Source: Escherichia coli
Lineage (GTDB): Bacteria > Pseudomonadota > Gammaproteobacteria > Enterobacterales > Enterobacteriaceae
Direction: 5' to 3' (one strand)
Assembly: GCF_003334355.1 (NCBI RefSeq)
Contig: NZ_QOWP01000009.1
Length of the DNA: 64,000 nt
In this document: positions 1 through 64,000 of the stretch, one piece after another
How the letters are laid out: each line of letters opens with the position of its first letter
How positions within the stretch are numbered: position 1 is the first letter of the stretch
The notes under the pieces: model-generated
The model's database searches: none
What the model saw: the letters and a program-made list of their open reading frames with translations, nothing else
Told to the model about the DNA's origin: nothing
Translations under genes and position numbers: made by a program

Positions 1-158
1 AGCAGGGGATTGACCGGATGGCCGGACGTCACTCCGCCGGGGCACACCGAACAGGCCACGCCGGTGGGGGCACCAATACGTACCCCGGCTGAACCCTGAA
101 CAATGCTACCGCCATACTGCGTCATGTCACCCTGACGCGCCGCCGGTTTTCCGCTCAT
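1..158 (-). CDS. rhsB: Rhs-family polymorphic toxin protein, N-terminal fragment (runs off window start)
   Basis: Reverse-complement of 1..158 translates MSGKPAARQGDMTQYGGSIVQGSAGVRIGAPTGVACSVCPGGVTSGHPVNPLL, the conserved N-terminus of E. coli Rhs proteins; start codon complement at 156..158; position next to nikR matches rhsB. Shorter than the ORF-track cutoff, so hand-translated. Confidence 0.8.
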   Translation of the reverse strand, partial: MSGKPAARQGDMTQYGGSIVQGSAGVRIGAPTGVACSVCPGGVTSGHPVNPL

Positions 159-360
159 CGTAAAATCCTTTTCTATTATTTTAATGACAGTATCTTCATA
201 CGAAAAAGCGAAGAAAAACTTGTGGTCACAATGAATTGAAGATTTTTAGGAATATATTTAGAACGTTACAAAAGAGAAGGTTCGGATAGGGTATTTAGAG
301 AGGAATCAGGTGTGCTAGTGGCCCTTTGTTGATCGTTCACCAAAGGACCCAATAATAGAC

Positions 361-3164
<2,804 letters not shown>

Positions 3165-3168
<4 letters not shown>

Positions 3169-4109
3169 GCGTGCGCTCCTTCATGACGACGAATGCGCGG
3201 GTCCAGCGCGGCGTTGAGCAAATCGACAATCAAATTACAGACCACAAAAACCACCACCATCATCAGCGTAAAGCACTGGATCACCGGATAGTCACGGTTA
3301 AAAATCGCCGACACCGCATAGCGCCCGACGCCCGGCCAGGCAAAGATGTTTTCGATAATCATCGTCCCGCCAATCAGTTCGCCGATGTGCATCCCCACGG
3401 CGGTGATCATCGGCAGCGAGGCATTGCGCAGGATGTGGCGACGTTCGGTCTGTTTGTCGTTCAGGCCGCGCAGACGCGCCCAGGTGACGTGACGCTGACC
3501 GGCGACGTCCAGCATACTGGCGCGCAGTAAACGCGCGTTAATCGCCAGCGACATAAAGGCAATGGAAACCGCAGGCAAAATGATGTGCTGCCAGCCGCCG
3601 TAACCCATCGCGGGTAGCCATTGCAGATACACCGAAAACGCCATCACCAGTAAAAACGCCAGCCAGAAGTTAGGCATCGACACGCCAAGAAACGCGATGA
3701 AACGTACGGCGAAATCCGGCAGACGGTCGCGATGGCGCGCCGCCCAGATACCGAGCGGTACGGAAGTGAGCAGAATTAATACCAGCGCCGCACCTGCAAG
3801 TTCCAGCGTGGCGGGCAGGAAGTTCAGCATATCGTCCAGTACCGGGCGTTGGCTGGCGAATGAGATACCAAAGTCAAGATGCAGCGCCTTCCACAACCAG
3901 GTGCCGTACTGGACGTACAGCGGCTGATCCAGTCCCAGCATGGTGCGGGTAGAGGCCAGCATCTCCGGCGTCGGCGGCAGGTTAGACAGACGCAAATAAT
4001 CGAGCGCCGGGTCGCCGGTACCGAGGCGCAGCATCAGAAAAATGATCACCGAGGCGGCGAGCACCATCGGGATCAGCAGCAGAAAGCGGCGTAATACGTA
4101 ACGCAACAT
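3165..4109 (-). CDS. nikB: Nickel ABC transporter permease NikB
   Basis: 314 aa hydrophobic ORF; overlaps nikC by 4 bp. Confidence 0.92.
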
Positions 4110-5683
4110 TAAGGTTTCACCGGTTTAATCTGTTCGAACGGAATTTCGGTGGCGATCGGCGCGTAGGGGATGTTACCCAGCTCCGGTTTTGATACCACCA
4201 TCATTGAGATGTAACTGATAGGCAGATAAACCGCCTCGTCATGCAGACGGGTCAGAATGTCGCGATACAGCGCCTGATGTTGCGTTTCGTCATGGGTCGC
4301 CAGCACTTCGCCGATCTCTTTATCAATCAGCGGTTTGTCGGCTAATCCTTGCTGTGCCTGGAAGTCAGCGTGTGACGGTACGCGCATTGAACTGAGGAAG
4401 GCGTGTGGATCATATGGCGCGCCCCAGGTGCGGTGGAAAATCATGCCAAAACGACCGTCGCGCTGACGAGCATAGATACTGCTCTCTTCTTCGCCAATCA
4501 GCGAGACATCTGCGCCAATCTGGCGCATATCAGCCTGAATGATTTCCGCCATCGATTTGCTTAACGCATCGGTGCCGATGAACGACAGTTCAATGCGCAG
4601 CGGCTGACCATTTTTCTCGCGGATGTCTTTGCCCGCAGGCAGCGTCCAACCGGCTTTTTCCAGCAACGCTTTCGCTTTCTGCGGATCGTACTGGCGCGGT
4701 TTCAGGCCGAGGTTGGCGTAGGGCACAGAAGGGGCAAACAGGGTGTCGGCGACCTGCTGGGTGCCATACAACGCGTTATCAATCAGCGATTTTTTGTTTA
4801 CCGCGTAATTAAGAGCTTCACGTACTGCCAGCTCATTGGTGGGGGCTTTGGCGGTATTAAGCGCCAGCATCACGGTTTCGATCGGCTGTGACAGTTGGGT
4901 ATGGTAAGCCGGGTTCTGGCTAAAGCGGGCGAAGGTATCGAGCGGTAATAACCCTTCGTTTCCGTACAGCAGGTCGATATCGCCAGTTTCAAACGCCACC
5001 GCGCGGGTAGTCGGGTCCGGGATGACGTTAAAGGTGATCTTTTTAATCGCTGGCTTTTCGCCCCAGTAGTTTTCGTTACGGACGAAGACATCGTACTGAT
5101 TCAGTTTCGATTCCTGCAAAATCCACGGTCCGGTGCCAATCGGCGCTTTAATTCCGTTCATGGTTTCATGGTTTTTAAACTGCGAGGGGGCGATAAAGCG
5201 GAAAGGGCGCGGCAGGGCCAGTTCTTGCAGGAAAGGATAGTAGGCGCTTTTCAGGGTGATTTGCAGCTCTGTTTTACTGAGTGCTTTAACATCAACAATC
5301 TGGTTTGCCAGCTCCAGCCAGGCGTGACGTTGACGGTTATCGAGCACTGCGCGGAAGTTTTCTGCCGCCGCCTCGGCATCGAACGGTTCACCGTTGGAGA
5401 ATTTCACGTCATCACGCAGGGTGAAGGTCCAGGTTTTACCATCTTCTGAATGAGTCCAGCTTTTTGCCAGCCACGGGATCACCGAACCGTCTGCCTGATA
5501 TTTCACCAATGGTTCATAAACCATGCTCTGGGCGAACATCTGGTTAGGCGTGTAAAGGTGCGGGTTTAGTGGCCCGACATTCACCGGCCAGGCGGTGGTG
5601 ATTTCATCTGGTGCAGCGGCATGGACGATAAAAGACGCACAAGCCAGCAGCGCAAATAGAGTGCGGCGGAGTGTGGAGAGCAT
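4109..5683 (-). CDS. nikA: Periplasmic nickel-binding protein NikA
   Basis: 524 aa ORF with N-terminal signal peptide ([25 protein letters not shown]); family-5 solute-binding protein; first gene of the operon. Confidence 0.93.
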
Positions 5684-5720
5684 GGTAACCCCAATGGATT
5701 AAAATAGATGGCGGAAATAA

Positions 5721-5748
5721 GTATGACGATTTTAAGTATTCGTCATAC
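5721..5748. promoter_or_regulatory. NikR operator (GTATGA-N16-TCATAC) in the nikA promoter
   Basis: Exact GTATGA at 5721..5726 and TCATAC at 5743..5748 separated by 16 nt, 38-65 bp upstream of the nikA start codon; matches the established NikR operator architecture. Confidence 0.8.
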
Positions 5749-5793
5749 TGATTACCTGTTCTGGATCAATAGATGGGCAGTCGGGTGGGCGGA

Positions 5794-6381
5794 TCAGTTA
5801 ACTGAATCGATCCATTGCACACTCTCGGCGGTGAGCGTAAAGGGGGTGGGGGTGCAGATCGCAAGGCTTAAATTTTCTAGCTGACAATGGCTGACTGACA
5901 GCGAGGAGTGATAGGTGCTATCTACGCTGACGATTTGCCAGGCGCTGCCGCCACGCTGTTTAACGATGGCTTCTTTGCGCGTCCAGATGCGCCAGAACAT
6001 TTCCAGTTGCTGCTCAGGATGCACGGCGTCCATTTCAGCGTGTTCCCCGAGGCTGAACACGGCGTTCGCCAGCCAGCGCCAGTTGGCGCGCGGGCGAATC
6101 ACTTCGATATCGCAGCCGACTTCGCCTTCATCGCTCAACAGCAGAGCGATATCGTCACCGCTATGGCTTAAGTTGAACCATAGCGGCGTTTCCGGCGCGA
6201 ATGCAGGTTTGCCTTGTTCGCCATAGATGATCTCCGGTAGCGGGGAAAGCGTGTGCGAAAGCAATGCACGCCCCGCCAGCCAGCGTTCGCGTCGTGGACC
6301 TTGCGGTGCTTGCTCGCGTAAACCCGGTGGCAGTGGAGCTGCGCTTAAGGTCGAAACTTTCCCCAGAACTATCCGATACAT
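5794..6381 (-). CDS. acpT: Holo-ACP synthase 2 / 4'-phosphopantetheinyl transferase AcpT
   Basis: 195 aa ORF; position between nikA and yhhT; length matches AcpT. Confidence 0.88.
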   Translation of the reverse strand: MYRIVLGKVSTLSAAPLPPGLREQAPQGPRRERWLAGRALLSHTLSPLPEIIYGEQGKPAFAPETPLWFNLSHSGDDIALLLSDEGEVGCDIEVIRPRANWRWLANAVFSLGEHAEMDAVHPEQQLEMFWRIWTRKEAIVKQRGGSAWQIVSVDSTYHSSLSVSHCQLENLSLAICTPTPFTLTAESVQWIDSVN

Positions 6382-6435
6382 ATCAGGGCCAACGTTTAAT
6401 GGAAAATGAAAGTGCGTATCGTATCACTTGTCGCC

Positions 6436-7485
6436 TCATCCCGGTAACCGACTTTTCGGTCTGCCTGGCCCCAGTAAAATCGCCAGTTTGCTACCGCCTT
6501 TGGTGGTTTCCATCCAGATTTTACACACACTGGTTAATGGCACCGAAAGTAGCATCCCTACCGGGCCGAGCAGCCATCCCCAAATTAACAATGAAAGAAA
6601 TACCACCATGGTGGACATCCCCAGGCGATGGCCCATCATCCGTGGCTCTAAAATATTGCCGATGACCATATGGACAACTAAAAACAATGCGCCGACCAGA
6701 ATACATTCGTAAATACCATTAAACAGCAGCACCTGAATCATTGGCGGTACGGCGGAAATTACCGCGCCGATATTGGGCACGTAGTTAAGCAAAAACGCCA
6801 GTACTGCCCACATCAGCGCAAACTGTACCCCCATCAGCTCCAGCCCCAGCCAGACGATGACACCTGTCCATAAACTGAGTAGCGTCTTCAATGCAAGATA
6901 GTGCGAAACGCCTTTAAGTGCGCGGTGTAATCCCGCGATGTGAATCTGTGGATTATTCAGCGCAAAACGCATTTTGTAAGGGACGTGGCGCACTTCAAAC
7001 AGCATAAAAACTACGGTCATCACCAGCAAAAACACGCTCGCCATTGCCCCGGAAAGCCCGGTCATTAGCGCTGTGGTGAAGGTAACCACTTTTTCCGAGT
7101 CCATCCGCTGCAGCATTCGCTCCGGCGACATATGCAAATTAAGAAAAGGCAACATCTCCTGCAATTTAAAAAGTTTGCGCGTCAGCTCCTTATTAAACTT
7201 CGGCAGCATAGAGATAAATTCGTTAAACGATGCCGCCAGTACGCCGACCAGCGCGGTTAGTGCGATCAGCATCACCACCACTACAATCGTAATGGCAACG
7301 GGGCGTTGTACTCCCCGACGAATAAACCAGGTGACGAGCGGGTTGAGGACGATGGCAAAAAACAGCGCCAGTAACAGCTGCACAATGATATCTGCCGCTG
7401 CGTGAATGCCCGCGAGGATCACTACCAGCGAGGCCAGCTTGAGCAGAATGTGCATGCCCGTTTTATCGGGTTGAGGGGTTTCCAT
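6436..7485 (-). CDS. yhhT: AI-2E (PerM) family membrane transporter YhhT
   Basis: ORF track 6436..7566 (376 aa); start placed at internal Met (METPQPDKTG..., codon complement 7483..7485) to give 349 aa; multi-TM protein. Upstream in-frame ATG at 7566 is an alternative start. Confidence 0.85.
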   Translation of the reverse strand: METPQPDKTGMHILLKLASLVVILAGIHAAADIIVQLLLALFFAIVLNPLVTWFIRRGVQRPVAITIVVVVMLIALTALVGVLAASFNEFISMLPKFNKELTRKLFKLQEMLPFLNLHMSPERMLQRMDSEKVVTFTTALMTGLSGAMASVFLLVMTVVFMLFEVRHVPYKMRFALNNPQIHIAGLHRALKGVSHYLALKTLLSLWTGVIVWLGLELMGVQFALMWAVLAFLLNYVPNIGAVISAVPPMIQVLLFNGIYECILVGALFLVVHMVIGNILEPRMMGHRLGMSTMVVFLSLLIWGWLLGPVGMLLSVPLTSVCKIWMETTKGGSKLAILLGPGRPKSRLPG

Positions 7486-7616
7486 TGGGGCTTCCTTGTG
7501 ACTTTTTGTATTAAGTGTAGCGGGAGTCACGCCAGCAATATTCTGATTCTTACTGCTGATTTTCACGTCAGCACATGGTAAAAATGAAACACTGTTGTAA
7601 AAATGTGGTGATCCTC

Positions 7617-8834
7617 ATGCCCGAACCCGTAGCCGAACCCGCGCTAAACGGATTGCGCCTGAATTTGCGCATTGTCTCCATTGTCATGTTTAACTTCGCC
7701 AGCTACCTCACCATCGGGTTGCCGCTCGCTGTATTACCGGGCTATGTCCATGATGTGATGGGCTTTAGCGCTTTCTGGGCAGGATTGGTTATCAGCCTGC
7801 AATATTTCGCCACCTTGCTGAGCCGCCCTCATGCCGGACGTTATGCCGATTTGCTGGGACCCAAAAAGATTGTCGTCTTCGGTTTATGCGGCTGCTTTTT
7901 GAGCGGTCTGGGATATCTGACGGCAGGATTAACCGCCAGTCTGCCCGTCATCAGCCTGTTATTACTTTGCCTGGGACGCGTGATCCTTGGGATTGGGCAA
8001 AGTTTTGCCGGAACGGGATCGACCCTGTGGGGCGTTGGCGTGGTTGGCTCGCTGCATATCGGGCGGGTGATTTCGTGGAACGGCATTGTCACTTACGGGG
8101 CGATGGCGATGGGTGCGCCGTTAGGCGTCGTGTTTTATCACTGGGGCGGCTTGCAGGCGTTAGCGTTAATCATTATGGGCGTGGCGCTGGTGGCCATTTT
8201 GTTGGCGCTCCCGCGTCCGACGGTAAAAGCCAGTAAAGGCAAACCGCTGCCGTTTCGCGCGGTGCTTGGGCGCGTCTGGCTGTACGGTATGGCGCTGGCA
8301 CTGGCTTCCGCCGGATTTGGCGTCATCGCCACCTTTATCACGCTGTTTTATGACGCTAAAGGTTGGGACGGTGCGGCTTTCGCGCTGACGCTGTTTAGCT
8401 GTGCGTTTGTCGGTACGCGTTTGTTATTCCCTAACGGCATTAACCGTATCGGTGGCTTAAACGTAGCGATGATTTGCTTTAGCGTTGAGATAATCGGCCT
8501 GCTACTGGTTGGCGTGGCGACTATGCCGTGGATGGCGAAAATCGGCGTCTTACTGGCGGGGGCCGGGTTTTCGCTGGTGTTCCCGGCATTGGGTGTAGTG
8601 GCGGTAAAAGCGGTTCCGCAGCAAAATCAGGGGGCGGCGCTGGCAACTTACACCGTATTTATGGATTTATCGCTTGGCGTGACTGGACCACTGGCTGGGC
8701 TGGTGATGAGCTGGGCGGGCGTACCGGTGATTTATCTGGCGGCGGCGGGACTGGTCGCAATCGCGTTATTACTGACGTGGCGATTAAAAAAACGGCCTCC
8801 GGAACACGTCCCTGAGGCCGCCTCATCATCTTAA
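7617..8834 (+). CDS. yhhS: MFS transporter YhhS
   Basis: ORF track 7575..8834; start placed at ATG 7617 (MPEPVAEPALNG...) giving 405 aa; 12-TM MFS pattern; divergent from yhhT. Confidence 0.85.
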   Translation: MPEPVAEPALNGLRLNLRIVSIVMFNFASYLTIGLPLAVLPGYVHDVMGFSAFWAGLVISLQYFATLLSRPHAGRYADLLGPKKIVVFGLCGCFLSGLGYLTAGLTASLPVISLLLLCLGRVILGIGQSFAGTGSTLWGVGVVGSLHIGRVISWNGIVTYGAMAMGAPLGVVFYHWGGLQALALIIMGVALVAILLALPRPTVKASKGKPLPFRAVLGRVWLYGMALALASAGFGVIATFITLFYDAKGWDGAAFALTLFSCAFVGTRLLFPNGINRIGGLNVAMICFSVEIIGLLLVGVATMPWMAKIGVLLAGAGFSLVFPALGVVAVKAVPQQNQGAALATYTVFMDLSLGVTGPLAGLVMSWAGVPVIYLAAAGLVAIALLLTWRLKKRPPEHVPEAASSS

Positions 8835-8837
8835 AAC

Positions 8838-9395
8838 TTACTGAATAACCAGCGTATTAATGATGTTTTCTGCGGTGGTCTGCGCTTTTTGCTGATCGTC
8901 AGCGGGCAGCGTAATTTGCATGGTCAGCAGTTGATTACCCACGTTACCCAGAATAACGGAAGAGTACGCCGTCTGGCCTTTCGCGGAGATAATACTGTCT
9001 AACTGCTGCATTTTGTGACCTTTCAGCTCAATGGCTTTATTGGTTACCACTTGCAGCTGCGGATCGCGGCTACGTTGCTGATCTTCCAGACGCTTCGCCA
9101 GCACCGCCAGATCTTCTTTCGGATCATCGCCCATGATGACGATGACTGCTTTCTGCCCGGTGGCGTCGGACCAGACATGCATGTTATTGGCCTGCGTTCC
9201 CAGCTTACCGCTCTGGTCGGTCATATCCGCTGGCAGCGAGAAACTTAACTTGCCATCAAGCAGGTTGACGGGATTCCCGGTAGCGTTACTTTCCGCGACC
9301 GAACCCTGCGCCGTAGCGTTAGTGTCTTTATCATCACAGGCCGCAAGCCCCATAACCAGCAGGCCAATTCCGACATATTTAACCAGATTGCGCAT
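8838..9395 (-). CDS. dcrB: Periplasmic lipoprotein DcrB
   Basis: ORF track 8838..9449; start at internal Met ([20 protein letters not shown]...) gives 185 aa with lipobox LAAC. Confidence 0.85.
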
Positions 9396-9467
9396 TGACT
9401 TCTTCCTTTCGATAAACGGCCATAACGGCTCATTCATCCATCTTATCACAACTCTGATAACGAACCT

Positions 9468-10133
9468 TTAACTCGCCTGCAAAGCGTTGATTTCGGATTT
9501 ATCTGCCAGTCTTTTCAACAGCATATTGAGTAATACGCCATACATTGGCAGGAAGAAAACGATACTGATTAACACTTTGAAACAGTAATCGACCAGCGCG
9601 ATTTCCATCCAGTGTTCAGCCATAAAGGCATCCGGGCTACGCCAGAAGGCAATGAAGAAAAAGGCCAGCGTGTCGCTGACGTTACCGAACAGTGTGGACG
9701 CTGTCGGTGCCAGCCACCAGCGGCGACTCTGACGCAGGCGGTTAAAAACGTGCACGTCGAGGATTTGCCCCAGCGCGTAGGCCATGAAACTGGCGGTGGC
9801 GATACGGGCGACAAACAGGTTGAAGTGGGCGAGTGCGCCGAATCCCTGCCAGGAACCCATATAGAATAGCGACGAGATGACGTAGGAGATTAATAACGCA
9901 GGGATCATTACCGCGAAGATAATGCGTCGGGCCAGCGGTGCGCCAAAAATACGCACGGTCAGGTCGGTAGCAAGAAAAATAAACGGAAAGCTAAACGCGC
10001 CCCAGGTGGTATGGAAACCCAAAATGGAGACGGGAAGCTGAACCAGATAGTTACTGGAGGTGATCACCAGCAGATGAAATAACGATAACCAGAACAACGC
10101 CTTATAGCGTTGAGTTTGCGAGAAAACGTTCAT
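9468..10133 (-). CDS. yhhQ: Queuosine precursor transporter YhhQ
   Basis: 221 aa polytopic membrane ORF; position and length match YhhQ. Confidence 0.88.
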   Translation of the reverse strand: MNVFSQTQRYKALFWLSLFHLLVITSSNYLVQLPVSILGFHTTWGAFSFPFIFLATDLTVRIFGAPLARRIIFAVMIPALLISYVISSLFYMGSWQGFGALAHFNLFVARIATASFMAYALGQILDVHVFNRLRQSRRWWLAPTASTLFGNVSDTLAFFFIAFWRSPDAFMAEHWMEIALVDYCFKVLISIVFFLPMYGVLLNMLLKRLADKSEINALQAS

Positions 10134-10353
10134 ATTGTACCTTTTTGATTAACCATTGGGGTGAGGGAACCCAATACGTACGACACGTCTGTTACCTTAA
10201 CATAATAACGTGCTTACCCTTTTTTCGAGCCGCCGCATGATACTGCTTTACGTTGACAATGCAATGGTTAATTTTCACGCAATCGTTAACCTGGTTTGCT
10301 TACGGACTCACAGGGCGTAAACTAGCGCCGTTTTTTTATGTGATGAGAAGAAA

Positions 10354-10599
10354 ATGACCGATCTCTTTTCCAGCCCTGACCACACACTCGACGCACTTGG
10401 CCTGCGCTGCCCGGAACCCGTAATGATGGTGCGCAAAACTGTGCGCAATATGCAGCCCGGCGAAACGTTGCTGATTATCGCCGACGATCCGGCCACTACC
10501 CGCGATATTCCTGGGTTTTGTACCTTTATGGAACACGAACTGGTTGCGAAAGAGACGGATGGACTGCCTTATCGTTATTTGATTCGTAAAGGCGGTTGA
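10354..10599 (+). CDS. tusA: Sulfur carrier protein TusA
   Basis: 81 aa ORF with the conserved CPxP motif (LRCPEPVMM). Confidence 0.92.
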
Positions 10600-10643
10600 T
10601 GGGGGCTGATTGGCTTCGATGCCGCCTTTTCCCCTCACCCTAA

Positions 10644-10695
10644 CCCTCTCCCCAGAGGGGCGAGGGGACCGATCGCGCTCAATGTTGCGATCGGT
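10644..10695. terminator. GC-rich palindromic region between convergent tusA and zntA (probable bidirectional terminator)
   Basis: Imperfect inverted repeat CCCTCTCCCC..AGGGGCGAGGGG (10644..10667) followed by a perfect 9-bp inverted repeat ACCGATCGC-N10-GCGATCGGT (10668..10695); lies between two stop codons. No clean U-tract, so the terminator role is inferred. Confidence 0.45.
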
Positions 10696-10700
10696 TTGCC

Positions 10701-12899
10701 TTATCTCCTGCGCAACAATCTTAACGCATTCGCTGTCACCAGCACCGTCGCACCCGTATCTGCCAGCACCGCCAGCCATAGTCCGGTCATCCCTAAAAGC
10801 GTGGTGACGAGGAAGATCCCTTTCAGTCCCAGCGCAATGGTGATGTTCTGGCGGATATTGGCGTGAGTGGCGCGTGCCAGTTCAATCATTTGCACCAGGC
10901 CGCGCAGGTGGTTATGGGTTAATGCTGCATCAGCGGTTTCCAGCGCCACGTCTGTGCCACTGCCCATTGCAATCCCAATGGCGGCAGCTTTCATCGCTGG
11001 CGCGTCGTTAATACCGTCACCGACCATCGCCAGCGGCGCATGTTGATTCAGCTCGGTCACCGCTTTGACTTTATCTTCCGGCAACAGGCCCGCTTTAAAC
11101 TCCAGCCCCAGCTCCCCGGCAATTGCCGCCGCTGCGCGTGGATTATCGCCGGTGAGGATCACCCCTTTGACGCCCAGCGCGTTCAGTTCACTGATGGCAG
11201 TTGCAGCATCGGCGCGCAGGGTATCCTGTAACGCAATGACACCAAGCACGTCATCGTTACGTACTACCAGCACTACCGTTTGCCCGGCGCTTTCCAGTTC
11301 GTTAATTAAACCAGCAAATGCATCAGCGGGATGTTTCCCGGCAGCGCAAATCAATACGCGCTCACCGTTAACCTGCGCTTCAATGCCAGACCCGACCAGC
11401 GCCCGCTGTGATTCGGCGGCGGGAATGGCGAGTGCAGCAACCTGTGCTTCGCGCACGATCGCCTGCGCCAGTGGATGCGTCGCGCCTTGCTCGACCGCCG
11501 CCGCCAGTGTCAGCAGTTCAGATTCACTAATACCCGTTGCCGGATGAATCGCGGTAACGCGCGGTTTACCGACGGTCAGCGTACCGGTTTTATCAAACGC
11601 CACCTGGGTAACACGACCTAGCTGCTCCAGCGCCGCACCGCCTTTAATTAACGCCCCACGACGTGCCGCTGCTGCCAGCCCGGAGGTAATCGCCGCGGGC
11701 GTGGAGATAACTAACGCACACGGGCAGCCAATCAGCAGCAGCGTCAGCCCTTTATAAATCCACTCTTGCCAGCTGGCGGCAAACAGCAGCGGCGGCACCA
11801 GCGTTACCAGCAGGGCGACGGCCATAATTGCTGGCGTATAAATACGGCTGAAACGGTCGATAAACCGCTCAATGGGGGCGCGGCGCTCTTCGGCTTCTTC
11901 GATCAGTTTCAGAATCCGGTCAATGGCGCTGGCACCCGGTTCTGACAGCACTTCCAGCGTTACCAGACGGTCTACGCTGGTGGCTCCTGCAGGAACTTTA
12001 TCGCCCGTTGCGCGCTCCACCGGAATGGATTCGCCGGTCAGGGCGCTTTCATCAAAACTGGCAAAGGGCGAGAGCAGTTTACCGTCGGCAGGCAAACGCC
12101 CGCCCGCCGCAACTTCAATCACATCGCCAGGGCGCAGGCTGTTAATCGCCACCTCTTCCCGCTCACCGTTACGCAGGCGCGTGGCGGTTTCTGGTTTCAG
12201 CGCCATTAACGCGCTAACGCCCTGACGCGCGCGGCTGGCGGCCCAGCCTTCCAGTCGTTCACCAATCAAAAACAGCAGCAACACCATCGCAGCTTCAGCC
12301 GTTGCGCCAATAAACAGCGCACCAATAGCAGCTACGCTCATTAACGTTTCAATGGCGAAGTAACTGCCTGATTTGATCAGCCGTAATGCCTGACGAGCAA
12401 TCGGGTACAGCCCAACCAGCGTGGTCGCGATAAACGCCAGTTGCCCGAACGGATGATTGAACTGCTCCAGACCCCAGCTGATTGCCATCATCACGATTAG
12501 CGTAATCAGCGGCAGATTCTCTTTCAGGCGCGATGCTTGTGGCTCGTCGGCGGCCTGCTCATCACGCAGGGAATAGCCCGCTTTTTGCACCGCAGATTCA
12601 ACTTGTGCACGGATGTCATTGTCGGCATCAACCACCAGTTTTTCGGTGGCGAACAGTACCTGCACCTGATTCACGCCTGCAAGCTGGCGCACGGCATTTT
12701 CTACCTTGCGCGCACAGGCGGCGCAGTCCATGCCGCTGACTTTCCAGCTATAGCGGGTGCCGGAGACGTTTTCAGAGAGCGTTGGCGTGCTGGAACATGC
12801 GCCGTCGCAGCAACAGTCGTTGGCGTTCTGTACCGTGGTTAGCGGTTTGAACGCGGCAAATTGAGGGGCTTTCTTGCCGTGATTGTCAGGAGTCGACAT
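10701..12899 (-). CDS. zntA: Zn/Cd/Pb-exporting P-type ATPase ZntA
   Basis: 732 aa ORF with N-terminal metal-binding GMDCAAC motif, CPC transmembrane motif, DKTGTLT phosphorylation site and GDGINDAPA hinge motif. Confidence 0.95.
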   Translation of the reverse strand: MSTPDNHGKKAPQFAAFKPLTTVQNANDCCCDGACSSTPTLSENVSGTRYSWKVSGMDCAACARKVENAVRQLAGVNQVQVLFATEKLVVDADNDIRAQVESAVQKAGYSLRDEQAADEPQASRLKENLPLITLIVMMAISWGLEQFNHPFGQLAFIATTLVGLYPIARQALRLIKSGSYFAIETLMSVAAIGALFIGATAEAAMVLLLFLIGERLEGWAASRARQGVSALMALKPETATRLRNGEREEVAINSLRPGDVIEVAAGGRLPADGKLLSPFASFDESALTGESIPVERATGDKVPAGATSVDRLVTLEVLSEPGASAIDRILKLIEEAEERRAPIERFIDRFSRIYTPAIMAVALLVTLVPPLLFAASWQEWIYKGLTLLLIGCPCALVISTPAAITSGLAAAARRGALIKGGAALEQLGRVTQVAFDKTGTLTVGKPRVTAIHPATGISESELLTLAAAVEQGATHPLAQAIVREAQVAALAIPAAESQRALVGSGIEAQVNGERVLICAAGKHPADAFAGLINELESAGQTVVLVVRNDDVLGVIALQDTLRADAATAISELNALGVKGVILTGDNPRAAAAIAGELGLEFKAGLLPEDKVKAVTELNQHAPLAMVGDGINDAPAMKAAAIGIAMGSGTDVALETADAALTHNHLRGLVQMIELARATHANIRQNITIALGLKGIFLVTTLLGMTGLWLAVLADTGATVLVTANALRLLRRR

Positions 12900-12941
12900 G
12901 GCATCCTCCGGTTAAGTTTTTTCTCATTAACCGAAGGATAC

Positions 12942-12963
12942 ACTCTGGAGTCGACTCCAGAGT
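12942..12963. promoter_or_regulatory. ZntR (MerR-family) operator in the zntA promoter spacer
   Basis: Perfect 22-bp palindrome ACTCTGGAGTCGACTCCAGAGT, 43-64 bp upstream of the zntA start; on the coding strand it sits between TTGACT and TATCCT hexamers with a long spacer, the MerR-type promoter architecture. Confidence 0.8.
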
Positions 12964-12972
12964 CAAGTTTTA

Positions 12973-13599
12973 TCAGAGATACAGCGAGCGGACGATGAGG
13001 AAGTGACCGGCAAAGTAGCAGGCCGCAGCAATCGCGTTATCCGCACGGAAGCGTCGGCGATAGTGGCTACCCAGCCAGACAAAGTTACTGATAAACAGCA
13101 ACGAAGCGCCGACAAACGCAGAGAGCGCCGGAGCGGTCGGACGGAAGAACCACAGTTCACCTACCAGCCACACCATCACCAGCGTCATGCCGATAAACGT
13201 GCAGATAGGCCAACGATACTCTTCCAGCCGCGTCCAGATAATCGCCAGTAACAGCGCGCCCAGAACCAGCAGTACCAACGGCAGAGGCCAGAAGAAAGAG
13301 AGCGTCATCTGACTGGCGAAATAGATGGTGTACAGCAGGTGCGAGAGGAAAAACGCGCCGATGGCGTACATCAGACGTTGACGTGGCAACAGGGTTAGCG
13401 CATCGCCCAGCAGTGAGGCGCACAGCCCCGCCAGCACCAGATAGCTAATGGCGTCAAACATCGGCGCTTGCCAGGCCAGTAACAACAGGAGAAGAAGGGT
13501 TAACGGTTTAAACACCCAGCGTTGCCAGGTTGGCCCACGATACGATGCATCCACAGATAGCCATGCGGAAAGACAGACAGCGATAAACGACCAAAGCAT
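12973..13599 (-). CDS. yhhN: YhhN-family membrane protein (lysoplasmalogenase-like)
   Basis: 208 aa polytopic membrane ORF; position upstream of zntA. Confidence 0.85.
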
Positions 13600-13739
13600 C
13601 TTAGTTCCTTGAATTCGTTATTTTTTCGTAAGCGGAATGCCTACGGTCTTGCTTCCAGTTTAGTGGCGAGGGTGGACGGATGACAACACCATAACTGGCA
13701 GGGTATGCTTATTTCCGCATTTTCCGATGAGGGATAAAG

Positions 13740-14099
13740 ATGAGCAAACCACCTCTTTTCTTTATTGTTATCATTGGCTTAATTGTCGTCGCCGCATCGT
13801 TTCGTTTTATGCAACAGCGACGGGAAAAAGCTGATAATGATATGGCTCCGCTCCAGCAAAAGCTGGTGGTGGTGAGCAACAAGCGGGAAAAACCGATTAA
13901 CGATCGCCGTTCGCGCCAGCAGGAAGTGACTCCGGCAGGCACCAGTATGCGCTATGAGGCAAGCTTCAAACCGCAAAGCGGAGGAATGGAGCAAACGTTT
14001 CGCCTCGACGCCCAGCAGTACCACGCCCTGACAGTGGGCGATAAAGGTACGCTGAGCTATAAAGGAACGCGCTTTGTTAGCTTTGTTGGCGAACAATAA
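13740..14099 (+). CDS. yhhM: DUF2500 protein YhhM
   Basis: 119 aa ORF with N-terminal TM/signal anchor; synteny. Confidence 0.8.
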   Translation: MSKPPLFFIVIIGLIVVAASFRFMQQRREKADNDMAPLQQKLVVVSNKREKPINDRRSRQQEVTPAGTSMRYEASFKPQSGGMEQTFRLDAQQYHALTVGDKGTLSYKGTRFVSFVGEQ

Positions 14100-14101
14100 G
14101 G

Positions 14102-14371
14102 TTATTTTTTAACTTTAAATTTCTTCTGCCAGACCAGCAGTTCAAACACGCCGAAAAGGAAAATCCGCACCTTTTCGGCGGTGGTCATCTGCGGGCCATC
14201 TTTCGGTAAAGTGGATTTCAATAGCGCCAGCTGCATACCATGCATCAGCACGGTAAAAATCAGCGCCACGTTAACGAAAATATTCAGCGGGCGCGGGAAG
14301 GGATGCACCAGGTTGAGGATTAAAAATCCCCAAACGCAGAGCATTAACAAACGTCCAATATTAATCAGCAT
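14102..14371 (-). CDS. yhhL: DUF1145 small membrane protein YhhL
   Basis: ORF track 14102..14494; start placed at internal Met (MLINIGRLLML..., codon complement 14369..14371) giving 89 aa; overlaps rsmD 3' end by 11 bp. Confidence 0.7.
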   Translation of the reverse strand: MLINIGRLLMLCVWGFLILNLVHPFPRPLNIFVNVALIFTVLMHGMQLALLKSTLPKDGPQMTTAEKVRIFLFGVFELLVWQKKFKVKK

Positions 14372-14957
14372 CACTTTCTCCTTGTGCTTCGCGTTGATAC
14401 AGCCGATAAGCCACCTGACCCGCCACTTTTTCCCGATGCAATGACCAGTTTGCCGGAACAGTGGGCAGACCGTTTTCGACTTCGCTTTCGACATAAATCA
14501 GGGCTTCGTCAGCCAGCCAGCCGTTATCTTCCAGTAAATTTATCGTCTCTTCTAACAAGCCACGGCGGAACGGTGGATCGACAAACACTATATTATGCGG
14601 TGTGCCTTTTTGCGCCAGGAATGACATCGCGTTGCTGTTCACTACGCGTGCATTGCCTGCTTTTAGTGTCGCCAGATTCTTAATTAACTGCTGAGAAACT
14701 GCACGATCCATCTCAATCAACGTGGCCTCCGCAGCGTAGCGTGATAACGCTTCCAGCCCCAGCGCGCCGCTTCCGGCGAAGCAATCCAGACATTGGGCGT
14801 CAACAATGACCGGAGCCAGCCAGTTAAATAACGTTTCGCGTACGCGGTCGGTGGTGGGGCGCAGACCTGGGCTATCAGGAACCGGTAGTTTACGGCCTCG
14901 CCACTGCCCGCCAATAATGCGGATTTGGCCGCTGCCGGAATGATTCGGTTTTTTCAT
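14361..14957 (-). CDS. rsmD: 16S rRNA m2G966 methyltransferase RsmD
   Basis: 198 aa ORF with SAM-methyltransferase motifs (LDCFAGSGALGLEALSR; DPPF). Confidence 0.9.
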   Translation of the reverse strand: MKKPNHSGSGQIRIIGGQWRGRKLPVPDSPGLRPTTDRVRETLFNWLAPVIVDAQCLDCFAGSGALGLEALSRYAAEATLIEMDRAVSQQLIKNLATLKAGNARVVNSNAMSFLAQKGTPHNIVFVDPPFRRGLLEETINLLEDNGWLADEALIYVESEVENGLPTVPANWSLHREKVAGQVAYRLYQREAQGESDAD

Positions 14958-15106
14958 GATAAATTGCTCAATCCGCCAGATAACACATACTTGCAGGCGG
15001 TGATGTGAATTAAGTTAAGTGATAGACTATTTCATCATTTTTTTAGCTGCTATGTACATAGCGTTAACGCTGTGCCATGAAGCAACAGCGAGGAGTGTAG
15101 TCGCAA

Positions 15107-16603
15107 ATGGCGAAAGAAAAAAAACGTGGCTTTTTTTCCTGGCTGGGCTTTGGTCAAAAAGAGCAGACCCCGGAAAAAGAGACAGAAGTTCAGAATGAAC
15201 AATCGGTTGTAGAAGAAATCGTTCAGGTGCAAGAGCCTGCGAAGGCTTCTGAACAAGCCGTTGAAGAGCAGCCGCAGGCGCATACTGAAGCCGAGGCGGA
15301 AACTTTTGCTGCCGACGTTGTGGAAGTCACTGAACAGGTTGCTGAAAGTGAAAAAGCGCAGCCTGAAGCGGGAGTCGTTGCACAGCCGGAACCGGTCGTA
15401 GAAGAAACGCCGGAGCCAGTGGCTATCGAACGTGAAGAGCTGCCGTTGCCGGAAGACGTCAACGCCGAAGAGGTTTCGCCAGAAGAGTGGCAGGCTGAAG
15501 CGGAAACCGTAGAGATTGTCGAAGCGGCGGAAGAAGAAGCGGCTAAAGAAGAAATCACCGACGAAGAGCTGGAAGCACAGGCGCTGGCTGCCGAAGCGGC
15601 AGAAGAGGCGGTGATGGTGGTTCCTCCGGCAGAAGAAGAGCAGCCGGTGGAAGAAATCGCTCAGGAGCAGGAAAAACCGACCAAAGAAGGTTTCTTCGCG
15701 CGCCTGAAACGCAGCCTGTTAAAAACCAAAGAAAATCTCGGTTCCGGATTTATCAGCCTGTTCCGCGGTAAAAAAATCGACGATGATCTGTTTGAAGAGC
15801 TGGAAGAACAGCTTTTGATCGCCGATGTGGGCGTGGAAACCACACGTAAAATTATCACCAATCTGACGGAAGGCGCATCCCGCAAGCAGCTTCGTGATGC
15901 CGAGGCGCTCTATGGCCTGCTGAAAGAAGAGATGGGCGAGATTCTGGCGAAAGTCGATGAGCCGCTGAATGTTGAAGGTAAAACGCCGTTCGTGATCCTG
16001 ATGGTGGGCGTCAACGGTGTGGGTAAAACCACGACGATTGGTAAGCTGGCACGTCAGTTTGAGCAGCAGGGTAAATCGGTGATGCTGGCGGCGGGCGATA
16101 CTTTCCGTGCAGCAGCGGTTGAACAGCTTCAGGTCTGGGGTCAGCGCAACAATATTCCGGTGATTGCCCAGCATACCGGTGCGGATTCCGCCTCTGTTAT
16201 CTTCGACGCCATTCAGGCAGCTAAAGCGCGTAATATCGACGTCCTGATTGCCGATACCGCCGGACGCCTGCAGAACAAATCGCACCTGATGGAAGAGTTG
16301 AAGAAAATCGTCCGCGTGATGAAGAAACTCGACGTTGAAGCGCCGCATGAAGTTATGCTGACTATCGATGCCAGCACCGGGCAGAACGCGGTAAGCCAGG
16401 CCAAACTGTTCCATGAAGCCGTTGGTTTAACCGGCATCACGCTAACGAAACTGGACGGCACGGCGAAAGGCGGGGTAATTTTCTCGGTGGCTGACCAGTT
16501 TGGTATCCCTATCCGCTACATTGGTGTCGGCGAACGTATTGAGGATTTGCGTCCGTTTAAGGCGGACGACTTTATAGAGGCACTTTTTGCCCGAGAGGAT
16601 TAA
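15107..16603 (+). CDS. ftsY: Signal recognition particle receptor FtsY
   Basis: 498 aa ORF; acidic Glu-rich N-terminal domain followed by SRP GTPase domain (GVNGVGKTTT, DTAGR); first gene of ftsYEX. Confidence 0.95.
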   Translation: MAKEKKRGFFSWLGFGQKEQTPEKETEVQNEQSVVEEIVQVQEPAKASEQAVEEQPQAHTEAEAETFAADVVEVTEQVAESEKAQPEAGVVAQPEPVVEETPEPVAIEREELPLPEDVNAEEVSPEEWQAEAETVEIVEAAEEEAAKEEITDEELEAQALAAEAAEEAVMVVPPAEEEQPVEEIAQEQEKPTKEGFFARLKRSLLKTKENLGSGFISLFRGKKIDDDLFEELEEQLLIADVGVETTRKIITNLTEGASRKQLRDAEALYGLLKEEMGEILAKVDEPLNVEGKTPFVILMVGVNGVGKTTTIGKLARQFEQQGKSVMLAAGDTFRAAAVEQLQVWGQRNNIPVIAQHTGADSASVIFDAIQAAKARNIDVLIADTAGRLQNKSHLMEELKKIVRVMKKLDVEAPHEVMLTIDASTGQNAVSQAKLFHEAVGLTGITLTKLDGTAKGGVIFSVADQFGIPIRYIGVGERIEDLRPFKADDFIEALFARED

Positions 16604-16605
16604 CA

Positions 16606-17274
16606 ATGATTCGCTTTGAACATGTCAGCAAGGCTTATCTCGGTGGGAGACAGGCGCTGCAGGGCGTTACGTTCCATATGCAGCCGGGTGAGATGGCGTT
16701 TCTGACCGGTCATTCCGGCGCAGGGAAAAGTACCCTCCTGAAGCTGATCTGTGGGATTGAGCGGCCCAGCGCCGGGAAAATCTGGTTTAGCGGCCATGAC
16801 ATCACGCGTCTGAAAAACCGTGAAGTTCCGTTTCTGCGCCGCCAGATTGGCATGATTTTCCAGGATCACCATCTACTGATGGACCGTACTGTCTACGATA
16901 ACGTGGCGATCCCGCTGATTATCGCTGGTGCCAGCGGTGACGATATTCGTCGCCGGGTGTCGGCGGCACTGGATAAAGTCGGGCTACTGGACAAAGCGAA
17001 GAACTTCCCTATTCAGCTTTCGGGCGGTGAACAACAGCGTGTTGGCATTGCCCGCGCGGTGGTGAATAAGCCCGCGGTACTGCTGGCGGACGAACCGACT
17101 GGTAACCTGGACGACGCGTTGTCGGAAGGGATTCTACGTCTGTTTGAAGAGTTTAACCGCGTTGGGGTAACCGTATTGATGGCAACGCACGACCTCAACC
17201 TGATTTCACGGCGTTCCTATCGCATGCTCACCCTGAGCGATGGTCACTTGCATGGAGGCGTGGGCCATGAATAA
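16606..17274 (+). CDS. ftsE: Cell division ABC transporter ATP-binding protein FtsE
   Basis: 222 aa ORF; Walker [10 protein letters not shown] and LSGGEQQR signature. Confidence 0.95.
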
Positions 17275-18325
17275 GCGCGATGCAATCAATCATATTCGGC
17301 AGTTTGGCGGGCGTCTGGATCGCTTCCGTAAATCGGTCGGCGGCTCAGGCGATGGCGGTCGTAACGCACCGAAACGCGCGAAATCCTCGCCAAAACCGGT
17401 AAATCGCAAAACCAACGTTTTCAACGAACAGGTGCGCTATGCCTTCCACGGCGCATTGCAGGATCTGAAAAGCAAACCGTTCGCCACATTTTTAACGGTG
17501 ATGGTTATCGCCATCTCCCTGACGCTGCCCAGCGTCTGTTATATGGTGTACAAAAACGTTAACCAGGCGGCGACGCAGTATTATCCGTCACCGCAAATCA
17601 CTGTTTATCTGCAAAAAACGCTGGACGATGACGCTGCTGCGGGCGTGGTGGCACAGTTGCAGGCCGAGCAAGGCGTGGAGAAAGTGAATTATCTTTCTCG
17701 TGAAGACGCGCTGGGCGAGTTCCGTAACTGGTCTGGCTTTGGCGGCGCGCTGGATATGCTAGAAGAAAACCCGCTTCCGGCAGTGGCGGTGGTGATCCCG
17801 AAACTCGATTTTCAGGGGACGGAATCACTCAATACGCTGCGTGATCGTATCACGCAGATTAACGGCATTGACGAAGTGCGGATGGATGACAGCTGGTTTG
17901 CCCGTCTGGCGGCGTTGACTGGGCTGGTCGGGCGCGTTTCGGCGATGATCGGCGTATTGATGGTGGCGGCCGTGTTCCTCGTCATCGGCAACAGCGTACG
18001 TCTGAGCATCTTTGCTCGCCGTGACTCCATTAACGTGCAGAAACTGATTGGTGCGACGGATGGTTTCATCCTGCGCCCGTTCCTGTACGGTGGCGCACTG
18101 CTGGGATTTTCTGGCGCATTGTTGTCACTAATTTTGTCAGAAATTCTGGTACTGCGATTGTCATCGGCGGTTGCGGAAGTGGCACAGGTTTTCGGAACGA
18201 AGTTTGATATCAATGGTTTATCGTTCGATGAATGCCTGCTGTTGCTGCTGGTATGCTCGATGATTGGCTGGGTGGCAGCGTGGCTTGCCACGGTACAACA
18301 TTTACGCCACTTTACGCCTGAATAA
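17267..18325 (+). CDS. ftsX: Cell division ABC transporter permease-like protein FtsX
   Basis: ORF track 17240..18325; start at ATG 17267 ([12 protein letters not shown]...) gives 352 aa, overlapping the ftsE stop by 8 bp. Confidence 0.9.
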
Positions 18326-18449
18326 TAAAAGCGTGTTATACTCTTTCCCTGCAATGGGTTCCGTAGCAGGGAAAGAGACCCCGTTGTCTCTTCCCGGTAT
18401 TTCATCTCTATGTCACATTTTGTGCGTAATTTATTCACAAGCTTGCATT

Positions 18450-18476
18450 GAACTTGTGGATAAAATCACGGTCTGA
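18450..18476 (+). promoter_or_regulatory. SigmaE-type promoter upstream of rpoH (P3-like)
   Basis: GAACTT (18450..18455), 16-nt spacer, TCTGA (18472..18476), matching the sigmaE consensus; about 95 bp upstream of the rpoH start. Confidence 0.65.
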
Positions 18477-18569
18477 TAAAACAGTGAATGATAACCTCGT
18501 TGCTCTTAAGCTCTGGCACAGTTGTTGCTACCACTGAAGCGCCAGAAGATATCGATTGAGAGGATTTGA

Positions 18570-19424
18570 ATGACTGACAAAATGCAAAGTTTAGCTTTAG
18601 CCCCAGTTGGCAACCTGGATTCCTACATCCGGGCAGCTAACGCGTGGCCGATGTTGTCGGCTGACGAGGAGCGGGCGCTGGCTGAAAAGCTGCATTACCA
18701 TGGCGATCTGGAAGCAGCTAAAACGCTGATCCTGTCTCACCTGCGGTTTGTTGTTCATATTGCTCGTAATTATGCGGGCTATGGCCTGCCACAGGCGGAT
18801 TTGATTCAGGAAGGTAACATCGGCCTGATGAAAGCAGTGCGCCGTTTTAACCCGGAAGTGGGTGTGCGCCTGGTCTCCTTCGCCGTTCACTGGATCAAAG
18901 CAGAGATCCACGAATACGTCCTGCGTAACTGGCGTATCGTCAAAGTTGCGACCACCAAAGCGCAGCGCAAACTGTTCTTCAACCTGCGTAAAACCAAGCA
19001 GCGTCTGGGCTGGTTTAACCAGGATGAAGTCGAAATGGTGGCCCGTGAACTGGGCGTAACCAGCAAAGACGTTCGTGAGATGGAATCACGTATGGCGGCA
19101 CAGGACATGACCTTTGACCTGTCTTCCGACGACGATTCCGACAGCCAGCCGATGGCACCGGTGCTCTATCTGCAGGATAAATCATCTAACTTTGCCGACG
19201 GCATCGAAGATGATAACTGGGAAGAGCAGGCGGCAAACCGTCTGACCGACGCGATGCAGGGTCTGGACGAACGCAGCCAGGACATCATCCGTGCGCGCTG
19301 GCTGGACGAAGACAACAAGTCCACGTTGCAGGAACTGGCTGACCGTTACGGTGTTTCCGCTGAACGTGTGCGCCAACTGGAAAAGAACGCGATGAAAAAA
19401 TTGCGTGCTGCTATAGAAGCGTAA
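18570..19424 (+). CDS. rpoH: RNA polymerase heat-shock sigma factor sigma-32
   Basis: 284 aa ORF with sigma-70 family regions ([37 protein letters not shown]); follows ftsX. Confidence 0.96.
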
Positions 19425-19444
19425 TTTCCGCTATTAAGCAGAGA

Positions 19445-19477
19445 ACCCTGGATGAGAGTCCGGGGTTTTTGTTTTTT
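19445..19477 (+). terminator. Rho-independent terminator of rpoH
   Basis: Imperfect hairpin ACCCTGGA..TCCGGGGT followed by TTTTTGTTTTTT, 20 bp after the rpoH stop. Confidence 0.65.
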
Positions 19478-19694
19478 GGGCCTCTACAATAATCAATTCC
19501 CCCTCCGGCAAAACGTCAATCCCCACGCAGATTGTTAATAAACTGTCAAAATAGCTATTCCAATATCATAAAAATGGGGTATGTTTTAGCAGAGTATGCT
19601 GCTAAAGCACGGGTAGTCATGCATAAAACGAAATAAAGTGCTGAATCACAACACCACAACACACGTAATAACCAGAAGAATGGGGATTCTCAGG

Positions 19695-20798
19695 ATGAAT
19701 ATAAAGGGTAAAGCGTTACTGGCAGGATGTATCGCGCTGGCATTCAGCAATATGGCTCTGGCAGAAGATATTAAAGTCGCGGTCGTGGGCGCAATGTCCG
19801 GTCCGGTTGCGCAGTACGGTGACCAGGAGTTTACCGGCGCAGAGCAGGCGGTTGCGGATATCAACGCTAAAGGCGGCATTAAAGGCAACAAACTGCAAAT
19901 CGTAAAATATGACGATGCCTGTGACCCGAAACAGGCGGTTGCGGTGGCGAACAAAGTCGTTAACGACGGCATTAAATATGTGATTGGTCACCTCTGTTCT
20001 TCATCAACGCAGCCTGCGTCTGATATCTACGAAGACGAAGGCATTTTAATGATCACCCCAGCGGCAACCGCGCCGGAGCTGACCGCCCGTGGCTATCAGC
20101 TGATCCTGCGCACCACCGGCCTGGACTCCGACCAGGGGCCGACGGCGGCGAAATATATTCTTGAGAAAGTGAAACCGCAGCGTATTGCTATCGTTCACGA
20201 CAAACAGCAATACGGCGAAGGTCTGGCACGAGCGGTGCAGGACGGCCTGAAGAAAGGCAATGCTAACGTGGTGTTCTTTGATGGTATCACCGCCGGGGAA
20301 AAAGATTTCTCAACGCTGGTGGCGCGTCTGAAAAAAGAGAATATCGACTTCGTTTACTACGGCGGTTATCACCCGGAAATGGGGCAAATCCTGCGTCAGG
20401 CACGCGCGGCAGGGTTGAAAACTCAGTTTATGGGGCCGGAAGGCGTGGCTAACGTCTCGCTGTCTAACATTGCGGGCGAATCAGCGGAAGGGCTGCTGGT
20501 GACCAAGCCGAAGAACTACGATCAGGTTCCGGCGAACAAACCCATTGTTGACGCCATCAAAGCGAAAAAACAGGACCCAAGTGGCGCGTTCGTCTGGACC
20601 ACCTACGCCGCGCTGCAATCTTTGCAGGCGGGCCTGAATCAGTCTGACGATCCGGCTGAGATCGCCAAATACCTGAAAGCGAACTCGGTTGATACCGTGA
20701 TGGGTCCGCTGACGTGGGATGAGAAAGGTGATCTGAAAGGCTTTGAGTTCGGTGTGTTTGACTGGCACGCCAACGGCACAGCGACCGATGCGAAGTAA
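19695..20798 (+). CDS. livJ: Leu/Ile/Val-binding periplasmic protein LivJ
   Basis: ORF track 19638..20798; start at ATG 19695 ([23 protein letters not shown] signal peptide) gives 367 aa; paralog of livK. Confidence 0.93.
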
Positions 20799-20857
20799 TT
20801 GTTAATCGGCAACTTTGGGTTGCCGCCAAATTGCTAATATCGAGTACGTTGCTTCAT

Positions 20858-20957
<100 letters not shown>

Positions 20958-20997
20958 ATTTCTCGTTGGTCATCACTTTTGAAATCAAACTTGACGA

Positions 20998-21381
20998 TTA
21001 ACGCTTTTCCCAGCCGCCCTGTTGTGCCGTAAATCCCAGTGCCTGCATAAACGCCGTCATCACACCGCGATCTTCCACGCCTGCATCCGCCATCCACCAG
21101 GATGAAACGCTGGGATTATCACGCAAAACCTCTTCCAGTAGATATTGCCCCACGCCGCGACGTCGGGTGACTTCCCGCACGCGCAGAGAATCCAGTGTTC
21201 CCCCAATGCCGCTCAAGGTTACGCGTACAGCCGCAAGCAGGCGCTCGTTAAAACGCGCGGCGTAGATGCGGTGGTTATCGTTAACCTGTAAAGAGGAAGG
21301 GGAATACTCCGGCCAGATCTTTTGCAGGTCAATCCGGTCCTGGTCGCTAAAGTTTTCTAATCGAATGATGGTCAGCTTCAT
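20998..21381 (-). CDS. panM: PanD maturation factor PanM (GNAT-like)
   Basis: 127 aa ORF between livJ and livK on the opposite strand. Confidence 0.85.
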   Translation of the reverse strand: MKLTIIRLENFSDQDRIDLQKIWPEYSPSSLQVNDNHRIYAARFNERLLAAVRVTLSGIGGTLDSLRVREVTRRRGVGQYLLEEVLRDNPSVSSWWMADAGVEDRGVMTAFMQALGFTAQQGGWEKR

Positions 21382-21804
21382 GGGTAACCCGTGTAAATCA
21401 CAAAAGTGGAACCAGTGTAGCGAAATAATTTAATCGGAGGCTTTCTCTTTTTTATTTCTTTTGGCAGGTGATTAATTTTTTAACAGCAATAATTACAAAG
21501 TTAAAACATTAGAGAATGAAAAATGTCCAGCATAATCCCCTGAATGGTAGTGAATTATTCCGCTCTTTGTGCCGTTATTTTATGCTGACAAAGGCACCTT
21601 TTTCTGTTTATCTATCAATAAATTCAGAATATTATCTGTTCTTAATCGACTGAAAAATAGGGATTTTAATCGCTATCATCACAAAATACTGCGCTAACCC
21701 CTTAATCAGACAGGTAAAAACAGTGCAGTATAAAAAAAGAACAGTCTGATTTGTTAACACATAAAAACAAAGCAACACAACATCACGAATGGGGATTTTT
21801 GACT

Positions 21805-22914
21805 ATGAAACGGAATGCAAAAACTATCATCGCAGGGATGATTGCACTGGCAATTTCACACACCGCTATGGCTGACGATATTAAAGTCGCCGTTGTCGGC
21901 GCGATGTCCGGCCCGATTGCCCAGTGGGGCGATATGGAATTTAACGGCGCGCGTCAGGCGATTAAAGACATTAATGCCAAAGGGGGGATTAAAGGCGATA
22001 AGCTGGTTGGCGTGGAATATGACGACGCCTGCGACCCGAAACAAGCCGTTGCGGTCGCCAACAAAATCGTTAATGACGGCATTAAATACGTTATTGGTCA
22101 TCTGTGTTCTTCTTCTACCCAACCTGCATCAGATATCTACGAAGACGAAGGTATTCTGATGATCTCGCCGGGAGCGACCAACCCGGAGCTGACCCAACGC
22201 GGTTATCAACACATTATGCGTACTGCCGGGCTGGACTCTTCCCAGGGGCCAACGGCGGCAAAATACATTCTTGAGACGGTGAAGCCCCAGCGCATCGCCA
22301 TCATTCACGACAAACAACAGTATGGCGAAGGGCTGGCGCGTTCGGTGCAGGACGGGCTGAAAGCGGCTAACGCCAACGTCGTCTTCTTCGACGGTATTAC
22401 CGCCGGGGAGAAAGATTTCTCCGCGCTGATCGCCCGCCTGAAAAAAGAAAACATCGACTTCGTTTACTACGGCGGTTACTACCCGGAAATGGGGCAGATG
22501 CTGCGCCAGGCCCGTTCCGTTGGCCTGAAAACTCAGTTTATGGGGCCGGAAGGTGTGGGTAACGCATCATTGTCGAATATTGCCGGTGATGCTGCCGAAG
22601 GCATGTTGGTCACTATGCCAAAACGCTATGACCAGGATCCGGCAAACCAGGGCATCGTTGATGCGCTGAAAGCAGACAAGAAAGATCCGTCCGGGCCTTA
22701 TGTCTGGATCACCTACGCGGCGGTGCAATCTCTGGCGACTGCCCTTGAGCGTACTGGCAGCGATGAGCCGCTGGCGCTGGTGAAAGATTTAAAAGCTAAC
22801 GGTGCAAACACCGTGATTGGGCCGCTGAACTGGGATGAAAAAGGCGATCTTAAGGGATTTGATTTTGGTGTCTTCCAGTGGCACGCCGACGGTTCATCCA
22901 CGGCAGCCAAGTGA
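21805..22914 (+). CDS. livK: Leucine-specific binding protein LivK
   Basis: ORF track 21751..22914; start at ATG 21805 ([23 protein letters not shown] signal peptide) gives 369 aa; highly similar to LivJ. Confidence 0.93.
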
Positions 22915-22961
22915 TCATCCCACCGCCCGTAAAATGCGGGCGGGTTTAGAAAGGTTACCTT

Positions 22962-23888
22962 ATGTCTGAGCAGTTTTTGTATTTCTTGCAGCAGATGTTT
23001 AACGGCGTCACGCTGGGCAGTACCTACGCGCTGATAGCCATCGGCTACACCATGGTTTACGGCATTATCGGCATGATCAACTTCGCCCACGGCGAGGTTT
23101 ATATGATTGGCAGCTACGTCTCATTTATGATCATCGCCGCGCTGATGATGATGGGCATTGATACCGGCTGGCTGCTGGTGGCGGCGGGATTCGTCGGCGC
23201 AATCGTCATTGCCAGCTCCTACGGCTGGAGTATCGAACGGGTGGCTTACCGCCCGGTGCGTAATTCTAAGCGCCTGATTGCGCTTATTTCCGCAATCGGT
23301 ATGTCCATCTTCCTGCAAAACTACGTCAGCCTGACCGAAGGTTCGCGCGATGTGGCGCTGCCCAGCCTGTTTAACGGTCAGTGGGTGGTGGGCCATAGCG
23401 AAAACTTCTCTGCCTCTATTACCACCATGCAGGCGGTGATCTGGATTGTCACCTTCCTCGCCATGCTGGCGCTGACGATTTTCATTCGCTATTCCCGTAT
23501 GGGGCGCGCCTGTCGTGCCTGCGCGGAAGATCTGAAAATGGCGAGCCTGCTTGGCATCAACACCGACCGGGTGATTGCTTTGACCTTTGTTATTGGCGCG
23601 GCGATGGCGGCAGTGGCTGGCGTACTGCTCGGTCAGTTCTATGGCGTCATTAACCCCTATATCGGCTTTATGGCCGGGATGAAAGCCTTTACCGCTGCGG
23701 TGCTCGGTGGGATTGGCAGCATTCCAGGGGCGATGATTGGCGGGCTGATCTTGGGGATTGCGGAGGCGCTCTCTTCTGCCTATCTGAGTACGGAATATAA
23801 GGATGTGGTTTCATTTGCCCTGCTGATTCTGGTGCTGCTGGTGATGCCGACCGGTATTCTGGGTCGCCCGGAGGTAGAGAAAGTATGA
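22962..23888 (+). CDS. livH: Branched-chain amino acid ABC permease LivH
   Basis: 308 aa hydrophobic ORF; operon context. Confidence 0.93.
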
Positions 23889-25162
23889 AACCGATGCATA
23901 TTGCAATGGCGTTGCTCTCTGCCGCGATGTTTTTTGTCCTGGCGGGCGTCTTTATGGGCGTACAACTGGAGCTGGATGGCACCAAACTGGTGGTCGACAC
24001 GGCTTCAGACATCCGTTGGCAGTGGGTGTTTATCGGCACGGCGGTGGTCTTTTTCTTTCAGCTTTTGCGACCTGCTTTCCAGAAAGGGCTGAAAAGCGTT
24101 TCCGGACCGAAGTTTATTCTGCCTGCAATTGATGGCTCCACGGTGAAGCAAAAGCTGTTCCTCGTGGCGCTGCTGGTGCTTGCGGTGGCGTGGCCGTTTA
24201 TGGTGTCGCGCGGGACGGTGGATATCGCCACCCTGACCATGATCTACATTATTCTCGGTCTCGGGCTGAACGTGGTTGTTGGTCTTTCTGGTCTGCTGGT
24301 GCTGGGGTACGGCGGCTTTTACGCCATCGGCGCTTACACCTTTGCGCTGCTCAATCACTATTACGGCTTGGGCTTCTGGACTTGTCTGCCGATTGCCGGG
24401 TTAATGGCAGCGGCGGCGGGCTTCCTGCTCGGCTTTCCGGTGCTGCGTCTGCGTGGTGATTATCTGGCGATCGTTACCCTTGGCTTCGGCGAAATTGTGC
24501 GCATATTGCTGCTCAATAACACCGAAATTACCGGCGGCCCGAACGGAATCAGTCAGATCCCGAAACCGACTTTCTTCGGCCTTGAGTTCAGCCGTACCGC
24601 TCGTGAAGGCGGCTGGGACACGTTCAGTAATTTCTTTGGCCTGAAATACGATCCCTCCGATCGCGTCATCTTCCTGTATCTGGTGGCGTTGCTGCTGGTG
24701 GTGCTAAGCCTGTTTGTCATTAACCGCCTGCTGCGGATGCCGCTGGGGCGTGCGTGGGAAGCATTGCGTGAAGATGAAATTGCCTGCCGTTCGCTGGGCT
24801 TAAGCCCGCGTCGTATCAAGCTGACCGCCTTTACCATCAGCGCCGCGTTTGCCGGTTTTGCCGGAACGCTGTTTGCGGCGCGTCAGGGCTTTGTCAGCCC
24901 GGAATCCTTCACCTTTGCCGAATCGGCGTTTGTGCTGGCGATAGTGGTGCTCGGCGGTATGGGCTCGCAATTTGCGGTGATTCTGGCGGCAATTTTGCTG
25001 GTGGTGTCGCGCGAATTGATGCGTGATTTCAACGAATACAGCATGTTAATGCTCGGTGGTTTGATGGTGCTGATGATGATCTGGCGTCCGCAGGGCTTGC
25101 TGCCCATGACGCGCCCGCAACTGAAGCTGAAAAACGGCGCAGCGAAAGGAGAGCAGGCATGA
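23885..25162 (+). CDS. livM: Branched-chain amino acid ABC permease LivM
   Basis: 425 aa hydrophobic ORF; 4-bp overlap with livH. Confidence 0.93.
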
Positions 25163-25926
25163 GTCAGCCATTATTATCTGTTAACGGTCTGATGATGCGC
25201 TTCGGCGGCCTGCTGGCGGTGAACAACGTCAATCTTGAACTGTACCCGCAGGAAATCGTCTCGTTAATCGGCCCTAACGGTGCCGGAAAAACCACGGTTT
25301 TTAACTGCCTGACCGGTTTCTACAAACCCACCGGCGGCACCATTTTACTGCGCGATCAGCATCTTGAAGGTTTACCGGGGCAGCAAATTGCCCGCATGGG
25401 CGTGGTGCGCACCTTCCAGCATGTGCGTCTGTTCCGTGAAATGACGGTAATTGAAAACCTGCTGGTGGCGCAGCATCAGCAACTGAAAACCGGGCTGTTC
25501 TCTGGCCTGTTGAAAACGCCTTCTTTCCGTCGCGCCCAGAGCGAAGCGCTCGACCGCGCCGCCACCTGGCTTGAGCGCATTGGTTTGCTGGAACACGCCA
25601 ACCGTCAGGCGAGTAACCTGGCCTATGGTGACCAACGCCGTCTGGAGATTGCCCGCTGCATGGTGACGCAGCCGGAGATTTTAATGCTCGACGAACCGGC
25701 GGCAGGTCTTAACCCAAAAGAAACCAAAGAGCTGGATGAGCTGATTGCCGAACTGCGCAATCATCACAACACCACTATCTTGTTGATTGAACACGATATG
25801 AAGCTGGTGATGGGGATTTCAGACCGAATTTATGTGGTCAATCAGGGGACGCCACTGGCAAACGGTACGCCGGAGCAAATCCGTAATAACCCGGACGTGA
25901 TCCGTGCCTATTTAGGTGAGGCATAA
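25159..25926 (+). CDS. livG: Branched-chain amino acid ABC ATP-binding protein LivG
   Basis: 255 aa ORF; Walker [10 protein letters not shown]. Confidence 0.93.
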
Positions 25927-25927
25927 G

Positions 25928-26641
25928 ATGGAAAAAGTCATGTTGTCCTTTGACAAAGTCAGCGCCCACTACGGCAAAATCCAGGCGCTGCATGAGGTGA
26001 GCTTGCATATCAATCAGGGCGAGATTGTCACGCTGATTGGCGCGAACGGGGCGGGGAAAACCACCTTGCTTGGTACGTTATGCGGCGATCCGCGCGCCAC
26101 CAGCGGGCGAATTGTGTTTGATGATAAAGACATTACCGACTGGCAGACGGCGAAAATCATGCGCGAAGCGGTAGCGATTGTCCCGGAAGGGCGTCGCGTC
26201 TTCTCGCGGATGACGGTGGAAGAGAACCTGGCGATGGGCGGCTTCTTTGCCGAACGTGACCAGTTTCAGGAGCGCATAAAGTGGGTGTATGAACTGTTTC
26301 CACGTCTGCATGAGCGCCGTGTTCAGCGGGCGGGCACCATGTCCGGCGGTGAACAGCAGATGCTGGCGATTGGTCGCGCGCTGATGAGCAATCCGCGTTT
26401 GCTGCTACTTGATGAGCCATCGCTCGGTCTTGCGCCGATTATCATCCAGCAAATTTTCGACACCATCGAGCAGCTGCGCGAGCAGGGGATGACTATCTTC
26501 CTCGTCGAGCAGAACGCCAACCAGGCGCTAAAGCTGGCGGATCGCGGCTACGTGCTGGAAAACGGCCATGTGGTGCTCTCCGATACCGGCGACGCGCTGC
26601 TGGCGAACGAAGCAGTGAGAAGTGCGTATTTAGGCGGGTAA
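25928..26641 (+). CDS. livF: Branched-chain amino acid ABC ATP-binding protein LivF
   Basis: ORF track 25916..26641; start at ATG 25928 (MEKVMLSFDKV...) gives 237 aa; Walker A GANGAGKTT. Confidence 0.92.
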   Translation: MEKVMLSFDKVSAHYGKIQALHEVSLHINQGEIVTLIGANGAGKTTLLGTLCGDPRATSGRIVFDDKDITDWQTAKIMREAVAIVPEGRRVFSRMTVEENLAMGGFFAERDQFQERIKWVYELFPRLHERRVQRAGTMSGGEQQMLAIGRALMSNPRLLLLDEPSLGLAPIIIQQIFDTIEQLREQGMTIFLVEQNANQALKLADRGYVLENGHVVLSDTGDALLANEAVRSAYLGG

Positions 26642-26702
26642 TAACACGTTGATTGATAAGGAGTCAAAAGACTCCTTTGAGACAGGTGACAAATGTAAAA
26701 TT

Positions 26703-26802
26703 GCCTGATGCGCTGCGCTTATCAGGCCTACTGGGTGAGTTGCAATATATTGAATTTGCACGATCTTGTAGGCCGGATAAGGCGTTTACGCCGCATCTGG
26801 CA
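26703..26802. repeat. REP/BIME: two inverted REP units after livF
   Basis: GCCTGATGCGCTGCGCTTATCAGGCCTAC (26703..26731) and TGTAGGCCGGATAAGGCGTTTACGCCGCATCTGGCA (26767..26802). Confidence 0.85.
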
Positions 26803-26901
26803 TGAAACGATGAGTAATCTGTAGAGTTTGATTCAGACCTTCTATTTTTCCGCTTATCCGTGCCCCATCTCCCATTTTCCCTCACCCACGCCGTCACCGC
26901 C

Positions 26902-26919
26902 TTGTCATCTTTCTGACAC
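26902..26919 (+). promoter_or_regulatory. Candidate Pho box in the ugpB promoter region
   Basis: TTGTCATCTTTCTGACAC resembles the direct-repeat CTGTCAT-N4-CTGTCA Pho box; ugp is a known Pho regulon operon. Match is approximate. Confidence 0.4.
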
Positions 26920-27037
26920 CTTACTATCTTATAAATGTAACAAAAAAGTTATTTTTCTGTAATTCGAGCATGTCATGTTACCCCGCGAGCATAAAACGCG
27001 TGAATTCGCGCATTCGGTACAACAAGAGAGATAAACG

Positions 27038-28354
27038 ATGAAACCGTTACATTATACAGCTTCAGCACTGGCGCTCGGACTGGCGTTAATGGGGAATGCA
27101 CAGGCAGTGACGACCATTCCGTTCTGGCATTCTATGGAAGGGGAACTGGGTAAAGAGGTGGATTCTCTGGCCCAGCGTTTTAACGCCGAAAATCCGGATT
27201 ACAAAATTGTACCGACCTATAAAGGCAACTACGAACAGAATTTAAGCGCGGGGATTGCCGCATTTCGTACCGGCAACGCTCCGGCTATTTTGCAGGTTTA
27301 TGAAGTTGGCACCGCCACCATGATGGCATCGAAAGCCATTAAACCGGTATATGACGTGTTTAAAGAGGCGGGGATTCTATTCGATGAGTCGCAGTTTGTG
27401 CCGACGGTTTCCGGTTACTACTCCGACAGCAAAACGGGCCACTTACTCTCCCAGCCATTCAACAGCTCGACCCCCGTTCTCTATTACAACAAAGACGCCT
27501 TCAAGAAAGCAGGATTAGACCCGGAACAACCGCCGAAAACCTGGCAGGATCTGGCGGACTATGCCGCGAAACTGAAAGCCTCCGGTATGAAGTGCGGCTA
27601 CGCCAGCGGCTGGCAGGGCTGGATCCAACTGGAAAACTTTAGCGCCTGGAACGGTCTGCCGTTTGCCAGCAAAAACAACGGCTTTGACGGCACGGACGCG
27701 GTGCTGGAGTTCAACAAGCCGGAGCAGGTGAAACACATCGCCATGCTCGAGGAGATGAACAAGAAGGGCGACTTCAGCTACGTCGGTCGTAAGGATGAAT
27801 CCACCGAGAAGTTCTATAACGGTGATTGCGCGATGACCACCGCCTCTTCCGGTTCTCTTGCCAACATTCGCGAGTACGCCAAATTTAACTACGGCGTAGG
27901 CATGATGCCTTACGACGCCGATGCGAAAGATGCGCCACAAAACGCTATTATCGGCGGAGCCAGCCTGTGGGTGATGCAGGGTAAAGATAAAGAAACGTAT
28001 ACCGGTGTGGCGAAGTTCCTCGATTTCCTCGCGAAGCCAGAAAACGCTGCCGAGTGGCATCAGAAAACCGGTTATCTGCCAATCACCAAAGCAGCGTATG
28101 ACCTGACCCGTGAGCAGGGCTTTTATGAGAAAAACCCAGGGGCGGATACCGCGACGCGTCAGATGCTGAATAAGCCGCCGTTGCCGTTCACCAAAGGGCT
28201 GCGTCTGGGCAACATGCCGCAGATCCGCGTGATTGTGGATGAAGAGCTGGAGAGCGTGTGGACCGGTAAGAAGACACCACAGCAGGCACTGGATACCGCC
28301 GTTGAGCGTGGAAATCAGTTGCTGCGCCGCTTTGAGAAATCGACGAAGTCTTAA
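27038..28354 (+). CDS. ugpB: sn-Glycerol-3-phosphate-binding periplasmic protein UgpB
   Basis: 438 aa ORF with signal peptide ([23 protein letters not shown]); first gene of ugpBAECQ. Confidence 0.94.
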
Positions 28355-28363
28355 TCAGTGTAA

Positions 28364-28431
28364 TGTCGGATGCGTTTCGCTTATCTGACCTGGCATCGCG
28401 TGTAGGCCGGATAAGCGAAGCGCATCCGGCA
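28364..28431. repeat. REP pair between ugpB and ugpA
   Basis: TGTCGGATGCGTTTCGCTTATCTGACCTGG and inverted TGTAGGCCGGATAAGCGAAGCGCATCCGGCA. Confidence 0.8.
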
Positions 28432-28451
28432 CAGTTCAGGAATTAACCGTA

Positions 28452-29339
28452 ATGTCATCATCCCGTCCGGTGTTCCGCTCGCGCTGGCTGCCTTATCTGC
28501 TGGTCGCGCCGCAGCTCATCATCACCGTTATCTTTTTTATCTGGCCTGCGGGCGAAGCGTTGTGGTACTCGCTACAAAGCGTCGATCCGTTTGGTTTCTC
28601 CAGCCAGTTTGTCGGCCTGGATAACTTCGTCACGCTGTTCCATGACAGCTACTATCTCGACTCCTTCTGGACGACGATAAAATTCAGCACCTTTGTCACC
28701 GTCAGCGGTTTGCTGGTATCGCTGTTCTTTGCGGCGCTGGTGGAGTACATCGTGCGCGGCAGCCGTTTCTATCAAACCTTAATGTTGCTGCCTTACGCCG
28801 TGGCTCCCGCCGTTGCCGCCGTATTGTGGATCTTCCTGTTTAACCCCGGTCGCGGGCTGATCACCCATTTTCTCGCGGAGTTCGGCTACGACTGGAACCA
28901 CGCGCAAAACAGCGGTCAGGCAATGTTTCTGGTGGTGTTTGCCTCAGTATGGAAGCAAATCAGCTACAACTTCCTGTTCTTCTATGCCGCGCTGCAATCC
29001 ATTCCCCGTTCGTTGATCGAAGCCGCAGCCATCGACGGTGCAGGCCCAATTCGCCGCTTCTTTAAGATTGCGCTGCCGCTTATCGCTCCGGTGAGTTTCT
29101 TCCTGCTGGTGGTGAACCTGGTGTATGCCTTCTTCGACACCTTCCCGGTGATCGACGCCGCCACGTCCGGCGGGCCGGTTCAGGCCACCACGACGCTGAT
29201 TTATAAGATCTACCGCGAAGGTTTTACCGGACTGGATCTGGCTTCGTCTGCCGCACAGTCGGTGGTGTTGATGTTCCTCGTCATCGTGCTGACGGTGGTG
29301 CAGTTCCGCTATGTTGAAAGCAAGGTGCGTTACCAATGA
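28452..29339 (+). CDS. ugpA: G3P ABC transporter permease UgpA
   Basis: 295 aa hydrophobic ORF; operon context. Confidence 0.93.
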
Positions 29340-30181
29340 TTGAGAACCGTCCGTGGCTGACGATATTCAGCCATACCATGCTGATCCTCGGGATCGCGGT
29401 GATCCTCTTCCCGCTGTACGTGGCGTTTGTCGCGGCGACGCTGGATAAACAGGCCGTCTATGCCGCGCCGATGACGCTCATCCCCGGCACACATCTGCTG
29501 GAAAACATCCACAACATCTGGGTGAACGGGGTAGGCACGAATAGCGCGCCGTTCTGGCGGATGTTGCTTAACAGCTTTGTGATGGCGTTCAGCATTACGC
29601 TCGGCAAAATTACCGTCTCGATGCTCTCGGCATTTGCCATTGTCTGGTTTCGTTTTCCGCTACGTAACCTCTTCTTCTGGATGATTTTTATCACCCTGAT
29701 GCTGCCGGTTGAAGTACGTATCTTCCCGACGGTGGAAGTCATCGCCAACCTGAAGATGCTCGACAGCTACGCCGGTTTAACGCTGCCGCTGATGGCCTCG
29801 GCGACCGCCACGTTTCTGTTTCGCCAGTTCTTTATGACGCTGCCGGATGAACTGGTGGAAGCGGCGCGGATCGACGGCGCGTCACCAATGCGTTTCTTTT
29901 GCGACATCGTTTTTCCGCTCTCCAAAACCAATCTGGCGGCGCTGTTTGTGATCACCTTTATTTACGGCTGGAACCAGTATTTGTGGCCGTTGTTGATTAT
30001 TACCGATGTGGATCTCGGCACCACCGTGGCAGGGATCAAAGGGATGATCGCTACAGGCGAAGGCACCACGGAATGGAACTCAGTGATGGCGGCGATGTTG
30101 TTAACGCTTATCCCTCCGGTGGTGATTGTTTTAGTGATGCAGCGTGCCTTCGTGCGCGGCCTGGTCGATAGTGAGAAATAA
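29336..30181 (+). CDS. ugpE: G3P ABC transporter permease UgpE
   Basis: 281 aa hydrophobic ORF; 4-bp overlap with ugpA. Confidence 0.93.
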
Positions 30182-30182
30182 G

Positions 30183-31253
30183 ATGGCAGGACTGAAATTA
30201 CAGGCAGTAACCAAAAGCTGGGATGGTAAAACCCAGGTCATTAAACCGCTGACCCTTGATGTGGCGGATGGCGAATTTATCGTGATGGTCGGGCCGTCTG
30301 GCTGCGGGAAATCGACGCTGCTGCGCATGGTTGCCGGGCTGGAGCGGGTGACAGAAGGCGATATCTGGATCAACGACCAGCGCGTGACTGAAATGGAGCC
30401 AAAAGATCGCGGGATTGCGATGGTGTTCCAGAACTACGCGCTTTATCCGCATATGAGTGTCGAAGAAAACATGGCGTGGGGGCTGAAAATTCGCGGCATG
30501 GGCAAGCAGCAAATTGCCGAGCGCGTTAAAGAAGCGGCGCGCATTCTGGAGCTGGACGGTCTGCTCAAACGTCGCCCGCGCGAGCTTTCCGGCGGTCAGC
30601 GCCAGCGTGTGGCGATGGGCCGCGCGATTGTGCGCGATCCGGCGGTGTTCCTGTTTGATGAGCCGCTCTCTAACCTCGATGCCAAGCTGCGCGTGCAGAT
30701 GCGTCTTGAACTGCAACAGTTGCACCGTCGCCTGAAAACGACTTCACTCTACGTTACTCACGATCAGGTTGAAGCGATGACGCTCGCCCAGCGAGTAATG
30801 GTGATGAACGGCGGCGTTGCCGAACAGATTGGCACACCAGTTGAAGTCTACGAAAAGCCCGCCAGCCTGTTTGTAGCGAGTTTTATCGGCAGTCCGGCGA
30901 TGAATCTGCTGACAGGCCGCGTGAATAACGAAGGCACGCATTTCGAACTGGACGGCGGTATTGAGCTGCCGCTAAACGGTGGCTACCGTCAGTATGCCGG
31001 GCGTAAAATGACTCTCGGCATTCGCCCGGAACATATTGCGCTAAGCTCGCAGGCAGAAGGCGGCGTACCGCTGGTGATGGACACGCTGGAGATCCTCGGC
31101 GCAGATAACCTGGCGCACGGACGCTGGGGCGAGCAGAAGCTGGTGGTGCGACTGGCGCATCAGGAGCGCCCGACGGCAGGCAGCACGCTGTGGCTGCATC
31201 TGGCGGAAAATCAGCTGCATCTTTTTGATGGTGAAACAGGACAACGAGTATGA
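30183..31253 (+). CDS. ugpC: G3P ABC transporter ATP-binding protein UgpC
   Basis: ORF track 30144..31253; start at ATG 30183 ([12 protein letters not shown]...) gives 356 aa; Walker [18 protein letters not shown] signature. Confidence 0.93.
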
Positions 31254-31993
31254 GTAACTGGCCTTATCCCCGCATCGTCGCTCATCGTGGCGGCGGTAAG
31301 CTGGCCCCGGAAAACACCCTGGCGGCAATCGACGTCGGGGCAAAATACGGTCATAAGATGATCGAATTTGACGCGAAGTTATCGAAAGATGGCGAGATCT
31401 TCCTGCTCCATGACGACAATCTCGAACGCACCAGCAACGGCTGGGGCGTCGCGGGTGAACTGAACTGGCAGGATTTACTGCGCGTGGATGCGGGCAGTTG
31501 GTACAGCAAAGCGTTTAAAGGTGAGCCGCTGCCGTTGCTTTCGCAGGTGGCGGAACGCTGTCGTGAACACGGGATGATGGCGAATATCGAAATCAAACCC
31601 ACCACTGGCACTGGACCATTAACGGGCAAAATGGTGGCGCTGGCGGCACGCCAACTGTGGGCCGGTATGACGCCGCCGCTGCTGTCATCGTTTGAGATTG
31701 ATGCTTTAGAAGCCGCACAACAGGCAGTACCGGAACTGCCGCGCGGTTTGTTGCTGGATGAGTGGCGCGACGACTGGCGCGAACTGACCGCGCGGCTGGG
31801 CTGCGTCTCTATTCATCTCAATCATAAGTTACTCGATAAAGTGCGAGTGATGCAGTTGAAAGACGCCGGACTGCGGATTCTGGTTTATACCGTCAATAAA
31901 CCCCAGCGCGCGGCAGAGTTGCTGCGCTGGGGCGTGGATTGCATCTGTACCGATGCGATTGACGTGATTGGTCCGAACTTTACGGCCCAATAG
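31250..31993 (+). CDS. ugpQ: Glycerophosphodiester phosphodiesterase UgpQ
   Basis: 247 aa ORF; GDPD family pattern; last gene of the ugp operon. Confidence 0.93.
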
Positions 31994-32420
31994 TTTTCAA
32001 CGGAATGTCAGGCTGCGGCGTGCTGGGCTGATTCAGCATGTCGCCGTTTCTCCTCTCCGGCAGCATATGCTGCTGATTCAACGAACTATCCGGATTACGG
32101 TTGCTGTTTAACATCCCGCCGTTGGTGTTGGGCAGCATTTGCTGCCGGGCGGGATTTCGCTCCCCCGGCTGTGACTGCAACACCCGCTGAGAATTATTGT
32201 TTATCTGGTTTTCTAAATGCTGCTGTTGCAACTGAGTTTGCGTTTTCAGTTGCTGATTCAGCATCCCTTTTTGCTGGATTTGCTGCGTTTGCATCTGGGT
32301 TTGCATCCGCTGCTGGCTGGGTATCTGATACCCCGGCTGGTTAGGGTTGTTCAGAGTATTAATGGGCTGTGCAAAGCCGACAAACGGCAGGAGTGCCGTA
32401 AGAATCAGAAGTCGTTTCAT
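31980..32420 (-). CDS. yhhA: Secreted Gln-rich protein YhhA (DUF2756)
   Basis: 146 aa ORF with signal peptide and Q-rich low-complexity repeats; 3' end overlaps ugpQ by 14 bp. Confidence 0.8.
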
Positions 32421-32539
32421 CGCGTATCCTCCTCTGAAGATATCCTTTAAGTTTACTCGCTTCCCGACAAAACGATGATTAATTCAGAGTTATATACCAG
32501 GCTTAGCTGGGGTTGCCCCTTAATCTCTGGAGAATAACG

Positions 32540-34282
32540 ATGATAAAACCGACGTTTTTACGCCGGGTGGCCATTGCTGCTCTGCTCTCAGGAAGTTGTT
32601 TTAGCGCCGCCGCCGCGCCTCCTGCGCCGCCCGTCTCGTATGGTGTGGAGGAAGATGTCTTCCACCCGGTACGCGCGAAACAGGGAATGGTAGCGTCTGT
32701 GGACGCCACTGCCACTCAGGTGGGGGTGGATATCCTCAAGGAGGGCGGGAATGCCGTTGATGCCGCCGTGGCGGTGGGCTACGCGCTGGCGGTAACGCAT
32801 CCGCAGGCAGGGAATCTGGGCGGTGGTGGTTTTATGTTAATCCGCTCGAAAAATGGCAATACCACGGCTATCGATTTCCGCGAAATGGCACCCGCCAAAG
32901 CGACCCGCGATATGTTCCTCGATGATCAGGGCAACCCGGACAGCAAAAAATCACTCACTTCGCATCTGGCTTCCGGCACACCGGGTACGGTAGCAGGTTT
33001 CTCGCTGGCGCTGGATAAATACGGCACCATGCCGCTGAACAAAGTCGTGCAGCCCGCGTTTAAACTGGCACGCGATGGTTTTATCGTTAACGACGCGCTG
33101 GCTGACGATCTCAAAACCTACGGTAGCGAAGTGTTGCCGAATCACGAAAACAGTAAAGCTATCTTCTGGAAAGAGGGCGAGCCGCTGAAAAAGGGCGACA
33201 CGCTGGTGCAGGCGAACCTGGCAAAGAGCCTGGAGATGATTGCTGAAAACGGCCCGGACGAATTCTATAAAGGCACGATTGCGGAACAGATCGCCCAGGA
33301 GATGCAGAAAAACGGTGGCTTGATCACTAAAGAAGATTTAGCGGCCTATAAAGCGGTCGAACGCACTCCGATAAGCGGCGATTATCGCGGGTATCAGGTT
33401 TACTCCATGCCACCGCCATCCTCCGGCGGGATCCATATCGTACAAATCCTCAATATTCTGGAAAACTTCGATATGAAGAAATACGGCTTTGGCAGCGCCG
33501 ATGCGATGCAAATCATGGCAGAAGCGGAGAAATACGCCTACGCCGACCGCTCGGAATATCTTGGCGACCCGGATTTTGTCAAAGTCCCGTGGCAGGCACT
33601 GACCAATAAAGCCTATGCCAAATCCATTGCCGATCAAATTGATATCAACAAAGCGAAGCCGTCCAGTGAGATTCGCCCTGGCAAGCTTGCGCCTTATGAG
33701 AGTAATCAAACTACCCATTACTCTGTAGTGGATAAAGACGGTAACGCGGTGGCGGTGACCTATACGCTGAACACCACCTTCGGTACGGGTATTGTCGCGG
33801 GCGAGAGCGGTATTCTGCTTAATAACCAGATGGATGATTTCTCCGCCAAACCGGGCGTACCGAACGTTTACGGGCTGGTGGGCGGTGATGCCAACGCCGT
33901 CGGGCCGAACAAACGCCCGCTGTCGTCGATGTCGCCGACCATTGTGGTGAAAGACGGTAAAACCTGGCTGGTTACCGGTAGCCCAGGCGGTAGCCGGATC
34001 ATCACTACAGTGCTGCAAATGGTGGTGAATAGCATCGATTATGGCATGAACGTCGCCGAAGCGACCAATGCGCCGCGTTTCCACCATCAGTGGTTGCCGG
34101 ACGAGCTGCGTGTCGAAAAAGGGTTTAGCCCGGATACGCTCAAGCTGCTGGAAGCAAAAGGTCAGAAAGTGGCGCTGAAAGAGGCGATGGGCAGTACACA
34201 AAGCATTATGGTTGGGCCGGACGGTGAGTTGTACGGCGCATCCGACCCGCGCTCGGTGGATGATTTAACGGCGGGGTACTAA
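32540..34282 (+). CDS. ggt: Gamma-glutamyltranspeptidase Ggt
   Basis: ORF track 32513..34282; start at ATG 32540 (MIKPTFLRRVAIAALLSGSCFSAAAA signal peptide) gives 580 aa; autocatalytic-site context (NQTTHYSVVDKDGNAVAVT). Confidence 0.94.
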   Translation: MIKPTFLRRVAIAALLSGSCFSAAAAPPAPPVSYGVEEDVFHPVRAKQGMVASVDATATQVGVDILKEGGNAVDAAVAVGYALAVTHPQAGNLGGGGFMLIRSKNGNTTAIDFREMAPAKATRDMFLDDQGNPDSKKSLTSHLASGTPGTVAGFSLALDKYGTMPLNKVVQPAFKLARDGFIVNDALADDLKTYGSEVLPNHENSKAIFWKEGEPLKKGDTLVQANLAKSLEMIAENGPDEFYKGTIAEQIAQEMQKNGGLITKEDLAAYKAVERTPISGDYRGYQVYSMPPPSSGGIHIVQILNILENFDMKKYGFGSADAMQIMAEAEKYAYADRSEYLGDPDFVKVPWQALTNKAYAKSIADQIDINKAKPSSEIRPGKLAPYESNQTTHYSVVDKDGNAVAVTYTLNTTFGTGIVAGESGILLNNQMDDFSAKPGVPNVYGLVGGDANAVGPNKRPLSSMSPTIVVKDGKTWLVTGSPGGSRIITTVLQMVVNSIDYGMNVAEATNAPRFHHQWLPDELRVEKGFSPDTLKLLEAKGQKVALKEAMGSTQSIMVGPDGELYGASDPRSVDDLTAGY

Positions 34283-34290
34283 GGTTAGCG

Positions 34291-34319
34291 GCCCTCTTCG
34301 TGGGAAGAGGGCTATTTTG
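34291..34319. terminator. Rho-independent terminator after ggt (possibly bidirectional with yrhB)
   Basis: Perfect 9-bp stem GCCCTCTTC-GTGG-GAAGAGGGC followed by TATTTT, between convergent ggt and yrhB. Confidence 0.75.
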
Positions 34320-34604
34320 TCAGGGCAAGCCGAAGGTAGCCTTTTTTATTTCGTAATCCTGTAGATATTCTTCCAGCGGCTTTGCCGTTCCCAGAGAATG
34401 AATTTCACCACTGTCTTTATCAATAATAAAAGGTGCGTTACCAGCTAAGCGCGCGGCCTCATCTCCAGTTTCGAGAAATTCTCGTGCTTCGAAACAGAAA
34501 TACCAGCCCTGGCTAAAGCGTCCATGTAGAGTAATGACGACCGGGAGATCTGCATCATCAAGGTAATGGTTCGCTTTCGCGAATGCGTCGTGATAAGTAA
34601 TCAT
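34320..34604 (-). CDS. yrhB: Small heat-stable protein YrhB
   Basis: 94 aa ORF (MITYHDAFAKANHYLDDADL...); position matches YrhB. Confidence 0.85.
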   Translation of the reverse strand: MITYHDAFAKANHYLDDADLPVVITLHGRFSQGWYFCFEAREFLETGDEAARLAGNAPFIIDKDSGEIHSLGTAKPLEEYLQDYEIKKATFGLP

Positions 34605-35053
34605 AATTATAATAAATATTATTGTTGAGTGTTATATTATTATTCCTGTGTGATACATTGAGCAAAGACGCGTTCATCTTCGTCAAAGATATTATTAAAT
34701 GCTGGTTTTGAAAAAAGTTCATCGGATAAGATATAGTCACGAAATAAGTATCTGCTAATATTTTATGATTTCTTTTTCAGAACGTCGAACGGGATTTTCT
34801 TATTTAAGATATCAGAATCTTATGATTCGGGTAAAATTCTAAATAAATCAACATGTCATTAAAATCATCATAGCCATTAGCTATTTCGACTAAAATAGAG
34901 ACTACATGTCTTCGGTCCATCTCACTTAAGGAGTGTAGTTCCGTTGTAAGTTTTTCCATAGCTTGCACTGCTAAATTTCGAACAAGGAATTTTCTGCTGG
35001 TAATCTCTAAAAAGATGGCATGGTTTACAATGATTTTTGTTTCCTTTTGATTA

Positions 35054-35548
35054 TTATGAACAACTGTCCATGATTTCGTTTAAGAATGAAGAGAAATCAC
35101 TAAACGAACTGAATATATTTTCTGTGCCGATATTATCTCTAATTTCAAAAAAGTTACTTTTAATGTCATAAGTAAATATTGAAATGCTATCATCCCCGAT
35201 CACTAACCGTTCTTGTAGATCAGGGTTTATGAAATCATCATTATTTCTATAAAATTCATTTACGGCAAAAAGGTTTTTAACTGAAGGTTCTGGAATCGAG
35301 AGGCTAAATAATCGTAATCCATTAACTTCGAATCCATCCATTGCTCTTAAAAAAGTAAGATAATCAGGTTGATTCTTAAAAAGAATACTAACTTCATTAC
35401 ATAACTTCTCCAGGCAATTAGTTGAATTAGAATTAAATTCTATTTGGATTATACTTTCAATAAATGATTCCTTGAGCGGTGCTTCAAATGGATAGTCTAA
35501 ATCATTCATCATTTTTATTAATTTATTTATTTGGGTTTTAGTCATCAT
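35054..35548 (-). CDS. yrhA: Putative immunity protein for the YhhZ nuclease toxin (intact YrhA-like, 164 aa)
   Basis: 164 aa acidic ORF immediately downstream of yhhZ with ATGA start/stop overlap (35545..35548); AT-rich; position matches yrhA. Immunity role is inferred from the gene arrangement. Confidence 0.7.
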   Translation of the reverse strand: MMTKTQINKLIKMMNDLDYPFEAPLKESFIESIIQIEFNSNSTNCLEKLCNEVSILFKNQPDYLTFLRAMDGFEVNGLRLFSLSIPEPSVKNLFAVNEFYRNNDDFINPDLQERLVIGDDSISIFTYDIKSNFFEIRDNIGTENIFSSFSDFSSFLNEIMDSCS

Positions 35549-36723
35549 TTTGTGTGGTCCATAATATTTTTCATGGGAGGATAAATTGAGCCAGATGGAA
35601 TGGCCCAGGGAGTGATTTTGCTTTCACCTACTAATATTCCCTTAGCTATTCGTGATTGTATGTTAGTAAAAACTTTATGATATGGTTCGTTTTCGATTAA
35701 TACTAAATTTTCGAAATCATTAGTACCACCATCATCTAGAGATAGTTTATGGTGAACATTATAATTTAGAGGAACATTGCCCTTTCTCATTCTTAAAAGG
35801 TCTTCGGCGTTGAATCTTCCAGATGCTTCGGAGGTTTTTGCAAGTTTGATAAGAAAATTTTTTCTTACAGTTTTATTAAACTCCTTTCGTAAGTTAGCTA
35901 AGTCTTTTGAAGGTCTCTTAATGTATATTATTTCTATTATGTCTATACCATCAAGAAGTTTTTGTTGACCTCTAAGTTTGCCTAAGTAACTATTTATTTC
36001 TGTATATGTATCAACATTATAACGCTTTGTTAAAAGAATAGATGCTGTTGCTATCGCTATGCCCGCTGTTTTTTCATTTAGTATTTGATCATAGCCTTTT
36101 ATTGCATCTCCACCCAGTTTTTCCGCAGTATCTCTGAATCCTTCAATGTTCCCATTGTATACGCCACCAGCAGCAAGTAGCCTGCCAATAGCTTTGCTGT
36201 TTAACGTTTTGAAACGATTATTTGTTTGGTTTTTTGAATTTGGTAAAAACAAACGGTTATAATTTTCAGGGAGTGCCAAATAGCTGAACTCGGTATTTGC
36301 GATAAGATGTTGACAGAGGATAAATTCATAACTAATAGTTATTTTTTCTGTATCCAGTTGGTTTTCAATGATCTGGTGATGAATAGCCGATAAAAAAGCG
36401 CCTCTTAGTTGTATATAATAATACTTTTCCCATCTACCAAATCTATTTATTCGATAGAAGTCAAATCCCATAAATAATTGTTCATTATTGTTAATGGAAT
36501 TAATAAATAATGGAGTGCTTTTATCAATTAATTTACAAAATGTTATACCATGGAACTGTGAACCAAGCCCCGTATTATTAATATTATTTAAGAGTGAGAA
36601 TGTAAATGTTTCATCCTCATGCCCGCTCTGCCAACGATTACCTGTAGACTCAGAAGTCCCACAACCTGCGGAGATGCTTCCTTGTTGTTCTCCCGTTACT
36701 GTCAGGTAAACAATATTACTCAT
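35545..36723 (-). CDS. yhhZ: Hcp-domain protein fused to C-terminal HNH nuclease (Hcp-ET-like orphan T6SS effector)
   Basis: 392 aa ORF; N-terminal ~160 aa shows the Hcp pattern (MSNIVYLTVTGEQQGS...KLIDKSTPLF), C-terminus carries an HNH/beta-beta-alpha-Me motif (NYNVHHKLSLDDGGTNDFENLVLIENEPYH); markedly AT-rich versus flanking genes. Confidence 0.85.
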   Translation of the reverse strand: MSNIVYLTVTGEQQGSISAGCGTSESTGNRWQSGHEDETFTFSLLNNINNTGLGSQFHGITFCKLIDKSTPLFINSINNNEQLFMGFDFYRINRFGRWEKYYYIQLRGAFLSAIHHQIIENQLDTEKITISYEFILCQHLIANTEFSYLALPENYNRLFLPNSKNQTNNRFKTLNSKAIGRLLAAGGVYNGNIEGFRDTAEKLGGDAIKGYDQILNEKTAGIAIATASILLTKRYNVDTYTEINSYLGKLRGQQKLLDGIDIIEIIYIKRPSKDLANLRKEFNKTVRKNFLIKLAKTSEASGRFNAEDLLRMRKGNVPLNYNVHHKLSLDDGGTNDFENLVLIENEPYHKVFTNIQSRIAKGILVGESKITPWAIPSGSIYPPMKNIMDHTK

Positions 36724-36959
36724 CCCTGAAAAGTCCTTTTATGGCATGCTATTTTATCAATGGCACTATTATGCTTGTTAATTGTTATTTATTTACTCCA
36801 GGAAATTGTAGGCGTATATATTAAAAAATAAAATATTACACTTTAGGAAGTAATTATGAGGTAAATCTCAATATATTTATTGGGAAAATAAATACATTAA
36901 AGGAAGGTATGCCGATTTTGAATGACACCCTTTTCCCATCTCAGAAAAAGGGCACTATC

Positions 36960-37448
36960 TTACTTCACCCGCGCCATATAATACGCATCGACATATTCAC
37001 CATTACGCAATGCGTACTTCTTACCAGTCCCTTCAATTTCAAAGCCGTATTTTTTATAGACCTTAATTGCCGGGGCGTTATCGACAAACACGGTTAGTTC
37101 AATGCGATCTACCCGCAACCAGTTGTCGCACATTTCAATCATCTCTCGCATAAGGGCGCTGGCGACGCCGCGATTCTTCCAATGGGAGTCGACACAGATA
37201 CCAAAATCGGCAACATGACTGCGGCGTGGGCGCTGTTGCACGTCAATGGTGAGATGGCCCACGACGTCTCCATCAATACAGGCGACGAGTTGCTTGATGC
37301 CGGGACGATCGGCGAGTCGCTCCTGCCACATATAATCGGAAGGATGAGGCACTTGTAGCGTGTTGTAATACACCTCCGGCTGGGCGTGAATCTGCCTGAT
37401 GGCCTCGTAATCGCGCGTTTCAGCATGGCGTATCACTATCTCACTCAT
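36960..37448 (-). CDS. yhhY: GNAT-family N-acetyltransferase YhhY
   Basis: ORF track 36960..37526; start at internal Met (MSEIVIRHAETRDY..., codon complement 37446..37448) gives 162 aa; GNAT motifs. Confidence 0.85.
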   Translation of the reverse strand: MSEIVIRHAETRDYEAIRQIHAQPEVYYNTLQVPHPSDYMWQERLADRPGIKQLVACIDGDVVGHLTIDVQQRPRRSHVADFGICVDSHWKNRGVASALMREMIEMCDNWLRVDRIELTVFVDNAPAIKVYKKYGFEIEGTGKKYALRNGEYVDAYYMARVK

Positions 37449-37544
37449 TCCTTTGTCCTCTTTGGGGTAAATGTCCCTTTCAACATCATTGACTTTCGAA
37501 TGCGAGTCAAATGCATTTTTTTGCAAAAAGTGTTGGACAAGTGC

Positions 37545-37565
37545 GAATGAGAATGATTATTATTG
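37545..37565 (+). promoter_or_regulatory. Fur box in the ryhB promoter
   Basis: GAATGAGAATGATTATTATTG matches the Fur consensus GATAATGATAATCATTATC at about 13 of 16 aligned positions; ends just upstream of the ryhB 5' end. Confidence 0.65.
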
Positions 37566-37569
37566 TCTC

Positions 37570-37660
37570 GCGATCAGGAAGACCCTCGCGGAGAACCTGA
37601 AAGCACGACATTGCTCACATTGCTTCCAGTATTACTTAGCCAGCCGGGTGCTGGCTTTTT
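37570..37660 (+). ncRNA. ryhB: Iron-responsive small RNA RyhB
   Basis: GCGATCAGGAAGACCCTCGCGGAGAACCTGAAAGCACGACATTGCTCACATTGCTTCCAGTATTACTTAGCCAGCCGGGTGCTGGCTTTTTTTTT matches the RyhB sequence as I recall it; ends in hairpin GCCAGC-CGGGT-GCTGGC plus a T9 tract; lies between yhhY and yhhX. Confidence 0.9.
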
Positions 37661-37780
37661 TTTTGATCTTTCGTTCTCAATTTATCCACGGGAGTGCTTG
37701 TGTTCGTTATGCGCACTCCAGTAGGAACCACGTCCGCTTTGCGCTAAGGTGTAAATAACCACCTTAAAAAGGACGAAATC

Positions 37781-38818
37781 ATGGTCATCAACTGCGCCTT
37801 TATTGGCTTCGGCAAAAGCACCACCCGTTACCATCTGCCGTATGTACTTAACCGCAAGGATAGCTGGCATGTCGCGCATATTTTTCGTCGCCATGCGAAG
37901 CCGGAAGAACAGGCTCCCATTTATTCCCATATCCATTTCACCAGCGATCTCGACGAAGTACTAAACGATCCCGATGTTAAGCTGGTTGTTGTCTGCACCC
38001 ACGCGGACAGCCATTTCGAGTACGCGAAACGCGCGCTGGAAGCCGGGAAAAATGTGCTGGTCGAAAAACCGTTCACCCCGACGCTTGCCCAGGCGAAGGA
38101 GCTGTTTGCGTTGGCGAAAAGCAAAGGGCTGACCGTCACGCCGTATCAGAATCGTCGCTTTGACTCCTGCTTCCTGACAGCGAAAAAAGCGATTGAAAGT
38201 GGCAAGTTGGGAGAGATTGTTGAAGTGGAAAGCCATTTTGACTATTACCGCCCGGTCGCAGAAACCAAACCTGGGTTGCCGCAGGATGGCGCGTTCTATG
38301 GCCTTGGTGTGCATACGATGGACCAGATTATTTCTCTGTTCGGTCGCCCGGATCACGTCGCTTATGACATCCGCAGCCTGCGCAATAAAGCCAATCCTGA
38401 CGATACTTTCGAAGCGCAACTGTTTTATGGCGATCTAAAAGCCATCGTCAAAACCAGCCATCTGGTGAAAATCGATTATCCGAAATTTATCGTTCACGGT
38501 AAGAAAGGTTCGTTTATTAAATATGGTATCGACCAGCAGGAAACCAGCCTGAAGGCTAATATTATGCCGGGCGAACCGGGATTCTCAGCGGATGATTCGG
38601 TCGGTGTGCTGGAGTATGTCAATGACGAGGGCGTGACGGTCAGAGAAGAGATTAAGCCGGAGATGGGCGATTACGGGCGCGTTTATGATGCGTTGTATCA
38701 AACCATCACCCACGGTGCGCCAAATTACGTCAAGGAATCTGAAGTTCTTACGAATCTGGAAATCCTTGAACGCGGATTCGAGCAAGCCTCTCCCTCCACA
38801 GTGACTCTCGCGAAGTAA
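37781..38818 (+). CDS. yhhX: Gfo/Idh/MocA-family NAD(P)-dependent oxidoreductase YhhX
   Basis: 345 aa ORF with N-terminal Rossmann-like segment (INCAFIGFGKSTTRYH). Confidence 0.88.
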   Translation: MVINCAFIGFGKSTTRYHLPYVLNRKDSWHVAHIFRRHAKPEEQAPIYSHIHFTSDLDEVLNDPDVKLVVVCTHADSHFEYAKRALEAGKNVLVEKPFTPTLAQAKELFALAKSKGLTVTPYQNRRFDSCFLTAKKAIESGKLGEIVEVESHFDYYRPVAETKPGLPQDGAFYGLGVHTMDQIISLFGRPDHVAYDIRSLRNKANPDDTFEAQLFYGDLKAIVKTSHLVKIDYPKFIVHGKKGSFIKYGIDQQETSLKANIMPGEPGFSADDSVGVLEYVNDEGVTVREEIKPEMGDYGRVYDALYQTITHGAPNYVKESEVLTNLEILERGFEQASPSTVTLAK

Positions 38819-38940
38819 GTTTGATGGCCCCTCGAATAGTTCAATTTTTTTGAACAGAGGGGTCAATTTTCACCCTCTATCATCCCAGGCAGATCGGGTC
38901 CACACTAAGCCCATCGAAATCATTCAGGGGGCGAATACAA

Positions 38941-39636
38941 ATGATCTACTTACGCAAAGCAAATGAACGTGGTCATGCAAATCATGGCTGGCTGGACTCC
39001 TGGCATACTTTCTCTTTTGCCAACTATTACGATCCGAACTTTATGGGCTTCTCCGCGCTGCGCGTGATTAACGACGACGTGATTGAAGCAGGGCAGGGCT
39101 TCGGCACTCACCCACATAAAGATATGGAAATTTTGACCTACGTGCTGGAAGGTACTGTTGAGCACCAGGACAGCATGGGCAATAAAGAGCAGGTTCCGGC
39201 GGGTGAGTTCCAGATTATGAGTGCTGGTACGGGTATTCGTCACTCAGAGTACAACCCAAGCAGCACCGAGCGTCTGCATCTGTATCAGATCTGGATCATG
39301 CCTGAAGAAAACGGTATTACGCCGCGTTATGAACAGCGTCGCTTCGATGCCGTACAGGGCAAACAGCTGGTGCTCTCGCCGGATGCGCGAGATGGTTCAT
39401 TGAAAGTGCATCAGGATATGGAACTGTACCGCTGGGCGTTGCTGAAAGATGAGCAGTCGGTGCATCAGATTGCCGCTGAACGCCGCGTCTGGATCCAGGT
39501 GGTGAAAGGCAATGTCACCATTAACGGCGTGAAAGCCTCGACCAGCGATGGTCTGGCAATCTGGGATGAGCAGGCAATCTCCATCCATGCGGATAGCGAC
39601 AGCGAAGTGTTACTGTTCGATCTGCCGCCGGTTTAA
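38941..39636 (+). CDS. yhhW: Pirin-like quercetin 2,3-dioxygenase YhhW
   Basis: 231 aa ORF with cupin His motifs (GFGTHPHKDMEILTYVLEG). Confidence 0.88.
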   Translation: MIYLRKANERGHANHGWLDSWHTFSFANYYDPNFMGFSALRVINDDVIEAGQGFGTHPHKDMEILTYVLEGTVEHQDSMGNKEQVPAGEFQIMSAGTGIRHSEYNPSSTERLHLYQIWIMPEENGITPRYEQRRFDAVQGKQLVLSPDARDGSLKVHQDMELYRWALLKDEQSVHQIAAERRVWIQVVKGNVTINGVKASTSDGLAIWDEQAISIHADSDSEVLLFDLPPV

Positions 39637-39859
39637 AACTCAACGGCATCTTTGAAGCCTGCCTTTTTGCAGGCTTCCTCGCTCGCTCCGGTCGCGTGCT
39701 GATGTACGCTTCCGGGGTTTTGCCGCGTCGTTAGCACAATGCGATGCAATTGATTTAGTGTATATCTAATAATTGTAAACAAGCACTGTTTTCCCCGGGA
39801 AGGTTCTGATGTGTCCGTGTTAAACTAAGAGAATCTATCTCTTTTGTACCTTCAGGACG

Positions 39860-40855
39860 ATGAAAAAGAAAAGACCCGTACTTCAGGATGTGGCTGACCG
39901 TGTAGGCGTGACCAAAATGACGGTCAGCCGTTTTTTACGCAACCCGGAGCAGGTTTCCGTCGCTCTACGCGGCAAGATTGCCGCGGCTCTTGATGAACTG
40001 GGCTATATTCCCAATCGTGCGCCCGATATCCTCTCTAACGCCACCAGCCGGGCGATTGGCGTCCTGTTACCTTCTCTCACCAACCAGGTTTTCGCGGAAG
40101 TATTACGCGGAATCGAAAGCGTCACCGACGCGCACGGTTATCAGACCATGCTGGCGCACTACGGTTATAAACCGGAAATGGAGCAAGAACGCCTCGAATC
40201 CATGCTCTCCTGGAATATCGACGGCCTGATCCTCACCGAACGTACCCACACGCCGCGCACCTTAAAGATGATTGAAGTGGCGGGTATTCCCGTGGTGGAA
40301 CTGATGGACAGCAAGTCGCCATGCCTTGATATCGCCGTCGGTTTTGATAACTTTGAAGCAGCACGCCAGATGACCACTGCCATTATTGCTCGCGGGCATC
40401 GCCACATTGCCTATCTCGGCGCACGTCTCGACGAACGTACTATCATCAAACAGAAGGGATACGAACAGGCGATGCTGGATGCAGGCCTGGTGCCATATAG
40501 CGTGATGGTTGAGCAATCTTCTTCTTACTCTTCCGGTATTGAACTGATTCGCCAGGCGCGGCGGGAATATCCGCAGCTGGATGGCGTGTTCTGTACGAAT
40601 GATGACCTGGCGGTCGGCGCGGCGTTTGAATGTCAGCGTCTGGGGTTAAAAGTTCCTGACGATATGGCGATTGCCGGTTTCCACGGTCATGACATTGGTC
40701 AGGTGATGGAGCCACGACTTGCGAGCGTGCTGACGCCGCGTGAGCGGATGGGCAGTATTGGCGCTGAACGCCTGCTGGCGCGTATTCGTGGCGAATCTGT
40801 GACACCGAAAATGTTAGATTTAGGTTTCACCTTGTCACCGGGCGGATCTATTTAA
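39860..40855 (+). CDS. gntR: Gluconate repressor GntR (LacI family)
   Basis: 331 aa ORF with N-terminal HTH (LQDVADRVGVTKMTVSRFL) and periplasmic-binding-like fold. Confidence 0.93.
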   Translation: MKKKRPVLQDVADRVGVTKMTVSRFLRNPEQVSVALRGKIAAALDELGYIPNRAPDILSNATSRAIGVLLPSLTNQVFAEVLRGIESVTDAHGYQTMLAHYGYKPEMEQERLESMLSWNIDGLILTERTHTPRTLKMIEVAGIPVVELMDSKSPCLDIAVGFDNFEAARQMTTAIIARGHRHIAYLGARLDERTIIKQKGYEQAMLDAGLVPYSVMVEQSSSYSSGIELIRQARREYPQLDGVFCTNDDLAVGAAFECQRLGLKVPDDMAIAGFHGHDIGQVMEPRLASVLTPRERMGSIGAERLLARIRGESVTPKMLDLGFTLSPGGSI

Positions 40856-40934
40856 GCCCACAAATTTGAAGTAGCTCACACTTATACACTTAAGGCATGG
40901 ATGGATATTGCTTCTGATATTGTCCGGCTGGACA

Positions 40935-40963
40935 ATGTTACCGATAACAGTTACCCGTAACAT
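40935..40963 (+). promoter_or_regulatory. Candidate GntR operator upstream of gntK
   Basis: ATGTTACCGATAACAGTTACCCGTAACAT contains overlapping ATGTTAC...GTAACAT palindromic half-sites, 30-60 bp upstream of gntK. Confidence 0.5.
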
Positions 40964-40993
40964 TTTTAATTCTTGTATTGTGGGGGCACCACT

Positions 40994-41521
40994 TTGAGCA
41001 CGACTAACCATGATCACCACATTTACGTCTTGATGGGCGTATCGGGCAGCGGCAAATCTGCGGTCGCCAGTGAAGTGGCGCATCAACTTCATGCCGCGTT
41101 TCTTGATGGCGATTTCCTCCATCCACGGCGCAATATCGAAAAAATGGCGTCTGGCGAACCACTGAATGACGACGATCGCAAACCGTGGTTGCAGGCGCTG
41201 AACGACGCCGCGTTTGCTATGCAGCGCACTAATAAAGTGTCGCTGATCGTCTGTTCTGCATTGAAAAAACACTATCGCGACTTGCTGCGTGAAGGTAATC
41301 CGAATCTCTCTTTCATCTATTTGAAAGGCGATTTTGATGTGATTGAAAGCCGCCTGAAAGCGCGCAAAGGCCATTTCTTTAAAACCCAAATGTTGGTGAC
41401 GCAGTTTGAAACGCTGCAGGAGCCGGGTGCGGACGAAACCGATGTACTGGTGGTGGATATCGATCAACCGCTGGAAGGTGTTGTGGCAAGCACCATTGAG
41501 GTTATTAAAAAAGGCAAATAA
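40994..41521 (+). CDS. gntK: Thermoresistant gluconokinase GntK
   Basis: ORF track 40973..41521; protein matches the 175-aa GntK if started at in-frame TTG 40994 (STTNHDHHIYVLMGVSGSGKS, P-loop); ATG 40973 is an alternative start. Confidence 0.85.
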   Translation: MSTTNHDHHIYVLMGVSGSGKSAVASEVAHQLHAAFLDGDFLHPRRNIEKMASGEPLNDDDRKPWLQALNDAAFAMQRTNKVSLIVCSALKKHYRDLLREGNPNLSFIYLKGDFDVIESRLKARKGHFFKTQMLVTQFETLQEPGADETDVLVVDIDQPLEGVVASTIEVIKKGK

Positions 41522-41524
41522 GTA

Positions 41525-42865
41525 GTGACTACATTAACGCTTGTTTTAACAGCAGTAGGGTCTGTTTTACTGCTGCTGTTTTTAGTCATGAAGGCGCGTA
41601 TGCACGCTTTCCTGGCTTTAATGGTGGTGTCCATGGGGGCTGGCCTTTTTTCCGGTATGCCGCTCGATAAAATCGCAGCGACGATGGAAAAAGGGATGGG
41701 AGGCACCCTCGGCTTCCTGGCGGTGGTTGTCGCCCTGGGAGCTATGTTTGGCAAGATCTTACATGAAACCGGCGCAGTCGATCAGATTGCCGTCAAAATG
41801 CTCAAATCCTTCGGTCACAGCCGCGCGCATTATGCCATCGGCCTTGCGGGGCTGGTCTGTGCGCTACCGCTGTTCTTTGAAGTGGCGATTGTTCTGCTGA
41901 TTAGCGTTGCTTTCTCAATGGCGCGCCACACCGGTACGAACCTGGTGAAGCTGGTAATCCCATTATTCGCAGGCGTGGCGGCAGCGGCGGCGTTCCTGGT
42001 GCCAGGGCCAGCGCCAATGCTGCTGGCATCGCAGATGAACGCCGATTTTGGCTGGATGATCCTGATTGGCCTGTGTGCGGCAATTCCGGGAATGATTATT
42101 GCCGGGCCGCTGTGGGGTAATTTCATCAGCCGTTACGTGGAGTTGCATATTCCTGACGACATCAGCGAACCGCATCTCGGCGAAGGCAAAATGCCGTCCT
42201 TCGGATTCAGCCTGTCGCTGATCCTGTTGCCGCTGGTGCTGGTGGGGCTGAAAACCATTGCCGCGCGTTTTGTGCCAGAAGGCTCTACCGCTTACGAATG
42301 GTTCGAGTTTATTGGTCATCCGTTTACCGCGATTCTGGTTGCTTGTCTGGTGGCGATTTATGGCCTGGCGATGCGTCAGGGCATGCCAAAAGACAAAGTG
42401 ATGGAGATTTGCGGTCACGCGCTGCAACCGGCGGGGATCATTCTGCTGGTGATTGGTGCGGGCGGCGTGTTCAAACAGGTGCTGGTTGACTCTGGCGTAG
42501 GTCCGGCACTGGGCGAAGCGTTAACCGGCATGGGCCTGCCGATTGCTATCACCTGCTTCGTGCTGGCCGCTGCAGTGCGCATCATTCAGGGGTCTGCCAC
42601 CGTAGCCTGTTTAACGGCGGTGGGACTGGTGATGCCAGTCATTGAACAACTGAACTACTCTGGTGCGCAAATGGCGGCACTGTCGATTTGTATCGCTGGT
42701 GGTTCGATTGTTGTCAGCCACGTTAACGACGCTGGTTTCTGGTTGTTCGGTAAATTTACCGGCGCGACCGAAGCCGAAACGCTGAAAACCTGGACCATGA
42801 TGGAAACCATTCTCGGCACTGTCGGTGCCATCGTTGGGATGATTGCGTTCCAGCTGTTGAGTTAA
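41525..42865 (+). CDS. gntU: Low-affinity gluconate transporter GntU
   Basis: 446 aa polytopic GntP-family ORF. Confidence 0.92.
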   Translation: MTTLTLVLTAVGSVLLLLFLVMKARMHAFLALMVVSMGAGLFSGMPLDKIAATMEKGMGGTLGFLAVVVALGAMFGKILHETGAVDQIAVKMLKSFGHSRAHYAIGLAGLVCALPLFFEVAIVLLISVAFSMARHTGTNLVKLVIPLFAGVAAAAAFLVPGPAPMLLASQMNADFGWMILIGLCAAIPGMIIAGPLWGNFISRYVELHIPDDISEPHLGEGKMPSFGFSLSLILLPLVLVGLKTIAARFVPEGSTAYEWFEFIGHPFTAILVACLVAIYGLAMRQGMPKDKVMEICGHALQPAGIILLVIGAGGVFKQVLVDSGVGPALGEALTGMGLPIAITCFVLAAAVRIIQGSATVACLTAVGLVMPVIEQLNYSGAQMAALSICIAGGSIVVSHVNDAGFWLFGKFTGATEAETLKTWTMMETILGTVGAIVGMIAFQLLS

Positions 42866-42874
42866 GTTTGTTCG

Positions 42875-42905
42875 CCCGGTAGTTGTGACGCTACCGGGTT
42901 CTTTT
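42875..42905. terminator. Terminator hairpin after gntU
   Basis: CCCGGTAG-TTGTGACG-CTACCGGG followed by TTCTTTT; between convergent gntU and yhgN. Confidence 0.65.
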
Positions 42906-42921
42906 CGAAAAACTCTCCTCG

Positions 42922-43515
42922 TTACCCCTTCATCCACATTCGAATGCCGTCGAGGAACATCTGGGTTGCCATCATCACCAGAATCAATCCCATCAGGCGT
43001 TCAAGTGCGTTCACCCCTTTCTCGCCCAGCAGACGTAAAAATAGCGAAGACTGTAGCAGGATGACAAAGGTGCCGCCCCAGGCCAGCAGCAGAGCAATCA
43101 CCAGATGCCCCATCTGATTCGGGTACTGATGAGACAACAACATCAGCGTGGCGAGAATAGTCGGCCCGGCGACTAACGGAATTGCCAACGGCACGATAAA
43201 TGGCTCTTCACCTGCAGGAAGCCCGCTGCTATTTCCTGAAGCGCTGGGGAAAATCATCTTAATGGCGATCAGAAACAGAATGATGCCGCCAGAAATGGAG
43301 ACGGTTTCTGCTCGCAGGCTGAGAAATGCCAGAATTTTCTCACCCGCAAACAGGAACACCAGCATCACCAGGAGAGCAATAAGCAACTCTCGCACCATGA
43401 TTGCCCGCCGTCTTTTCGGTTCAGTATGTTTCAGTACGGACATGAAAATAGGCAGGTTTCCGAGCGGATCCATAATCAGGATCAATAAAACTGCTGCAGA
43501 AATGATTTCATTCAT
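42922..43515 (-). CDS. yhgN: MarC-family inner membrane protein YhgN
   Basis: 197 aa polytopic ORF; synteny. Confidence 0.88.
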   Translation of the reverse strand: MNEIISAAVLLILIMDPLGNLPIFMSVLKHTEPKRRRAIMVRELLIALLVMLVFLFAGEKILAFLSLRAETVSISGGIILFLIAIKMIFPSASGNSSGLPAGEEPFIVPLAIPLVAGPTILATLMLLSHQYPNQMGHLVIALLLAWGGTFVILLQSSLFLRLLGEKGVNALERLMGLILVMMATQMFLDGIRMWMKG

Positions 43516-43706
43516 AACTCAAATTCCCTGATAATTGCCGCGGACTTTCTGCGTGCTAACAAAGCAGGATAAGTCGCATTACTGATGGCTTCGCTATCAT
43601 TGATTAATTTCACTTGCGACTTTGGCTGCTTTTTGTATGGTGAAAGATGTGCCAAGAGGAGACCGGCACATTTATACAGCACACATCTTTGCAGGAAAAA
43701 ACGCTT

Positions 43707-44810
43707 ATGAAAAATGTTGGTTTTATCGGCTGGCGCGGTATGGTCGGCTCCGTTCTCATGCAACGCATGGTTGAAGAGCGCGACTTCGACGCCATTCGCC
43801 CTGTCTTCTTTTCTACTTCTCAGCTTGGCCAGGCTGCGCCGTCTTTTGGCGGAACCACTGGCACACTTCAGGATGCCTTTGATCTGGAGGCGCTAAAGGC
43901 CCTCGATATTATTGTGACCTGTCAGGGCGGCGATTATACCAACGAAATCTATCCAAAGCTTCGTGAAAGCGGATGGCAAGGTTACTGGATTGACGCAGCA
44001 TCGTCTCTGCGCATGAAAGATGACGCCATCATCATTCTTGACCCCGTCAATCAGGACGTCATTACCGACGGATTAAATAATGGCATCAGGACTTTTGTTG
44101 GCGGTAACTGTACCGTAAGCCTGATGTTGATGTCGTTGGGTGGTTTATTCGCCAATGATCTTGTTGATTGGGTGTCCGTTGCAACCTACCAGGCCGCTTC
44201 CGGCGGTGGTGCGCGACATATGCGTGAGTTATTAACCCAGATGGGCCATCTGTATGGCCATGTGGCAGATGAACTCGCGACCCCGTCCTCTGCTATTCTC
44301 GATATCGAACGCAAAGTCACAACCTTAACCCGTAGCGGTGAGCTGCCGGTGGATAACTTTGGCGTGCCGCTGGCGGGTAGCCTGATTCCGTGGATCGACA
44401 AACAGCTCGATAACGGTCAGAGCCGCGAAGAGTGGAAAGGGCAGGCGGAAACCAACAAGATCCTCAACACATCTTCCGTAATTCCGGTAGATGGTTTATG
44501 TGTGCGTGTCGGGGCATTGCGCTGCCACAGCCAGGCATTCACTATTAAATTGAAAAAAGATGTGTCTATTCCGACCGTGGAAGAACTGCTGGCTGCGCAC
44601 AATCCGTGGGCGAAAGTCGTTCCGAACGATCGGGAAATCACTATGCGTGAGCTAACCCCAGCTGCCGTTACCGGCACGCTGACCACGCCGGTAGGCCGCC
44701 TGCGTAAGCTGAATATGGGACCAGAGTTCCTGTCAGCCTTTACAGTGGGCGACCAGCTGCTGTGGGGGGCCGCGGAGCCGCTGCGTCGGATGCTTCGTCA
44801 ACTGGCGTAA
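43707..44810 (+). CDS. asd: Aspartate-semialdehyde dehydrogenase
   Basis: ORF track 43647..44810; start at ATG 43707 ([17 protein letters not shown]...) gives 367 aa; catalytic-Cys context (GGNCTVSLM). Confidence 0.94.
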
Positions 44811-45082
44811 TCTTTATTCATTAAATCTGGGGCGCGATGCCGCCCCTGTTAGTGCGTAATACAGGAGTAAGCGCAGATGTTTCATGATTTACCGGGAGTT
44901 AAATAGAGCATTGGCTATTCTTTAAGGGTGGCTGAATACATGAGTATTCACAGCCTTACCTGAAGTGAGGACGACGCAGAGAGGATGCACAGAGTGCTGC
45001 GCCGTTCAGGTCAAAAAAATGTCACAACCAGAAGTCAAAAATCCAATTGGATGGGGTGACACAATAAAACAGGAAGACAAGC

Positions 45083-47269
45083 ATGTCCGATCGTATCGAT
45101 AGAGACGTGATTAACGCGCTAATTGCAGGCCATTTTGCGGATCCTTTTTCCGTACTGGGAATGCATAAAACCACCGCGGGACTGGAAGTCCGTGCCCTTT
45201 TACCCGACGCTACCGATGTGTGGGTGATTGAACCGAAAACCGGGCGCAAACTCGCAAAACTGGAGTGTCTCGACTCACGGGGATTCTTTAGCGGCGTCAT
45301 TCCGCGACGTAAGAATTTTTTCCGCTATCAGTTGGCTGTTGTCTGGCATGGTCAGCAAAACCTGATTGATGATCCTTACCGTTTTGGTCCGCTAATCCAG
45401 GAAATGGATGCCTGGCTATTATCTGAAGGTACTCACCTGCGCCCGTATGAAACCTTAGGCGCGCATGCAGATACTATGGATGGCGTCACAGGTACGCGTT
45501 TCTCTGTCTGGGCTCCAAACGCCCGTCGGGTCTCGGTGGTTGGGCAATTCAACTACTGGGACGGTCGCCGTCACCCGATGCGCCTGCGTAAAGAGAGCGG
45601 CATCTGGGAACTGTTTATCCCTGGGGCGCATAACGGTCAGCTCTATAAATACGAGATGATTGATGCCAATGGCAACTTGCGTCTGAAGTCCGACCCTTAT
45701 GCCTTCGAAGCGCAAATGCGCCCGGAAACCGCGTCTCTTATTTGCGGGCTGCCGGAAAAGGTTGTACAGACTGAAGAGCGCAAAAAAGCGAATCAGTTTG
45801 ATGCGCCAATCTCTATTTATGAAGTTCACCTGGGTTCCTGGCGTCGCCACACCGACAACAATTTCTGGTTGAGCTACCGCGAGCTGGCCGATCAACTGGT
45901 GCCTTATGCTAAATGGATGGGCTTTACCCACCTCGAACTACTGCCCATTAACGAGCATCCCTTCGATGGCAGTTGGGGTTATCAGCCAACCGGCCTGTAT
46001 GCACCAACCCGCCGTTTTGGTACTCGCGACGACTTCCGTTATTTCATTGATGCCGCACACGCAGCTGGTCTGAACGTGATTCTCGACTGGGTGCCAGGCC
46101 ACTTCCCGACTGATGACTTTGCGCTTGCCGAATTTGATGGCACGAACTTGTATGAACACAGCGATCCGCGTGAAGGCTATCATCAGGACTGGAACACGCT
46201 GATCTACAACTATGGTCGCCGTGAAGTCAGTAACTTCCTCGTCGGTAACGCGCTTTACTGGATTGAACGTTTTGGTATTGATGCGCTGCGCGTCGATGCG
46301 GTGGCGTCAATGATTTATCGCGACTACAGCCGTAAAGAGGGGGAGTGGATCCCGAACGAATTTGGCGGGCGCGAGAATCTTGAAGCGATTGAATTCTTGC
46401 GTAATACCAACCGTATTCTTGGTGAGCAGGTTTCCGGTGCGGTGACAATGGCTGAGGAGTCTACCGATTTCCCTGGCGTTTCTCGTCCGCAGGATATGGG
46501 CGGTCTGGGCTTCTGGTACAAGTGGAACCTCGGCTGGATGCATGACACCCTGGACTACATGAAGCTCGACCCGGTTTATCGTCAGTATCATCACGATAAA
46601 CTGACCTTCGGGATTCTCTACAACTACACTGAAAACTTCGTCCTGCCGTTGTCGCATGATGAAGTGGTCCACGGTAAAAAATCGATTCTCGACCGCATGC
46701 CGGGCGACGCATGGCAGAAATTCGCGAACCTGCGCGCCTACTATGGCTGGATGTGGGCATTCCCGGGCAAGAAACTACTGTTCATGGGTAACGAATTTGC
46801 CCAGGGCCGCGAGTGGAACCATGACGCCAGCCTCGACTGGCATCTGTTGGAAGGCGGCGATAACTGGCACCACGGTGTCCAGCGTCTGGTGCGCGATCTG
46901 AACCTCACCTACCGCCACCATAAAGCAATGCATGAACTGGATTTTGACCCGTACGGCTTTGAATGGCTGGTGGTGGATGACAAAGAACGCTCGGTGCTGA
47001 TCTTTGTGCGTCGCGATAAAGAGGGTAACGAAATCATCGTTGCCAGTAACTTTACGCCGGTACCGCGTCATGATTATCGCTTCGGCATTAATCAGCCGGG
47101 CAAATGGCGTGAAATCCTCAATACCGATTCCATGCACTATCACGGCAGTAATGCAGGCAATGGCGGCACGGTACACAGCGATGAGATTGCCAGCCACGGT
47201 CGTCAGCATTCACTAAGCCTGACGCTACCACCGCTGGCCACTATCTGGCTGGTTCGGGAGGCAGAATGA
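45083..47269 (+). CDS. glgB: 1,4-alpha-glucan branching enzyme GlgB
   Basis: 728 aa ORF; GH13 motifs (e.g. GFDGFRFDGV-like region [10 protein letters not shown]). Confidence 0.95.
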
Positions 47270-49239
47270 CACAACTCGCCATTGGCAAACCCGCTCCCCT
47301 CGGCGCGCATTACGACGGTCAGGGCGTCAACTTCACACTTTTCTCCGTTCATGCCGAGCGGGTAGAACTGTGTGTCTTTGACGCCAATGGCCAGGAACAT
47401 CGCTATGACTTGCCAGGGCACAGTGGCGACATTTGGCACGGTTATCTGCCGGATGCGCGCCCGGGTTTGCGTTATGGTTATCGCGTTCATGGCCCCTGGC
47501 AACCCGCCGAGGGGCATCGCTTTAACCCGGCGAAGTTGTTGATTGATCCTTGCGCGCGGCAAATTGACGGGGAGTTTAAAGATAACCCGCTGCTGCACGC
47601 CGGTCATAATGAACCTGACTATCGCGACAACGCCGCCATTGCGCCGAAATGCGTAGTGGTGGTTGATCACTATGACTGGGAAGATGATGCCCCGCCGCGC
47701 ACGCCGTGGGGCAGCACCATCATTTATGAAGCCCATGTCAAAGGATTAACGTACTTGCACCCGGAGATCCCGGTCGAGATCCGTGGCACTTATAAAGCCC
47801 TCGGGCATCCGGTGATGATCAACTATTTGAAACAATTGGGCATTACCGCGCTGGAACTGCTGCCAGTGACGCAGTTTGCCAGTGAACCACGTCTGCAACG
47901 CATGGGGCTAAGTAACTACTGGGGTTACAACCCGGTGGCGATGTTTGCGCTGCATCCGGCGTATGCCTGCTCGCCAGAAACGGCGCTGGATGAGTTTCGC
48001 GATGCAATCAAAGCACTGCATAAAGCGGGTATCGAAGTCATTCTTGATATCGTGCTCAACCATAGTGCGGAACTGGACCTCGACGGCCCGTTATTCTCGC
48101 TGCGTGGGATCGATAACCGTAGCTATTATTGGATAAGAGAAGACGGCGATTATCACAACTGGACCGGTTGCGGCAACACGCTCAATTTGAGTCATCCGGC
48201 GGTGGTGGATTATGCCAGCGCCTGCCTGCGTTATTGGGTAGAAACCTGCCACGTCGATGGTTTCCGCTTTGATCTGGCGGCAGTCATGGGCCGTACGCCA
48301 GAGTTCCGTCAGGATGCGCCGTTGTTTACCGCTATCCAGAACTGCCCGGTGCTCTCGCAGGTGAAGTTAATTGCTGAACCGTGGGATATCGCTCCTGGTG
48401 GTTATCAGGTGGGAAATTTCCCGCCGCTGTTTGCCGAGTGGAACGATCATTTCCGCGATGCTGCCCGTCGTTTCTGGCTGCATTATGATTTGCCTCTGGG
48501 GGCGTTTGCCGGGCGTTTTGCTGCCTCCAGCGATGTTTTTAAACGTAATGGTCGTCTGCCGAGTGCCGCGATTAATCTCGTCACCGCACATGACGGTTTT
48601 ACGCTTCGCGACTGCGTTTGCTTCAACCATAAACACAATGAAGCAAACGGAGAAGAAAATCGCGACGGGACCAACAACAATTACAGTAACAATCATGGTA
48701 AAGAAGGGTTAGGCGGTACTCTTGATCTGGTTGAACGGCGGCGCGACAGCATTCATGCCCTGTTAACAACGTTGTTGCTCTCCCAGGGCACGCCGATGTT
48801 ACTGGCCGGTGACGAACATGGTCACAGCCAGCATGGCAATAACAATGCCTACTGTCAGGATAACCAATTAACCTGGTTGGACTGGTCGCAGGCAAGCAGT
48901 GGTTTAACCGCATTTACCGCCGCGTTAATCCATCTGCGCAAGCGTATTCCCGCTTTGGTGGAGAATCGCTGGTGGGAAGAAGGCGACGGCAATGTCCGTT
49001 GGCTAAATCGATATGCTCAACCTTTAAGCACGGATGAGTGGCAAAACGGGCCGAAACAGCTGCAAATTCTGCTCTCGGATCGCTTTTTGATCGCAATTAA
49101 CGCCACGCTTGAGGTAACAGAGATTGTTTTACCTGCTGGGGAGTGGCACGCCATTCCCCCATTCGCTGGAGAGGATAACCCAGTGATTACGGCTGTCTGG
49201 CAGGGACCTGCACACGGATTGTGTGTGTTCCAGAGATGA
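47266..49239 (+). CDS. glgX: Glycogen debranching enzyme GlgX
   Basis: 657 aa ORF; GH13; 4-bp overlap with glgB. Confidence 0.95.
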
Positions 49240-49250
49240 TAAAAAAGGAG
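49211..49250 (+). promoter_or_regulatory. glgC leader: GGA-loop hairpin and GGA-containing Shine-Dalgarno (CsrA target sites)
   Basis: Hairpin CACAC-GGATT-GTGTG (49211..49225) with GGA in the loop, then AAGGAG (49245..49250) 6 nt before the glgC ATG; matches the described CsrA-binding architecture of the glgC leader. Confidence 0.6.
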
Positions 49251-49256
49251 TTAGTC

Positions 49257-50552
49257 ATGGTTAGTTTAGAGAAGAACGATCACTTAATGTTGGCGCGCCA
49301 GCTGCCATTGAAATCTGTTGCCCTGATACTGGCGGGAGGACGTGGTACCCGCCTGAAGGATTTAACCAATAAGCGAGCAAAACCGGCCGTACACTTCGGC
49401 GGTAAGTTCCGCATTATCGACTTTGCGCTGTCTAACTGCATCAACTCCGGGATCCGTCGTATGGGCGTGATCACCCAGTACCAGTCCCACACTCTGGTGC
49501 AGCACATTCAGCGCGGCTGGTCATTCTTTAATGAAGAAATGAACGAGTTTGTCGATCTGCTGCCAGCGCAGCAGAGAATGAAAGGGGAAAACTGGTATCG
49601 CGGCACCGCAGATGCGGTCACCCAAAACCTCGATATTATCCGCCGTTATAAAGCGGAATACGTGGTGATCCTGGCGGGCGACCATATCTACAAGCAAGAT
49701 TACTCGCGTATGCTTATCGATCACGTCGAAAAAGGCGCACGTTGCACCGTTGCTTGTATGCCAGTACCGATTGAAGAAGCCTCCGCATTTGGCGTTATGG
49801 CGGTTGATGAGAACGATAAAATTATCGAATTCGTTGAAAAACCTGCTAACCCACCGTCAATGCCGAACGATCCGAGCAAATCTCTGGCGAGTATGGGTAT
49901 CTACGTCTTTGACGCCGACTATCTGTATGAACTGCTGGAAGAAGACGATCGTGATGAGAACTCCAGCCACGACTTTGGCAAAGATTTGATTCCCAAGATC
50001 ACCGAAGCCGGTCTGGCCTATGCGCACCCGTTCCCGCTCTCTTGCGTACAATCCGACCCGGATGCCGAGCCGTACTGGCGCGATGTGGGTACGCTGGAAG
50101 CTTACTGGAAAGCGAACCTCGATCTGGCCTCTGTGGTGCCGGAACTGGATATGTACGATCGCAATTGGCCAATTCGCACCTACAATGAATCATTACCGCC
50201 AGCGAAATTCGTGCAGGATCGCTCCGGTAGCCACGGGATGACCCTTAACTCACTGGTATCCGGCGGCTGTGTGATCTCCGGTTCGGTGGTGGTGCAGTCC
50301 GTTCTGTTCTCGCGCGTTCGCGTGAATTCATTCTGCAACATTGATTCCGCCGTATTGTTACCGGAAGTATGGGTAGGTCGCTCGTGCCGTCTGCGCCGCT
50401 GCGTCATCGATCGTGCTTGTGTTATTCCGGAAGGCATGGTGATTGGTGAAAACGCAGAGGAAGATGCACGTCGTTTCTATCGTTCAGAAGAAGGCATCGT
50501 GCTGGTAACGCGCGAAATGCTACGGAAGTTAGGGCATAAACAGGAGCGATAA
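49257..50552 (+). CDS. glgC: Glucose-1-phosphate adenylyltransferase GlgC
   Basis: ORF track 49221..50552; start at ATG 49257 ([17 protein letters not shown]...) gives 431 aa; GGRGTRL nucleotide-binding motif. Confidence 0.94.
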
Positions 50553-51985
50553 TGCAGGTTTTACATGTATGTTCAGAGATGTTCCCGCTGCTTAAAACCG
50601 GCGGTCTGGCTGATGTTATTGGGGCATTACCCGCAGCACAAATCGCAGACGGCGTTGACGCTCGCGTACTGTTGCCTGCATTTCCCGATATTCGCCGTGG
50701 CGTGACCGATGCGCAAGTAGTATCCCGTCGTGATACCTTCGCCGGACATATCACGCTGTTGTTCGGTCATTACAACGGGGTTGGCATATACCTGATTGAC
50801 GCGCCGCATCTCTATGATCGTCCGGGAAGCCCGTATCACGATACCAACTTATTTGCCTATACCGACAACGTATTGCGTTTTGCGCTGCTGGGGTGGGTTG
50901 GGGCAGAAATGGCCAGCGGGCTTGACCCATTCTGGCGTCCTGATGTGGTGCATGCGCACGACTGGCATGCAGGCCTTGCGCCTGCGTATCTGGCGGCGCG
51001 CGGGCGTCCGGCGAAGTCGGTGTTTACTGTGCACAACTTGGCCTATCAAGGCATGTTTTATGCACATCACATGAATGACATCCAATTGCCATGGTCATTC
51101 TTTAATATTCATGGGCTGGAATTCAACGGACAAATCTCTTTCCTGAAGGCCGGTCTGTACTATGCCGATCACATTACGGCGGTCAGTCCAACCTACGCTC
51201 GCGAGATCACCGAACCGCAGTTTGCCTACGGTATGGAAGGTCTGTTGCAACAGCGTCACCGTGAAGGGCGTCTTTCCGGCGTACTGAACGGCGTGGACGA
51301 GAAAATCTGGAGTCCTGAGACGGACTTACTGTTGGCCTCGCGTTACACCCGCGATACGTTGGAAGATAAAGCGGAAAATAAGCGCCAGTTACAAATCGCA
51401 ATGGGGCTTAAGGTTGACGATAAAGTGCCGCTTTTTGCAGTGGTGAGCCGTCTGACCAGCCAGAAAGGTCTCGACCTGGTGCTGGAAGCCTTACCGGGCC
51501 TTCTGGAGCAGGGCGGGCAGCTGGCGCTACTCGGCGCGGGCGATCCGGTGCTGCAGGAAGGTTTCCTTGCGGCGGCAGCGGAATACCCCGGTCAGGTGGG
51601 CGTTCAGATTGGCTATCACGAAGCATTTTCGCATCGCATTATGGGCGGCGCGGACGTCATTCTGGTGCCCAGCCGTTTTGAACCGTGCGGCTTAACGCAA
51701 CTTTATGGATTGAAGTACGGTACGCTGCCGTTAGTGCGGCGCACCGGTGGGCTTGCTGATACGGTTTCTGACTGTTCTCTTGAGAACCTTGCAGATGGCG
51801 TCGCCAGTGGGTTTGTCTTTGAAGATAGTAATGCCTGGTCGCTGTTACGGGCTATTCGGCGTGCTTTTGTACTGTGGTCCCGTCCTTCACTGTGGCGGTT
51901 TGTGCAACGTCAGGCTATGGCAATGGATTTTAGCTGGCAGGTCGCGGCGAAGTCGTACCGTGAGCTTTACTATCGCTTGAAATAG
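50552..51985 (+). CDS. glgA: Glycogen synthase GlgA
   Basis: 477 aa ORF; KTGGL motif near the N-terminus. Confidence 0.95.
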
Positions 51986-54451
<2,466 letters not shown>

Positions 54452-54466
54452 TTTCACTAATAAATA

Positions 54467-54495
54467 GAACGGGGCCAAAGGGTCCCGTTTTTTTC
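54467..54495 (+). terminator. Rho-independent terminator after glgP
   Basis: Hairpin AACGGGGCC-AAAG-GGTCCCGTT followed by TTTTTTT. Confidence 0.7.
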
Positions 54496-54566
54496 GCCAT
54501 CATTTCGGAAAAGTGTCCAGAAGGGGCAAGGGGACTCGGGGAGTATAATTTCGCCATTCAGAAAGA

Positions 54567-56083
54567 ATGGAAAGAATAATGCAAAACAGAAAATGGATTT
54601 TGACCTCGCTGGTAATGACTTTTTTCGGCATCCCCATTCTGGCGCAGTTTTTGGCGGCGGTTATTGCCATGCTGGGTGTCGGACTTGCCGGTATTATTGA
54701 AGTTTGTAATATCTTTATCACGCCAACAATTTACCTTCTGCTCAACGTCTTTATGCTGACGCTGGGGGCGATAATAATATTTTTCTCTGGTCGCGTGTGG
54801 GCCGGTGATAGCGCGCCAGAAAACAGAGAAATAGCCGTCTGGCGGCAATGCTTTTTTCTCTTACCCGCGCTATTAACCCTGGTTGGCTGGATAATCACGC
54901 TACATCTGGCAGATTATCAATTTCGCCAGATGGGAGCTGGTTGGTTGGCAAACCTTATGCTTCCCTGGTTGGCGTTTTTTTAGTCTCATTAGTGGGTGGT
55001 GAGTACTGGTGGATGGTCATTATTCCCGTTGGGGCGCATATCAGTTTTTCGCTGGGATACGCCTGGCCGACCAGATATCCTTTATCCGGCACGTCCGGAC
55101 TACGTTGCCGTAACTTACTCCTGTTTCTACTTCTCTTACTTGGTATTGTCGCCGGGTATCAGGCCCATTTATATAAGCAGCAAAATCCTGGTGTCGGTGT
55201 ACGCGAAAATATTGATATCTGGGCCTGGCGACCCGATAAACTCAATAATCGACTGACGCCGCTGCGTGGCAAACCGCAAATTCAGTTTAGGCAAAACTGG
55301 CCGCGAATCGATGGCGCCACGGCTGCGTACCCAATTTATGCTTCTGCATTTTATGCATTAAGTGTAATACCAGAGGATTTTCACGTTTGGGATTATCTGG
55401 AAAACTCTCGTACGCCAGAAGCATATAACAAAATCGTTAAGGGCGATGCTGATATTATTTTCGTGGCGCAACCTTCCGGTGGGCAAAAAAAACGTGCAAA
55501 GGAATCTGGTGTCACTTTGCTGTACACCCCCTTTGCCCGTGAAGCATTCGTTTTCATCGTCAATGCGGATAATCCGGTTAATTCCCTGACTGAACAACAG
55601 GTGCGTGACATTTTCAGTGGTGCAATTACCAATTGGCGTGCTGTTGGCGGTAACGATCAGGAGATCCAGACCTGGCAGCGCCCGGAAGACTCTGGCAGCC
55701 AGACAGTGATGCAATCACAGGTCATGAAAAATGTCCGCATGATCTCGCCGCAGGAAACGAAAGTGGCAAGCGTGATGGAGGGAATGATTAAAGTCGTTGC
55801 CGAATACCGTAATACAAACAACGCAATAGGCTATACCTTCCGCTATTACGCGACGCAAATGAATGCTGATAAAAATATAAAATTGCTAGCGATTAACGGT
55901 ATTACACCGACGGCGGAAAACATTCGCAACGGCAAATATGCGTACATCGTCGATGCATTTATGGTGACGAGAGAAAATACAACGTCAGAAACACAAAAAC
56001 TGGTCGAATGGTTTTTAACGCCGCAGGGGCAGAGTCTGGTAGAAGATGTGGGATATGTGCCGCTGTATCCAACAATGGAATAA
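54567..56083 (+). pseudogene. Membrane-anchored PstS-like periplasmic-binding-domain protein, apparently disrupted by a +1 frameshift at a T7 tract (yzgL-like locus)
   Basis: Frame A ORF 54567..54983 (multi-TM) ends at TAG inside a T7 run (54975..54981); frame B ORF 54848..56083 continues with TM-like segments and a C-terminal PBP/PstS-like domain (DSGSQT..AIGYTFRYY..YVPLY). One extra T would fuse them into a single ~505-aa ORF. TATAAT at 54544..54549. Confidence 0.5.
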
Positions 56084-56108
56084 CGCTCGAGAGAAAGGAA
56101 TCAGCGAG

Positions 56109-57101
56109 ATGAATAAATTCACCGGTGTTTTACTATTAGGCACGGCGTTACTGGCGGGATGTGTCGACCGGGAAGGGTACTATAACAGCGTTAGGGAAGA
56201 AGAGAGCCATGGACTGACGTCTCTGCGGGGGCAACCTGCATTACGTTACAGCGATGATTGGTCAAGATGGCCGAGAGTGTACGGCGCTACAGCCTTATAC
56301 CCGCTGTATGCCTCCGCGTATTATAAATTAGTACCCGAGCCAAAAGATAAGGATCGAACCTCGCTGGCCTGGCAGGCGTATGGTTTGCAGCAAACCCGAA
56401 CAGCTGAAGCCTACGATAGTCTGATTAAAGGTTCCGCGACGGTTATTTTTGTTGCACAACCGTCGGAAGGACAGAAAAAACGTGCAGAAGAAGCGGGTGT
56501 TAAACTGAAATATACCGCTTTCGCCCGCGAAGCCTTTGTCTTTATCGTTGATATTAATAACCCGGTAAATTCTCTCTCTGAGCACCAGGTTAAAGATATT
56601 TTTAGCGGCAAAACTAGCCGCTGGAATAAAGTAGGTGGTAGTGACGAACATATAAAAGTCTGGCAGCGCCCTGAAGATTCTGGAAGCCAAACGATTATGA
56701 AGGGGTTGGTTATGCAAGACACCCCAATGCTGCCAGCTAAAAAATCCACTGTGATTGATCTTATGGGCGGTTTAATTACTGAAGTTGCCGACTATCAAAA
56801 CACGCCATCTTCCATTGGGTACACCTTCCACTATTACGTCACTCGTATGAATGACAATATGCTCAAAATGCGCAAGCAGATTAAACTTTTGGCTATAAAT
56901 GGCGTTGCGCCTACCGAGGAAAATATCCGCAACGGCACTTATCCATACATTGTGGATGCCTATATGGTGACGCGTGAAAATCCCACGCCGGAAACGCAGA
57001 AATTTGTTGACTGGTTTATAAGTCAGCAGGGGCAACAGTTGGTAGAGGATGTGGGGTATGTGCCGCTGTATGAAGCATCCCCCGAATCATCAGGACAATA
57101 A
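56109..57101 (+). CDS. Lipoprotein with PstS-like periplasmic substrate-binding domain (paralog of the upstream gene's C-terminal domain)
   Basis: ORF track 56046..57101; start at ATG 56109 (MNKFTGVLLLGTALLAGC lipobox) after AAAGGA; the domain aligns by eye with 54848..56083 (AREAFVFIV, NPVNSL, WQRPEDSGSQT, IGYTF.YY, LLAINGV.PT.ENIRNG, VEDVGYVPLY). Confidence 0.7.
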   Translation: MNKFTGVLLLGTALLAGCVDREGYYNSVREEESHGLTSLRGQPALRYSDDWSRWPRVYGATALYPLYASAYYKLVPEPKDKDRTSLAWQAYGLQQTRTAEAYDSLIKGSATVIFVAQPSEGQKKRAEEAGVKLKYTAFAREAFVFIVDINNPVNSLSEHQVKDIFSGKTSRWNKVGGSDEHIKVWQRPEDSGSQTIMKGLVMQDTPMLPAKKSTVIDLMGGLITEVADYQNTPSSIGYTFHYYVTRMNDNMLKMRKQIKLLAINGVAPTEENIRNGTYPYIVDAYMVTRENPTPETQKFVDWFISQQGQQLVEDVGYVPLYEASPESSGQ

Positions 57102-57703
57102 TGATGAATATAATCAGACTTTATATTTATCCGTTATTTCTCGGCTTTGTTATTGTGCCGTTGTTGGTGTGGCCGATGGTGGTTGCGCTGGCTGCTTGTA
57201 TTATCACGCTGAGTTTTCTGGGGGAAATGCTGTTCTCAATCCCGCTCATGATCAGGCGTATTTCACTTCTGCAATTACAACTTTGGTTATCGGCTGAATA
57301 TGCGCTTTTCTTCTGTGTAATGTGTTGCGTTGGTTGGCAATTTACTCGTAGAACTCAATCTGAATTGAAAAGCAGGCTCCATTGTTGATTGGTATTCGCA
57401 CCGATCTATTTATGGTTGATCCTCTGGAATATCATTTTTTACATCGCGCCAGCGAAAATTGCGTTGCTGGAAAGTATCCGCAATTTCTTTCTGCTTGTTG
57501 TCTGGCTACCCCTGAATTTTTCGCCATTTTGGCCTCAGCCGTGGACGGATTTTATCGGTCCAATAAGCGCACAGCTTGGTTTTGCGTTGGGATATTATTG
57601 CCAGTGGTGCAGCAAAAATAGATGCCAGATACGGAAGTTGAGTGAGTGGGGAACGTGCTTAAGTTTTGTTACGTTGGGTATGATGGCGTGGGCTTTGCGG
57701 TAA
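57101..57703 (+). pseudogene. Small polytopic membrane protein ORF interrupted by an in-frame TGA (two ORF-track pieces 57101..57388 and 57389..57703)
   Basis: ATG 57101 overlaps the stop of the upstream lipoprotein gene (TAATG); ORF reads through to TGA at 57386..57388 and continues in the same frame from 57389 to 57703. The distal part (GPISAQLGFALGYYCQW) resembles the membrane segment of 54567..56083 (PVGAHISFSLGYAWPTR). Confidence 0.35.
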
Positions 57704-57747
57704 TTCCCTGAATCAAAAAGTAGGTCAGATTGTTGACAACGTGGCGC

Positions 57748-57846
57748 TTTGTTCATGCCTGATGCGGCGCGAACGCCTTATCAGGCCTACAAAATCATGC
57801 AAATTCAATATATTGTATAAACAACGTAGGCCAGATAAGCGTAGCG
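57748..57846. repeat. REP/BIME: two inverted REP units downstream of glpD
   Basis: GCCTGATGCGGCGCGAACGCCTTATCAGGCCTACA (57748..57782) and CGTAGGCCAGATAAGCGTAGCGCATCTGGCA (57816..57846); a 10-bp stem hairpin follows at 57870..57893. Confidence 0.85.
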
Positions 57847-57918
57847 CATCTGGCAGTTTTTTGGTTTGTCATCAGTCTCAGGTCAGATTGAAATCTGACC
57901 TGGCCACCTTACATTAAA

Positions 57919-59424
57919 TCACGACGCCAGCGACAGCTTCTGCTGCGTATACTCCACCAGCCACTGACTCACACGAGATTGTTGATCCGCATTTAGCCAC
58001 ATGCCTTGTTTTGTGCGACGCCACAGGGCGTCGTCGGCGCGGCGGACCCATTCGTGATCCACCAGGTATTTCAGCTCCGCTTCGTAGAACTCATGACCGA
58101 AATCTTCCCCGAGATCGCTTACCGTTCCCGCATTGCCGAGCAGCAGCTCGCTGTTGCTGCCGTAAGTGCGAGCGTAATGACGCGCCAGCGATTCAGTCAG
58201 GAACGGATAGCGGCGGCGCAGGCGAGCGGCATAATCGTCGCGGTCGCCTTCAATGGCGCCACCCGGTAGCACACTCTCTTTCGTCCATGCCGGGCCAATA
58301 CCCTGATAATACGGCGTTAGTTTTTCCAGCGCATGTTCCGCCAGTTTTCGGTAGGTGGTCAGCTTACCGCCGAATACCGACAGCAGCGGTGCTTTGCCAT
58401 TTTCATCATGAATATCAAGGGTGTAATCACGGGTAATAGCCTGCGGCGAGTCGGACTCATCATCACACAGCGGACGCACACCGGAGTAGGTCCAGACGAT
58501 ATCGTCACGGCTTAACTGCTTTTTAAAGTGCGTGTTATACACATTCAGCAGGTAATTGATTTCACTCTCTTCAATCTTCACCGCTTTCGGATCGCCTTTG
58601 TACTCGACATCGGTAGTGCCGATGATGGAAAACTCGTCCATCCACGGGATCACGAACACAATACGTTTATCTTCGTTTTGCAGAATGTAGGCTTGCTTCT
58701 GGGTATGCACGCGCGGCACCACAATATGGCTGCCTTTGATCAGGCGAATGCCATAAGGCGAAGGCAGATGCATCCCGTCGTCGAAGAACTGTTTCACCCA
58801 CGGGCCGGTGGCGTTAACCAAGCCGCGCGCTTGCCAGCTATATTTTTTGCCGGTATCGATATCTTCCGCTTCCACAATCCACAGGCCGTTTTCGCGGCGA
58901 GCAGAGGTGGCGCGAGTCCGAGTAAGCACTTCGCCGCCTTTACGCACCACCATCTGGGCGTTGGCGAGTACCAGACGGGCGTCGTCTACCCAACAGTCAG
59001 AATATTCGAATCCGCGCTTAATTTCCGGTTTTAACACTGAATTTGCGCCAAAACGCAAACCAGTTGATCCCGGCAAGCTGGTGCGTTTACCCAGATGATC
59101 GTACATAAACAGACCAATGCGAATCATCCACGCCGGGCGCAGATGCGGACGATGTGGCAGGCGAAAACGCATCGGGAAGGCGATATGCGGGGCCATTTTC
59201 AGCAGCACTTCACGTTCAGCCAGCGCCTCGCTGACCAGGCGGAATTCATAGTGCTCAAGGTAGCGCAGGCCACCGTGAATGAGTTTTGAACTGGCGGAAG
59301 AGGTCGCGCAAGCGAGATCCTGCGCCTCCAGCATCAGCACGGATAAACCGCGTCCAGCGGCGTCTGCCGCGATACCAGCACCATTGATGCCGCCCCCTAT
59401 CACAATCAGATCTTTGGTTTCCAT
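57919..59424 (-). CDS. glpD: Aerobic glycerol-3-phosphate dehydrogenase GlpD
   Basis: ORF track 57919..59439; start at internal Met (METKDLIVIGGGINGAG, FAD-binding GxGxxG) gives 501 aa. Confidence 0.94.
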   Translation of the reverse strand: METKDLIVIGGGINGAGIAADAAGRGLSVLMLEAQDLACATSSASSKLIHGGLRYLEHYEFRLVSEALAEREVLLKMAPHIAFPMRFRLPHRPHLRPAWMIRIGLFMYDHLGKRTSLPGSTGLRFGANSVLKPEIKRGFEYSDCWVDDARLVLANAQMVVRKGGEVLTRTRATSARRENGLWIVEAEDIDTGKKYSWQARGLVNATGPWVKQFFDDGMHLPSPYGIRLIKGSHIVVPRVHTQKQAYILQNEDKRIVFVIPWMDEFSIIGTTDVEYKGDPKAVKIEESEINYLLNVYNTHFKKQLSRDDIVWTYSGVRPLCDDESDSPQAITRDYTLDIHDENGKAPLLSVFGGKLTTYRKLAEHALEKLTPYYQGIGPAWTKESVLPGGAIEGDRDDYAARLRRRYPFLTESLARHYARTYGSNSELLLGNAGTVSDLGEDFGHEFYEAELKYLVDHEWVRRADDALWRRTKQGMWLNADQQSRVSQWLVEYTQQKLSLAS

Positions 59425-59457
59425 GCTGCCCTCATTCACTTTCGTTAAAGCTCATAA

Positions 59458-59475
59458 ATGTTCGTTATCGAACAT
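59458..59475. promoter_or_regulatory. GlpR operator in the glpD/glpE divergent control region
   Basis: Perfect inverted repeat ATGTTCG-TTAT-CGAACAT, matching the GlpR operator half-site TGTTCGAT-like consensus, 34-51 bp upstream of the glpD start. Confidence 0.6.
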
Positions 59476-59535
59476 ATTAGCAAAGAATCGCGCTTTAGGT
59501 AACATTGAAAAAACATTTTAGAGTGATATGTATAA

Positions 59536-59940
<405 letters not shown>

Positions 59941-59972
59941 CGCTTTATACTGTCCCCTTTTGTGTGGAATAA

Positions 59973-60815
<843 letters not shown>

Positions 60816-60831
60816 TTCCAGGGATTTATAA

Positions 60832-61590
60832 ATGAAACAAACACAACGTCACAACGGTATTATCGAACTGGTTAAACAGCAGGGTTATGTCAGTACCGAA
60901 GAGCTGGTAGAGCATTTCTCCGTCAGCCCGCAGACTATTCGCCGCGACCTCAATGAGCTGGCGGAGCAAAACCTGATCCTGCGCCATCATGGCGGTGCGG
61001 CGCTGCCTTCCAGTTCGGTTAACACGCCGTGGCACGATCGCAAGGCCACCCAGACCGAAGAAAAAGAGCGCATCGCCCGCAAAGTGGCGGAGCAAATCCC
61101 CAATGGCTCGACGCTGTTTATCGATATCGGCACCACGCCGGAAGCGGTAGCGCACGCACTGCTCAATCACAGCAATTTGCGCATTGTCACCAACAATCTC
61201 AACGTTGCTAACACGTTGATGGTAAAAGAAGATTTTCGCATCATTCTCGCCGGTGGCGAATTACGCAGCCGCGATGGCGGGATCATTGGCGAAGCGACGC
61301 TCGATTTTATCTCCCAGTTCCGCCTTGATTTCGGCATTCTGGGGATAAGCGGCATCGATAGCGACGGCTCGCTGCTGGAGTTCGATTACCACGAAGTTCG
61401 CACCAAACGCGCCATTATTGAGAACTCGCGCCACGTTATGCTGGTTGTCGATCACTCGAAATTTGGCCGTAACGCGATGGTCAATATGGGCAGCATCAGC
61501 ATGGTAGATGCCGTCTACACCGACGCCCAGCCGCCAGTAAGCGTGATGCAGGTGCTGACGGACCACCATATTCAACTGGAGCTGTGCTGA
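60832..61590 (+). CDS. glpR: Glycerol-3-phosphate regulon repressor GlpR (DeoR family)
   Basis: 252 aa ORF with N-terminal DeoR HTH (ELVEHFSVSPQTIRRDLNEL). Confidence 0.93.
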   Translation: MKQTQRHNGIIELVKQQGYVSTEELVEHFSVSPQTIRRDLNELAEQNLILRHHGGAALPSSSVNTPWHDRKATQTEEKERIARKVAEQIPNGSTLFIDIGTTPEAVAHALLNHSNLRIVTNNLNVANTLMVKEDFRIILAGGELRSRDGGIIGEATLDFISQFRLDFGILGISGIDSDGSLLEFDYHEVRTKRAIIENSRHVMLVVDHSKFGRNAMVNMGSISMVDAVYTDAQPPVSVMQVLTDHHIQLELC

Positions 61591-63170
61591 TCCTGCAATG
61601 CTTCCCAGGTCAGACCAAAACGCGCCAGGTATTTGCGTAGCCGATCCGCGTCATTGACGCTGGCTTTGCCCTGGCGCGAAACATCAAAAAGCTGTCGTCC
61701 GGCAGCAGAAAGCGACTTTGCCTGGCGGCAGATAGCGATAACGTGTTCCAGTTGCATACGGTCGAAGAGATCGATGTTTTCTGCCTCTGCGCCCAGCAGT
61801 TGCGTAAGCGCGGAGGGACGGCTCTCCTGCCAGTTATAGCGCAGACGGTTTATCTCATCTTCAACCACGTCCAGAGTGATGCGTCCGCTAGTGGCAAAGG
61901 TTGCCATCCGCGTGACGCTGGCAGAAAGCTCGCGAAAGTTACCGCGCCATGTCGCCTGAGGAGATGTTGCAAAGGCCAGCCAGGCACGCCGCGCTTCGGT
62001 GTTAAAACGCACGCTGTCGCCGGTGAGTGAGGCGTGGCGCTCCACTTCATAATCCAGGTTAGGTTCAATATCTTCCTGGCGCTGGCGTAGCCCCGGCAGG
62101 GTGAAGGTCCAGAGATTGATCCGCGCGTACAGATCTTCGCGGAATTTGCCTTCGGCAACCAGCTGGCGCAAATCGCGCACCGTTCCGGCGATAAGCTGAA
62201 AATCACTGCTCACCTGGCGATCGCTGCCAAACGGGTAAAAGGTTTTCTCTTCAATGGCTTTTAGCAGCATTGCTTGTTCGTCTGCGCCCAGTTCGCCAAT
62301 CTCATCAAGAAACAACATTCCGCCGTTGGCGCTGCGTAATAAACCTTCACGAGATTCCCGCGCCCCGGTAAACGCGCCTTTTACATGACCAAACAGCGTC
62401 GACATGGCGGTATCGCCGCGCAGGGTGGCGCAGTTCACTTCCACAAACGCGCCGCTAAACTGACGCCGCGCCTGTTTTAACTCGAAGATGCGTCGCGCCA
62501 GAAATGACTTGCCCGCGCCGGTTGGACCGTTAAGCAGAATCGGCGCGCGGGATTTGATCGCCACTTTTTCGATCTGCTCAATCATGCGGTTGAAGTGGGG
62601 GTTACGCGTGGCAATGCCGGACTTAAGAAAATCAAGCGTTTGCTGGCGTTCCTCGGCAAAGCGGCTGGCGATGGCGTTATAACGGCTTAAATCGAGATCG
62701 ATAATCGTCACTTCACCTGCGCCGCGCGGCTGTTCTTTTTTGCGCGGAGGTGAAGATTGTATCAGCCGGGCGGGCAGGTAACGCGCTTCCGCCAGCAGAA
62801 ACCAGCAAATCTGCGCGACGTGGGTGCCGGTGGTAATGTGAATTAAATAGTCTTCTTTTTCTGGCTGAAACTCGTAACCACGGGCGAAATCATGCAGGCA
62901 AGCGTAAACCTCTTCGAAATCCCACGGGTTATGCAGTTCAATCTCAACGCTCACCACTTCTGTTTCTGGCGAAACGCTGGCGATATCGCGTTTAAGCGTT
63001 TCAAATAGCGAGCGCGAGCGGGCGTCATGCAATAATTCCAGTCGATCGATGACCAACGATTCTTGCTGGCATAAACAGAGTGTCGGAAGCCATTTCGACC
63101 AGCGCTGACTGCCGCGCCCGGCATAATCCAGCACGGTACCGACAAAGCCAAAAGCCACTGTTTTACGCAT
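61572..63170 (-). CDS. rtcR: Sigma54-dependent transcriptional activator RtcR
   Basis: 532 aa ORF with AAA+ bEBP core (GPTGAGKS Walker A, GAFTGA sigma54-contact motif); divergent from rtcB. Confidence 0.93.
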
Positions 63171-63304
63171 CTTAGATATCCTTATAAAAGACGATATTTC
63201 ATTATCGGTGAATTGGTTTTGTGGAAAATCTCCGTTTACGGACGTAAAGATTTAACCTATTTAAAAACAATGAATTAAAAAATTAATCTGCTTATTTAAT
63301 TTTC

Positions 63305-63320
63305 TGGCACGACGGTTGCA
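63305..63320 (+). promoter_or_regulatory. Sigma54 (-24/-12) promoter of rtcB
   Basis: TGGCAC-N5-TTGCA (TGGCACGACGGTTGCA), a perfect match to the sigma54 consensus, about 40 bp upstream of the rtcB start and adjacent to divergent rtcR. Confidence 0.85.
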
Positions 63321-63358
63321 ATTATCACGACAGCAAACAACGAAAAGAGAAAAACAAA

Positions 63359-64000
63359 ATGAATTACGAATTACTGACCACTGAAAATGCCCCGGTAAAA
63401 ATGTGGACCAAAGGCGTGCCGGTAGAAGCCGATGCGCGTCAGCAACTTATTAATACGGCGAAGATGCCGTTTATTTTCAAACACATTGCGGTAATGCCTG
63501 ATGTACACCTGGGTAAAGGTTCCACCATTGGTAGCGTGATCCCGACCAAAGGGGCGATTATTCCGGCGGCGGTGGGCGTGGATATTGGCTGTGGAATGAA
63601 CGCGCTGCGTACCGCGTTAACGGCGGCAGACCTGCCTGAAAACCTGGCAGAGCTGCGTCAGGCGATTGAAACGGCCGTGCCGCACGGGCGTACCACTGGC
63701 CGTTGTAAACGTGATAAAGGCGCATGGGAAAACCCGCCTGTTAACGTCGATGCGAAATGGGCTGAGCTTGAAGCCGGTTATCAGTGGTTAACGCAAAAAT
63801 ATCCCCGTTTCCTGAATACCAATAACTATAAACACCTGGGAACGCTGGGAACCGGTAACCACTTTATTGAAATCTGCCTTGATGAGTCGGAGCAGGTGTG
63901 GATTATGCTGCACTCCGGTTCACGCGGAATTGGTAACGCCATCGGGACTTACTTTATCGATCTGGCACAAAAAGAGATGCAGGAAACGCTTGAGACGTTG
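63359..64000 (+). CDS. rtcB: RNA-splicing ligase RtcB, N-terminal part (runs off window end)
   Basis: ORF from ATG 63359 (MNYELLTTENAPVKMWTKGVPVEADARQQL...) continues to the window end. Confidence 0.9.
   Translation, partial: MNYELLTTENAPVKMWTKGVPVEADARQQLINTAKMPFIFKHIAVMPDVHLGKGSTIGSVIPTKGAIIPAAVGVDIGCGMNALRTALTAADLPENLAELRQAIETAVPHGRTTGRCKRDKGAWENPPVNVDAKWAELEAGYQWLTQKYPRFLNTNNYKHLGTLGTGNHFIEICLDESEQVWIMLHSGSRGIGNAIGTYFIDLAQKEMQETLETL

What the first reader, a model, noticed from the sequence alone, without database searches (positions are those of the whole stretch)
1..360. 5' end of an Rhs polymorphic-toxin gene at the window edge
The first 158 bp encode, on the minus strand, the canonical Rhs N-terminus (MSGKPAARQGDMTQYGG...), with a roughly 200-bp AT-rich promoter region before nikR. 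The body of the gene, including any variable C-terminal toxin tip and immunity gene, lies outside the window. Together with the YhhZ cassette, this window touches two separate polymorphic-toxin loci.
Basis: partly seen in the sequence, partly recalled or inferred. Interest (0 to 1): 0.4.

Follow-up and report, generated by a model that had tools for sequence, protein, structure and literature searches.

The report
Start of the E. coli rhsB toxin gene
The first 158 bases of the window are the true start of rhsB, a long-known E. coli Rhs toxin gene cut off only by the window edge, so the finding is correct but ordinary.

Summary
Window 158→1 (minus strand) encodes MSGKPAARQGDMTQYGG…PVNPL. This matches positions 1-52 of NCBI's RHS_core profile (E = 8e-28) and is annotated rhsB in every matching E. 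coli genome.

The window is E. coli but not K-12. Its nearest complete genome, PSS-12, is about 100% identical over the two 25-kb ends compared and differs by one IS5 insertion. There the gene continues as an intact 1,411-aa rhsB. It has a YD-repeat shell, a DPxG-x18-DPxG self-cleavage motif, a DUF4329/Tox-JAB-2 toxin tip, the immunity gene yhhH (Imm-NTF2-2), a yibA remnant and ISEc1.

Of 5,426 complete E. coli genomes, 2,120 carry this nikR–rhs junction and 2,025 carry at least 80% of the whole element. A truncated stub is therefore unlikely, at roughly 5%.

The 52 codons correspond almost exactly to the 47-residue PAAR-like N-terminal fragment defined in P. aeruginosa Tse5, plus five plug residues. 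The 202-bp spacer (35% GC) is part of the inserted element. It holds no σ70 consensus on the gene's strand. It does hold an RcsB-box-like block shared with rhsA and rhsC, and a published study predicts BglJ–RcsB sites at rhsA and rhsB.

The nikR–yhhJ rhs locus is already catalogued. Verdict: already known, low interest.

The parts
1..158 (-). First 52 codons (plus 2 bases) of rhsB. The gene runs off the window edge.
   Evidence: Translation. RHS_core profile positions 1-52, E = 8e-28. Annotated rhsB in PSS-12 and K-12.
18..158 (-). Codons 1-47, the equivalent of the Tse5 N-terminal fragment (PAAR-like piece thought to dock on the VgrG spike). It ends at H47, just before the aligned cleavage position.
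   Evidence: Tse5 shell chain 8cp6_B starts at PVNPMLG, which aligns with RhsB P48. Tse5-NT is M1-K47, cleaved at K47|P48 and described as PAAR-like and essential for secretion (PMC10684867). Cleavage of RhsB itself is inferred.
72..155 (-). Codons 2-29, a single PAAR-like repeat unit (GKPAARQGDMTQYGGSIVQGSAGVRIG).
   Evidence: Aligns only with the last repeat unit of true PAAR proteins: 9rce E = 0.003, 4jiv E = 0.027, 4jiw, 8gra. Pfam PAAR_motif gives partial hits, E = 0.0084 and 0.6. NCBIfam T6SS_PAAR_dom scores 17.6 bits against a cutoff of 124.
1..17 (-). Codons 48-52 (PVNPL) plus 2 bases, the start of the DUF6531 N-terminal plug of the Rhs shell.
   Evidence: Pfam DUF6531 covers residues 46-123 of the full protein. 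DUF6531 is the N-terminal plug in the Tse5 structure.
166..170 (-). Shine-Dalgarno AAGGA, 7 nt before the ATG.
   Evidence: Read directly from the sequence. Conserved as AAGGA upstream of rhsA and rhsC.
159..360 (-). 202-bp AT-rich leader/spacer. It belongs to the accessory RhsB element, not the core genome, and is the presumed rhsB regulatory region.
   Evidence: In genomes without rhs at this site, homology to the window stops at the nikR stop codon. GC is 35.1%. Nearly invariant among strains. No Rfam match.
246..260 (-). TAAATATATTCCTAA, an RcsB-box-like block 88-102 nt upstream of the ATG. Candidate BglJ–RcsB or RcsB site.
   Evidence: Shared with the rhsA and rhsC upstream regions and degraded at rhsD. 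Matches 12 of 14 positions of the RcsAB box and exactly matches the wwTTCykA core quoted in PMC3950696. It is the only match with 2 or fewer mismatches in 64 kb, against 0.24 expected. Function is not shown.
178..183 (-). TAAAAT, a possible -10 hexamer. Speculative: the corresponding -35 (TTTTCG) is poor.
   Evidence: Read from the sequence. Not reported by the consensus scan.
320..349 (-). Hairpin 12 nt after the nikR stop (9-bp stem plus 3-bp extension) with no U-tract. At best a weak terminator for the nik operon.
   Evidence: RNA fold. Not called as an intrinsic terminator. It lies within the accessory DNA.
361..762 (-). nikR, the core-genome gene immediately upstream (context). Its stop codon marks the left boundary of the Rhs element.
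   Evidence: ORF list and annotation. Junction alignment.

Best explanation
Window 1-158 is the 5' end of an intact rhsB gene, the first gene of the RhsB accessory element inserted between nikR and yhhJ in about 39% of complete E. coli genomes. The window edge cuts the gene; biology does not.

**Encoded protein, read from the nearest genome (PSS-12).** It has the standard Rhs toxin architecture:
- a 47-residue N-terminal piece with one PAAR-like unit, which in relatives mounts the protein on the VgrG spike of a type VI secretion system;
- a DUF6531 plug and a YD-repeat shell that encloses the toxin;
- a C-terminal aspartyl-protease plug (DPIG-x18-DPLG) that cuts off the tip after PISDIDPLGL;
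- a 164-residue DUF4329/Tox-JAB-2 tip carrying the E…HTH…SxxD metal-hydrolase signature, with predicted nuclease or RNase activity;
- the downstream gene yhhH, an Imm-NTF2-2 protein that would neutralise the toxin in the producer.

**Genomic setting.** The gene is 'neighbourless': nikR, not vgrG or eagR, lies upstream. The 202-bp AT-rich leader came in with the element. It probably carries an activator-dependent promoter normally silent in culture, with an RcsB-type box at -88 to -102.

**Shown versus inferred.** Sequence identity, domain content, locus structure and population frequency are shown. Secretion, N-terminal cleavage at H47|P48, toxin activity, immunity and regulation are inferred from homologues and the literature.

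**Confidence.** The stated confidence refers to the identity and architecture (5' end of an intact rhsB-type toxin gene). Actual T6SS delivery in this strain is much less certain.
For: - **Identity.** Translation and the RHS_core match. 100% identity over 800 bp to many rhsB-bearing genomes.
- **Nearest genome.** PSS-12 is identical over the 989-bp overlap with the window start and about 100% identical over the two 25-kb ends compared. It has a full 1,411-aa rhsB scoring 2,640 bits against the RHS_core cutoff of 2,000.
- **Domains.** DUF6531, RHS repeats and RHS domain. PISDIDPLGL at residues 1238-1247. DUF4329, E = 2.6e-39, equated with Tox-JAB-2, whose predicted immunity family is Imm-NTF2 family 2 (PMC3482391). 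YhhH matches Imm-NTF2-2, E = 5.6e-26.
- **Composition.** GC-rich core followed by an AT-rich tip.
- **Frequency.** 2,120 genomes have the junction, 2,025 have at least 80% of the element, and 2,684 have the tip+yhhH module, 2,640 of them at ≥99% identity.
- **Structural relative.** Tse5 homology and its cleavage site.
- **Literature.** nikR–yhhJ is listed as rhs locus 9 (PMC2935791).
- **Regulation.** RcsB-like box and the published BglJ–RcsB prediction.
Against: - The true source genome is not in the collection. The window lacks the IS5 that PSS-12 carries in yhhZ, so the gene body is inferred from relatives, not read.
- About 5% of genomes with this junction have decayed elements, for example the IS1-truncated rhs in strain 43905.
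- The N-terminus is not a full PAAR domain.
- No vgrG or eagR gene is adjacent.
- K-12 and B strains lack a T6SS (PMC6730261), and PSS-12 has none at aspV, so delivery in this strain is doubtful.
- I found no experimental test of E. coli RhsB-CT/YhhH in the library: a search for papers naming both rhsB and yhhH returned only a genome announcement.
- No σ70 consensus promoter lies on the gene's strand in the spacer.
Confidence: 0.92

Rival explanations
1. The gene is intact but is a cryptic, undeployed relic. The strain, like K-12, has no type VI secretion system, so RhsB is not delivered to neighbours. The element would persist as retained immunity, as a reservoir and recombination substrate for other rhs loci, or through a secretion-independent effect such as the stationary-phase viability block reported for RhsA.
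For: K-12 and B strains lack a T6SS yet keep rhs genes (PMC6730261). PSS-12 has only IS remnants at the aspV locus. The gene is neighbourless, with nikR upstream. The RhsA C-terminus with YibA gives an intracellular viability block (Vlazny & Hill 1995, as cited in PMC3150448). rhsA and rhsB act as recombination substrates, and cores are homogenised within a genome.
Against: The ORF, the tip and yhhH are kept intact and ≥99% identical in about 2,600 genomes, which suggests selection on the coding sequence. T6SS absence was checked at only one locus of one relative. Neighbourless Rhs proteins are reported to be related to T6SS2-linked Rhs (PMC6730261).
Confidence: 0.35
2. Beyond the window edge the gene is truncated or disrupted by an IS insertion, deletion or frameshift, so the 158 bp head only a stub.
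For: Such cases exist. In strain 43905 the rhs gene at this locus ends in an IS1 and yhhH is lost. 95 of the 2,120 genomes with the junction carry less than 80% of the element. One E. coli record (Origami2-DE3) annotates only a hypothetical protein here.
Against: The nearest genome and all 100%-identical genomes examined have a full-length rhsB. 2,025 of 2,120 genomes carry at least 80% of the element.
Confidence: 0.05
3. The 202-bp spacer is not a dedicated promoter. rhsB would be transcribed, if at all, by read-through from the nikABCDE-nikR operon, because the hairpin after nikR lacks a U-tract.
For: nikR and rhsB are on the same strand, 202 bp apart. No σ70 consensus lies on that strand in the spacer, and no intrinsic terminator is called there. 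The hairpin at 320-349 has no U-run.
Against: The spacer arrived with the Rhs element rather than with nikR. The RcsB-box-like block is shared with rhsA and rhsC, which have unrelated upstream genes. BglJ–RcsB sites at rhsA and rhsB were predicted independently. Activator-dependent promoters typically score poorly in consensus scans.
Confidence: 0.2

Closest known systems
E. coli K-12 RhsB element (rhsB-yhhH-yhhI, b3482 region; Hill laboratory; rhs locus 9, nikR–yhhJ, in Jackson et al. 2009)
   Same: Same locus, same flanks and same gene order. The first 800 bp are 100% identical. The PSS-12 protein has the same length as K-12's and differs at 26 of 1,411 residues, all in the core. The toxin tip is identical, and YhhH differs at 2 residues.
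   Different: The window is not K-12: 138 mismatches over 12.8 kb. Core substitutions are clustered, and K-12 rhsB resembles K-12 rhsA more than it resembles PSS-12 rhsB.
Pseudomonas aeruginosa Tse5 (RhsP1), PDB 8CP6
   Same: It is the best-scoring solved relative (E = 1.7e-125). It has the same layout: a roughly 47-residue PAAR-like N-terminal fragment, a PVNPxLG start of the DUF6531 plug at residue 48, a YD shell and a DPxG…DPxG protease plug.
   Different: The Tse5 tip is a pore-forming toxin, not DUF4329. Tse5 is linked to a VgrG and the H1-T6SS. The residue before the cleavage point is K47 in Tse5 and H47 here. Cleavage has not been tested for RhsB.
Salmonella SPI-6 'PAAR-RhsA-DUF4329' candidate effectors and EHEC RhsB (z5488)
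   Same: Rhs proteins with the same DUF4329 tip family, classed in those papers as putative RNases (PMC10469887, PMC7216683).
   Different: The Salmonella genes lie inside a T6SS island. The activity is a bioinformatic assignment in all cases, and Zhang et al. predict a JAB-fold hydrolase that may be a nuclease.
Canonical PAAR proteins (V. cholerae VCA0105, 4JIV; E. coli c1882, 4JIW)
   Same: The literal PAAR motif, and one repeat unit (PAARxGDxxxxGGxIxxGxxxVxIG) that aligns with their third unit.
   Different: Canonical PAAR domains have three such units in about 90 residues. RhsB has one unit in 47 residues and scores far below family cutoffs.
E. coli K-12 RhsA/YibA
   Same: A paralogous core that is homologous from the ATG onward. 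It shares the RcsB-like block upstream. A remnant of its immunity gene yibA lies downstream of yhhH in the RhsB element.
   Different: It has a different tip and immunity pair and a different chromosomal site (yibF–yibH). Apart from the block, the leader is unrelated to that of rhsB.

Membership tests
Rhs element core protein (NCBIfam NF041261 RHS_core) | N-terminus matches the start of the family profile | tested here: met
   Window peptide matches profile positions 1-52 of 1261, E = 8.2e-28.
Rhs element core protein (NCBIfam NF041261 RHS_core) | Full-length core scoring above the curated cutoff (2,000 bits), with YD/RHS repeats | tested here: met
   Not testable on the window itself, which holds 52 codons. 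In the nearest genome, PSS-12: 2,639.6 bits over residues 1-1247, YD repeats E = 3e-40, and 14 Pfam RHS_repeat hits of which 9 have E ≤ 0.001.
Rhs element core protein (NCBIfam NF041261 RHS_core) | C-terminal PxxxxDPxGL / DPxG-x18-DPxG autoproteolysis motif marking the core–tip boundary | tested here: met
   PISDIDPLGL at residues 1238-1247, and DPIG-x18-DPLG read from the PSS-12 and K-12 sequences. Rhs_assc_core covers residues 1170-1247. This lies outside the window.
Polymorphic toxin system (Rhs-CT plus cognate immunity) | Variable AT-rich C-terminal toxin domain followed by a small immunity gene of the matching family | tested here: met
   DUF4329/Tox-JAB-2, E = 2.6e-39, with E…HTH…SxxD residues present. 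YhhH matches Imm-NTF2-2, E = 5.6e-26. This pairing is the one predicted by Zhang et al. 2012. GC drops from about 62% to about 33%. This lies outside the window. Toxicity and immunity have not been tested.
PAAR domain (Pfam PF05488 / NCBIfam NF033420) | Complete domain of about 90 residues with three PAAR repeat units, scoring above family thresholds | tested here: not met
   Only partial hits: Pfam E = 0.0084 and 0.6, and NCBIfam 17.6 bits against a cutoff of 124. There is no PAAR hit in the 1-1200 scan. Residues 2-29 align only with the last unit of solved PAAR proteins. It is therefore 'PAAR-like', the term used for Tse5-NT.
T6SS-delivered specialised Rhs effector | Genetic linkage to vgrG and/or an Eag (DUF1795) chaperone gene | tested here: not met
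   The upstream neighbour is nikR and the downstream genes are yhhH and ISEc1. This fits the 'neighbourless' Rhs-Nb class described by Ma et al. 2017, as summarised in PMC6730261.
T6SS-delivered specialised Rhs effector | A type VI secretion system present in the same genome | tested here: inconclusive
   The window holds no T6SS structural genes apart from the Hcp-fusion yhhZ. PSS-12 has no T6SS cluster at aspV, and other loci were not examined. K-12 and B strains lack a T6SS.
T6SS-delivered specialised Rhs effector | T6SS- and VgrG-dependent secretion and contact-dependent killing | not testable with these tools
   This needs competition and secretion assays.
BglJ–RcsB / RcsB regulon | Binding motif (wwTTCykA core; RcsAB box TaAGaatatTCctA) upstream of the promoter | tested here: met
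   TAAATATATTCCTA at 247-260 (minus strand) matches 12 of 14 positions and the core exactly. It is the only such match in 64 kb and is shared with rhsA and rhsC. Whether this is the site predicted in PMC3950696 Fig. 3 could not be checked.
BglJ–RcsB / RcsB regulon | Activation of transcription by BglJ–RcsB that depends on the site | not testable with these tools
   The literature lists rhsA and rhsB only as putative targets.

The most novel reading that the evidence does not exclude
The RcsB-type box shared by the rhsA, rhsB and rhsC leaders marks a common envelope-stress- or BglJ-inducible switch for the 'neighbourless' Rhs toxins that carry a single PAAR unit. In T6SS-less lineages such as K-12 and perhaps this strain, these proteins would act without type VI secretion, for example as an inducible intracellular growth-arrest or abortive module held in check by YhhH.
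Probability: 0.07. Interest if true: 0.45.

Novelty: already known. Interest (0 to 1): 0.07.

Why it matters
It matters little beyond correct annotation. rhsB is one of the founding members of the Rhs family: the family's name comes from rhsA/rhsB recombination. The nikR–yhhJ site is a catalogued rhs locus.

This analysis adds five modest points:
- **What the window holds.** It holds exactly the short PAAR-like N-terminal module, with the toxin and immunity genes just outside.
- **Spacer origin.** The AT-rich spacer is part of the mobile element.
- **Invariant tip.** The DUF4329/YhhH pair is nearly invariant across about 2,600 genomes rather than polymorphic at this locus.
- **Missing experiments.** I found no experimental test of E. 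coli RhsB-CT/YhhH activity or of delivery in T6SS-less strains.
- **Regulatory lead.** A conserved RcsB-like box offers a concrete handle on how these normally silent genes might be switched on.

Tried and rejected
- **Rfam.** A scan of window 1-900 at E ≤ 1 found nothing.
- **Promoter and terminator scan.** No promoter on the rhsB strand within the spacer, and no terminator after nikR. The only hits were on the opposite strand or inside coding sequence.
- **RNA fold of the leader.** No more stable than shuffled sequence, z = 0.44, so there is no evidence for a structured leader.
- **Toxin tip and YhhH.** NCBIfam gave no family for either. The tip has no meaningful sequence match in the PDB.
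- **K-12 as the source.** Rejected: 138 mismatches over 12.8 kb.
- **PSS-12 as the exact source.** Rejected: PSS-12 has an IS5 in yhhZ that the window lacks.
- **Box conservation across divergent strains.** Uninformative, because the whole spacer is nearly invariant.
- **Different tips in divergent strains.** Other rhs gene lengths at this locus turned out to be a 12-nt core deletion with the same yhhH (strain 2313) and an IS1 truncation (strain 43905), not new tips.
- **T6SS in PSS-12.** Negative at aspV only, so inconclusive.
- **Script comparisons.** The IS5 difference was instead derived from annotation coordinates.
- **Coordinates of the predicted BglJ–RcsB site.** They appear only in a figure, and no supplements are held.

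Full report
**Observation.** The minus strand of window 158→1 translates without a stop to MSGKPAARQGDMTQYGGSIVQGSAGVRIGAPTGVACSVCPGGVTSGHPVNPL. An AAGGA ribosome-binding site lies 7 nt before the ATG. The peptide matches positions 1-52 of NCBI's curated RHS_core profile with E = 8e-28. nikR occupies 361-762 on the same strand. The spacer between them, 159-360, is 202 bp at 35.1% GC, in the lowest 3.6% of 202-bp windows in this 64-kb sequence.

**Source and extension.**
- The first 800 bases are 100% identical to many E. coli genomes, including K-12, and all annotate rhsB here.
- The window as a whole is not K-12: 138 mismatches over 12.8 kb.
- The best complete genome is strain PSS-12, at about 100% identity over window 1-25000 and 39001-64000 and identical over the 989-bp overlap with the window start.
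- The one structural difference found between those stretches is a 1,199-bp IS5 insertion that splits yhhZ in PSS-12. The window has the intact gene.
- The window therefore appears to come from a very close relative of PSS-12, and what lies past position 1 is inferred from relatives.

**What lies beyond the edge.** In both PSS-12 and K-12 the gene continues as a 4,236-nt, 1,411-codon rhsB. It is followed by yhhH, a HEAT-repeat pseudogene fragment and the ISEc1 transposase gene yhhI, and then by yhhJ. The two proteins differ at 26 residues, all before residue 1078.

**Anatomy of the full gene.**
- The PSS-12 protein scores 2,640 bits against RHS_core, whose cutoff is 2,000.
- Pfam finds DUF6531 at residues 46-123, many RHS repeats and the RHS domain at 1143-1179.
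- The core ends at PISDIDPLGL (residues 1238-1247) within a DPIG-x18-DPLG aspartyl-protease motif.
- GC falls from about 62% in the core to about 33% in the tip and downstream genes.
- The 164-residue tip matches Pfam DUF4329 with E = 2.6e-39.
- Zhang et al. 2012 equate DUF4329 with Tox-JAB-2, a JAB/deaminase-fold hydrolase with conserved E, H[ST]H, S and D residues. They propose it is a nuclease and predict Imm-NTF2 family 2 as its immunity partner.
- The RhsB tip contains …EDKEF…AYHTHGADS…FSGKD…, and YhhH matches Imm-NTF2-2 with E = 5.6e-26. The toxin/immunity pair therefore fits the published scheme.
- Later papers call DUF4329 tips putative RNases, again from bioinformatics. A search for papers naming both rhsB and yhhH returned only a genome announcement.

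**What the 52 codons are.**
- The closest solved structure is P. aeruginosa Tse5 (E = 1.7e-125).
- Its shell chain begins PVNPMLG, which aligns with RhsB P48 (PVNPLLG).
[quoted passage not shown] DUF6531 forms the N-terminal plug.
- The window therefore holds the whole equivalent of that N-terminal fragment (window 158-18) plus five plug residues.
- Residues 2-29 align only weakly, and only with the last of the three repeat units of true PAAR proteins. Pfam and NCBIfam PAAR models are matched only partially and far below threshold.
- 'PAAR-like single unit' is accurate. 'PAAR domain' is not supported.

**Locus context.**
- In genomes without rhs at this site, homology to the window ends at the nikR stop codon.
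- In its place they carry either a GntR/PTS sugar island plus hicAB (O157:H7 and Nissle) or hicAB alone (strain H3).
- The 159-360 spacer is therefore part of the inserted RhsB element, and nikR–yhhJ is a variable hotspot. Jackson et al. 2009 list it as rhs locus 9.
- Of 5,426 complete genomes, 2,120 have the nikR–rhs junction and 2,025 have at least 80% of the stretch from nikR through the element to yhhJ in one place.
- 2,684 genomes have the tip+yhhH module, and 2,640 of them are ≥99% identical.
- Some genomes carry the same module at the rhsA-type locus followed by a full yibA. This explains the yibA-like remnant in the RhsB element.
- Odd gene lengths in divergent strains proved to be a small core deletion (strain 2313) and an IS1 truncation (strain 43905), not new tips.
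- A decayed gene beyond the window edge is therefore possible but unlikely, at about 5%.

**Expression.**
- No σ70 consensus promoter lies on the rhsB strand in the spacer, and no intrinsic terminator follows nikR.
- A hairpin at 320-349 lacks a U-tract. Rfam finds nothing.
- Homology between rhsA and rhsB starts exactly at the ATG, but one 15-nt block, TAAATAT[A/T]TTCCTAA, is shared.
- The same block lies upstream of rhsC and in degraded form upstream of rhsD. rhsA and rhsC share the whole leader from that block to the ATG.
- The block matches 12 of 14 positions of the RcsA–RcsB box and exactly matches the BglJ–RcsB core wwTTCykA quoted by Salscheider et al. They predicted BglJ–RcsB sites at rhsA and rhsB and list both as putative targets.
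- It is the only match of that quality in the 64-kb window, against 0.24 expected.
- I could not verify that it is the very site in their figure. The spacer is too invariant among strains to test selection on the box.
- 'Promoter region' is therefore plausible, probably activator-dependent, and unproven. Read-through from nikR remains a rival.

**Delivery.**
- The gene has no vgrG or eag neighbour. This fits the 'neighbourless' Rhs class described for E. coli.
- K-12 and B strains have no T6SS, and PSS-12 has none at aspV. Other loci were not checked.
- The protein is clearly built like a T6SS-mounted Rhs toxin. Whether it is actually fired in this strain is open, and I give the cryptic-relic view about one chance in three.
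- The rhsA/rhsB pair is also the classic substrate for 139-kb duplications. K-12 rhsA and rhsB are more alike than K-12 and PSS-12 rhsB are, consistent with homogenisation of cores within a genome.

**Side remark on YhhZ.** The window has an intact 392-codon yhhZ (35545-36723, minus strand). It has an N-terminal Hcp domain (TIGR03344, E = 3e-33; Pfam T6SS_HCP, E = 4e-10) and a weak HNH-like C-terminus (E = 0.013). It is followed by yrhA. The statement that the window touches two toxin loci holds.

**Verdict.** The feature is the well-known rhsB gene at a catalogued locus, truncated only by the window boundary. Novelty: already known. Interest: low.

Noticed in passing
window 246-260 (minus strand); also L006 6079-6093 (rhsA) and L010 1969-1983 (rhsC): The 15-nt block TAAATAT[A/T]TTCCTAA is shared by the upstream regions of rhsA, rhsB and rhsC. 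It matches 12 of 14 positions of the RcsAB box and the BglJ–RcsB core wwTTCykA exactly, and it is the only such match in the 64-kb window. Published work predicts BglJ–RcsB sites at rhsA and rhsB.
   Followed up: partly
window 360/361 (nikR stop codon); L003, L004, L005: The nikR–yhhJ interval is a variable hotspot whose left junction falls exactly at the nikR stop codon. Alternatives to the RhsB element are a GntR/PTS-galactitol-type sugar island plus hicAB (O157:H7, Nissle) or hicAB alone (strain H3).
   Followed up: yes
window 35054-36723 (minus strand): There is an intact yhhZ (392 aa, N-terminal Hcp domain and weak HNH-like C-terminus) followed by yrhA. In the nearest genome, PSS-12, yhhZ is split by a 1,199-bp IS5 insertion, the one structural difference found from the window.
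   Followed up: partly
L002 15625-15975 (PSS-12); L001 17338-17688 (K-12): The HEAT-repeat/'lyase' pseudogene between yhhH and ISEc1 is a remnant of the rhsA immunity gene yibA. Other strains carry rhs(DUF4329 tip)-yhhH followed by a full yibA at another locus, which suggests the RhsB element derives from such an arrangement and was then truncated by ISEc1.
   Followed up: partly
window 100-365, compared with L012-L015: The spacer and the rhs 5' end are nearly invariant. In strain 43905, whose 800-bp nikE–nikR–rhs stretch is about 3.5% divergent overall, only 5 of 266 aligned positions differ. The element therefore appears younger, or more recently exchanged, than its core-genome flank.
   Followed up: partly
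L001 14992-15892, L002 17421-18321, L006 8542-9442: K-12 rhsA and rhsB are almost identical over this 900-nt core stretch, while PSS-12 rhsB differs from both at clustered sites. This is consistent with gene conversion between paralogous cores within a genome.
   Followed up: partly
L016 (strain 43905) 4321-9175: The rhs gene at the nikR locus is truncated at its 3' end by an IS1, with yhhH lost. This is an example of decay of the element.
   Followed up: no
L009 (PSS-12 1965001-2015000): PSS-12 carries what looks like a complete Flag-2 lateral flagellar gene cluster (lafA to lafU). Between tRNA-Asp (aspV) and yafV it has only IS1 and an ISAs1 fragment, and no T6SS genes.
   Followed up: no
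window 320-349 (minus strand): A stable hairpin (9-bp stem plus 3-bp extension) lies 12 nt after the nikR stop, with no U-tract. It belongs to the inserted element. The O157/Nissle island supplies a different inverted repeat (GCGCCGT…ACGGCGC, read from the alignment) at the same place.
   Followed up: partly
NZ_CP172331.1 277139-278715 (hit H1): Strain APEC-O117H42 has an IS1X2 insertion within the stretch from the nikE 3' end through nikR to the rhsB 5' end.
   Followed up: no

Follow-up and report, generated by a model that had tools for sequence, protein, structure and literature searches.

The acpT–nikA intergenic region of Escherichia coli: a probable class II promoter activated by FNR and repressed by NikR

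Gene organization, NikR operator and core promoter

The window analyzed here is a stretch of 64,000 nucleotides of Escherichia coli DNA, and a 301-bp query taken around acpT–nikA matches all of the 5426 complete E. coli genomes, with acpT and nikA annotated. On its minus strand lies the nikABCDER operon, whose first gene, nikA (4109..5683), encodes the periplasmic nickel-binding protein (open reading frame; NCBIfam TIGR02294 nickel_nikA, 838 bits; RefSeq annotation). It is followed on this strand by nikB, nikC, nikD, nikE and, as the last gene, nikR (361..762, minus strand; open reading frame; NCBIfam NF002815/TIGR02793 NikR equivalog, 235 bits), which encodes the cognate repressor. The upstream neighbour of nikA, in the same orientation, is acpT (5794..6381, minus strand; open reading frame; NCBIfam NF007676, 395 bits; RefSeq annotation), a 4'-phosphopantetheinyl transferase gene. 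The NikA, AcpT and NikR products all score above the NCBIfam curated cut-offs. The two genes acpT and nikA are separated by 110 bp (5684..5793), as in MG1655, and alignment with this reference revealed an identical intergenic region, with a few substitutions in acpT of the present strain and none in the control elements described below. A GGGG located 5 nt before the nikA ATG (5689..5692, minus strand) could serve as a Shine-Dalgarno-like sequence. A plus-strand open reading frame of 58 aa (5708..5884), overlapping the promoter and antisense to acpT, was taken as spurious, and an Rfam scan of 5400..6100 returned nothing at E ≤ 1.

The intergenic region contains an exact match to the published consensus of the NikR operator, GTATGA-N16-TCATAC (5721..5748), 37 bp upstream of the nikA ATG. 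It is the single copy of this motif in the window, none being expected or seen in shuffled sequences, and the original prediction had placed the operator at precisely these coordinates. Ni(II)-dependent binding of NikR has been published for exactly this operator sequence (summarized in PMC7055735), and the cognate nikR belongs to the same operon. For comparisons between genera, one genome per species was scanned with NikA, giving 80 loci, and the 71 Enterobacterales loci with the operator were anchored on it without gaps and dereplicated at 85% identity into 52 sequences. With two mismatches allowed, the operator is found just upstream of nikA in 71/71 of the Enterobacterales loci. In E. coli its dyad symmetry extends past the 6-bp half-sites, with 17-nt arms (5713-5729 and 5740-5756) complementary at 88%; symmetric A-rich and T-rich tracts flank the dyad across genera.

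Within the spacer of the operator lies the -10 hexamer TAAAAT (5729..5734, minus strand), of which the pattern TAnAAT is invariant in the 52 dereplicated Enterobacterales promoters. The putative transcription start was positioned at the A in 5722 (minus strand), 7 nt downstream of this invariant hexamer and itself invariant among the aligned Enterobacterales promoters; literature searches for a published nikA start site gave nothing usable. Numbered from this putative start, the NikR operator extends from about -26 to +2 and would thus cover the start site. No consensus sigma70 -35/-10 pair was found in 5600..5950, and the hexamer located 17 bp upstream of the -10, AGGTAA, matches the -35 consensus at 2/6 positions. 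The absence of a -35 element is as expected for an activator-dependent promoter of class II.

The same few bases carry matches to another regulatory motif. NarL-dependent (nitrate) repression of nikA has been published (as cited from Rowe 2005), with no site identified, and a candidate heptamer of the NarL type, TACTTAT, was retrieved by motif scan at -1..+6 (5717..5723, minus strand). Between 5717 and 5779, five heptamers have at most one mismatch (one exact and four with one mismatch, including those at 5738..5732 and 5746..5752), against about 0.9 per 100 bp over the whole window, and 17/52 genera retain an exact TACYYMT at the downstream position. The heptamers of 5717..5752, which lie over the -10 and the NikR half-sites, could constitute an unmapped operator through which NarX/NarL represses nikABCDE, in addition to the regulation proposed below and not exclusive of it. 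Such a site would make nitrate and nickel signals converge on the same ~30 bp. Against this, exact heptamers occur in the window at chance frequency (24 for 26 expected), no 7-2-7 arrangement has fewer than four mismatches, and a dedicated PWM study reported no NarL site for nikA. In addition, the TAC of the heptamers coincides with the end of a NikR half-site, and the symmetric T-rich flanks fit an extended NikR dyad. A NarL operator at this position is considered unlikely and is retained as a candidate.

The FNR site and its conservation

Upstream of the NikR operator, the sequence TTGAT-CCAG-AACAG on the nikA strand (TTGATCCAGAACAG, 5756..5769) matches the FNR consensus TTGAT-N4-ATCAA at 8/10 positions, its promoter-distal half being perfect and its proximal half (AACAG instead of ATCAA) agreeing at 3/5. 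The original prediction had tentatively proposed an FNR element here, read on the other strand as CTGTT-CTGG-ATCAA, and its coordinates are exact. By itself, such a motif match is not above chance: 44 matches with two mismatches or fewer occur in the window for 30±5 expected, that is about one per 1.5 kb. The center of the 14-mer, 5762.5, would fall at -40.5, the published distance, from the start proposed at 5722 with the conserved -10 as guide. The chance of finding such a match within ±1 bp of the class II position is about 3×44/64000 = 0.002. It is also the only candidate with at most two mismatches in 5600..5900; the sole candidate with three mismatches (5695..5708) would need a start inside nikA to respect the -40.5 spacing.

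A genome-wide study of FNR (Myers 2013, PLoS Genet, PMC3688515) classified nikABCDE as directly activated by this regulator, on the basis of a ChIP-seq peak upstream of nikA retrieved by three peak callers and by ChIP-chip, and listed no earlier direct evidence for FNR binding at nikA. It reported that sigma70 occupancy and expression at nikABCDE are higher without O2 and that nikA mRNA in an fnr mutant falls to 0.03 of the wild type, a 33-fold loss. It attributed one FNR site to the operon, the best PWM match being at -40.5 from the start (PatSer ln(p) -9.55), with a peak center at 3,611,605 (Table 1) or about 3,611,593 (Table S5) in U00096.2 coordinates. In U00096.3, the MG1655 nikA gene starts at 3,613,667. 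With a U00096.2 to U00096.3 offset that we take to be 1977 bp, the peak centers correspond to ~5768 and ~5780 in the window, 6 and 18 bp from the center of the 14-mer. Since no other candidate with three mismatches or fewer fits, the published site at -40.5 should be the one at 5756..5769. The bases contacted by FNR are assigned from the PWM and the ChIP resolution and not from a footprint. A text search of the literature for the 14-mer itself returned no paper with that string.

The alignment of the 52 promoters, in which the gap between the 14-mer and the NikR operator is constantly 7 bp, displays a sharp footprint over this site. The bases of TTGATCC (5769..5763) are conserved in 100, 100, 98, 98, 98, 94 and 87% of the sequences, respectively, and in the proximal half-site the C at 5758 and the A at 5757 in 77 and 100%. 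Each column of TTGATCC and of the proximal CA holds about 1.2–2 bits. Columns further upstream stay below 0.6 bit, being scrambled because the upstream gene differs in most genera. Within the genus, the aligned Escherichia species and divergent E. coli show no substitution in the FNR 14-mer, in either NikR half-site or in the -10, those that occur being located in flanks and spacers. Outside the order, the nikA loci of Alphaproteobacteria and Halomonas keep the NikR operator, and their sequence at the place of the FNR site has 6–9 mismatches; the coupling to FNR therefore appears as a feature of Enterobacterales.

A chance resemblance of the 14-mer to the consensus, with FNR acting on nik indirectly or from another site, has in its favour the abundance of 8/10 matches in the window, the poor proximal half-site and the lack of a published footprint. 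It would nevertheless have to accommodate the ChIP-seq peak and the published -40.5 position, the lack of any other FNR candidate in the region, the low probability of a match at the class II position and the persistence of TTGATCC, almost without change and at a constant distance, in genera with unrelated flanks, and we regard it as very improbable. The site at 5756..5769 is thus the only one fitting the published position, it is near the ChIP peaks and it is conserved; the tentative assignment of the original prediction proved correct, and the published site does not map elsewhere, an outcome that would have spoken against it.

Several other properties of this segment were observed. The distal half-site together with the conserved C that follows it forms a GATC (Dam) site (5764-5767), kept in more than 90% of the aligned genera, and the CCAG spacer, with 0.8–1.6 bits, exceeds the conservation required of an N4 spacer. 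Matches to TTGAT-N4-ATCAA with one mismatch occur elsewhere in the window at 35047-35060, 41454-41467 and 49087-49100. The distal half (5762-5770) can also pair with 5806-5814 as a 9-nt inverted repeat; this repeat is short, imperfect, partly located in acpT coding sequence and based on a two-copy match, and was treated as due to chance.

Variants of the promoter region were noticed within Escherichia. In 111/5426 of the E. coli genomes, the 54-bp core promoter (5719-5772) has about three substitutions; in strain 1424KP, the one example read, none of the three falls within the FNR 14-mer, a NikR half-site or the -10. Two Escherichia genomes other than E. coli, those of Escherichia sp. MOD1-EC7003 and Escherichia sp. 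E1V33, have an insertion of a dispersed short repeat between the NikR operator, which it immediately follows, and the nikA ribosome-binding site. Its size is ~112 bp in the former (L004:1352-1482) and ~434 bp in the latter (L002:1030-1460). These repeats recur at a median of 5 and 3 megablast places per E. coli genome, respectively. The insertion of MOD1-EC7003 has an ERIC-like appearance, and the GTATGACGAGTAT at its end is similar to a NikR half-site; that of E1V33 contains repeats of the CCCTCTCCC/GGGAGAGGG type.

The palindrome at the end of acpT

A perfect 12-bp palindrome, TCAGTTAACTGA, is present in one copy at 5794..5805. The original prediction had counted it among the elements of the nikA control region; its perfection was correctly recognized, but its location was given as 5785..5796, 9 bp off, and the palindrome in fact runs past 5800, where that region had been made to end. 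Translation revealed that it consists of the last three codons of acpT, Ser-Val-Asn, and the TGA stop (TCA-GTT-AAC-TGA). Being coding sequence and stop codon, at chance frequency and not conserved, it has to be withdrawn from the control region. Dinucleotide shuffles yield 21.2±4.2 perfect 12-bp palindromes, against 19 in the window. The one at the end of acpT becomes TCGCTTAACTGA or TCGATTAACTGA (TCGC/TCGA) in some E. coli, in E. whittamii and in Escherichia sp. E1V33, changes which in acpT amount to a synonymous Ser codon and the replacement of Val by Leu or Ile. No counterpart was found in the aligned promoters of other genera, where the upstream gene differs and the corresponding columns contain at most 0.55 bit. 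This absence of conservation had been named in advance as an argument against a functional palindrome.

A function for this sequence, either as an operator for a dimeric regulator of nikA or as a terminator or processing signal ending acpT, could be suggested by the perfect symmetry of its 12 bp, located 25 bp from the FNR site on the upstream side, and by the surrounding 32-nt segment, identical in 5381/5426 E. coli genomes. The identity of this segment within the species is, however, not above that of the neighbouring DNA, and the coding origin of the palindrome, its chance frequency and its disruption within Escherichia also oppose such a role. Examined as an intrinsic terminator, the palindrome was rejected, no terminator-like site being present in the region, and as an RNA structure it folds no better than shuffled sequences (z = 0.04). 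The core of the trp operator is ACTAGTTAACTAGT. A TrpR-like operator was likewise rejected: only AGTTAACT is shared, the flanking CTAG being here TCAG/CTGA, and the sequence is not conserved. A functional palindrome is accordingly most improbable; TCAGTTAACTGA is an incidental by-product of the coding sequence and can be dropped from consideration.

A different palindrome was observed in other genera. In Citrobacter, Klebsiella, Enterobacter, Lelliottia and others, a co-directional gene of the LysR family takes the place of acpT upstream of nikA, and these genera share a conserved palindrome of the T-N11-A type near ATACGATTTTCGTAT, ~35 nt upstream of the FNR site (L009:~1380-1400, L058 and many other loci), which is absent from Escherichia. 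It could represent a further regulatory site in the genera with the LysR-family gene.

Regulation of the nik operon and comparison with related promoters

Taken together, these elements make it highly probable that the region 5684..5793 is the minus-strand promoter of nikABCDER, activated by FNR from a class II position and repressed by NikR. The gene context of the original prediction, a nikA control region in an operon activated by FNR and repressed by NikR, was right and agrees with the published promoter. The motif positions, gene identities, conservation and missing -35 were computed here; FNR occupancy and dependence, and the binding of Ni-NikR, come from the literature.

The following mode of operation can be proposed. 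Under anaerobiosis, a [4Fe-4S]-FNR dimer would bind the 14-mer (5769..5756) at -40.5, substitute for the missing -35 and, acting in the class II manner, recruit RNA polymerase; transcription would proceed from the -10 TAAAAT (5734..5729) and probably begin near 5722. Under nickel sufficiency, Ni-NikR, encoded at the end of the operon, would bind GTATGA-N16-TCATAC (5748..5721). Since the -10 and the putative start both lie within this dyad, NikR should block the polymerase, and we infer occlusion as the mechanism of repression. The presence of nikR on the same transcript would provide a feedback, and the palindrome at the end of the acpT frame would have no part in the regulation.

The operon would thus be gated by two signals, oxygen sensed by FNR and nickel sensed by NikR, so that nickel is imported when NiFe hydrogenases are made. 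This promoter is already known and well characterized. The present analysis brings a small addition, the footprint between genera, which locates the FNR site at 5756..5769 without recourse to the ChIP data and indicates that the geometry of the FNR site, the NikR operator and the -10 is fixed across Enterobacterales.

Compared with the known nikA promoter of E. coli, the region displays the same locus, operator sequence and FNR position, with no difference of substance. The class II FNR promoters of dmsA, narG, yfiD and pykA, with a site near -41.5, likewise combine a TTGAT-N4-ATCAA-like site, the lack of a usable -35 and anaerobic induction. The nikA promoter differs from them by an FNR site of which only the distal half follows the consensus and by the operator of a metal-sensor repressor located 7 bp downstream of this site. 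Regarding NikR, other enterobacterial boxes (GTATGAT-N13/14-ATCATAC) share the same dyad and spacing and also overlap the -10 of a nickel transporter operon; the E. coli box differs from this commoner form in that its seventh base is C instead of T (GTATGAC) and its dyad symmetry extends to 17 nt.

Follow-up and report, generated by a model that had tools for sequence, protein, structure and literature searches.

The yhhN-zntA intergenic region

The stretch of Escherichia coli DNA analysed here (64 kb, hereafter the window) carries the gene order ftsYE-rsmD-yhhL-yhhM-yhhN-zntA-tusA-yhhQ-dcrB, as in K-12 MG1655. The 73-bp intergenic region between yhhN and zntA is taken up entirely by the zntA promoter (PzntA) and leader, and the TGA stop codon of yhhN lies 6 nt from the -35 hexamer, a gap into which a terminator before PzntA cannot fit. 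This tight spacing recurs in 18 orthologous loci, where 8-16 bp separate the last yhhN sense codon from the -35, the corresponding distance in Photorhabdus being 189 bp. The features of the region are as follows.

12973..13599, minus strand: yhhN, an ORF of 208 aa with its TGA stop at 12975..12973
12966..12961, minus strand: -35 hexamer TTGACT, 5/6 against TTGACA, its last 3 bp (ACT) forming the first 3 bp of the palindrome
12942..12963, read on the plus strand, palindromic: ZntR operator ACTCTGGAGTCGACTCCAGAGT, arms of 11+11 nt, centre at 12952/12953
12960..12941, minus strand: spacer CTGGAGTCGACTCCAGAGTG, 20 bp
12940..12935, minus strand: -10 hexamer TATCCT, 4/6 against TATAAT, the matches including A2 and T6
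12940..12902, minus strand: inverted repeat or RNA hairpin UAUCCUUCGGUUAA-(11 nt)-UUAACCGGAGGAUG with a 14-bp stem
12927..12928, minus strand: putative transcription start (an A), placed 7-8 nt past the -10 by the usual -10 to +1 distance
12909..12905, minus strand: Shine-Dalgarno GGAGG of zntA, assigned by sequence and kept in Enterobacteriaceae orthologues
12899..12897, minus strand: zntA ATG, assigned by sequence
10701..12899, minus strand: zntA, Zn(II)/Cd(II)/Pb(II)-exporting P-type ATPase, 732 aa, assigned by NCBIfam NF033775 and RefSeq

The initial annotation of this DNA had assigned the promoter to zntA, and this assignment is borne out by the gene downstream. The 732-aa ORF passes the NCBIfam ZntA model NF033775 over its full length (1-732) with 1450 bits against a cut-off of 1240, and RefSeq annotates it as zntA. 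The promoter is the same element as PzntA of E. coli K-12, with which it shares the yhhN-zntA-tusA flanks, the 22-mer, the 20-bp spacer, and the TTGACT hexamer; between the -35 and the ATG it agrees with MG1655 at every base, and the single base difference upstream falls within the coding sequence of yhhN. A query of 501 bp spanning the site matched all 5426 of 5426 complete E. coli genomes between the annotated yhhN and zntA genes. The regulator gene zntR was not found in the 64-kb window (best tblastn E = 0.2); in K-12 it is located ~167 kb from zntA. As zntR was found in 5426/5426 complete E. coli genomes and passes the NCBIfam ZntR models, it is very likely present in this genome as well. 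The sole Rfam match in the window at the gathering threshold is the iron-responsive small RNA RyhB at 37599..37663 on the plus strand (83 bits), ~25 kb from zntA and in agreement with the K-12 map.

The minus-strand sequence of the region is TGA TAAAAC TTGACT CTGGAGTCGACTCCAGAGTG TATCCT TCGGTTAATGAGAAAAAACTTAACC GGAGG ATGCC ATG. A perfect 22-bp palindrome had been described between two promoter hexamers on the zntA strand, with an over-long spacer. The palindrome is as described, its 11-nt arms being 100% complementary and gapless, and recognisable sigma-70 hexamers (a near-consensus TTGACT and a moderate TATCCT) do lie on the zntA strand, but the palindrome is not strictly between them since it overlaps the -35 by 3 bp. 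Its other edge stops 1 bp short of the -10 hexamer, and its centre is displaced 2 bp toward the -35 from the spacer midpoint. The spacer does prove over-long, with a counted length of exactly 20 bp. The optimal sigma-70 spacer is 17 bp; at 20 bp the hexamers are too far apart and rotationally out of phase, so the bare promoter should be weak. A sigma-70 scan using 16-18-bp spacers called no promoter at PzntA, as expected from the over-long spacer. The -10 is 36 nt from the zntA ATG on the same strand, and with a start ~7 nt past the -10, near 12928, the zntA leader would be ~29 nt long with a free Shine-Dalgarno. The TSS supplement of PMC3415461 holds no entry for zntA / b3469.

Chance expectation, conservation, and environmental occurrence

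The operator is the longest perfect palindrome of the 64-kb window, the runners-up being four of 14 bp, and a 22-bp palindrome was reached in 1 of 100 dinucleotide-preserving shuffles. No second match to ACTCTGGAGTCGACTCCAGAGT with up to 3 mismatches was found elsewhere in the window, and the shuffles expect none. Hexamer pairs with a 19-20-bp spacer are present at chance level, with 17 in the window against 15.4 in shuffles. Of these 17, PzntA alone encloses a dyad whose arms reach 7 bp or more, an arrangement that appeared in 0/30 shuffles. A chance palindrome was ruled out by the palindrome-length shuffles together with the joint hexamer/dyad shuffles.

Positions 12900..12980 (81 bp) show 100% identity in 5368 of 5426 E. 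coli genomes, while the surrounding 501 bp are at least 99% identical in just 732, and the 32-bp core from -35 to -10 is matched in 5414/5426 complete genomes. These identity counts indicate that PzntA is under purifying selection in E. coli. The sole promoter variant inspected, from E. coli N96, has five instead of six A in the A-run of the leader; the change corresponds to 12916..12922 of the window, in the hairpin loop, and the run of E. fergusonii is equally short.

Orthologues were collected in two ways. A search for ZntA protein relatives returned only sequences of at least 87% identity (Escherichia, Citrobacter, and Salmonella), which added three loci and little diversity. A ZntA scan of genome contigs gave mostly distant P-type ATPases among the matches listed, with at least five gammaproteobacterial orthologues. 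Palindrome matches near the distant P-type ATPases were set aside as noise, as they carried 7-10 mismatches, or in one case 6 and a position far downstream of the gene. The initial annotation had held that absence of the palindrome from orthologues would count against its reading; the palindrome was present in the orthologues examined. The operator and 20-bp spacer are identical in E. fergusonii, Salmonella, Citrobacter amalonaticus, C. werkmanii, and Enterobacter sp. Bisph1, and also in 12 metagenomic Enterobacteriaceae-type loci among the matches listed, where the ATPases downstream have 57-79% identity to E. coli ZntA. More distant operators vary in sequence and keep the 20-bp spacer: Photorhabdus has altered half-sites (ACTCTGGAG-TAGG-CTCCAAAGT), Vibrio shows a symmetric change in both half-sites (ACCTTGGAG-TAGG-CTCCAAGGT), and a gammaproteobacterial MAG has a variant dyadic operator. 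Overall, the 20-bp spacer is kept in 21 of the 21 orthologous loci examined. The -35 TTGACT is invariant in all Enterobacteriaceae orthologues examined, and the -10 occurs at the same distance as TATCCT, TATGCT, CATACT, TAGAGT, TACACT, or TAAACT.

Metagenomes were scanned with the pattern TTGAC-NN-TGGAG-N5-TCCA-NN-GT-NN-A-NNN-T-V, which gave at least 120 matches, with 80 loci among the matches listed. The ZntR-type design of an operator within a 20-bp spacer is common in soil and other metagenomes. At the positions left free by the pattern, the 67 distinct environmental sites listed were complementary in 46/67, 47/67, and 33/67 cases against 32, 31, and 17 expected; the free positions thus covary as a dyad in these sites. 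A P-type ATPase gene lies directly downstream on the promoter strand in 15 of the 80 loci among the matches listed (16 hits, one on the opposite strand), and in ~26 of these 80 the first ORF is a MerR-family regulator gene. No more than ~30 nt, and mostly 10 nt or less, separates the start codons of the latter from the -10; such proximity suggests that these regulator genes may be leaderless and autoregulated. Other first ORFs encode a small HMA-domain protein, a Cys-rich metallochaperone of the CopZ-N-terminal type, and two protein groups without a family match.

Activation by ZntR and competing explanations

The exact 22-mer is published as the ZntR consensus site, inside a 20-bp spacer (PMC1526738), and the operator in the window agrees with this consensus at 22/22 positions. 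The PzntA -35 is given as TTGACT and its spacer as 20 bp, against 19 bp for other MerR promoters (PMC3431237), and Enterobacter sp. YSU carries an identical operator and a 20-bp spacer (PMC7911910). One 2022 paper gives the PzntA spacer as 19 bp (PMC9189660), against the 20 bp of these three sources; the shorter value was rejected here, as it needs GTATCC as the -10, a hexamer that has neither the conserved A2 nor the T6. In the literature searched, no paper puts the PzntA promoter elements elsewhere. According to PMC4507017, no ZntR operator other than PzntA is known in E. coli. For the K-12 promoter and operator, the primary reports are Brocklehurst et al. 1999 and Outten et al. 1999, as cited in PMC1526738, PMC3431237, and PMC2611976.

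We therefore identify the element, whose anatomy, non-randomness, identity with the published element, and conservation are direct observations, as PzntA, the sigma-70 promoter of the zntA efflux ATPase gene with its ZntR operator, at a probability of about 0.96. ZntR binding, repression by the apo form, and metal-bound activation by DNA distortion are taken from the literature, largely through secondary accounts. We found nothing that contradicts this identification.

In the published mechanism, a homodimer of ZntR, a MerR-family zinc sensor, would place each of its DNA-binding domains on one half-site. With apo-ZntR bound, the promoter would be held in an unfavourable shape and be mildly repressed in vivo. 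ZntR carrying Zn(II), Cd(II), or Pb(II) would kink and underwind the DNA at the dyad centre, so that the spacer is effectively shortened and re-phased, polymerase contacts both hexamers, and zntA transcription rises about tenfold.

Activation by ZntR through DNA distortion had been proposed for this site in the initial annotation, and the sequence anatomy and secondary citations both support it. Three later papers outline the mechanism of Outten et al. 1999 (PMC2611976, PMC9909328, and PMC9189660). In these accounts, apo-ZntR binds and distorts the DNA and Zn-ZntR alters its conformation to make a good polymerase substrate (PMC2611976, PMC9909328), and transcription in vitro goes up with Zn-ZntR (PMC2611976). 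In vivo, zinc turns ZntR from a mild repressor, acting up to ~2-fold at low zinc, into an activator with ~10-fold induction (PMC9189660). In a zntR knockout constitutive expression is very low, and zinc with ZntR brings it ~10-fold above the knockout level (PMC9189660). The same study found ZntR to be purely repressive once its site was moved downstream of the promoter or put in a stronger promoter. According to PMC3431237, DNase I protection by ZntR spans the -35, the spacer, and the -10, which agrees with the placement of the elements here on the footprint comparison that had been suggested. In Vibrio parahaemolyticus, replacing the equivalent inverted repeat abolished ZntR- and metal-dependent induction (PMC10936601).

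A very improbable alternative is that the palindrome acts mainly at the RNA level, either as a 3' stem-loop of yhhN (a terminator or stabiliser) or as a terminator of plus-strand antisense transcripts. With the yhhN stop 6 nt from the -35, every yhhN transcript must enter the palindrome, and as RNA the palindrome is predicted to form a 9-bp stem of -14.9 kcal/mol (z -2.8). On the yhhN/zntA strand, however, the stem is followed by GUGUAUCCUUCGG and no U-run, so this is not a canonical intrinsic terminator, and termination as the primary function was rejected for that strand. The plus strand at 12942..12973 does have a T-rich CAAGTTTTAT after the stem, and a pattern scan calls it terminator-like, but no plus-strand gene ends here and the upstream plus strand is antisense to zntA. 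Such a site would stop transcripts antisense to zntA. An RNA role also gives no account of the fixed 20-bp register with the hexamers, which holds in the orthologues and in the 67 listed environmental sites, nor of the ZntR binding and ZntR-dependent activation reported at the operator. The RNA stem of the palindrome is at most a secondary by-product of the dyad.

The remaining alternative, a simple repressor operator at which a dimer occludes RNA polymerase and metal merely releases it, fits a dyad that covers the -35 and fills the spacer, as well as the low-zinc repression and the purely repressive relocated site cited above, but it is scarcely credible: release alone would be insufficient for strong expression from a promoter made intrinsically weak by its 20-bp spacer, expression is very low in the zntR knockout and ~10-fold higher with zinc and ZntR, Zn-ZntR raises transcription in vitro, and simple repression has no need of a strictly conserved over-long spacer.

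Activation of PzntA by ZntR-induced distortion has close counterparts. The founding member of the MerR-type promoters is PmerT, controlled by MerR. Like PzntA, PmerT of Tn501 and Tn21 has a dyad in an over-long spacer and a TTGACT -35, and MerR, like ZntR, represses in the metal-free state and activates when metal is bound, by underwinding DNA (PMC3431237, PMC7911910, PMC9909328). PmerT differs in its 19-bp spacer, its 7-4-7 dyad of other sequence, and its metal, Hg(II), and merR is adjacent and divergently transcribed, in contrast to the distant zntR. PcopA and PcueO of E. coli, controlled by CueR, resemble PzntA in having a chromosomal MerR-family metal sensor, a P-type ATPase gene, and a spacer dyad, but their spacers are 19 bp and their half-site sequence is different; CueR senses +1 ions, with Ser77 at the position of ZntR Cys79. 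The CadR and PbrR promoters of Pseudomonas and Cupriavidus share with PzntA the sensing of divalent metals, the TTGACT -35, and the spacer dyad, and differ in their 19-bp spacers and half-sites (PMC1526738, PMC3431237). Crystal and cryo-EM structures of CueR with DNA and with polymerase show kinked DNA (PMC9909328). The PDB contains no ZntR-DNA complex, its ZntR entry covering residues 43-141 only (1Q08), and the closest solved relatives of ZntR are CadR and PbrR (CadR E = 1e-24, PDB search). The kink at PzntA is thus extrapolated from CueR, CadR, and other relatives.

A predicted hairpin joining the -10 and the Shine-Dalgarno

The inverted repeat downstream of the operator pairs two functional elements of zntA expression. 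Its 5' arm (12940..12927) comprises the -10 hexamer and the discriminator, and its 3' arm (12915..12902) covers the zntA Shine-Dalgarno. The predicted fold has -17.6 kcal/mol (z -5.6, reached by 0/200 shuffles), whereas the leader beginning at the predicted +1 is unstructured (-5.3 kcal/mol, z 0.1). In 17/17 Enterobacteriaceae-type orthologues the Shine-Dalgarno is predicted to be mostly or wholly paired, in the long form only, with folds of -12 to -24 kcal/mol and z of -1.9 to -9. The arms are conserved across orthologues, and the loop varies in both sequence and length. Two pairs of the stem show compensatory changes, the covariation term of RNAalifold is 0, and about half of the orthologues have a mispair at one position of the stem. 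Both arms are also independently constrained, one by promoter function and the other by ribosome binding.

With the putative ZntR-dependent start at ~12928 lying inside the 5' arm, the hairpin would form only in transcripts begun upstream of PzntA, that is, in yhhN read-through. Transcripts from PzntA would lack the hairpin and be translatable; in putative read-through transcripts it would be present and keep zntA untranslated. Transcriptomics in Yersinia pestis treats yhhN-zntA as one co-expressed unit (PMC2231364). One possible though doubtful function, based on this modelled folding, is that of a built-in insulator that would tie synthesis of the pump to ZntR-activated initiation and not to upstream transcription. 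We found no published description of the -10/Shine-Dalgarno hairpin in the literature searched.

A second repeat was observed where translation of zntA begins. Part of the operator, its centre plus right half (12944..12955, GTCGACTCC-A-GA), is directly repeated at 12886..12897 on the minus strand, where the copy reads ATG-TCGACTCC-T-GA and matches the operator half at 11/12 positions. Several Klebsiella- and Enterobacter-like metagenomic orthologues have a repeat of 12-13 nt (GTCGACTCCAGA, extending to GTCGACTCCAGAG in locus L139), and in Salmonella and Citrobacter the repeat is broken by synonymous changes. Judged from its sequence, the start-codon copy could be a spare ZntR half-site or a relic of duplication, or it could offer the left arm of the operator an alternative pairing partner in read-through RNA.

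PzntA with its ZntR operator is an already known, textbook element. It is one of the reference cases for two phenomena, transcription activation through distorted DNA and the sensing of zinc at femtomolar levels, and heavy-metal biosensors make wide use of it. The present work is a re-identification of this classic model system, and its confirmation adds no biology; the initial annotation had recognised a MerR-type promoter from the raw sequence alone. As a side result from the metagenomes, what follows the design among the loci listed is mostly a MerR-family regulator gene or a gene for a small metal-binding protein rather than an ATPase gene. The hairpin is the one possibly new thing here and, if its proposed role is true, translation of zntA would be insulated from yhhN read-through.

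Follow-up and report, generated by a model that had tools for sequence, protein, structure and literature searches.

In-frame length alleles in the acidic A domain of ftsY, a spurious Ser-rich antisense reading frame and the near-constant length of Gln-rich yhhA in Escherichia coli

The window, i.e., the whole 64,000-nt stretch of Escherichia coli chromosomal DNA analyzed in this study, carries two genes of known families whose products contain segments of strongly biased composition, ftsY and yhhA. For the first of them, the gene itself and the following parts of its product were delimited:

15107..16603, plus strand: ftsY, encoding the SRP receptor FtsY, a 498-aa allele (ORF; TIGR00064; 100% DNA match to annotated ftsY in RefSeq).
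15107..15148, plus strand: cationic N-terminal segment, aa 1-14 (MAKEKKRGFFSWLG), net charge +3, the first lipid-binding motif of the A domain.
15149..15694, plus strand: acidic low-complexity core of the A domain, aa 15-196, delimited by composition, charge and low entropy.
15692..15730, plus strand: amphipathic membrane-targeting sequence at the A/N junction, K-12 residues 195-207, which are residues 196-208 here (FFARLKRSLLKTK).

The TIGR00064 model (SRP-docking protein) matched FtsY with 386.2 bits (cut-off 260.7) over aa 223-494 and over its full length (model positions 1-279). Near-identical FtsY proteins carry PF02881 and PF00448, and in the family search no NCBIfam model covered the first ~220 FtsY residues. 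Upstream of ftsY lies rsmD, on the opposite strand. Downstream, ftsE (TIGR02673, 312 bits) begins 3 nt past the ftsY stop codon and is followed by the ftsX ORF, and the RefSeq annotation of the matching loci is concordant with this order. The protein thus has both marks of the FtsY family: an NG (SRP54-type GTPase) domain scoring above the equivalog cut-off and the ftsY-ftsE-ftsX context. A 714-nt ftsY query was matched in 5,426 of 5,426 complete E. coli genomes, with identity of up to 100% and annotation as ftsY. The names ftsY and yhhA, given to the two genes in the original prediction from the bare sequence, are correct (TIGR00064, NF007675 and RefSeq annotation).

The closest known system is FtsY of E. 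coli K-12, with which the window allele shares the gene, its context (rsmD and ftsY-ftsE-ftsX) and a three-part layout composed of a cationic N terminus, an acidic core, and a membrane-targeting helix followed by NG. The two A domains are 97% identical, and the full-length PDB sequences 2yhs and 5gad match the window FtsY across residues 1-498. K-12 FtsY differs in length (497 aa versus 498 aa); at residues 156-159 the window allele reads EAQA, whereas K-12 FtsY has ETA. The substitutions of the window allele relative to K-12 FtsY are S33, V41, A45, G89 and E122.

The front end of ftsY had been described as dominated by Glu, Ala, Val and Gln and assigned to the A domain, and this description holds: residues 15-196 comprise 30% E, 16% A, 13% V, 9% Q and 8% P, with a net charge of -49. 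The acidic part in fact ends at aa 196 (nt 15694), just short of the flagged end of the biased region (15700). The entropy of the core is 2.7-3.2 bits in 40-aa windows, versus 3.6-3.9 bits for the NG domain, and FtsY leads the 112 ORFs of the window with 100 aa or more in peak Glu fraction per 60-aa window (38%; runner-up 17%). The layout is that of the enterobacterial-type A domain, with net charges of +3, -49 and +6 for aa 1-14, 15-196 and 197-222, respectively, and with both flanks invariant: aa 1-14 show no change across the aligned alleles except K6R in Shigella, and the membrane-targeting sequence of the A/N junction is identical in all alleles. An Rfam scan and a tRNA scan of the whole window placed nothing inside ftsY or yhhA.

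The published properties of this region derive from NMR, FRET and biochemistry performed on the K-12 protein, and they are extended to the window allele here by sequence identity. In K-12 FtsY, the A domain is disordered by NMR (PMC5094494) and the N terminus binds lipid (PMC5094494, PMC2928010). The A domain binds anionic lipids through its positively charged N terminus and through the membrane-targeting sequence that closes it at the C-terminal side (PMC5094494); the function of the latter sequence has been described in two studies (PMC2928010, PMC5094494). The negative centre of the domain binds SecYEG electrostatically and non-specifically, and tethers the NG domain near the translocon (PMC5094494). 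[quoted passage not shown] The majority of the E. coli FtsY chains in solved structures begin at residues 195-225, and only two full-length entries start earlier than residue 195. Based on these data, residues 15-196 of the window FtsY would form a polyanionic disordered tether between two conserved cationic, amphipathic lipid-binding motifs (aa 1-14 and the A/N junction). The acidic core would bind the positively charged cytosolic loops of SecY by charge, non-specifically, and so keep the NG GTPase domain by the translocon. With binding and tethering of this kind, the function of the core would require bulk charge and flexibility, and not an exact sequence.

Opposite the acidic core, the other strand contains a long open reading frame:

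15223..15558, minus strand: Ser-rich antisense ORF, 111 aa from a GTG codon, judged non-coding (145 codons from stop to stop, 15226-15660).

This ORF, which the original prediction had already dismissed as a spurious by-product of the ftsY repeats, indeed exists, and its translation consists of 32% S, 18% A and 14% T. Among the same 112 ORFs it has the highest Ser fraction per 60-aa window (38%; runner-up 28%). Position 1 of its codons pairs with position 2 of the ftsY codons, and its composition follows directly from the sense codons: Glu (GAR) is read as Ser (TCY) 33 times, Ala as Ala 20 times, Val as Thr 16 times, Pro as Gly 10 times and Gln as Cys 8 times. In this frame a stop codon is possible only opposite a Tyr codon, or opposite a His or Gln codon that follows a T-ending codon. 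The first 230 codons of ftsY produce only four such stops, all of them TGA opposite a T-ending codon plus a Gln codon. When the codon order of the A domain was shuffled, the longest open antisense run averaged 94 codons and 9% of the shuffles reached the observed 145 codons; the antisense ORF is therefore no longer than the codon content of ftsY predicts.

There is practically no chance that this ORF is a real overlapping gene inside ftsY. It is true that it is open in all nine E. coli ftsY alleles examined and that it shares its third codon positions with ftsY, hence substitution patterns cannot exclude coding. Since, in addition, Ser, Ala, Thr and Gly codons are four-fold degenerate, a dN/dS-type test cannot discriminate in this case. 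Against a gene stand the codon mapping and the shuffles, together with the family search, the signal scan and the annotation: the ORF has no NCBIfam match, no Shine-Dalgarno sequence in the 14 nt preceding its GTG (CCAGCTCTTCGTCG), no promoter-like site in the signal scan and no annotation in the RefSeq genomes at the fetched ftsY loci. Its length also follows that of ftsY, shifting with every ftsY indel (105 to 163 codons), and the codon-aligned antisense frame of ftsY, for a similarly trivial reason, remains open over a still greater length (235 codons). On this evidence, the ORF was rejected as a gene. It resembles in all respects the spurious antisense ORFs found opposite biased genes, in which the sense codons present cannot form stops on the opposite strand and shuffles reproduce the open frame. 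The frame most probably stays open by accident of Glu, Ala, Val and Pro codons, which read as Ser, Ala, Thr and Gly.

The second gene with a biased segment, yhhA, lies on the minus strand of the window and comprises the following features:

31980..32420, minus strand: yhhA, encoding a DUF2756 family protein of 146 aa (NF007675; RefSeq annotation yhhA).
32370..32420, minus strand: probable Sec signal peptide of YhhA, aa 1-17, preceding QP, with a basic n-region, a hydrophobic core and small residues at -3/-1.
32169..32315, minus strand: Gln-rich low-complexity segment of YhhA, aa 36-84, with MQTQMQTQ and QQ runs, where most of the rare in-frame duplications and deletions occur.
32028..32147, minus strand: degenerate ~24-aa duplication in YhhA, aa 92-131 (direct repeat D2, spacing 72 nt), with ML[NP] motifs.

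YhhA matched NF007675 (DUF2756) with 265 bits (cut-off 136) over its full length, residues 1-146 aligning with model positions 1-145. Homologues of YhhA carry PF10956, and both in the window and in RefSeq genomes the gene is located between ugpQ and ggt. The protein corresponds to DUF2756/PRK10350 (E. coli YhhA) in its full-length match, its ugpQ/ggt position and its 98-100% identity with the commonest E. coli forms, and nothing material differs. Three finished genomes carry the window yhhA DNA without any difference, and in an exact cluster look-up the exact protein sequence was absent from a large protein collection.

The original prediction had called yhhA Q-rich and repetitive. The first term is accurate, as Gln constitutes 20% of YhhA overall and 41% of residues 36-84, and the protein has the highest Gln fraction per 60-aa window (37%; runner-up 17%) among the 112 ORFs. 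The second applies only loosely, because no true repeat array is present: Tandem Repeats Finder identified 9- and 12-nt units in just 2.1-2.6 copies. In the mature part of the protein, Gln, Asn and Pro account for 22%, 14% and 11% of the residues, respectively, with a single aromatic residue and no Cys; the putative signal peptide is invariant in 18 alleles. Judged from these sequence features, YhhA, with its high content of Gln, Asn and Pro, is probably disordered and either periplasmic or secreted. Among the search results for DUF2756, the literature reported no function. For the E. coli gene, an RpoS holoenzyme binding site has been located by genomic SELEX in the ggt-yhhA spacer, which puts a promoter region recognised by RpoS upstream of yhhA (PMC5493296), yhhA-ugpQ has been listed as a convergently overlapping transcript pair (PMC12288877), and in a preprint YhhA is claimed to be a validated EPEC effector secreted by type III secretion (10.1101/364117).

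Both genes had also been predicted to be prone to length variation between strains, and for ftsY a cross-strain comparison revealed common in-frame indels. In a sample of 60 genomes, picked at even steps down the match ranking, the 714-nt query spanned 714 nt in 37 genomes, 711 nt in 20, and 705, 699 and 594 nt in one genome each. The fetched loci contained intact annotated ftsY genes encoding proteins of 497, 495, 493 and 458 aa. Two independent one-codon deletions were distinguished: (i) the K-12 type, EAQA to ET-A (residues 156-159), and (ii) PPAEEE to PPV-EE (residues 173-178). The frequencies of the alleles were determined across the 5,426 complete genomes with junction-specific probes of 42-45 nt, for which a 28-nt seed was required. 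The window-type sequence at the K-12 indel site was found in 3,690 genomes (~68%), the K-12-type deletion in 841, the PPV-EEQ deletion in 849 and a three-codon AAE deletion in 140. The window-type and K-12-type probes, which target the same site, leave ~895 of the 5,426 genomes unmatched, probably as nearby SNPs break the 28-nt seed; the allele counts are therefore lower bounds. Accordingly, no fewer than 1,830 of the 5,426 genomes (34%) have an ftsY that differs in length from the window allele, which for this gene bears out the predicted variation. Roughly 62% of genomes share the overall length of the window ftsY, as estimated from the 60-genome sample, and some genomes with the window-type site have indels elsewhere.

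The large protein collection adds E. coli/Shigella FtsY alleles of 499, 501, 502, 504, 514, 529 and 542 aa, so that the rarer alleles span 458 to 542 aa; many variant FtsY and YhhA proteins of this collection occur as single sequences on short contigs of metagenomes or draft assemblies, and a part of them may be assembly errors. The FtsY cluster obtained from the exact cluster look-up was contaminated by FtsE sequences and had little value for judging lengths. A 516-aa "FtsY" (P0012) was rejected as an insertion allele, as it has an N-terminal extension and reads like a frameshift in an A8 run combined with an upstream start call. In the E. coli/Shigella alignments, every ftsY indel seen is a multiple of 3 and is located within residues 87-176, and the NG domain contains no indel among the aligned alleles. 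This zone and the direct repeats within or near it are:

15365..15634, plus strand: indel-prone zone of ftsY, aa 87-176, into which all E. coli/Shigella length differences fall (alignments and allele counts).
15358..15378, plus strand: direct repeat D8, left copy; its right copy lies 132 nt (44 codons) further on, at 15490-15510.
15477..15487, plus strand: direct repeat D14, left copy, CG(C/G)CAGAAGAG; the right copy is 120 nt away.
15597..15607, plus strand: direct repeat D14, right copy.
15521..15553, plus strand: 15-nt tandem unit GAAGCGGCGAAAGAA, 2.2 copies; strain SCU-125, without one unit, has the 493-aa allele.

The "repeats" attributed to ftsY in the original prediction are thus a low-complexity sequence with many short imperfect direct repeats, and not real tandem arrays. 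Even at the lowest allowed score, Tandem Repeats Finder reported a single 15-nt unit in 2.2 copies (15521-15553), and the direct repeats in the rest of the core are short, imperfect and dispersed. The end points of the ftsY deletions and duplications match the independently found repeats D14 (120 nt), the 15-nt tandem and D8 (132 nt), and the homology at these end points is only 4-9 nt. In strain PSJ-07, ftsY has an exact 120-nt (40-codon) deletion between the D14 copies, with the junction CCAGAAGAG/GCGGTG, which results in a CDS of 1377 nt encoding 458 aa. In the 542-aa E. coli allele (P0136), the protein alignment places a 44-aa duplication between the D8 points; the spacing of the repeat and this alignment together suggest that D8 gave rise to the duplication. 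The 514-aa allele contains EAEVVAQP three times in tandem, and in the Shigella flexneri alleles a Glu (GAA) run grows from three to up to seven. Both one-codon deletions have an adjacent substitution (EAQA to ETA and PAEEE to PVEE), and they are therefore not simple losses of a repeat unit.

The structures of the alleles fit a model of slippage or recombination, with slippage as the presumed mutational mechanism. The narrow codon set of the core (GAA/GAG, GCN, GTN, CAG and CCG) would yield many short direct repeats, and replication slippage or (illegitimate) recombination between them would generate deletions and duplications. Only in-frame changes of the core would survive, resulting in several co-circulating length alleles with a fixed length of NG. 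The core may tolerate such gains and losses because its function would rest on bulk charge and flexibility.

It is very improbable that the length polymorphism of the A domain is itself selected, whether through a length or charge of the tether that tunes SRP targeting in each lineage or as a contingency-like locus. Three length alleles do reach 2.6-15.6% of complete genomes each, and the indels cluster in aa 126-176, a segment which takes in the less mobile residues 152-161 (PMC5094494). A speculative extension, to which we attach very little weight, is that the clustering around these transiently structured residues might reflect lineage-specific tuning of SecYEG tethering, in which case the 495-, 497-, 498- and 499-aa alleles would be functionally different. 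The common alleles, however, differ by just 1-3 of ~180 residues, and clonal inheritance alone can explain their frequencies. Most of the A domain is also dispensable in vivo: FtsY-NG+1, which is devoid of residues 1-195 and retains only Phe196 of the A domain, complements FtsY depletion, and targeting is just 26% less efficient (PMC2928010). Simple-sequence contingency loci share with ftsY and yhhA repeat-mediated indels within a coding region, but the repeats of these two genes are short, imperfect and dispersed, and their indels are all in frame, with no on/off switching. The long homopolymer or tandem tract and the frame-shifting units that define such loci were found in neither gene: Tandem Repeats Finder detected no long simple-sequence tract in ftsY, the largest arrays of the two genes have 2.1-2.6 copies, and none of the aligned ftsY alleles displays frameshift switching. 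In-frame indels that arise at repeats and are tolerated by the core remain the preferred reading of the ftsY alleles.

For yhhA, the predicted length variation is weakly supported. In both of two samplings, each of 60 evenly spaced genomes, 59 had a CDS of 441 nt, and the single exception in both is strain A16, in which a deletion takes the 3' ends of yhhA and ugpQ. Rows that seemed 1 nt shorter differ upstream of the start codon, and their annotated CDS still has 441 nt. Identity over the CDS is below 95% in only 9 of 5,425 matching genomes. Length variants are rare and come chiefly from the far larger protein collection (~15 billion proteins), in which E. coli YhhA variants of 96-163 aa are found, all in frame and mostly as single-member clusters. 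Their indels are located inside the Gln-rich stretch or between the two QQ(H)MLP copies. YhhA of E. albertii has 122 aa and lacks 24 aa between the QQ(H)MLP copies (cluster of 29 members; alignment of P0052 and P0107), a deletion that agrees with direct repeat D2 and its 72-nt spacing. The gene is therefore mutable at its repeats, yet in practice monomorphic in length among E. coli strains. The same slippage process as in ftsY would give the in-frame indels of yhhA, which stay rare in E. coli, with one 24-aa deletion carried by E. albertii.

Alternatively, the rare length variants, particularly in yhhA, could be sequencing or assembly artefacts, with the true lengths fixed. Most yhhA variants are indeed one-member clusters, many of them on contigs of a few kb, and the 516-aa "FtsY" resembles the product of a homopolymer frameshift plus an upstream start call. 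We nevertheless regard this explanation as improbable, given that the ftsY alleles recur in 140-849 finished genomes, that the yhhA variants P0017, P0037 and P0041 recur on 5-7 contigs, and that the 122-aa form of E. albertii is represented by 29 member sequences. Moreover, every variant is in frame and has its end points at repeats, a pattern which random error would not produce.

The observation underlying the original prediction was thus confirmed, and its interpretation was partly supported, because yhhA is practically monomorphic in length among E. coli strains. We hold with high confidence the account as a whole, i.e., (i) two known genes with biased segments, (ii) an FtsY tether with in-frame alleles presumably driven by repeats, (iii) an accidental antisense ORF and (iv) a probably disordered and exported YhhA with rare indels. 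Nothing in it is new: both genes are ordinary members of known families on every testable feature, and the result agrees with the disorder published for this domain of FtsY. Useful refinements consist of a codon-level explanation of the antisense ORF, counts for the ftsY alleles and the different behaviour of ftsY and yhhA across strains. Annotators should disregard the Ser-rich antisense ORF, and differences of 1-3 codons in the length of ftsY among strains should be treated as normal polymorphism and not as errors. The outcome matters little: the features confirmed here, for the E. coli SRP receptor and for a small uncharacterised protein, are textbook ones. The natural ftsY alleles of 458 aa to 542 aa are ready-made deletion and duplication variants of the A domain for studying tether length in co-translational targeting.

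The antisense strand of ftsY, the gene for the SRP receptor FtsY (15107-16603, (+), 498 aa), contains a reading frame aligned with the sense codons that is open over long stretches:

15719-16414 and 15050-15283, (−), codon-aligned antisense frame of ftsY

This frame runs for 235 codons without a stop and is interrupted by only three stops over the entire gene, and opposite the NG GTPase domain it produces an antisense ORF of 231 aa, which is longer than the Ser-rich antisense ORF (15223-15558, (−), 111 aa) that the original prediction had singled out opposite the acidic A domain. The frame is open because the sense codons TTA, CTA and TCA, which read as stops on the opposite strand, are scarce, so that the codon-aligned ORF is explained by sense-codon content just as well as the one flagged initially.

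Downstream of ftsE (16606-17274), the ftsX gene was delimited as a mechanical ORF:

17240-18325, (+), mechanical ORF of ftsX

Starting at 17240, it overlaps the end of ftsE by 35 nt, and the true ftsX start is probably an internal ATG several codons further along, which is not unusual. The 90%-identity protein cluster holding the window FtsY comprises 11,145 members, among which are FtsE proteins of 222 aa that come from E. coli, Citrobacter and Cedecea. The presence of FtsE looks like a clustering artefact, with fused ftsY-ftsE gene calls perhaps forming the bridge, and the statistics of this cluster require caution.

Across the whole 64-kb window, the sRNA RyhB (RF00057; 37599-37663, (+), 83 bits) was the sole Rfam match at the gathering threshold, and a tRNA scan found no tRNA genes. 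The 3' ends of the ugpQ (+) and yhhA (−) coding regions overlap over 14 nt (31980-31993), and the pair is listed as a convergent "excludon" candidate (PMC12288877). In E. coli A16, ugpQ and yhhA have both lost their 3' ends to a deletion:

2545-3361 of the A16 locus (L005, NZ_CP028758.1, otter isolate), deletion locus, corresponding to window positions ~31400-32200

In the annotation of this strain ugpQ and ugpE are also frameshifted, which suggests either a decaying ugp locus or an assembly of poor quality.

Two homopolymer runs lie closely 3' of the ftsY start codon:

15117-15124, A8 run, within ftsY codons 4-11
15131-15137, T7 run, within ftsY codons 4-11

In the repeat search these runs paired as a small inverted repeat (labelled I3). 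One finished E. coli genome encodes a 516-aa "FtsY" (P0012, WXP39172.1) with the sequence MYIALTLCHEATARSVVANGERKK followed by RGFFSW. Judged from its sequence, this protein reads like the product expected if the A8 run had lost 1 nt, the gene call having been rescued by an upstream ATG (15052); the cause would be either an error in sequencing or a genuine frameshift.

The FtsY proteins of Shigella flexneri (P0191, P0241 and P0249) carry a K6R change, and the Glu run aligned to window residues 139-146 is extended from EEE to 4-7 Glu, giving proteins of 499-502 aa. The 499-aa form was found on 776 contigs and is therefore a lineage-typical allele.

Follow-up and report, generated by a model that had tools for sequence, protein, structure and literature searches.

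The sigmaE-type motif in the ftsX-rpoH spacer of an Escherichia coli genome is almost certainly the known rpoH promoter P3

The rpoH regulatory region described here sits between ftsX and rpoH, in the same orientation as both, within a 64-kb stretch of Escherichia coli DNA that we refer to as the window. The gene order, all on the plus strand, is FtsY (15107-16603), FtsE (16606-17274), FtsX (to 18325), RpoH (18570-19424) and LivJ (from 19638). The segment 18326-18569, which a preliminary description had taken for the rpoH upstream region, coincides exactly with the ftsX-rpoH intergenic spacer, and the ORF downstream of it is that of RpoH. The features of the spacer and its downstream gene are as follows:

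18326-18569, plus strand: ftsX-rpoH spacer of 244 bp, between the ftsX stop, which ends at 18325, and the rpoH ATG at 18570.
18334..18342, plus strand: extended -10 element TGtTATACT, candidate distal sigma70 promoter P1.
18341-18377, plus strand: stable hairpin with a 12-bp stem (-26.7 kcal/mol, z -4.0, from folding).
18449..18455, plus strand: P3 -35 element TGAACTT (consensus GGAACTT), agreeing at 6/7 positions and retaining the AAC core.
18455..18463, minus strand: perfect DnaA box TTATCCACA, located within the P3 spacer; the window has no other match free of mismatches.
18455..18470, plus strand: CRP-like site TGTGGATAAAATCACG, matching 8/10 of TGTGA-N6-TCACA and overlapping the P3 spacer.
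18456-18471, plus strand: P3 spacer, 16 nt.
18472..18476, plus strand: P3 -10 element TCTGA, for a consensus of TCAAA/TCNAA; the CGG before it agrees with the extended consensus (T/C)GGTC.
18483, plus strand: predicted P3 start, an A lying 6 nt after the -10 element and 87 nt before the ATG (position 3600870 of NC_000913.3).
18514-18529, plus strand: sigma54-type promoter TGGCAC-N5-TTGCT (TGGCACAGTTGTTGCT; GG-N10-GC) between P3 and the ATG.
18558..18572, plus strand: Shine-Dalgarno sequence GAGAGGA with the rpoH ATG (18570), read from the sequence.
18570..19424, plus strand: rpoH coding sequence (sigma32, 284 aa).

Comparison with E. coli K-12 MG1655 (NC_000913.3) shows the spacer to be identical base for base, the MG1655 coordinate being 3600783 + (18570 - window position). 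A 401-nt query over the spacer matched 5426 of 5426 complete E. coli genomes, with an identity of at least 99% in 5405, and in every E. coli genome matched the annotation around the spacer reads ftsX then rpoH. The window thus comes from one more E. coli genome with the K-12 allele of the ftsX-rpoH spacer. The Shine-Dalgarno and start codon block, TTGAGAGGATTTGAATG, is kept across Enterobacterales in the alignment. At the borders of the locus, the mechanically called ftsX ORF starts at 17240 (361 aa, window 17240-18325) and the 352-aa ftsX annotated in MG1655 would begin at 17267, sharing its first bases with the end of ftsE, a mere matter of start-codon choice; 17 nt past the rpoH stop, a hairpin followed by a T-run (19441-19480; GAGAACCCTGGATGAGAGTCCGGGGTTTTTGTTTTTTGGG) has the look of the expected rpoH terminator.

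Sequence reading and a pattern search both place GAACTT at 18450-18455 and TCTGA at 18472-18476 of the plus strand, separated by the 16 nt from 18456 to 18471. The motif GAACTT-N16-TCTGA is therefore present at 18450..18476 just as first described, and a search of both strands returns it as the single match in the 64-kb window. In 100 dinucleotide-preserving shuffles of the window, the same pattern occurred in 4, corresponding to an expectation of 0.04 matches per 64 kb, which scales to about 1e-4 for one strand of the 244-bp spacer. A relaxed sigmaE pattern (GGAACTT with at most one mismatch, a spacer of 15-17 nt and TCN[A/G]A) again finds this site as its only match in the window.

The proposed fit to the sigmaE consensus is borne out by the published model of Rhodius et al., with which both boxes and the 16-nt spacer agree (PMC1312014). 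Derived from 28 mapped starts, that model consists of a -35 element GGAACTTTT and a -10 element (T/C)GGTCAAAA, a spacer strongly preferred at 16 nt within a range of 15-19, a discriminator of 5 or 6 nt, a purine start and an A/T-rich upstream region, and the same work counts sigma32 (b3461) in the conserved core sigmaE regulon (PMC1312014). Written with its flanks against the model, P3 reads tGAACTTgt at the -35 and CGGTCtgAt at the -10, where TCTGA shows two departures from the TCAAA consensus and retains the C that is invariant at the second position of sigmaE -10 elements (PMC1851643). The 30 nt 5' of the P3 -35 element are 67% A+T, as against 48% for the window. Given the discriminator length and purine rule of the model (PMC1312014), and with the MicA +1 lying 6 nt after its own TCTGA, we place the predicted P3 transcription start at A18483.

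As the papers describing rpoH P3 print no sequence, the identity of the boxes was cross-checked through the micA promoter, which is reported to share 85% (-35) and 100% (-10) identity with rpoH P3 (PMC1851643). In MG1655, the micA promoter reads TGAACTC-N16-TCTGA, with the annotated MicA +1 located 6 nt downstream, and comparison with the window boxes yields 6/7 (86%) to TGAACTT and 5/5 to TCTGA. The TGAACTT and TCTGA elements reproduce the published identities, so that the boxes found here are the P3 of the literature; from this cross-check and the spacing rules, an inconsistency between them and the mapped P3 start appears very unlikely.

The experimental record on that promoter is extensive. 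rpoH P3 is exclusively transcribed by sigmaE (PMC1851643); E-sigmaE transcribes it in vitro from a plasmid carrying the isolated promoter, induction is seen in vivo, and the Bordetella SigE holoenzyme also transcribes it in vitro (PMC3490749). DksA/TraR activates rpoH P3 (PMC9239242), and rpoHP3::lacZ is a standard, widely used sigmaE reporter. As relayed by the papers that cite them, the sources for the K-12 promoter are Erickson et al. 1987, Erickson and Gross 1989, Wang and Kaguni 1989 and Rouviere et al. 1995. The multi-promoter control of rpoH invoked at the outset is likewise supported, and the K-12-identical spacer carries the known sigmaE-dependent P3.

Conservation around the motif was followed from E. 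coli outward. Over 18448-18560, 5417 of 5426 E. coli genomes are at least 99% identical; no variation in the P3 -35 element is seen among the E. coli alleles sampled, and in the -10 element only one isolate varies. A common allele, present in some 9-10% of complete genomes, has GCG for AGC at 18440-18442, just 5' of the -35 element, and T for G at 18470, two bases ahead of the -10 element, leaving both boxes intact; T at 18470 is also the state in Citrobacter and Enterobacter. The exceptional isolate (NZ_OZ038590.1, locus L084) has C in place of T at 18472, where the P3 -10 element begins (TCTGA to CCTGA); this could be a natural P3 down-mutation or a sequencing error. In Citrobacter and Enterobacter the block GGAACTTGTGGATAAAATCACtGTCTGATAAAAG is kept, with a -35 element of GGAACTT and the -10 element preserved; in Citrobacter werkmanii and an Enterobacter species it reads GGAACTTGTGGATAAAATCACTGTCTGATAAAAG, almost unchanged, while the flanks on both sides drift.

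For a wider view, 80 rpoH loci sampled across Gamma- and Betaproteobacteria were surveyed with the relaxed sigmaE pattern. A sigmaE-type motif lies on the coding strand 80-205 nt upstream of rpoH in 22 of the 80 loci and on the opposite strand of the same regions in none (0/80), as against a background elsewhere in the loci of 6 matches per 528 kb, or 0.005 per region, which predicts about 0.4 loci. The spacers of the distant sites are unrelated in sequence and hold no DnaA box, so the recurring part is the sigmaE boxes themselves. The simple relaxed pattern found no match upstream of rpoH in Photorhabdus, Pantoea symbionts, Vibrio or Pseudomonas, and in Photorhabdus and the Pantoea symbionts, the more distant Enterobacterales sampled, the aligned position holds no clean motif. 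In many non-enteric gamma- and betaproteobacterial loci (L028, L050, L054, L064, L072 and others), the -10 element about 100-200 nt upstream of rpoH takes the form (TTA)GCACTC[C/T/A]AA, an extended -10 context unlike the enterobacterial CGGTCTGA.

Within the P3 block itself, the evidence for sigmaE recognition has to be weighed against other signals that share its DNA. The perfect DnaA box of the P3 spacer is kept in Citrobacter and Enterobacter, and a one-mismatch box, TTATTCACA, lies at 18431-18439. DnaA is listed among rpoH regulators, and Wang and Kaguni reportedly described, in 1989, a repression of P3/P4 by DnaA. For the CRP consensus the window shows no enrichment, its 15 matches falling short of the 23 expected, and the CRP-like site is therefore supported by its position and the literature, not by statistics. 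CRP and CytR control rpoH (PMC3454398, PMC9032294) through a cassette conserved in close E. coli relatives (PMC3454398), and the site at 18455-18470 may be where this control is exerted. By eye, TTGTGG (18454-18459)-N17-TAAAAC (18477-18482) can furthermore be read as a candidate sigma70 promoter overlapping P3. A simple sigma70 consensus scan detected no promoter inside the ftsX-rpoH spacer; its one match nearby, at 18556-18583, overlaps the start codon and was set aside as being at chance level.

Since these 27 bp also accommodate the DnaA box, the CRP-like site and, probably, sigma70 elements, conservation of the block is not attributable to sigmaE recognition alone. GAACTT-N16-TCTGA could accordingly be a chance match in a block kept for its DnaA box, CRP/CytR sites and sigma70 P4/P5, a reading favored by the perfect DnaA box and CRP-like site within the P3 spacer, by the plausible sigma70 pair and by a whole-window expectation of 0.04 that is small yet not negligible. 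We nevertheless consider it very improbable. SigmaE-dependent transcription has been observed in vivo and in vitro from the identical K-12 sequence (PMC3490749, PMC1851643), and according to this literature both E-sigmaE transcription in vitro and its loss upon mutation of the -10 C are reported for K-12. In addition, the -35 and -10 elements are invariant though they fall outside the DnaA box core, and the same type of motif recurs upstream of rpoH in the 22 of 80 distant genomes, with unrelated spacers, no DnaA box and no opposite-strand counterpart.

We therefore conclude that GAACTT-N16-TCTGA is almost certainly the known sigmaE promoter P3 of rpoH in its known multi-promoter setting. Observed here are the sequence itself, its single occurrence in the window, its K-12 identity and its conservation, and the sigmaE dependence is taken from the literature on the identical sequence.

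That the spacer would hold sigma54-like and other promoters within its 240 bp had been no more than a guess; it holds, for a sigma54 consensus lies at 18514-18529 and a conserved extended -10 element at 18334-18342. The sigma54 consensus has two matches in the window, where the pattern search leads one to expect 0.14. The match at 18514-18529 we take to be the published rpoH sigma54 promoter, known as P6. In E. coli, gSELEX with the sigma54 holoenzyme yields a peak between rpoH and ftsX (PMC8743547). In Salmonella, ChIP-chip shows sigma54 bound at the counterpart TGGCACGGTTGTTGCTCG, and Janaszak et al. 2007 is the source given there for the E. coli rpoH sigma54 promoter (PMC3844500). The element is present in Citrobacter, and among the sampled loci outside Enterobacteriaceae no sigma54 motif lies upstream of rpoH but for one probable chance match (L075). 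One locus (L089; NZ_CP090611.1, isolate DCE7) has, after 18529, 9 bp duplicated in tandem (TTGCTACCA) around the -12 element of the sigma54 promoter, and in the rpoH leader, a few bases further downstream, G in place of A. The second match in the window, TGGCACGACGGTTGCA (63305-63320, plus strand), lies just past the start of a 532-aa ORF (61572-63170, minus strand) and faces away from it; gene order leads us to assume that this ORF is RtcR, and the match is presumably that of the known sigma54 promoter of rtcBA. In Salmonella, the counterpart of TGGCACGACGGTTGCA, TGGCACGCTGGTTGCAAT, is bound by sigma54 (PMC3844500).

At the distal end of the spacer, the extended -10 element at 18334-18342 is kept as TGnTATAAT in Citrobacter, Enterobacter and Acerihabitans. 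It fits the distal promoter P1, for which it is a candidate. The hairpin at 18341-18377, whose 5' end lies 16 nt past the ftsX stop, shares sequence with the P1 extended -10 and start region; in Citrobacter and Enterobacter the stem is kept and the loop varies, with no double compensatory changes or covariation across the three sequences compared. This hairpin may be a terminator or 3' stabilizer of ftsYEX. When folding begins at 18349, a second hairpin that overlaps the first is seen at 18369-18395. The full hairpin might then form only in ftsYEX read-through transcripts, and P1 transcripts, lacking part of its 5' arm, would fold 18369-18395 instead, the leader thereby distinguishing the two mRNAs; we regard this reading as unlikely. 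If it were true, the hairpin could end or stabilize the ftsYEX transcript and leave the P1 mRNA intact, and the idea may already stand in the older literature, perhaps as an ftsX terminator.

The 87-nt P3 leader shows no unusual structure in folding (z +1.26), and Rfam searched at a permissive threshold gives no match over 18000-19700, which together argue for control at the P3 step being transcriptional; the known rpoH thermosensor, as relayed by a paper citing Morita 1999, lies inside the coding region. It is scarcely credible that P3, as a sigmaE promoter, mainly yields a short leader-derived RNA or regulatory transcript ending before the ATG rather than rpoH mRNA, given this ordinary leader, the lack of an Rfam family in that interval, the absence of any terminator-like site between 18483 and 18570 and the downstream expression reported by rpoHP3::lacZ fusions.

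Under envelope stress, the anti-sigma factor RseA is degraded by proteolysis, which frees sigmaE. At the rpoH locus, the sigmaE holoenzyme would bind GGAACTT through sigma region 4 and TCNAA through region 2 across the 16-nt spacer, and would initiate about 6 nt downstream of the -10 element, at the predicted A18483, to give an 87-nt leader. P3 firing would raise rpoH mRNA and hence sigma32, and envelope stress and extreme heat would in this way be coupled to the cytoplasmic sigma32 regulon. P3 would act as one among several promoters in the 244-bp spacer, alongside the distal P1, the sigma70 promoters P4 and P5, which would overlap it or lie just downstream, and the sigma54 promoter at 18514-18529. 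As the P3 spacer contains a DnaA box together with a CRP-like site, DnaA and CRP could compete with polymerase or modulate it there, roles that we infer from this overlap.

rpoH P3 matters as the link through which envelope stress and extreme heat, once sensed by way of sigmaE, raise sigma32, the heat-shock factor of the cytoplasm. The finding itself is already known and nothing new was found: it shows that a real alternative-sigma promoter can be recognized from sequence alone, without new biology, and the only added value is the small survey of sigmaE-type motif recurrence upstream of gamma- and betaproteobacterial rpoH.

Among the closest known systems are the SigmaE/AlgU/SigE-type (ECF02) promoters of rpoH homologues in other proteobacteria, such as that of Bordetella bronchiseptica fam, which SigE transcribes in vitro (PMC3490749): like P3, these carry GGAACTT-N16/17-TCNAA in co-oriented upstream position, but their spacers are unrelated, their -10 element is often TCCAA or TCTAA after GCAC, and they lack the enterobacterial DnaA, CRP and sigma54 elements. 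The micA promoter is another, sharing with P3 the -10 element TCTGA, the 16-nt spacer and the -35 element at 6/7 positions; it differs in its product, a small RNA where P3 serves a sigma factor gene, in having a spacer without a DnaA or CRP site and in a -35 element that ends in C. Compared with E. coli K-12 rpoH P3, finally, there is no difference: the entire ftsX-rpoH spacer is identical and the flanking genes are the same.

Follow-up and report, generated by a model that had tools for sequence, protein, structure and literature searches.

The present analysis suggests that the AT-rich spacer between yrhB and yrhA of Escherichia coli is a decayed, start-less orphan immunity cassette and that the annotated gene yrhD is the longest ATG-initiated fragment of it, a reading to which we assign a probability of roughly 80%. 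Specifically, the ancestral gene would have encoded a protein of ~80 residues folded as a three-helix bundle, whose relatives in other proteobacteria have genes that directly follow, and overlap with, the sequence for the C-terminal toxin tip of CdiA/filamentous-haemagglutinin-type proteins, and whose role would have been to bind and neutralise a nuclease tip of the Tox-REase-5 type. On its arrival in E. coli, or in what survived there, the cassette presumably lacked both its toxin and a usable start codon, and it would have been left behind the Hcp-HNH toxin gene yhhZ in an array ordered yhhZ, yrhA, relic, yrhB. The annotated yrhD would then begin at an internal methionine of a dead frame, and the sequence would now be drifting neutrally, different lineages having gained different nonsense mutations and lost the ATG. 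We infer that the copy in E. coli is without a functional product.

The yrhB–yrhA spacer and its genomic setting

The window, by which we mean the whole 64-kb stretch of E. coli DNA that was analysed, contains the following features of the locus:

34320..34604, minus strand: yrhB, matched by Pfam Imm35 (E = 4.6e-23); closes the array as another orphan immunity gene
34605..35053, no strand: the AT-rich spacer between yrhB and yrhA, 449 bp, 30.5% GC
34804..34959, minus strand: the yrhD ORF, 51 codons plus stop, without a Shine-Dalgarno sequence
34807..35079, minus strand: a stop-to-stop frame of 91 codons that contains yrhD; its first ATG, GTG or TTG is the GTG at 34968
34864..35049, minus strand: the putative relic core, aligned to positions 4-65 of the family HMM built without E. 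coli sequences (see below)
35054..35548, minus strand: yrhA, NCBIfam NF038335 'YrhA family', intact in the window
35112..35141, minus strand: a sigma-70-like element, TAGAGA-18-TATATT, inside the 3' part of yrhA
35545..36723, minus strand: yhhZ (annotated tssD), an Hcp domain with a C-terminal HNH/His-Me nuclease; the toxin gene heading the array

The region is the E. coli ggt–yrhB–yrhA–yhhZ–yhhY segment, with all four y-genes on the minus strand. GC content drops from ~55% in ggt to ~30% across 34600 to 36900, between island flanks of ~50-60%, and the spacer, AT-rich as the preliminary description had it, resembles the rest of the yhhZ–yrhA island in composition, unlike the flanks. From the Hcp-HNH, YrhA family and Imm35 content, together with this drop in GC, we conclude that at this locus a toxin gene heads an array of immunity-type genes, in AT-rich DNA that was acquired horizontally. 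Such 'Hcp-ET' proteins, YhhZ itself included, have been treated as type VI secretion system (T6SS) polymorphic toxins (PMC6730261, PMC5714182), and yrhA is presumed to be the immunity gene of the Hcp-HNH toxin encoded upstream. The same domain content contradicts a role of the E. coli yhhZ-yrhAB cluster in methionine-to-cysteine conversion, which is given in one report (PMC3309015) that apparently mixed up the names with the unrelated yrhA/yrhB of Bacillus subtilis.

The spacer is carried, free of indels, by 3809 of 5426 complete E. coli genomes. Where it is missing, IS1-mediated deletion is the explanation in at least some cases: in strains PKF8 and HL15, an IS1 stands in place of everything from 71 nt into the spacer (window-equivalent 34675) to or into yhhY, and yrhD, yrhA and yhhZ are deleted. 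The preliminary description had K-12 carrying an IS1 insertion in this spacer, but its IS1E (L002 3369-4136) lies ~106 nt away: the insertion is at window-equivalent 35159..35167, within the final third of yrhA, and has a target duplication of 9 bp. As yrhA is intact in the window, the window strain is not K-12.

The minus-strand ORF of 51 codons was recovered with exactly the sequence first quoted for it, although it had been taken for unannotated: it is RefSeq yrhD, found at the same position and on the same strand in IAI1 and K-12 and named in thousands of E. coli genomes, and its product is Swiss-Prot P58037 (PMC3575317). The window copy is identical to WP_001307436.1 ('protein YrhD') at 50 of 51 residues, the one difference being A24V. 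The further statement that the spacer holds no ORF of 60 aa or more applies to frames lying wholly within it; a 60-aa ORF opening with GTG (34558..34740, minus strand) straddles the start of yrhB. The lack of an obvious Shine-Dalgarno sequence was borne out, there being no anti-Shine-Dalgarno pairing within 22 nt upstream of either the yrhD ATG or the in-frame GTG at 34968.

By length alone, the yrhD ORF is within chance expectation, since an ATG-initiated ORF of at least 51 codons arose in 963 of 5000 dinucleotide shuffles of the region (19%); a stop-free frame of 91 codons was reached in 170 of 5000 (3.4%). The reality of yrhD as a putative gene remnant rests on homology. Six promoter-like sites were found where the shuffles gave an expectation of 5.9, terminator-like sites were likewise not enriched, and an Rfam scan returned only sub-threshold snoRNA matches attributable to chance. 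Genomic SELEX has placed a constitutive RpoD promoter upstream of yrhD in K-12, along with an H-NS site (PMC3946193), and the TAGAGA-18-TATATT element at 35141..35112 is the hexamer pair of that promoter.

Three rare E. coli variants from metagenome and NCBI entries (P0005, P0013 and P0001) have YrhA sequence fused to the upstream part of the relic frame, by a deletion in P0005, apparently by a frame change in P0013 and by loss of an upstream stop in P0001, such that the 91-codon frame is sometimes called as part of a longer 'protein'.

Homology to a toxin-linked family of ~80-residue proteins

The whole 91-codon frame was used as the query in an exhaustive phmmer (HMMER) scan of 1.84 billion cluster representatives, which matched two full-length proteins, P0019 (80 residues) and P0020 (79 residues), with 39-40% identity to the E. 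coli frame and BLASTP E values of 1e-15 and 6e-14. They align from frame residues 9 and 14 onwards, respectively, ~30 codons before the annotated methionine of YrhD at frame residue 41. A profile search added five further members of 80-88 residues (P0021-P0024 and P0031), one of them from Sphingomonas sp. LM7, and another member, of 82 residues, is encoded in Citrobacter sp. Awk 4 (L017 6617-6865); pairwise E values of the E. coli frame against family members range from 1e-15 to 4e-13. An unbiased HMM of 80 positions, built from eight non-E. coli members only, was then run against all 1,850 stop-to-stop frames of the window. The yrhD frame was its sole match (E = 8.9e-16, 54.8 bits, positions 4-65), the next best frame scoring E = 3.6. 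At this E value, and over 62 of 80 positions, the match to an independent family cannot be due to chance; the alignment thus identifies the E. coli frame as a homologue of the ~80-residue family and rules out noise in AT-rich DNA, the second origin that had been offered for the ORF.

The alignment also indicates what the annotated gene does not contain. Thirty codons of the relic core (35049..34960) lie upstream of the yrhD ATG, which aligns to internal family position 34 ('AMEQL/ALEQL'), and opposite the first methionine of the family stands CAT (35058..35056), a codon adjoining the stop of yrhA (35056..35054). In none of 16 E. coli sequences does an ATG, GTG or TTG precede 34968 within the frame. 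At the other end, the alignment is poor over the C-terminal ~15 residues of the family ('FVxxLPxxLGI'): the E. coli frame can be fitted to them only with an insertion, shares few residues (L, P, I), and is outside the HMM envelope there. AlphaFold2 predicts P0019 with confidence (pLDDT 89.7) to be a three-helix bundle with helices at residues 2-19, 27-42 and 46-76; judged by this model, translation from the annotated ATG would leave out helix 1 and half of helix 2.

Searches of curated collections added no further relatives. Neither YrhD nor P0019 had a Pfam match even at E <= 10, and no NCBIfam family matched, relatives included. When the frame was run against 5.8 billion proteins in a word-indexed search, nothing beyond near-identical E. 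coli sequences came up; it took the exhaustive HMMER scan to bring out the relatives. In the PDB, neither the immunity profile nor the toxin C-terminal domain (CT, described below) had a sequence match, and Foldseek of the immunity model against the PDB gave only generic helical bundles, none of them significant. A resemblance to YrhA or to other immunity families, which had been suggested as a check, was not found: BLASTP against YrhA gave E = 18, and no Pfam immunity family matched. An origin of the relic as a duplicate of a neighbouring gene was considered and rejected, as BLASTP against YrhA, YrhB and YhhZ revealed no real similarity, the value for YrhB (E = 0.027 over 30 residues) not being significant. 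Among the representative genomes of other species there was no close relative of the E. coli frame, the sole match being a mis-binned 4-kb contig (CABHOW010000200.1) from a metagenome-assembled genome labelled 'Flavihumibacter sp.'. On this contig the frame is identical to the common E. coli yrhD allele at 84 of 84 residues and yrhA is intact upstream; its presence in a Bacteroidota bin is almost certainly E. coli contamination.

Outside E. coli, the ~80-residue gene is linked to a toxin in five contexts. It stands directly after the same toxin CT, with the pattern 'WVDEN...RFDG...DRK...QLGITNIxVKVV', in L009, L010, L012 and L013 and in the Citrobacter loci L017-L019. The gene and the end of the coding sequence of a large protein share 11 nt in L009 and L012; the tail of that large protein is '...WVDENASMS...RFDGLDDGVLxDRK...QLGITNITVKVV' up to its stop codon, and in the short contigs L010 and L013 the same toxin tail lies just upstream. 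In Citrobacter, the toxin CT and the ~80-residue gene make up an orphan module, which a few genes separate from a complete CdiA gene (TPS, Fil_haemagg_2, PT-VENN) upstream. In L011, an orphan ~80-residue gene follows a deaminase-like toxin tip and its 127-aa partner and precedes a TPS-domain gene. Given this conserved gene linkage to the toxin CT, the family is best read as the probable cognate immunity protein of a CdiA-borne, TseT-like nuclease toxin, the tip of which is predicted to adopt a Tox-REase-5 (TseT-like, PD-(D/E)xK-type) nuclease fold. The E. coli frame, which abuts the yrhA stop codon, is not downstream of such a CT. The toxin HMM was searched against the loci of the relatives, and E. 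coli was covered by blastn of the Citrobacter toxin/immunity module, which had no match in any complete E. coli genome.

The CT of the Citrobacter toxin module (P0056, L017 6001-6621) is also similar (E = 6.6e-9) to the last ~120 residues of PDC-M17A, a candidate defence protein family in PADLOC, which hints that the same nuclease module may be used in candidate anti-phage systems. In Pseudomonas gessardii (L020 4920-6515), an orphan array behind a CdiA-type gene contains the same toxin CT in truncated form, without the ~80-residue immunity gene, and one gene further (170-aa product) come a Gln_amidase fragment and then an Imm35 gene 53% identical to E. coli YrhB. As this array combines the toxin CT with Imm35, the cassettes that adjoin in E. 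coli also co-occur in contact-dependent inhibition (CDI) arrays.

Decay and variation of the probable relic within E. coli

Four haplotype groups were sampled, with 16 sequences; the genome counts given for them rest on haplotype identity and not on per-genome inspection:

Haplotype A (window, IAI1; K-12 protein identical): at least 99% identity to the window spacer; frame intact; 2785 complete genomes
Haplotype B (L026-L029): ~97%; yrhD intact with four amino-acid changes; 3 complete genomes
Haplotype C (L003, L004, L022, L025): ~95.5%; nonsense mutation Y39*; 413 complete genomes
Haplotype D (L005-L008, L023, L024): 92-94%; nonsense mutation L23*, mostly also ATG to ATA; ~486 complete genomes

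The whole 91-codon frame is open in haplotypes A (~73% of carriers) and B. The members of haplotype A are at least 99% identical to each other, so recent common ancestry accounts for their intactness as much as constraint does. Counted in this way by haplotype identity, nonsense mutations and loss of the ATG affect ~900 of 3809 genomes, roughly a quarter of carriers. The ten haplotype C and D loci inspected all have yrhD marked as a pseudogene in RefSeq, and at the same ten loci yrhA is intact in ten and yrhB in nine. Since no haplotype has a canonical start at the N terminus of the family, this start was missing before the haplotypes diverged.

The pattern of substitution was compared among the parts of the locus, variable codons being given as synonymous-only/amino-acid-changing:

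yrhD (51 codons): variable codons 0/14; 11.8% of sites polymorphic
Upstream homologous part of the relic: 15.2% of sites polymorphic, distributed 6/3/6 over the codon positions
Whole relic (84 codons): variable codons 3/24; 13.1% of sites polymorphic
Non-coding spacer between yrhD and yrhB: 12.4% of sites polymorphic
yrhA: variable codons 10/9; 4.3% of sites polymorphic; pN/pS 0.16-0.38, constrained
yrhB: variable codons 11/14; 9.9% of sites polymorphic; mostly constrained

Fisher tests set yrhD (p = 0.0009) and the whole relic (p = 0.0018) apart from yrhA plus yrhB. The polymorphic sites of yrhD fall on codon positions 1/2/3 in the numbers 8/6/4, without third-position bias. Among the 16 sequences there was thus no sign of purifying selection on YrhD, and polymorphism was like that of flanking non-coding DNA; the relic evolves neutrally within E. 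coli. Collectively, the frame is similar in sequence to the ~80-residue family, and it has no start of its own, no adjacent toxin and no trace of purifying selection, and it is therefore a relic of that family and not a working member.

These results sustain the proposal, made in the preliminary description, of a decayed extra immunity or toxin gene, by virtue of the family homology, the toxin linkage elsewhere, the lost start and the nonsense mutations. The case against that proposal was to have been an ORF that is not conserved among strains in a spacer that resembles no toxin or immunity gene; the first of these holds, the small ORF being disrupted in haplotypes C and D, whereas the second does not, as the spacer does resemble an immunity-type gene.

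Other features of the variation concern the spacer and the toxin gene. The 449 bp have no indel across L001-L008 and L022-L029 despite up to 7.8% divergence, which is unusual for neutral-looking DNA. yhhZ has an internal stop in two haplotype D loci (L006 and L007) in which yrhA and yrhB are still intact, and comparison with haplotype C gave 14-18 non-synonymous and 3 synonymous changes (pN/pS 1.25-1.6), which suggests that the toxin is under relaxed or diversifying selection. Between yrhD and yrhB there is another protein-like open frame, 59 codons long (34643..34819, minus strand), overlapping the 3' end of yrhD by 16 nt and stopping ~38 nt before the yrhB ATG. It reads DSDILNKKIPFDVLKKKS, then glutamine or a stop, then NISRYLFRDYILSDELFSKPAFNNIFDEDERVFAQCITQE and two stop codons; haplotypes B, C and D keep it uninterrupted, and the TAA at 34765..34763 is confined to haplotype A, the window included. 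This frame has no relatives in Pfam, PADLOC or a plasmid tblastn search. It may be the remnant of a toxin tail that once preceded yrhB. Specifically, the Gln_amidase toxin tail that precedes Imm35 in Pseudomonas was tried as the source of the 199 bp between yrhD and yrhB and was rejected, there being no similarity and no Pfam or PADLOC match.

Alternative readings and relation to known toxin/immunity systems

Several readings other than decay have to be weighed, one of which is that yrhD encodes a functional small protein of 51 residues from its annotated ATG, possibly a neofunctionalised immunity fragment. The entries in RefSeq and Swiss-Prot present it as a protein, the ORF is intact in ~73% of carriers and remains so in haplotype B despite four amino-acid changes, and the promoter detected upstream in vitro (PMC3946193) means that the region may be transcribed. 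We nevertheless consider this unlikely: the ATG has no Shine-Dalgarno sequence and corresponds to an internal residue of the family, so that helix 1 and half of helix 2 would be missing from the product; 19% of shuffles yield such an ORF; all 14 variable codons change the amino acid, without third-position bias; and two independent nonsense mutations and the loss of the ATG have accumulated in ~900 of 3809 genomes (by haplotype identity) while yrhA and yrhB stay intact. A near-full-length immunity protein of ~75 residues, started in haplotype A at a non-canonical ATC (35034) or ATT (35031) and protecting against the Tox-REase-5-type CdiA toxins of competitors, would fit the open 91-codon frame of haplotypes A and B, a length reached in only 3.4% of shuffles, and an AAGGA (35046..35042) does lie 7-10 nt upstream of these in-frame codons. 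Orphan immunity genes that protect against non-self toxins are known, which gives this idea a precedent. It is very doubtful all the same: E. coli very rarely starts translation at ATC or ATT, the AAGGA is destroyed in most haplotype B, C and D sequences (GAA to GTA or ATA, E13V/I), the upstream part of the frame is as polymorphic as non-coding DNA (15.2%; 6/3/6), haplotypes C and D carry stops, and no complete E. coli genome contains, at the DNA level, a Citrobacter-like cognate toxin module.

Taken more broadly, either the 91-codon frame from a non-canonical start or the 51-aa piece could be translated in haplotype A into an active product, as a cross-protective orphan immunity protein against Tox-REase-5-type CdiA toxins (of Citrobacter, for example) or as a neofunctionalised small protein, in which case the nonsense alleles of B2-like and other lineages would be secondary losses; we regard this as decidedly improbable. 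Hardly credible is the view that the ORF arose purely by chance in AT-rich, H-NS-bound, horizontally acquired DNA and that the spacer serves only to regulate yrhB, as a promoter or a site of silencing. The length of the ORF fits chance, promoter-like hexamers lie upstream of yrhB, and the region has been described as AT-rich 'promoter island' DNA with H-NS binding (PMC3661553; H-NS also PMC3946193), but the family homology (E = 8.9e-16 over 62 of 80 positions) refutes a chance origin of the ORF, promoter-like sites are as numerous as expected (6 versus 5.9), and no Rfam family matched above threshold. Were part of the spacer to have a regulatory role, this would agree with, and not replace, its being the relic of an immunity gene.

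Orphan cdiA-CT/cdiI and rhs-CT/immunity modules occur downstream of polymorphic-toxin genes, and the E. coli relic shares several of their features, being a small immunity-type gene of low GC in a tandem array behind a toxin gene, without a cognate full-length toxin; moreover, it is homologous to the gene of such an orphan module in the CdiA locus of Citrobacter (L017/L018). Unlike these modules, the relic lacks both a start codon and a preceding toxin-CT fragment, evolves neutrally, carries lineage-specific nonsense mutations and sits in a T6SS Hcp-toxin locus and not in a CDI locus. For the toxin fold, the closest analogue is TseT-TsiT, the T6SS Tox-REase-5 effector and immunity protein of Pseudomonas aeruginosa (PDB 7dym, 9oz0). 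The resemblance is limited, however, as the toxin CT has only 11-12% identity to TseT and is not matched by Pfam Tox-REase-5, the ~80-residue three-helix family has no significant structural match in the PDB, TsiT included (Foldseek), and in the contexts seen the CT is delivered by CdiA/TPS proteins, whereas TseT is delivered by the T6SS. The window yhhZ is like the Hcp-ET toxins (reviewed in PMC6730261) in being an Hcp-HNH fusion followed by immunity-type genes. The relic, however, is not the cognate immunity gene of this Hcp-HNH toxin, since it has no similarity to YrhA or YhhZ and its relatives have a different toxin partner. YrhB (Pfam Imm35), the adjoining orphan immunity protein of the same array, also has counterparts in CdiA orphan arrays with the same toxin-CT fragments (L020), but it is intact, mostly constrained and without sequence relationship to the relic.

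The gene yrhD has been listed in K-12 as an 'uncharacterized protein' for about two decades, and the present study gives it an origin as a probable start-less fragment of an orphan immunity gene. The results argue for annotating yrhD as a pseudogene and not counting it among the small proteins of E. coli. As yrhD was already catalogued and dead orphan immunity genes are of a familiar kind, this is an annotation-level result that leaves the understanding of such systems unchanged. In the literature searched, the origin of yrhD, the case for a pseudogene and the definition of the toxin/immunity pair were not found stated. That pair, a by-product of the analysis that is absent from Pfam and NCBIfam and has no name, would consist of a CdiA-borne tip of predicted TseT-like Tox-REase-5 fold and the ~80-residue three-helix protein, and is widespread in proteobacteria. 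Furthermore, the locus illustrates how T6SS- and CDI-associated immunity cassettes mix in one array.

Follow-up and report, generated by a model that had tools for sequence, protein, structure and literature searches.

The window analysed here, a stretch of 64,000 nt of Escherichia coli DNA, contains an intergenic region between yhhY and yhhX in which the following features were located; the K-12 reference copy is listed last:

36960-37448, minus strand: yhhY (NCBIfam NF007527, 368 bits against a cut-off of 236)
37534-37539, plus strand: -35 hexamer TGGACA of ryhB, from the promoter scan
37549-37567, no strand assigned: Fur box, putative Fur-Fe2+ operator, 16/19 match to the consensus
37558-37563, plus strand: -10 hexamer TATTAT of ryhB, from the promoter scan, 6 nt ahead of the 5' end annotated in K-12 (37570)
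37570-37664, plus strand: ryhB transcript, 95 nt according to the K-12 annotation, which includes the full T9; mature RNA ~90 nt
37570-37589, plus strand: predicted 5' stem-loop SL1, from the minimum free energy (MFE) fold, with pairs within nt 1-20; outside the Rfam model
37605-37630, plus strand: central hairpin with the conserved pairing core, from the Rfam consensus, 6/6 pairs standard
37638-37664, plus strand: Rho-independent terminator and Hfq-binding module, 7-bp stem and 5-nt loop (37638-37656) with a U9 tail (37656-37664)
37781-38818, plus strand: yhhX (NCBIfam NF007574, 778 bits against a cut-off of 352)
NC_000913.3 3580922-3581016, minus strand: K-12 reference ryhB (b4451), 95 nt, annotated, between yhhX and yhhY

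Alignment of the transcribed segment to b4451 of K-12 MG1655 revealed identity at 95 of 95 positions. Across the yhhY-yhhX intergenic region (window 37449-37780) there were 331 identities in 332 positions; the sole difference from K-12 (window 37498, g here vs. a in K-12) falls 72 nt before the ryhB 5' end annotated in K-12, within the upstream region of the divergent yhhY gene, such that the RNA, promoter, Fur operator and terminator are all identical to K-12 and the gene itself carries no difference. Flanks, orientation and the gene order yhhY-ryhB-yhhX are also the same, and the whole window is collinear with K-12 3619349-3557438, in reverse orientation, at 98.4-99.2% identity. A scan of the entire 64-kb window with Rfam 15 at gathering thresholds returned a single match, to RyhB (RF00057), at 37599-37663 on the plus strand (83.1 bits, E = 3.6e-14; gathering score 55), in an alignment that spans the full model (1-67) without non-standard pairs. 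ARAGORN found no tRNA or tmRNA genes in the 64-kb window, and the annotation of the collinear K-12 region lists no ncRNA other than ryhB.

The original prediction, made from the raw sequence, had described a complete RyhB-like RNA of about 90 nt between yhhY and yhhX, with a Fur-box-like sequence immediately before its 5' end and a strong terminator (GCCAGC-CGGGT-GCTGGC plus T9) at its 3' end, and had considered it the only RNA gene that could be supported in the window. Each of these statements was borne out: the RNA lies at 37570-37664 with full identity to K-12, the flanking genes were confirmed by NF007527 and NF007574, the Fur box precedes the 5' end by 3 nt, the terminator is present with a stem that our scan extends to 7 bp, and the Rfam and ARAGORN scans as well as the K-12 annotation agree on a lone RNA gene. 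Its range (37540-37665) omits only the -35 hexamer. The two checks that it had proposed, an Rfam covariance search and an alignment to K-12 ryhB, gave the match above its gathering score and the complete identity reported above, with the seed-pairing region unchanged. Judging from the sequence, we conclude that 37570-37664 is almost certainly the chromosomal ryhB of E. coli, encoding a trans-acting, Hfq-dependent, iron-sparing small RNA (sRNA) of ~90 nt. By the same sequence comparison, this copy is an already known and well-studied gene and nothing new, and the prediction was correct in calling the element known, not novel.

Several other features of the window were recorded along the way. 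Secondary BLAST matches in the K-12 region (window 20849-20975, 21865-22734 and 26690-26806) are ordinary; they stem from the paralogy of livJ and livK (78% identity over 876 bp) and from short intergenic repeats (~120 bp, 82-86% identity) that are probably REP-type. Between glgP and glpD, a 2.84-kb segment (54802-57643) is absent from K-12 MG1655, which has yzgL there. Within it are two paralogous ORFs, 54848-56083 (411 aa) and 56046-57101 (351 aa); both match TIGR02136, a model of PstS-family phosphate-binding proteins, at ~120 bits, short of the cut-off of 206.6. Of the 5426 complete E. coli genomes, only 883 have this segment in full length and many others have it in partial or diverged form, which makes it a variable accessory islet. 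The glpR gene (60832-61590, plus strand) is an intact 252-aa ORF here vs. a pseudogene in the K-12 MG1655 annotation. Upstream of the ryhB locus in window coordinates, yhhZ (35545-36723, minus strand; 392 aa), annotated in K-12 as a putative endonuclease, comprises an Hcp/TssD type VI secretion tube domain (residues 1-147) and a long C-terminal extension, and overlaps by 4 nt with an intact yrhA (35054-35548, minus strand; 164 aa; YrhA family NF038335). IS1E splits yrhA in K-12 and IS1 truncates tssD/yhhZ in ATCC 8739; yhhZ-yrhA looks like an orphan Hcp-toxin/immunity pair that has been hit repeatedly by IS1.

The promoter scan identified a sigma-70-like promoter for ryhB (TGGACA and TATTAT, separated by 18 nt; 10 of 12 matches), the only promoter-like site in 37300-37900, and its placement fits a start at 37570. 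When both strands of the 64-kb window were searched for the 19-bp Fur-box consensus GATAATGATAATCATTATC, allowing at most 3 mismatches, 37549-37567 was the sole match, and 100 dinucleotide-preserving shuffles gave 0 hits. This Fur box overlaps the -10 hexamer, and its end lies 3 nt upstream of the 5' end annotated in K-12. At the K-12 ryhB site cluster, which is identical in sequence, Fur binding was confirmed by gel shift (25.2 bits, ~-15), and the same study puts ryhB between yhhX and yhhY (PMC2189734).

The 5' start of the transcript reads GCGATCAGG, from G37570; on the plus strand the sequence from this nucleotide is GCGATCAGGAAGACCCTCGCGGAGAACCTGAAAGCACGACATTGCTCACATTGCTTCCAGTATTACTTAGCCAGCCGGGTGCTGGC, followed by nine T at 37656-37664. 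The MFE fold places a 5' hairpin at nt 1-20 and the terminator hairpin at nt 69-87, with a central structure between them. The central hairpin of the Rfam consensus holds two tandem copies of ACATTGCT (37608-37615 and 37617-37624; direct repeat, family D2). The fold of the whole RNA was as stable as that of shuffled sequences (z = -0.67; 48 of 200 shuffles gave an equal or better fold), and therefore neither supports nor undermines the ryhB structure. For sRNAs whose seed must stay accessible, the whole-molecule fold is usually no stabler than that of shuffled sequences. The terminator consists of GCCAGC (37639-37644), CGGGT (37645-37649), GCTGGC (37650-37655) and T9 (37656-37664), and the terminator scan returned an AGCCAGC/GCTGGCT stem of 7 bp with 5 G-C pairs at 37638-37656, followed by the T-run. 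This agrees with the U9 tail given for the ryhB terminator by a study that also reported a hairpin dG of -10.7 and a requirement of Hfq binding for polyU at the 3' terminus (PMC4509938).

We then considered target pairing. RyhB nt 38-46 (GACAUUGCU; window 37607-37615, GACATTGCT) form a perfect 9-nt Watson-Crick complement of K-12 sodB from -4 to +5, across the AUG, and the RyhB pairing core is identical to that of K-12. A complement of this length is only modestly unlikely, as 46 of 2000 mononucleotide shuffles reach 9 nt. This exact-complement test replaced an RNAduplex run of full-length RyhB against sodB -60 to +30, which produced an over-extended duplex (equalled by 43 of 500 shuffles) because intramolecular structure is ignored. 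In K-12, Fur-Fe2+ represses ryhB; upon iron starvation RyhB pairs with ~20 mRNAs that encode iron-using proteins, including sodB and sdhC, and blocks their translation, and together with Hfq it promotes decay of its targets by RNase E and the degradosome (PMC8544716). Induction by iron starvation or fur deletion, Hfq binding and RNase E-dependent target decay were all reported for the identical K-12 sequence (PMC8544716, PMC10710024). A possible link between the neighbouring GNAT gene yhhY and the Hfq-binding acetyltransferase HqbA was rejected, since HqbA is YhbS and the paper makes no mention of yhhY (PMC10710024).

Repression by Fur, the need for Hfq and RNase E, and the range of targets would thus be carried over to the present copy from the literature on the identical K-12 sequence, and the locus may work as follows. 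When iron is plentiful, Fur-Fe2+ would occupy the operator at 37549-37567, over the -10 hexamer, and block transcription; when iron is scarce, Fur would leave the operator and transcription would start at G37570. Transcription would end at the hairpin and U9 terminator, and the same 3' hairpin and polyU would serve as the Hfq-binding module. The core (37605-37630) would pair with mRNAs that encode dispensable iron-using proteins, sodB and sdhCDAB among them, where their translation is initiated; in the case of sodB nt 38-46 would pair across the AUG. Pairing would block translation and, with Hfq, recruit RNase E and the degradosome, such that target and sRNA are degraded together.

RyhB-like sequences were also found outside this locus. 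One lies on a 10.9-kb circular plasmid of Enterobacter roggenkampii (NZ_CP045066.1, 2441-2503), beside yeaQ and next to IS903B; another lies in a Klebsiella record filed as a linear 221-kb 'plasmid' (NZ_CP076548.1, 4001-4061), beside fiu. We take these paralogues, beside fiu in Klebsiella and yeaQ in Enterobacter, to be of the RyhB-2/RfrB/IsrE type. In both, the core ACGACATTGCTCACATTGCTTCCAGTATT is invariant, the terminator hairpin and polyU tail are shared with the window ryhB, and a Fur-box-like sequence of their own (AATGAGAA..ATTATC) lies upstream, as it does here; within the RNA, conservation is confined to the core and the terminator. They differ from the window copy in the 5' third, in genomic location and in the sequence of the terminator stem, where the changes are compensatory (GCCAGC/GCTGGC in the window vs. 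CCCGC/GCGGG and CCCAC/GTGGG in the paralogues). The window copy is the yhhY-yhhX (RyhB-1) orthologue and not of the RyhB-2 type. Neither paralogue is annotated as an RNA gene, and the Klebsiella copy lies under a gene call for a 'hypothetical protein'.

Mobile copies of RyhB were sought in plasmid and phage collections, where the matches were mostly misfiled chromosomes or chromosomal contigs: records of 4-5 Mb, the linear 221-kb Klebsiella record and Salmonella whole-genome contigs, besides two short unannotated 'phage' records (2.0 and 2.4 kb). The Klebsiella record, which carries fiu and ybiX, looks chromosomal. Among these matches the 10.9-kb Enterobacter record alone looks like a genuine plasmid, and its copy appears to sit in a mobilised chromosomal fragment with chromosome-like yeaQ and yoaK. 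Membership in the PrrF family (RF00444) was rejected as a chance match (21.3 bits vs. a gathering score of 90; E = 0.53). PrrF1 and PrrF2 of Pseudomonas follow the same logic as RyhB, being repressed by Fur and repressing sodB and sdh, but the window ryhB shares neither sequence nor structure membership with them.

With yhhX on the same strand, 116 nt downstream (ryhB end 37664, yhhX ATG 37781), the Fur box and promoter could instead serve mainly yhhX, in which case the ryhB segment would be the 5' leader, or an attenuator, of a yhhX mRNA under Fur control and no independent RNA gene. The Fur site was indeed first attributed to yhhX, but the cluster was reassigned to ryhB in the same study (PMC2189734). 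Likewise, ~20% of polymerases read through the ryhB terminator in plasmid constructs, but the RNAs made by read-through fail to bind Hfq and are not the functional species (PMC4509938). The terminator is strong, with its 7-bp stem, 5 G-C pairs and U9, and core and terminator are retained without yhhX in the Rfam family and in the paralogues beside unrelated genes (fiu, yeaQ). We therefore regard this explanation as very improbable; a leader or attenuator role towards yhhX is conceivable, but secondary at best. The spacer between ryhB and yhhX does hold two further inverted repeats, both identical in K-12: one at 37688-37722 (ACGGGAGTGC/GCACTCCAGT, 10 nt, 90% complementary, 15-nt loop) and one at 37745-37766 (TAAGGTG/CACCTTA, 7 nt, 8-nt loop). 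These may be leader or operator elements of yhhX. There is a slim chance that terminator read-through brings Fur- and iron-controlled transcription into yhhX, with the repeats acting as a second attenuator or processing site; if so, the uncharacterised oxidoreductase YhhX would be a cis-linked member of the iron-starvation response.

The reading of the locus as the gene of a terminated sRNA also accords with its distribution. Of 5426 complete E. coli genomes, 5425 contain the 135-bp segment comprising promoter and gene, in every case on the chromosome and in 5414 with at least 99% identity; the 351-bp region around ryhB was likewise present in 5425 of the 5426, again always chromosomal. That the segment is a chance or decayed, unexpressed RyhB-like remnant has next to no probability given that it equals the functional gene of K-12 base for base, in promoter, operator and terminator too, and given the near-invariance in those 5414 genomes, and no points in its favour were found. 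A single record among the 5425 genomes with a match fell at 90-95% identity: in E. coli 23AR0151 (NZ_CP195448.1, ~601-744) a 9-nt duplication, ACATTGCTC, in the RyhB core gives three tandem copies of ACATTGCT, not two, probably through a slipped-strand event in the seed region.

The negligible prospect that the region encodes a small protein, instead of or besides an RNA regulator, is raised by the one ORF that overlaps ryhB (37563-37724; TTG start; 53 aa), but the 95-nt transcript has no ATG, no such product is annotated in K-12, and the ORF starts upstream of the 5' end given in K-12 and continues past the terminator, so that the terminated RNA cannot carry it.

RyhB has been among the best-characterised bacterial small RNAs since 2002. 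The present copy, identical to the reference gene, thus has little discovery value; it serves as a positive control, in that a non-coding gene, its operator and its terminator were recognisable to a first-stage reader from raw sequence. That reader had also stated that ORF-based annotation misses ryhB, and this holds in practice: among the records inspected, ryhB was annotated only in the curated K-12 record, and no feature lay over it in any of ~14 PGAP-annotated RefSeq E. coli records (12 sampled records, ATCC 8739 and strain 23AR0151; e.g., NZ_CP022959.1 311012-311362). RyhB is thus a near-universal sRNA of E. coli with a systematic gap in PGAP annotation, and annotation-based pipelines treat its locus as empty intergenic DNA.
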